A stretch of 20,857 nt of DNA from Octopus sinensis. Taxonomy: Eukaryota. Position numbers and translations under genes: made by a program. The notes beneath the pieces are model-generated. The model was given only the letters and a program-made list of their open reading frames with translations, was not told where the DNA came from and did no database searches. The stretch spans positions 1 through 20,857 of the forward strand of contig NW_021823992.1 of assembly GCF_006345805.1 (NCBI RefSeq). The letters are read 5' to 3'. Of this stretch, positions 1 through 20,857 are shown one piece after another. How positions within the stretch are numbered: the first letter of the stretch is position 1; every line of letters begins with the position of its first letter.

Positions 1-10077: not shown

Positions 10078-10518
10078 GAACACCAAAATAAACAGGGAGA
10101 GAAAATAGAAAATAGAATTTATATAACTGGCTTAGCTTTCCAAAAGCAGTGATCCACTATCATTCTAAAAATCTAAGATACATCGGGTGGCATATCACCC
10201 TCACTTTCTTACAACACTTACCCTTCCCTTACGATGACCAATTACAATATCGTAGTAAACCCGGGCACAGCTTAAATTGTAATCTGATCGTAACCATAGC
10301 ATTTAATGAACGATTCCATTCTTTCTACTCTCGATGTTTAACAAAAATAGACTCTAAAATAGACAATTTGTTCTTTATTCACCAATATTTTCGCTTTTCA
10401 CCTTCTTTATTCCGTTAACACAGTTATAGCCTTAATTTTTTCTGTCTCTGTTACCCATCTTTCAATTCTTCCCTCCTCTCTTTATCTTTGTCGAGCTCCG
10501 GTAATTCCTTAATTAGTA

Positions 10519-10752
10519 CGAGGTGGTATCAAAAAGTTCTCAGACGAGTTATGTTTAATAAAAAAATGAATTATTTACCTGAGTTTTGACATCATCTCCT
10601 TCCGAATAAACATCTTGCGCAGCAATTCACCGGTTCCAGCGTTCCTGCAGCTTTTGGAATCCGGTATGGAAGTCGTTTTCCGTAAGTGAATCGAGGACCA
10701 GCGAGTCGCTCTGGACCTTGAATACGGTGTTAAACGGCGACCTTTGAGCTGC

Positions 10753-10756
<4 letters not shown>
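10519..10756 (-). mobile_element. Right end of a mariner element with C-terminal transposase remnant
   Basis: TA + CGAGGTGGTATCAAAAAGTT TIR-like end; the minus strand reads ..VLDSLTENDFHTGFQKLQERWNR*IAAQDVYSEGD, the mariner F..W..RW..C....G.Y.E C-terminus. Confidence 0.8.
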
Positions 10757-10791
<35 letters not shown>

Positions 10792-10794
<3 letters not shown>

Positions 10795-10920
10795 GCCTAG
10801 TTGGAGACCCAATCTTCCGAGTTCTCTTACAGGGCTTAGAAAGACTGAAGGACCGCTGCAATAAGTGTGTGAATCTGAGAAGGGAATATGTTGAATGAAA
10901 TCATAATTAACTTTTACCCA
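10792..10920 (+). mobile_element. Fragment of a mariner-derived MITE
   Basis: Reads GLERLKDRCNKCVNLRREYVE*; homologous to 19805-19895. Confidence 0.75.
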
Positions 10921-10962
10921 GAGATAGAATCTTTTGACCCACCATCACCACCACCTTTATAT

Positions 10963-11192
10963 CCTTTTCCTTTTTAACTTTTACTTGTTTCAGTCATTAG
11001 ATTTTGACCATGCTAGGGTACCATTTTGAATAATTTAAGTCGAACGAACCCTGCACTTCTTTTTCTTTTTCTTCCTTTCTTTTTTTTTGGGGGGGGGCGT
11101 GAAAGTGTGCTTTATCCTAGCAGTCCTAGTTTTATCCTAGTTTTTGCCGAACCGCTAATATTACGGGAACGTAAGCAAACCAACACCGATGT
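10963..11192 (-). mobile_element. Degenerate 3' half of SINE family B
   Basis: TTTTACTTGTTTCAGTCATT...CCATGCT and TTTTGCCGAACCGCTAA...TTACGGGAACGTAAGCAAACCAACACCG motifs. Confidence 0.7.
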
Positions 11193-11551
11193 CTAGGATT
11201 CCTAATAGATGGCGACACTGAACAAACCGGATGTTTTCACATCTTTTTACCATTACAGAGATATTTTCTTCCCGGTAACTGCCATGAATTTGCCAGACCG
11301 TAAAGGGAGAGCAAGTCGCTCCTTCCGTCCGTAGACTGAGGTGGGCAACTGTTAGAAACTTCTTGACCTCTCGAGCCAGGGATGCGGTGGTTTGTACAAA
11401 TTCTTCTGGCCTTGAAGTTGAGAGGGGAACACAATCTTCCACAAAGGATTTTGGATCTCTGGAGAAGCATCGATGGAGTTGTTATGACATTGTCCGTAAC
11501 ACGAAGACCATAGTTATCAGTCAATGAATCTATGGATCAATGACTCTAACA

Positions 11552-11579
11552 GCCTGTCTGTCTGTCTGTCTATCTTGCC

Positions 11580-11659
<80 letters not shown>

Positions 11660-11996
11660 ACCTACCTACCTACCTACCTACCTACTTACCTAGCAAGCTA
11701 TTTATGTACCTATCCTTCTATCTATCTATCTATCTAGCCATCAATCAATCAATCAGTCAGTTAATCAATCAATATATCTATCTATATATCTATCTGTCTG
11801 TCTGCCTGTCTATCTGTCTGTCTGTCTTCTATCTTTCTATCAATCAATTTATCTAATTATCTATCGATCTATCTACCAAGCTAGCTTGCTACATAACTAT
11901 CTAATTATGTATCTATCCTTCTATCTGTCTGTCAAGGCATCAATCTATCAATCAATCAATCTGTCAGTCAATCTATCTATCGATCTGTCTATCTAT
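11552..11996. repeat. (TCTA)n/(TCTG)n/(CCTA)n/(TCAA)n tetranucleotide tract
   Basis: Directly visible; continues after the LINE at 12801-13030. Confidence 0.95.
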
Positions 11997-12423
11997 GCCG
12001 ACCTGCCCGAGATGCGGGCAGAGCGACGAAACCGCTCTGCACGTAATCGTGCAGTGTCCAGCAATTTCCGACCTGTGGGCTTATGTCGAACGACTGCTGT
12101 CACGTGTGGGACGTGTCGGTTTATCAGCCGAGTCTATCGTTAATATCGTCACGCCTCCTTCCTTCAAACGGGAAGGAAGTGCTATTTTCATCATACTTGT
12201 GGCTATGGCGAAAGAATGTATCTGGTGGACGCGCCTGAAAGGATTAGAGACAAACACTTTCCTCTCTGGTCAATCTCTCATCAACTTCTTCAAGTATCAC
12301 TTGAAGAGGAAAGTGAGAGTAGAGAGGCAAGTTTTGTCTAGTGAATGTTTTAAAAAAAGATGGGTGAATGTAGCAAGGATGGCACGTATGAATGACGAAG
12401 CCACCTTGACTATGATTCTATGA
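11995..12423 (+). pseudogene. LINE ORF2 C-terminal fragment with CCHC zinc knuckle (zf-RVT-like)
   Basis: CPRCGQSDETALHVIVQCP (C-x2-C-x8-H-x4-C), then DLW and AKECIWWTR, typical of L1/Tx1 ORF2 ends. The ATG is formed at the microsatellite junction. The frame is uninterrupted, so the copy is likely young. Confidence 0.85.
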
Positions 12424-12800
12424 ACCGTAAAAATTAATACAGAGAGTTGCTTATTTGCAAAAAAAAAAAGAAATATAACATGTGACTTCATTGACCGAGG
12501 TTACCGTGGTCTTTTCCGTAGGCTTTTCTTTCCACGGGTAAACCTCACCTGCCCTCCCCTTTACACTTCATATTGACATTTCTGTGATAACGATCCCTAT
12601 TGATCAATTTTTTTTCCTTTTCCTTTTTTTTTTTCCTCACCTCCCCTTTTTTTATCCCCTCCCCCTTTTTTTGTCCTCTTTCTTTCCATTTACGATCCGT
12701 TTTGATCGAAAACCAAACCCCCTTCTTTTACCCCCAAAAGAAAAGCTCTATCTTGTAATTTTGTCCTGTCGTGTGCAGCTCTGTGTGGCTAATAAAGAAA
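11997..12800 (+). mobile_element. 5'-truncated non-LTR retrotransposon (L1/Tx1 clade): ORF2 C-terminus plus pyrimidine-rich 3'UTR
   Basis: Sharp boundaries inside (TCTA)n; coding remnant to 12423; ends GGCTAATAAAGAAA. Confidence 0.85.
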
Positions 12801-12963
12801 CATATCTATCGCTCGCTCGATCGATCGATCAATCTACTTATCCGTCTACCACTCTATATATCTATCTATCGATCTGTCTATCTATCAGTGTATCTATCTA
12901 TCTATTTGTCTGTCTGTTTGTTTCTCTCTCTGTCTATCTCTCTCTATCTATCTATCTATCTAC

Positions 12964-13029
<66 letters not shown>

Positions 13030-13030
13030 T
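12801..13030. repeat. (TCTA)n tract
   Basis: Directly visible. Confidence 0.95.
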
Positions 13031-13169
13031 TGATATAGCTTTGTACAATAACTCACTAACACAGTGACTAGATTTCTTTTTCCTTCCTGTTTCCCTGTTT
13101 GTGTGGATATGGGTCAATTTCTGTGTGAGATATACATATGCTTGTATTGCTTCCGCTTATTAAATTCCC

Positions 13170-13170
13170 A

Positions 13171-13219
<49 letters not shown>

Positions 13220-13299
13220 ACATACACACACACATCCTCACATACACATGCACACACTCTCACGCACGTGCACAATTGCATAGAAAAACATGCCGAGAA

Positions 13300-13342
<43 letters not shown>

Positions 13343-13523
13343 CCTGCATACACACATATATCTCACCCTCTTTATATAAGTACATATCTTTCTGTGTATG
13401 TTTTATGTGTTGTGTGCATGCGTGTCTGTCTGTATATATGCATGTATACATGTATGTGTATAAATGTGTATTTTCACACACACATATACATGGATACATA
13501 CATATGTTGGGACACATGTCATT

Positions 13524-13573
<50 letters not shown>

Positions 13574-13719
13574 CATACAAACACACATACAATCATACAT
13601 ACATGCATGCATGCATATACATACACTCACACAATAAATGTTGTATGCATATATGTGTGCATGCATATATGTATCATATGTATATATCATGAATGCATGT
13701 ATATGGATCTGCGTGCGCG

Positions 13720-13753
<34 letters not shown>

Positions 13754-13887
13754 TACATACATACATATATATACATATATATATAAATATATATAAATAT
13801 ATACATAATATATATATTATATATATATATATATATGTGTGTGTGATGTGTGTTGTGTGTGTGGTGGTGTGTGTGTGTGTGGTGTGT
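13170..13887. repeat. Compound (CT)n/(CA)n/(TA)n/(TG)n tract
   Basis: Directly visible. Confidence 0.95.
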
Positions 13888-13898
13888 ATCTTTGGCAG

Positions 13899-13971
13899 TT
13901 TATGCTGGCCGTTTCCATTAACCGGGATGTTGTTAAGAGGAAGAAACGGAGAGAAAAGAAAATTCCCACAG
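13899..13971 (+). other. Candidate 73-nt exon
   Basis: TCTTTGGCAG| acceptor and CAG|GTACGA donor; purine-rich, open in two frames; no recognisable homology. Confidence 0.25.
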
Positions 13972-14700
13972 GTACGACTGGATGTTTTGTTTTTAAAGGT
14001 TGTTAATATTAGTAAATGCCGCGCGCCATCGTTTTATTTCCTTTCGCGCGATTCGTTTCATAAGTAGATGAGAGATAAACACTACCAGGAGACGATGCTA
14101 GCCCATTAAATGTTAATTTTATAATAGGATTTGTAACCTAGTTTTTCTTGGGGTTTTTTTGTGTGTGTGTCTTTTTCAGTTGACCAAGGCGAAACTGAGA
14201 CAAAATATTGTTACTATTATTGACGTCGAGCTGGAACAACTGTGAACATTTCGGGCAAATTGCTGATCGATATTGGATCTCTTTGAATTTCTTTTCACCG
14301 CCATAATTTTTTCGAATGGTAGTAGTTACCTGCTGATGAAGAAAATCACATTCATTTTGTTCTAGAAGATTGTAGAGAAAAAAAAAAAGAGATAGGCTTT
14401 TGAAACGGTATGTAATTTTAGGCAATTGGTAGCCTTCATTGCTGACAAACCGGAAGTTGGAATTTCTTGTTTCCACGGGAACAGCATCATCATTACCGTT
14501 CTTATTCACTTGTCAACGATGAGAAAATGGAAACATTATGAAAGCTTGAATATTTTTTTTTCTTAAATGAAAATAATTTAATAAAAGAAAGCAAAAAATA
14601 ACAATTCGAAGATTAAAAAATCAAATTGAGATACATTTAAAATGTTATTTGGTTCGACACAAGTCCTATGAAAGAAATTAAATGAAATCAAAATAAACAA

Positions 14701-15040
14701 GGGTATGGCCGTGTGGTTAAGAAGTTTTGGGTTCAATACCATTACGCAGCACCTTGAGGAAGGGTCGTCGACTGACCAATTCCTTGTGAGTGAATTTAGA
14801 CGGTGGAAACAGTGGAAAAGTCTCATATGTGTATGTATGTGCGTGCGTGTTTATGTGTGTGTGTGTATTCATGCGTGTCTTTGTATTTGTCAAATACACA
14901 CGCACATACACGCACGCTTCACAACAGTCGTTGGTTTGTCTAAGTGTCCGTAACCTAGCGGTTCGGCAAACGAAACCGATAAAGTAAGTACTAGACTTTA
15001 AAATGCACAACTACTGAGATCGATTTGGTCGACTAAAACT
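14701..15040 (+). mobile_element. Degenerate SINE family B with internal microsatellite
   Basis: TGGCCGTGTGGTTAAG A box, GGTTCAATACC B box, CCTTGTGAGTGAATTT, TAGCGGTTCGGCAAA..ACCGATAAAGTAAGTAC. Confidence 0.75.
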
Positions 15041-15063
15041 CCTTTTAATTTTACAAGTATTCT

Positions 15064-15428
15064 TGTTTCTTTACTACCCACAAGGGGCTAAACATAGAGA
15101 GAACAAACAAGGACAGACAAAGGCATTAAGTCGATTACATCGACCCCAGTGCATAACTGGTACTTAATTTATCGACCCCGAAAGGATGAAAGGCAAAGTC
15201 AACCTCGGCGGAATTTGAACTCAGAACGTAACTGCAGACGAAATACCTATTTCTTTACTAGGCACAAGGAGCTAAACACAGAGAGGACAAACAAGGACAG
15301 ACAAACGGATTAAGTTGATTATATCAACCCCAGTGCGTAACTGGTACTTATTTAATCGACCCCGAAAGGATAAAAGGCAAAGTCGACCTCGGCGGAATTT
15401 CAACTCAGAACGTAGCAGCAGACGAAAT
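15064..15428 (-). mobile_element. SINE family A headless dimer (2 x ~184 bp)
   Basis: Junction at 15246/15247; homology stops at 15428, within ~2 nt of the unit boundary; no A-box head. Confidence 0.9.
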
Positions 15429-15765
15429 TGTATGCACCTGGACACTTCATCAAAGAGGTTTCCAGAGATCTTTTAGTGTTTCGTGTCTTTTATAACAATC
15501 AAACACCTAAGCGATCCACCTTGAGTGTCCACACCTATCTAATCAACACTATATCCCAGGTAACACTTACCTCTTCTAGAGCTCATAAATGCGTCGAATT
15601 TTAAACGACAGAAGACTAGGTTTTCAACCACCAACATATGACATTTTGTAGATCCGCATACACATTTTTAAAATTAACAGACCGTCAACCCGCCAACGAG
15701 GATGTAGATCGAATATAATTTAGCACATTGACACAGCCATGACTTCTATGGCATATTACAAAGTG

Positions 15766-15930
15766 CACACACACACACACACACATACACACACACACAC
15801 TCACATAACACACATACTTCTTCGTTATTTCGTATCATATTTTATGTTCTTTCCACCACATTTTTTAGTTTTTATCTTCATAGATTACTTATTTGTTTCC
15901 TTCTTGCTCATCTTTCCTGTTTTATTTATG

Positions 15931-15990
<60 letters not shown>

Positions 15991-16133
15991 TTGTCTGTCC
16001 GTTTGTCTGTATCTATCGGTCTGTCTGTCTATTTGTCTGTGTGTCTGTCTGCCTATTTATCTGCCTGTTTATTTATCTATCCCCTTATTTACACTTACAC
16101 ACAAACGCATGTATATATATATATATTATATAT

Positions 16134-16168
<35 letters not shown>

Positions 16169-16191
16169 TTATACATATGTATGTATATATG

Positions 16192-16240
<49 letters not shown>
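15766..16240. repeat. (CA)n, (TCTA)n and (TA)n tracts
   Basis: Directly visible. Confidence 0.93.
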
Positions 16241-16241
<1 letters not shown>

Positions 16242-16243
<2 letters not shown>

Positions 16244-16660
16244 ATAGAAATATTAAAATTACTAAGTCTCTATAAAAGAGATTACGACAGCGTTTACTGG
16301 AAATTATTTTTATCGCCATATTAATATGGCATTCTTATAGATATAAGATAATCGCTGCCGCTGGTCAGCTCCATGAGGCCACCGCCTTAAGATAGCTATT
16401 GATACACGATCTGTATCCATTATAACCTTCGAACAAGGGAGGTCAGCCGCTTCACACTGCCAGTCCGACAGCTACAGACGCGTTTCGGGGTATTGCCCCT
16501 TGTCAATGTAGCGCAGTCAGACCCCGCAGGTGTCGCCACTGACGTCTCTGTTCGAAGGCTTATATTTACCTAGTTTCAGTGGAATACATCCACTTGTTTT
16601 CAATAATAGAAATATTAAAATTACTCTATAAGAATGCCATATTAATATGACGATAACAAT
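16242..16660 (-). mobile_element. Short non-coding hammerhead-bearing element (Penelope-like pLTR or retrozyme-like) between (TA)n tracts
   Basis: 22-bp direct repeat 16242-16263/16604-16625; 32-bp inverted repeat 16310-16341/16625-16656 (one mismatch); central hammerhead. Confidence 0.65.
16471..16512 (-). ncRNA. Minimal type-I hammerhead ribozyme, U3-A8 core variant
   Basis: Minus strand GCUACA-UUGACAA-GGGG-CAAUA-CCCC-GAAA-CGCG-UC|UGUAGC: perfect 6-bp stem I, 4-bp stem II, palindromic stem III (ACGCGU), GUC cleavage triplet. Confidence 0.82.
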
Positions 16661-16662
16661 TA

Positions 16663-16696
<34 letters not shown>

Positions 16697-17009
16697 GCTA
16701 TAACGGAGCCCTAACACGGATCTCAAGATCTAGCCTTAGCCTTGATCTTGGAATCTAATGGTCGACCAACTATAGCACTTACCCAGCGTACCTATTCGTT
16801 TAGATCACAAGTGAACCAAGCCTCTCATATTCTTGTATATTTATGTGTGTGTAGCCAAACTTTTTAAAAGTCATAATATTTGAAGAAAGCTGTTCTTAAA
16901 TGAAAAGTTGATTATATAAAAATATCTTAAAGAAGCAAAAAGACATGAACAAGTGTATGCATGAATGTAGGAATGTCTCTATGCATAAATATACATGTTT
17001 ACACACGTA

Positions 17010-17516
17010 CCGTAAATCCTTGAGTATAGTCCGCCCTTGAGTATAATACGCAGGGGATTTTTAGGCGGCTGTACCTCTGAAAACGTAACCTTCGGTATAG
17101 GCACCCCTTCTCTAGTTTGAGTCAAGGAGGTCTATATAACGTCCTTGGTTTGTAAAAATTATACAGTAAATGTCCTTTATTATTATTGTATATATAACAT
17201 AATGCAAACGTGTAGCTTTTTTGTGCATTTTGTTTGCAAAAAATAAAGAAATAACAGTAATAACGTTTAATAAATGTTGCTTACTGCAAGTTATGGATGA
17301 TTCTTTTATGACTTCATTGCTTTCAGGCTTAGCTTAAGTTATTTTCGCGTCCGACATCACAAAATGCGTCTGAATAAACATTGCCGGACAGCAAATAGAG
17401 ACTCGGACATTGCTTAGAAAATAATTTTCATTTTTAACCTCGTATATAGTACGCATTAGGGATTTTGACCTTTAAAATTTTGGGAAAAAATGCGGATTAT
17501 ACTCGAGTATTTACGG
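17010..17516. mobile_element. Tc1/mariner-superfamily MITE (Tc2/pogo-like CCGTA termini)
   Basis: TA|CCGTAAATCCTTGAGTATAGTCCGC ... GCGGATTATACTCGAGTATTTACGG|TA; TA TSD; subterminal direct repeat CCTTGAGTATA. Confidence 0.88.
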
Positions 17517-17934
17517 TATGTATATACACGTTTATATATATATATGTGTGTGTGGTGTGTGTGTGTGTGTGTGTGTGTGTGACTGAGTAGATACCAAATA
17601 CGTGTATGTGTTTACTCAATATTTATGTCTTTCCTTTTTGCAGTCGGCCATTCACATTTATAAGTGTACCAGCCATTTTTTTAAAATATATGAATAAAAT
17701 ATATAACCCTTTAAGTTGGTGCTCCAGCATGGCTGCAGTCAAATGGCTGAAGCAGTTAAAGACAAAGTTAAACGAAAAACGGAATTTGCAAATTGACTGA
17801 TAATGGCATGAAAAATTTAACAAATAACAACCACGCATCATATTCATTAACTGACGTCAGCAAAAATACTGACCAATCACAAATTGTTTTTTTGTTAATC
17901 AGTTAAGCTTTGGAGGAACTTAACTCAGCTTGTA

Positions 17935-18800
17935 CAGGGTGACACAAAAGGAAAAAACGAGAATTTTTGAAAAACCCAACGAAAACAGGAAAAATCCAAA
18001 TCTAACAAAAAGAAAAATTATTGACAAATTAAACTACTAGCCTTTTAAGAATCAGTAATCAATCCAAATTATTAATGTCCGAAAATTACATCCTGTAGAT
18101 GGCGTACTTCTCTACGTATGCATTATTTTCTACTCTAGGCACCAGGCCCGAAATTTTGGGGGAAGGGCCAGTCGATTAAATCTACTCCAGTATGTAACTG
18201 GTCCTTAATTTACCGAATCCGAAAGGATGAAAGGCAAAGTCGACCTCGGCGGAATTTGAACTCAAATACCTATTTCTTTACTACCCACAAGGGGCTAAAC
18301 ACAGAGAGGACAAACAAGGACAGACAAACGGATTAAGTCGATTACATCGACCCCAGTGCGTAACTGGTACTCAATTTATCGACCCCGAAAGGATGAAAGG
18401 CAAAGTCGACCTCGGCGGAATTTGAACTCAGAACGTAGCGGCAGACGAAATATCGCTAAGTATTTCGCCCGGCGTGCTAACGTTTCTGCCAGCTCGCCGC
18501 CTTCCTCGGCGATGCATTCTACCCATCTGCCGTTGAGGTTCCCCATTGCTCGGAGCAACATCTCAGTTGATATACTACCAATTTCGTCTTCAATTCTTTG
18601 TTTCACTTCATCCAATGTCCTCGGCCGAACCGTGTAGACTCGACTCTGAAGGTAGCCTCACAAGAAAAAAATCACAAACGGAGAAATCCGGTGTTCATGG
18701 AAGGTCAGTGAACGCCCCCGAATCTTAAGATGACACGGTTATCAAACAATCTCGCACAACTGCCATTGGTTGCCTTCTAGTGGGCGATGTCACGCCATCC
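17935..18800 (-). mobile_element. DD41D (rosa/Visitor-type) Tc1/mariner remnant: right end plus transposase C-terminal part, split by SINEs
   Basis: TA|CAGGGTG terminus at 17933-17941. After correcting frameshifts the minus strand reads DGVTSPT..VILRFGGVH*P..PDFSVCDFFL*GYLQSRVYTVRPRTLDEVKQRIEDEI..WVECI (18800-18505) and CIRREVRHLQDVIFGH* (~18125-18072). Confidence 0.82.
18126..18502 (-). mobile_element. SINE family A full monomer joined to a second unit carrying the alternative tail
   Basis: Head GGCGGCGAGCTGGCAGAAACG at ~18501; junction AAAGAAATAG|GTATTT at 18270/18269; the second unit has an internal deletion and an AAATTTCGGGCCTGGTGCC tail. Confidence 0.88.
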
Positions 18801-19759
18801 ACTTTGGTCGCTAATATATGTATTCATTCACTCATTCCTCCACCTCTCCCTCCCTCCTCTCTCTCTCTCTCTCATCTACTCACAACCACAGAAGTTGTCC
18901 AACCAATTCACAACTATGAACTGAAATTTCTGATATTACCCTGGGTATTTTTTCTTTTGACTGTTGCGTTCAGTACAAGTTTTTAACAATGAACAGATGA
19001 TGAATATAAAATGAACGTCTACCCTTCATATTAGCAGAGTAAACTCGCCAAAAAAATCTGGAGGAAGGGACCCTAAGGCAGATTTGTATGCGGTTATGCT
19101 TAATCGATATCTGGCGTCCCCTGCAGTCCCATCGATGCTGAGGACGTATTGACCTGTCCTACCACCGTGGCGTATACACGAGTGGAAAGGTAGTACTTGG
19201 GAGTTAGACACCTGCTTCTAGAAACATCCCAGGCAGAGTGGCGGTAGTTAAATTACTACCTCTGTACTGCAATACCTTCAACCACGACGAAAAGGCCAAC
19301 CGCTCTTCACGTTCATCACCCTTATGGTCCCATTCCTCTCATTGTTAACATGGCAACCATCACCATTATTAACCTCATATTCATAGCTGTCTTATTATTA
19401 AACATCTGAAAGTAAAACGAAAATGTTAAGACTTGGTGTTTTGCATAACATCTCGTCAGATCGTATTTCATTTACGGCTGGTTTTAACCCGTAGTATATT
19501 CATACCTGACTCACCTTCTAGAGCCTTCTCTTACTCAACAGTATTAAAATTGCAGCCGAGTACGCTGAAATACAAATGATAAAATTAAAACGTAAAAGCG
19601 AAACTAGGAGTTTCTTTATAATCATCACAAAATACCTCTTTAGTTTCATTTCATTTTCTCTCTTTTTGTTTCTTCTTTGCTCGGCAATTTTAGCTTACTA
19701 TTGCGCACTATAACATTGCTTTCTGTAGATAGTGCTTGATATTCATTGTGAGAATACTA

Positions 19760-19943
19760 CGGGGCCCTGAAAACTTTCTGGATTTAAGGGTATCGCGAAA
19801 AGTCCTTCACAGGGCTTACAAAAACTGAAAGATCGTTGCAATGAGTGTGTGAATCTAAGAGGGGAATATGTTGAGTAAAATCATAATTAACTCATCCTGT
19901 ATTTTTTTTTACCCAAAGCCCAAAACTTTTCAGCACCCCTTCG
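19760..19943 (+). mobile_element. Mariner-derived MITE
   Basis: TA|CGGGGCCCTGAAAACTTT ... AAAACTTTTCAGCACCCCTTCG|TA imperfect TIRs; internal KLKDRCNECVNLRGEYVE* remnant. Confidence 0.8.
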
Positions 19944-19960
19944 TATATATATATATATGA

Positions 19961-20025
19961 TTTTTGATTTTTGATTTGATTTTCCAGTTTCAGCTAATGA
20001 GCTGTGGCCATGCTGGGGCACCGCC
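19961..20025 (-). mobile_element. Short 3' tail fragment related to the family B tail, with (AAATC)-type terminal repeats
   Basis: Minus strand GGCGGTGCCCCAGCATGGCCACAGCTCATTAGCTGAAACTGG followed by AAAATCAAATCAAAAATC. Confidence 0.65.
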
Positions 20026-20097
<72 letters not shown>

Positions 20098-20112
20098 ATA
20101 TATGTATATATG

Positions 20113-20250
20113 GGGGGTGATGTAAGAAGCTGGCATCCACATGGTTCTACAGCGTGGCACCTTGGGCAATGTGCTTCTGCTATAGCCTTGGGCCGACCAA
20201 AGCTTTGTGAGTGAATTTGGTAGACGGAAACTGAAGAAGCCGTCGTATAT
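20113..20250 (+). mobile_element. SINE family B 5' half, degenerate
   Basis: GCGTGGCACCTTGGGCAA..CTATAGCCTTGGGCCGACCAAAGCTTTGTGAGTGAATTTGGTAGACGGAAACTG. Confidence 0.82.
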
Positions 20251-20668
20251 AGTGTATATATATATATATATATAATATATATATATAAGTGATGTATGTA
20301 TTTATGCCCTTACCTTCGAAACACGCATTGAGTCGAAACAGGGGCAGCTGATGAAGGGCGATGTTCCTTGTATTGTGTTGTCTTGTACTCTGTTTTTTCG
20401 TTGGTAAAAAAAGTCCGTTTCCTTTGTTTGATTTTATGTTTCGTTTCTCGTTATGTTCTACGTTTATTTGTGGTTGTCCTGTAACTCATATATGCATGTA
20501 TATATACATATGATGTAGGTATGTACATATATGTATGTATATATGCATATGTTCTATTTATTATAATTGTTATTATATGATTGAACGCTCGCGTCGTTCC
20601 TCTTCTTCTTCCAAGTAAGTTTTATATATATATATATAATATATTATATATATATATATATATATATA

Positions 20669-20826
20669 CGACGGGCTTCTTCAGTTTCCGTCAACCAATG
20701 CACTCACAAGGCTTTGGTCGGCCCAAAGCTATAGTAGAGACACTTGCCCAAGGTGCCACGCAGTGGGTCTGAACCCGGAACCATGTGGTTGGTAAGCAGC
20801 TACTACCACACAGCCACTCCTACGCC
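20669..20826 (-). mobile_element. SINE family B 5' half
   Basis: Reverse complement of 6208-6371 with an intact head. Confidence 0.88.
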
Positions 20827-20857
20827 TATATATACATACATACATACATACATACAT

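Follow-up and report, generated by a model that had tools for sequence, protein, structure and literature searches.

The window analyzed here, the whole 20,857-nt stretch at positions 1 to 20,857 of Octopus sinensis contig NW_021823992.1, contains one insertion of a repeat family, flanked by (TA)n on both sides (Table 1). The family is a 362-nt non-coding repeat with more than 1,300 hammerhead motifs in the genome. The long arm is recognizable as a partial tandem from a 22-nt direct repeat spaced 362 nt apart, and the element as a whole is wider than the original prediction had drawn it. Elsewhere in the window, a dispersed repeat with a 184-nt period, presumably SINE-like, forms direct and inverted partial tandems that are ∼90% alike (551–850, 2462–3063, 4351–4650, 5242–5909, 15059–15542, and 18170–18565). 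A 148-nt tandem array of ∼12 units (7152–8928 and 20738–20798) has a tRNA-like head by eye; ARAGORN reports no tRNA gene in the window, this array included. A 172-aa open stretch (11905–12423, plus strand) contains a CxxC-H-C zinc-knuckle-like segment and resembles, we assume, the C-terminus of a LINE ORF2.

Table 1. Parts of the insertion and its flanks, in window coordinates
Feature	Position	Strand	Basis
Left (TA)n target flank; target duplication unreadable in window copy	16196..16241	.	
Whole insertion (L001): long minus arm and short inverted plus arm, 3′ ends outward, in (TA)n	16242..16666	.	
Long arm, 384 nt (362-nt monomer plus 22 nt of next unit), ending at tailed end B	16242..16625	-	
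Tail, ∼60 nt between ends A and B, at one end of two-armed insertions	16242..16300	-	
Monomer, 362 nt, 42.8% GC, without meaningful ORF	16264..16625	-	tandem period, composition, ORF scan
GCCAUA/UAUGGC hairpin just upstream of tail-less end A (∼16304–16301)	16315..16330	-	96% of cells paired, no two-sided change
Imperfect 133-nt rod prolonging stem I, hammerhead at tip	16426..16558	-	fold z = −6.2; pairing across copies
Type I hammerhead, U3-A8 core	16471..16512	-	sequence, family counts, covariation
Second hammerhead-like motif, needs extra bases	16563..16608	-	in all 5 subfamily representatives
Short inverted 5′-truncated arm, ∼42 nt, ending at site A	16625..16666	+	
Right (TA)n target flank	16667..16693	.	

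Read from 16512 down to 16471, the minus strand has the complete topology of a type I hammerhead; the core UUGACAA, with its changes at positions 3 and 8, lies at the coordinates where it had been predicted. Stem I is GCUACA/UGUAGC (6 bp, 16512–16507 with 16476–16471), followed by the core at 16506–16500 (U3 at 16506, A8 at 16501), a 4-bp stem II (GGGG/CCCC, loop CAAUA), the GAAA at 16486–16483, and a stem III, ACGCGU, that is self-complementary. The cleavage triplet is GUC, with C17 at 16477 and a predicted cut at 16477/16476. The sequence thus has what defines a type I hammerhead: a Watson–Crick 3-8 pair, three stems around the core, and an NUH triplet. With a relaxed descriptor, none of 20 000 shuffles of the unit yields any hammerhead, and the whole window gives two matches only, both inside the 362-nt unit. 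No Rfam hammerhead model matches here (E up to 5–10), and the other Rfam matches are microsatellite-driven or due to chance; the miss is a limit of the models and does not define the hammerhead class. Beyond the 6-bp stem I lies an internal loop (UGC or UAC over U), and loop 2 is CAAUA, CAACUA, or CAAAUA, a layout that may resemble the canonical arrangement of loop 1–loop 2 contacts. The motif is real; self-cleavage is predicted from it.

The U3-A8 pair is a property of the family and not of this copy. A DNA search of the 2.72-Gb genome returned 2,162 candidates (40 scored, identity 92–100%), and when an exact 27-nt pattern was run with positions 3, 7, and 8 unconstrained, it found 1,381 matches, against 0 for the control. 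U3-A8 is present in 1,359 of these matches and C3-G8 in none, which rules out a CUGACGA family consensus, the case that would have reduced the window copy to two chance changes. Twenty matches depart from U3 (7 C and 13 A), every one retaining A8, and two depart from A8. The compensatory variant that the original prediction proposed is therefore family-wide, but it is less novel than was implied: U3-A8 covariation in nature, active in vitro, was reported by Perreault in 2011 (PMC3088659), and ∼1,300 Schistosoma motifs of the PLE (Penelope-like element) type with U3-A8 were reported in 2014 (PMC4209133).

Other positions vary in ways compatible with the fold. The free core position 7 is C in 22 and A in 78 of the first 100 matches listed, and U in further subfamilies, which carry stem II AGGG/CCCU or stem III ACGU or ACGUCGU. 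These stem III forms (ACGU in 7/39 matches, ACGUCGU in 27/39) are both self-complementary, as is ACGCGU, so that the predicted palindromic stem III extends to every form found in the family; in every subfamily it consists of a single A-U pair capped by a loop that is self-complementary. There are at least five subfamilies, whose five representatives are 85–90% alike, with 91 of the 362 positions variable; 11 of the 12 core positions under constraint are identical in all five, weak evidence when taken alone (P ∼ 0.03 even for 12/12), and the lone exception appears private to one copy. The most conserved block is m1–60 (1/60 variable, compared with 8/42 in the hammerhead). Tandem arrays reach ∼10 units, with a period of 358–365 nt in 19 distinct cut-to-cut units, and the family is young.

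A C3-G8 sister family was sought and rejected: the corresponding pattern gave 90 matches versus 16 in the control; none of them has the family stem II, and no homology appeared in the 30 that were retrieved. The commonest class of these matches is transposase coding sequence (10 loci inspected), presumably mariner. Four contig sets, three of them guessed to be RNA, cover 16254–16625 and span the predicted cut, and one of their contigs joins unit end to unit start; such contigs do not reveal ends, strand, or circles. In contigs labeled with three species names (X1, X2, X11, and X17), family variants occur at identities of at least 85%, and the family is probably common to related species. Three copies (L098, L112, and L166) look mosaic between subfamilies, which suggests template switching or recombination. 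We also observed an older repeat family of ∼350 nt, 70–82% alike (L093, L097, L099, L101, L102, L104–L106, L110, and L118, ∼1300–1750), with a U3-A8 core, stem III ACGCGU and, in some copies, inverted arms and (TA)n flanks. It lacks BLAST homology to the window's unit and is possibly a second U3-A8 retrozyme family.

To describe how copies are inserted, we assembled 105 insertion clusters, with overlapping loci merged, from three sources: the 30 loci with the highest scores, the copies that come first on contig 1, and a sample with U7. The arms have two fixed 3′ ends: A, at ∼m320–325, and B, 60 nt further at m23 of the next unit. Forty-eight clusters are one-armed, lacking the inverted arm (27 end at B, 19 at A, and 2 are odd), and 57 are two-armed and head-to-head: 50 are A+B, 1 is B+B, none is A+A, and 6 have an odd end. 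Once two duplicated loci are removed, A+B accounts for 48 of 55 two-armed insertions. The shorter arm measures 38–927 nt, and arms exceeding 362 nt always run into another copy of the unit, for up to 3,567 nt, and never into an ORF; no cluster among the 105 has an LTR-internal-LTR layout. Targets are mostly (TA)n and AT-rich. Repeats of at least 10 nt that contain G or C and are common to the two flanks occur in 17 of 48 insertions (shuffled pairings: mean 1.6, maximum 5), and of the 16 two-armed insertions with both flanks readable, 13 have a direct repeat of at least 10 nt, mostly 10–14 nt. Partial tandem, inverted 5′-truncated copy, tail at one end, and AT-rich or microsatellite target are all present, which is the footprint reported for PLEs, with a tail there of 30–40 bp (PMC8557442, PMC3846280).

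The 5′ ends of the arms bear on the template. Only 3 of 140 lie near the cut site (3.5 expected), with no pile-up, so that a linear cleaved monomer as template is rejected. Fold-back priming as the general origin of inverted arms was rejected as well: the 5′ ends lie within 12 nt of each other at only 6 of 46 junctions (3.2 expected). Junction overlaps are mostly 0–7 nt. The 5′ ends do cluster at m180–209 (25/140, P = 2e−4, for a region chosen after the data were seen); stalling of reverse transcriptase (RT) inside the rod, or joins made via the rod's inverted base, may account for this. Five independent subfamily A insertions (L064, L075, L171, L178, and L185) are 5′-truncated at m87, inside the rod.

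The unit is extensively paired. The 133-nt rod folds at −69.5 kcal/mol, a value equaled by 0 of 200 shuffles, which bears out the nested extensions of stem I that had been predicted as far as 16426/16558; the predicted tattga/tcaata pairing occurs in no fold obtained. We examined covariation in 24 hand-picked copies from four subfamily groups, with the structure taken from the window copy: 95.6% of cells are paired, against 32–50% in slid controls. Six pairs have changed on both sides, one in stem I (A-U/G-C), one at the base of stem II (G-C/A-U), three in the rod, and one in a side hairpin; they represent about six events among few lineages and not 24 independent sequences, and their count alone is not significant (104/500 shuffles). 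With three such pairs and 93% of cells paired, the rod stems are conserved and covarying among copies, as had been expected of them. The minimum-energy fold ties up part of the hammerhead core in pairing.

The original prediction went further and had 32-bp inverted repeats closing a viroid-like rod. One rival reading adds RNA-to-RNA replication to such a rod, and another makes the element a DNA transposon of the MITE type, whose inverted ends are fixed; on either account the terminal inverted repeats would belong to the element. The window copy invites this view, with a 347-nt span that folds nearly as a rod (z = −11.2) and a flanking inverted repeat of 41 nt at 90% identity (16301–16341 versus 16625–16665). 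That repeat exists because of the short inverted arm of this one insertion, and it does not close the rod of the family: as seen above, the arm is missing from almost half of the clusters and differs widely in length among the rest. Seven natural monomers folded as circles (z from −4 to −10) form one rod plus a branched multi-hairpin domain, and tandem arrays and 5′ truncation indicate retrotransposition. The relaxed descriptor finds an antisense hammerhead in none of the five subfamily representatives, so the RNA is not viroid-like. This reading is largely refuted, and we give it hardly any credence.

The second descriptor match in the unit has a U3-A8 core, UUGAAAA (16603–16597), a stem II GUGGA/UCCAC, a GAAA at 16577–16574, CUAGG, and UA. 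Chance hardly produces it (0/20 000 whole-unit shuffles, and 3/20 000 when the AT-rich segment is shuffled, with a descriptor that had been loosened once the motif was known), and a pattern search for its relatives returns mostly family variants among the matches. Its stems I and II have extra bases beside them, and at least 48 of the 179 copies counted (a tally in which overlapping loci enter twice) have G at A15.1, so the motif is probably inactive and, to judge from this sequence, vestigial. End B coincides with the 5′ edge of the motif, inside the stretch of the unit that varies least.

A PLE resident in the genome encodes RT and GIY-YIG domains in 780-aa open frames and is Neptune-type as judged from its CxxC linker by comparison with PMC8557442. 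Young copies lie at L152:3253-6262 and L154:1174-4874, with many intact frames of 780–781 aa and, overlapping upstream, an open frame of up to 479 aa that has no Pfam match. Its insertions have a tail of ∼37 nt and (TA)n targets; of five two-armed ones, four are A+B and one is B+B. The hammerhead at its 3′ end has a U3-A8 core, UUGAUAA, in 24 of 25 cases, and U3-A8 cores occur in resident PLE 3′ ends at 7 of 30 GIY-YIG loci. Further hammerhead-like motifs at PLE 3′ ends (L155 at ∼5872 on the plus strand, the L135/L151 3′ end, and L220 at ∼450) have A3-U8 (AUGAAUA) or UUGAAAA cores and an ACCGGU stem III, which implies that the 3-8 pair varies among the PLEs of this genome. No homology of the monomer to autonomous PLEs was found in 98 PLE-centred loci (30 GIY-YIG loci, 8 extended PLE loci, 30 Poseidon-like loci, which are an old family with many stops, and 30 Neptune 3′ ends), a small sample beside the 5,029 GIY-YIG candidates, of which 150 were scored. 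The Neptune-type PLE is therefore a candidate mobilizer of the family and not an identified partner.

The shared insertion anatomy and the U3-A8 cores in PLE 3′ ends, together with the small fraction of candidates scored, leave some room for the copies being 5′-truncated pseudo-LTR remnants of an unsampled autonomous PLE and not an independent non-autonomous unit. Against this, long arms enter the same unit again and never an ORF, and the 6-bp stem I and 4-bp stem II resemble those of retrozymes and not the minimal PLE form. PLE fragments near seven family-containing loci stand apart from the element or tail-to-tail with it in the same (TA)n (at L160, L014, and L030 this arrangement was judged from coordinates only). 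We regard the remnant explanation as very unlikely. The element itself has no RT/GIY-YIG ORF, so it is not an autonomous PLE; nor is it a viroid or a MITE.

The original assignment to a non-autonomous retroelement of the Penelope or retrozyme kind agrees with PLE-type insertions of a retrozyme-sized unit without an ORF. Several features that define non-LTR retrozymes are found: tandem units of 150–450 bp with a type I hammerhead, GC below 50%, no ORF, and target duplications longer than 4 bp. We therefore read the window locus as one insertion of a U3-A8 type I hammerhead family that is likely a new non-LTR retrozyme family, whose RNA would be cut, likely circularized, and likely reverse-transcribed by PLE proteins into AT-rich sites (probability roughly 0.8); cleavage is predicted from sequence, and the PLE partner is a candidate only. 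Tandem copies would be transcribed and then cut after GUC, probably best as dimers because of the one-pair, self-complementary stem III; by analogy, this stem fits dimeric cleavage as in axolotl HHR_Amex1 (PMC7229834). We lean toward ligation of the monomers into circles, with uncut multimers as the alternative template; one or the other is called for because arms cross the cut, reach 3,567 nt, and rarely begin near it. The PLE GIY-YIG endonuclease would nick both strands ∼12 bp apart, and DNA synthesis would begin or be resolved at the fixed site A on one side and, 60 nt away in the unit, at the fixed site B on the other. Synthesis would continue past the position of the cut through as many as ∼10 units, and the arms would join head-to-head, often through a few shared bases.

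Divergence speaks to the circles in two directions. Subfamily A differs by 0.9–1.0% within insertions versus 2.4% between them, and in subfamily C divergence within one arm (2.0%) equals that between loci (2.0%), the other arm giving 1.3%. Subfamily C does not favor a single circular template, and rolling synthesis around one circle is no more than plausible. Catalysis also has points against it. The minimum-energy fold pairs part of the core, a dimeric hammerhead could form from the long rod only through strand exchange, and in vitro 8 of 9 retrozyme dimers from Xenopus stayed uncleaved (10.64898/2026.07.22.740005).

That assay result also favors a PLE-mobilized, SINE-like repeat whose hammerhead is silent or irrelevant, with uncut multimers as template and structure kept for recognition by reverse transcriptase. 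Arms that cross the cut freely, 5′ ends that do not collect there, and a conservation peak in m1–60 and not in the hammerhead would be expected of such a repeat. Yet the changes in the core region are those that a hammerhead allows (position 7 varies freely, stems I and II are compensated, and stem III is self-complementary in all three forms), and U3-A8 is reported as active in vitro (PMC3088659). We consider the silent repeat unlikely, and keep to the retrozyme reading. A bolder version of the latter would take the family as direct genomic proof that Penelope RT and endonuclease integrate animal retrozyme circles via a pair of fixed sites, one for each target strand and 60 nt from each other, with the conserved second motif at the tail end as a relic or recognition signal of the PLE partner; we hold this tentatively and would sooner doubt it than rely on it.

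Both U3-A8 hammerheads and retrozymes are already published; what is new is the genomic evidence for a PLE mobilizer and the second hammerhead-like motif. In mussel, Cervera and de la Pena (2020, PMC7229834) described non-LTR retrozymes of 350–390 bp, and metazoan non-LTR retrozymes, as that source presents them, share with the octopus family the unit size, GC below 50%, one type I hammerhead per unit, tandems, lack of an ORF, target duplications longer than 4 bp, and a highly paired fold; HHR_Amex1 has the same one-pair stem III with a palindromic tetraloop. The octopus family differs in its U3-A8 core, its second hammerhead-like motif, and its arrangement, for the most part short partial tandems accompanied by inverted arms and a tail, of which the text covered from that article gives no account.

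With endonuclease-bearing PLEs (Craig 2021, PMC8557442; Arkhipova 2013, PMC3846280), the family shares partial tandems, the inverted 5′-truncated copy, the one-end tail, short target duplications, and microsatellite targets, whereas its unit has no RT/GIY-YIG ORF, no homology to the sampled PLEs, and a tail of ∼60 nt. Its core covariation is that of the published U3-A8 variants (PMC3088659), among them the Schistosoma Cercyon PLE motifs (PMC4209133), which are reported as minimal-descriptor matches, heterogeneous and mostly single; in contrast, the octopus core sits in a retrozyme-sized type I fold of a young, homogeneous tandem family. A 2026 preprint ties Xenopus retrozymes to PLE pseudo-LTRs (bioRxiv 10.64898/2026.07.22.740005), and we share its conclusion that retrozymes are non-autonomous dependants of PLEs; the preprint rests on co-occurrence and sequence homology, whereas the octopus case rests on insertion anatomy, homology not having been found. 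The literature covered, with repeat databases (Repbase, Dfam) and supplements outside its scope, contains no description of the octopus family, nor of tails and inverted arms in retrozymes.

With more than 1,300 motifs in this genome and no Rfam match, the family suggests that entire retrozyme families escape searches restricted to C3-G8 or to Rfam models. The autonomous mobilizer of animal retrozymes has been stated as an open question (PMC7761336, PMC7229834), and the mechanism of PLE tails and inversions is described as unresolved (PMC8557442). A strict one-tail rule in a young, homogeneous family, together with an intact PLE under the same rule, makes both questions testable, and if the reading of two-site integration is true, the 362-nt RNA would be a minimal substrate for solving how PLE tails and inversions arise.
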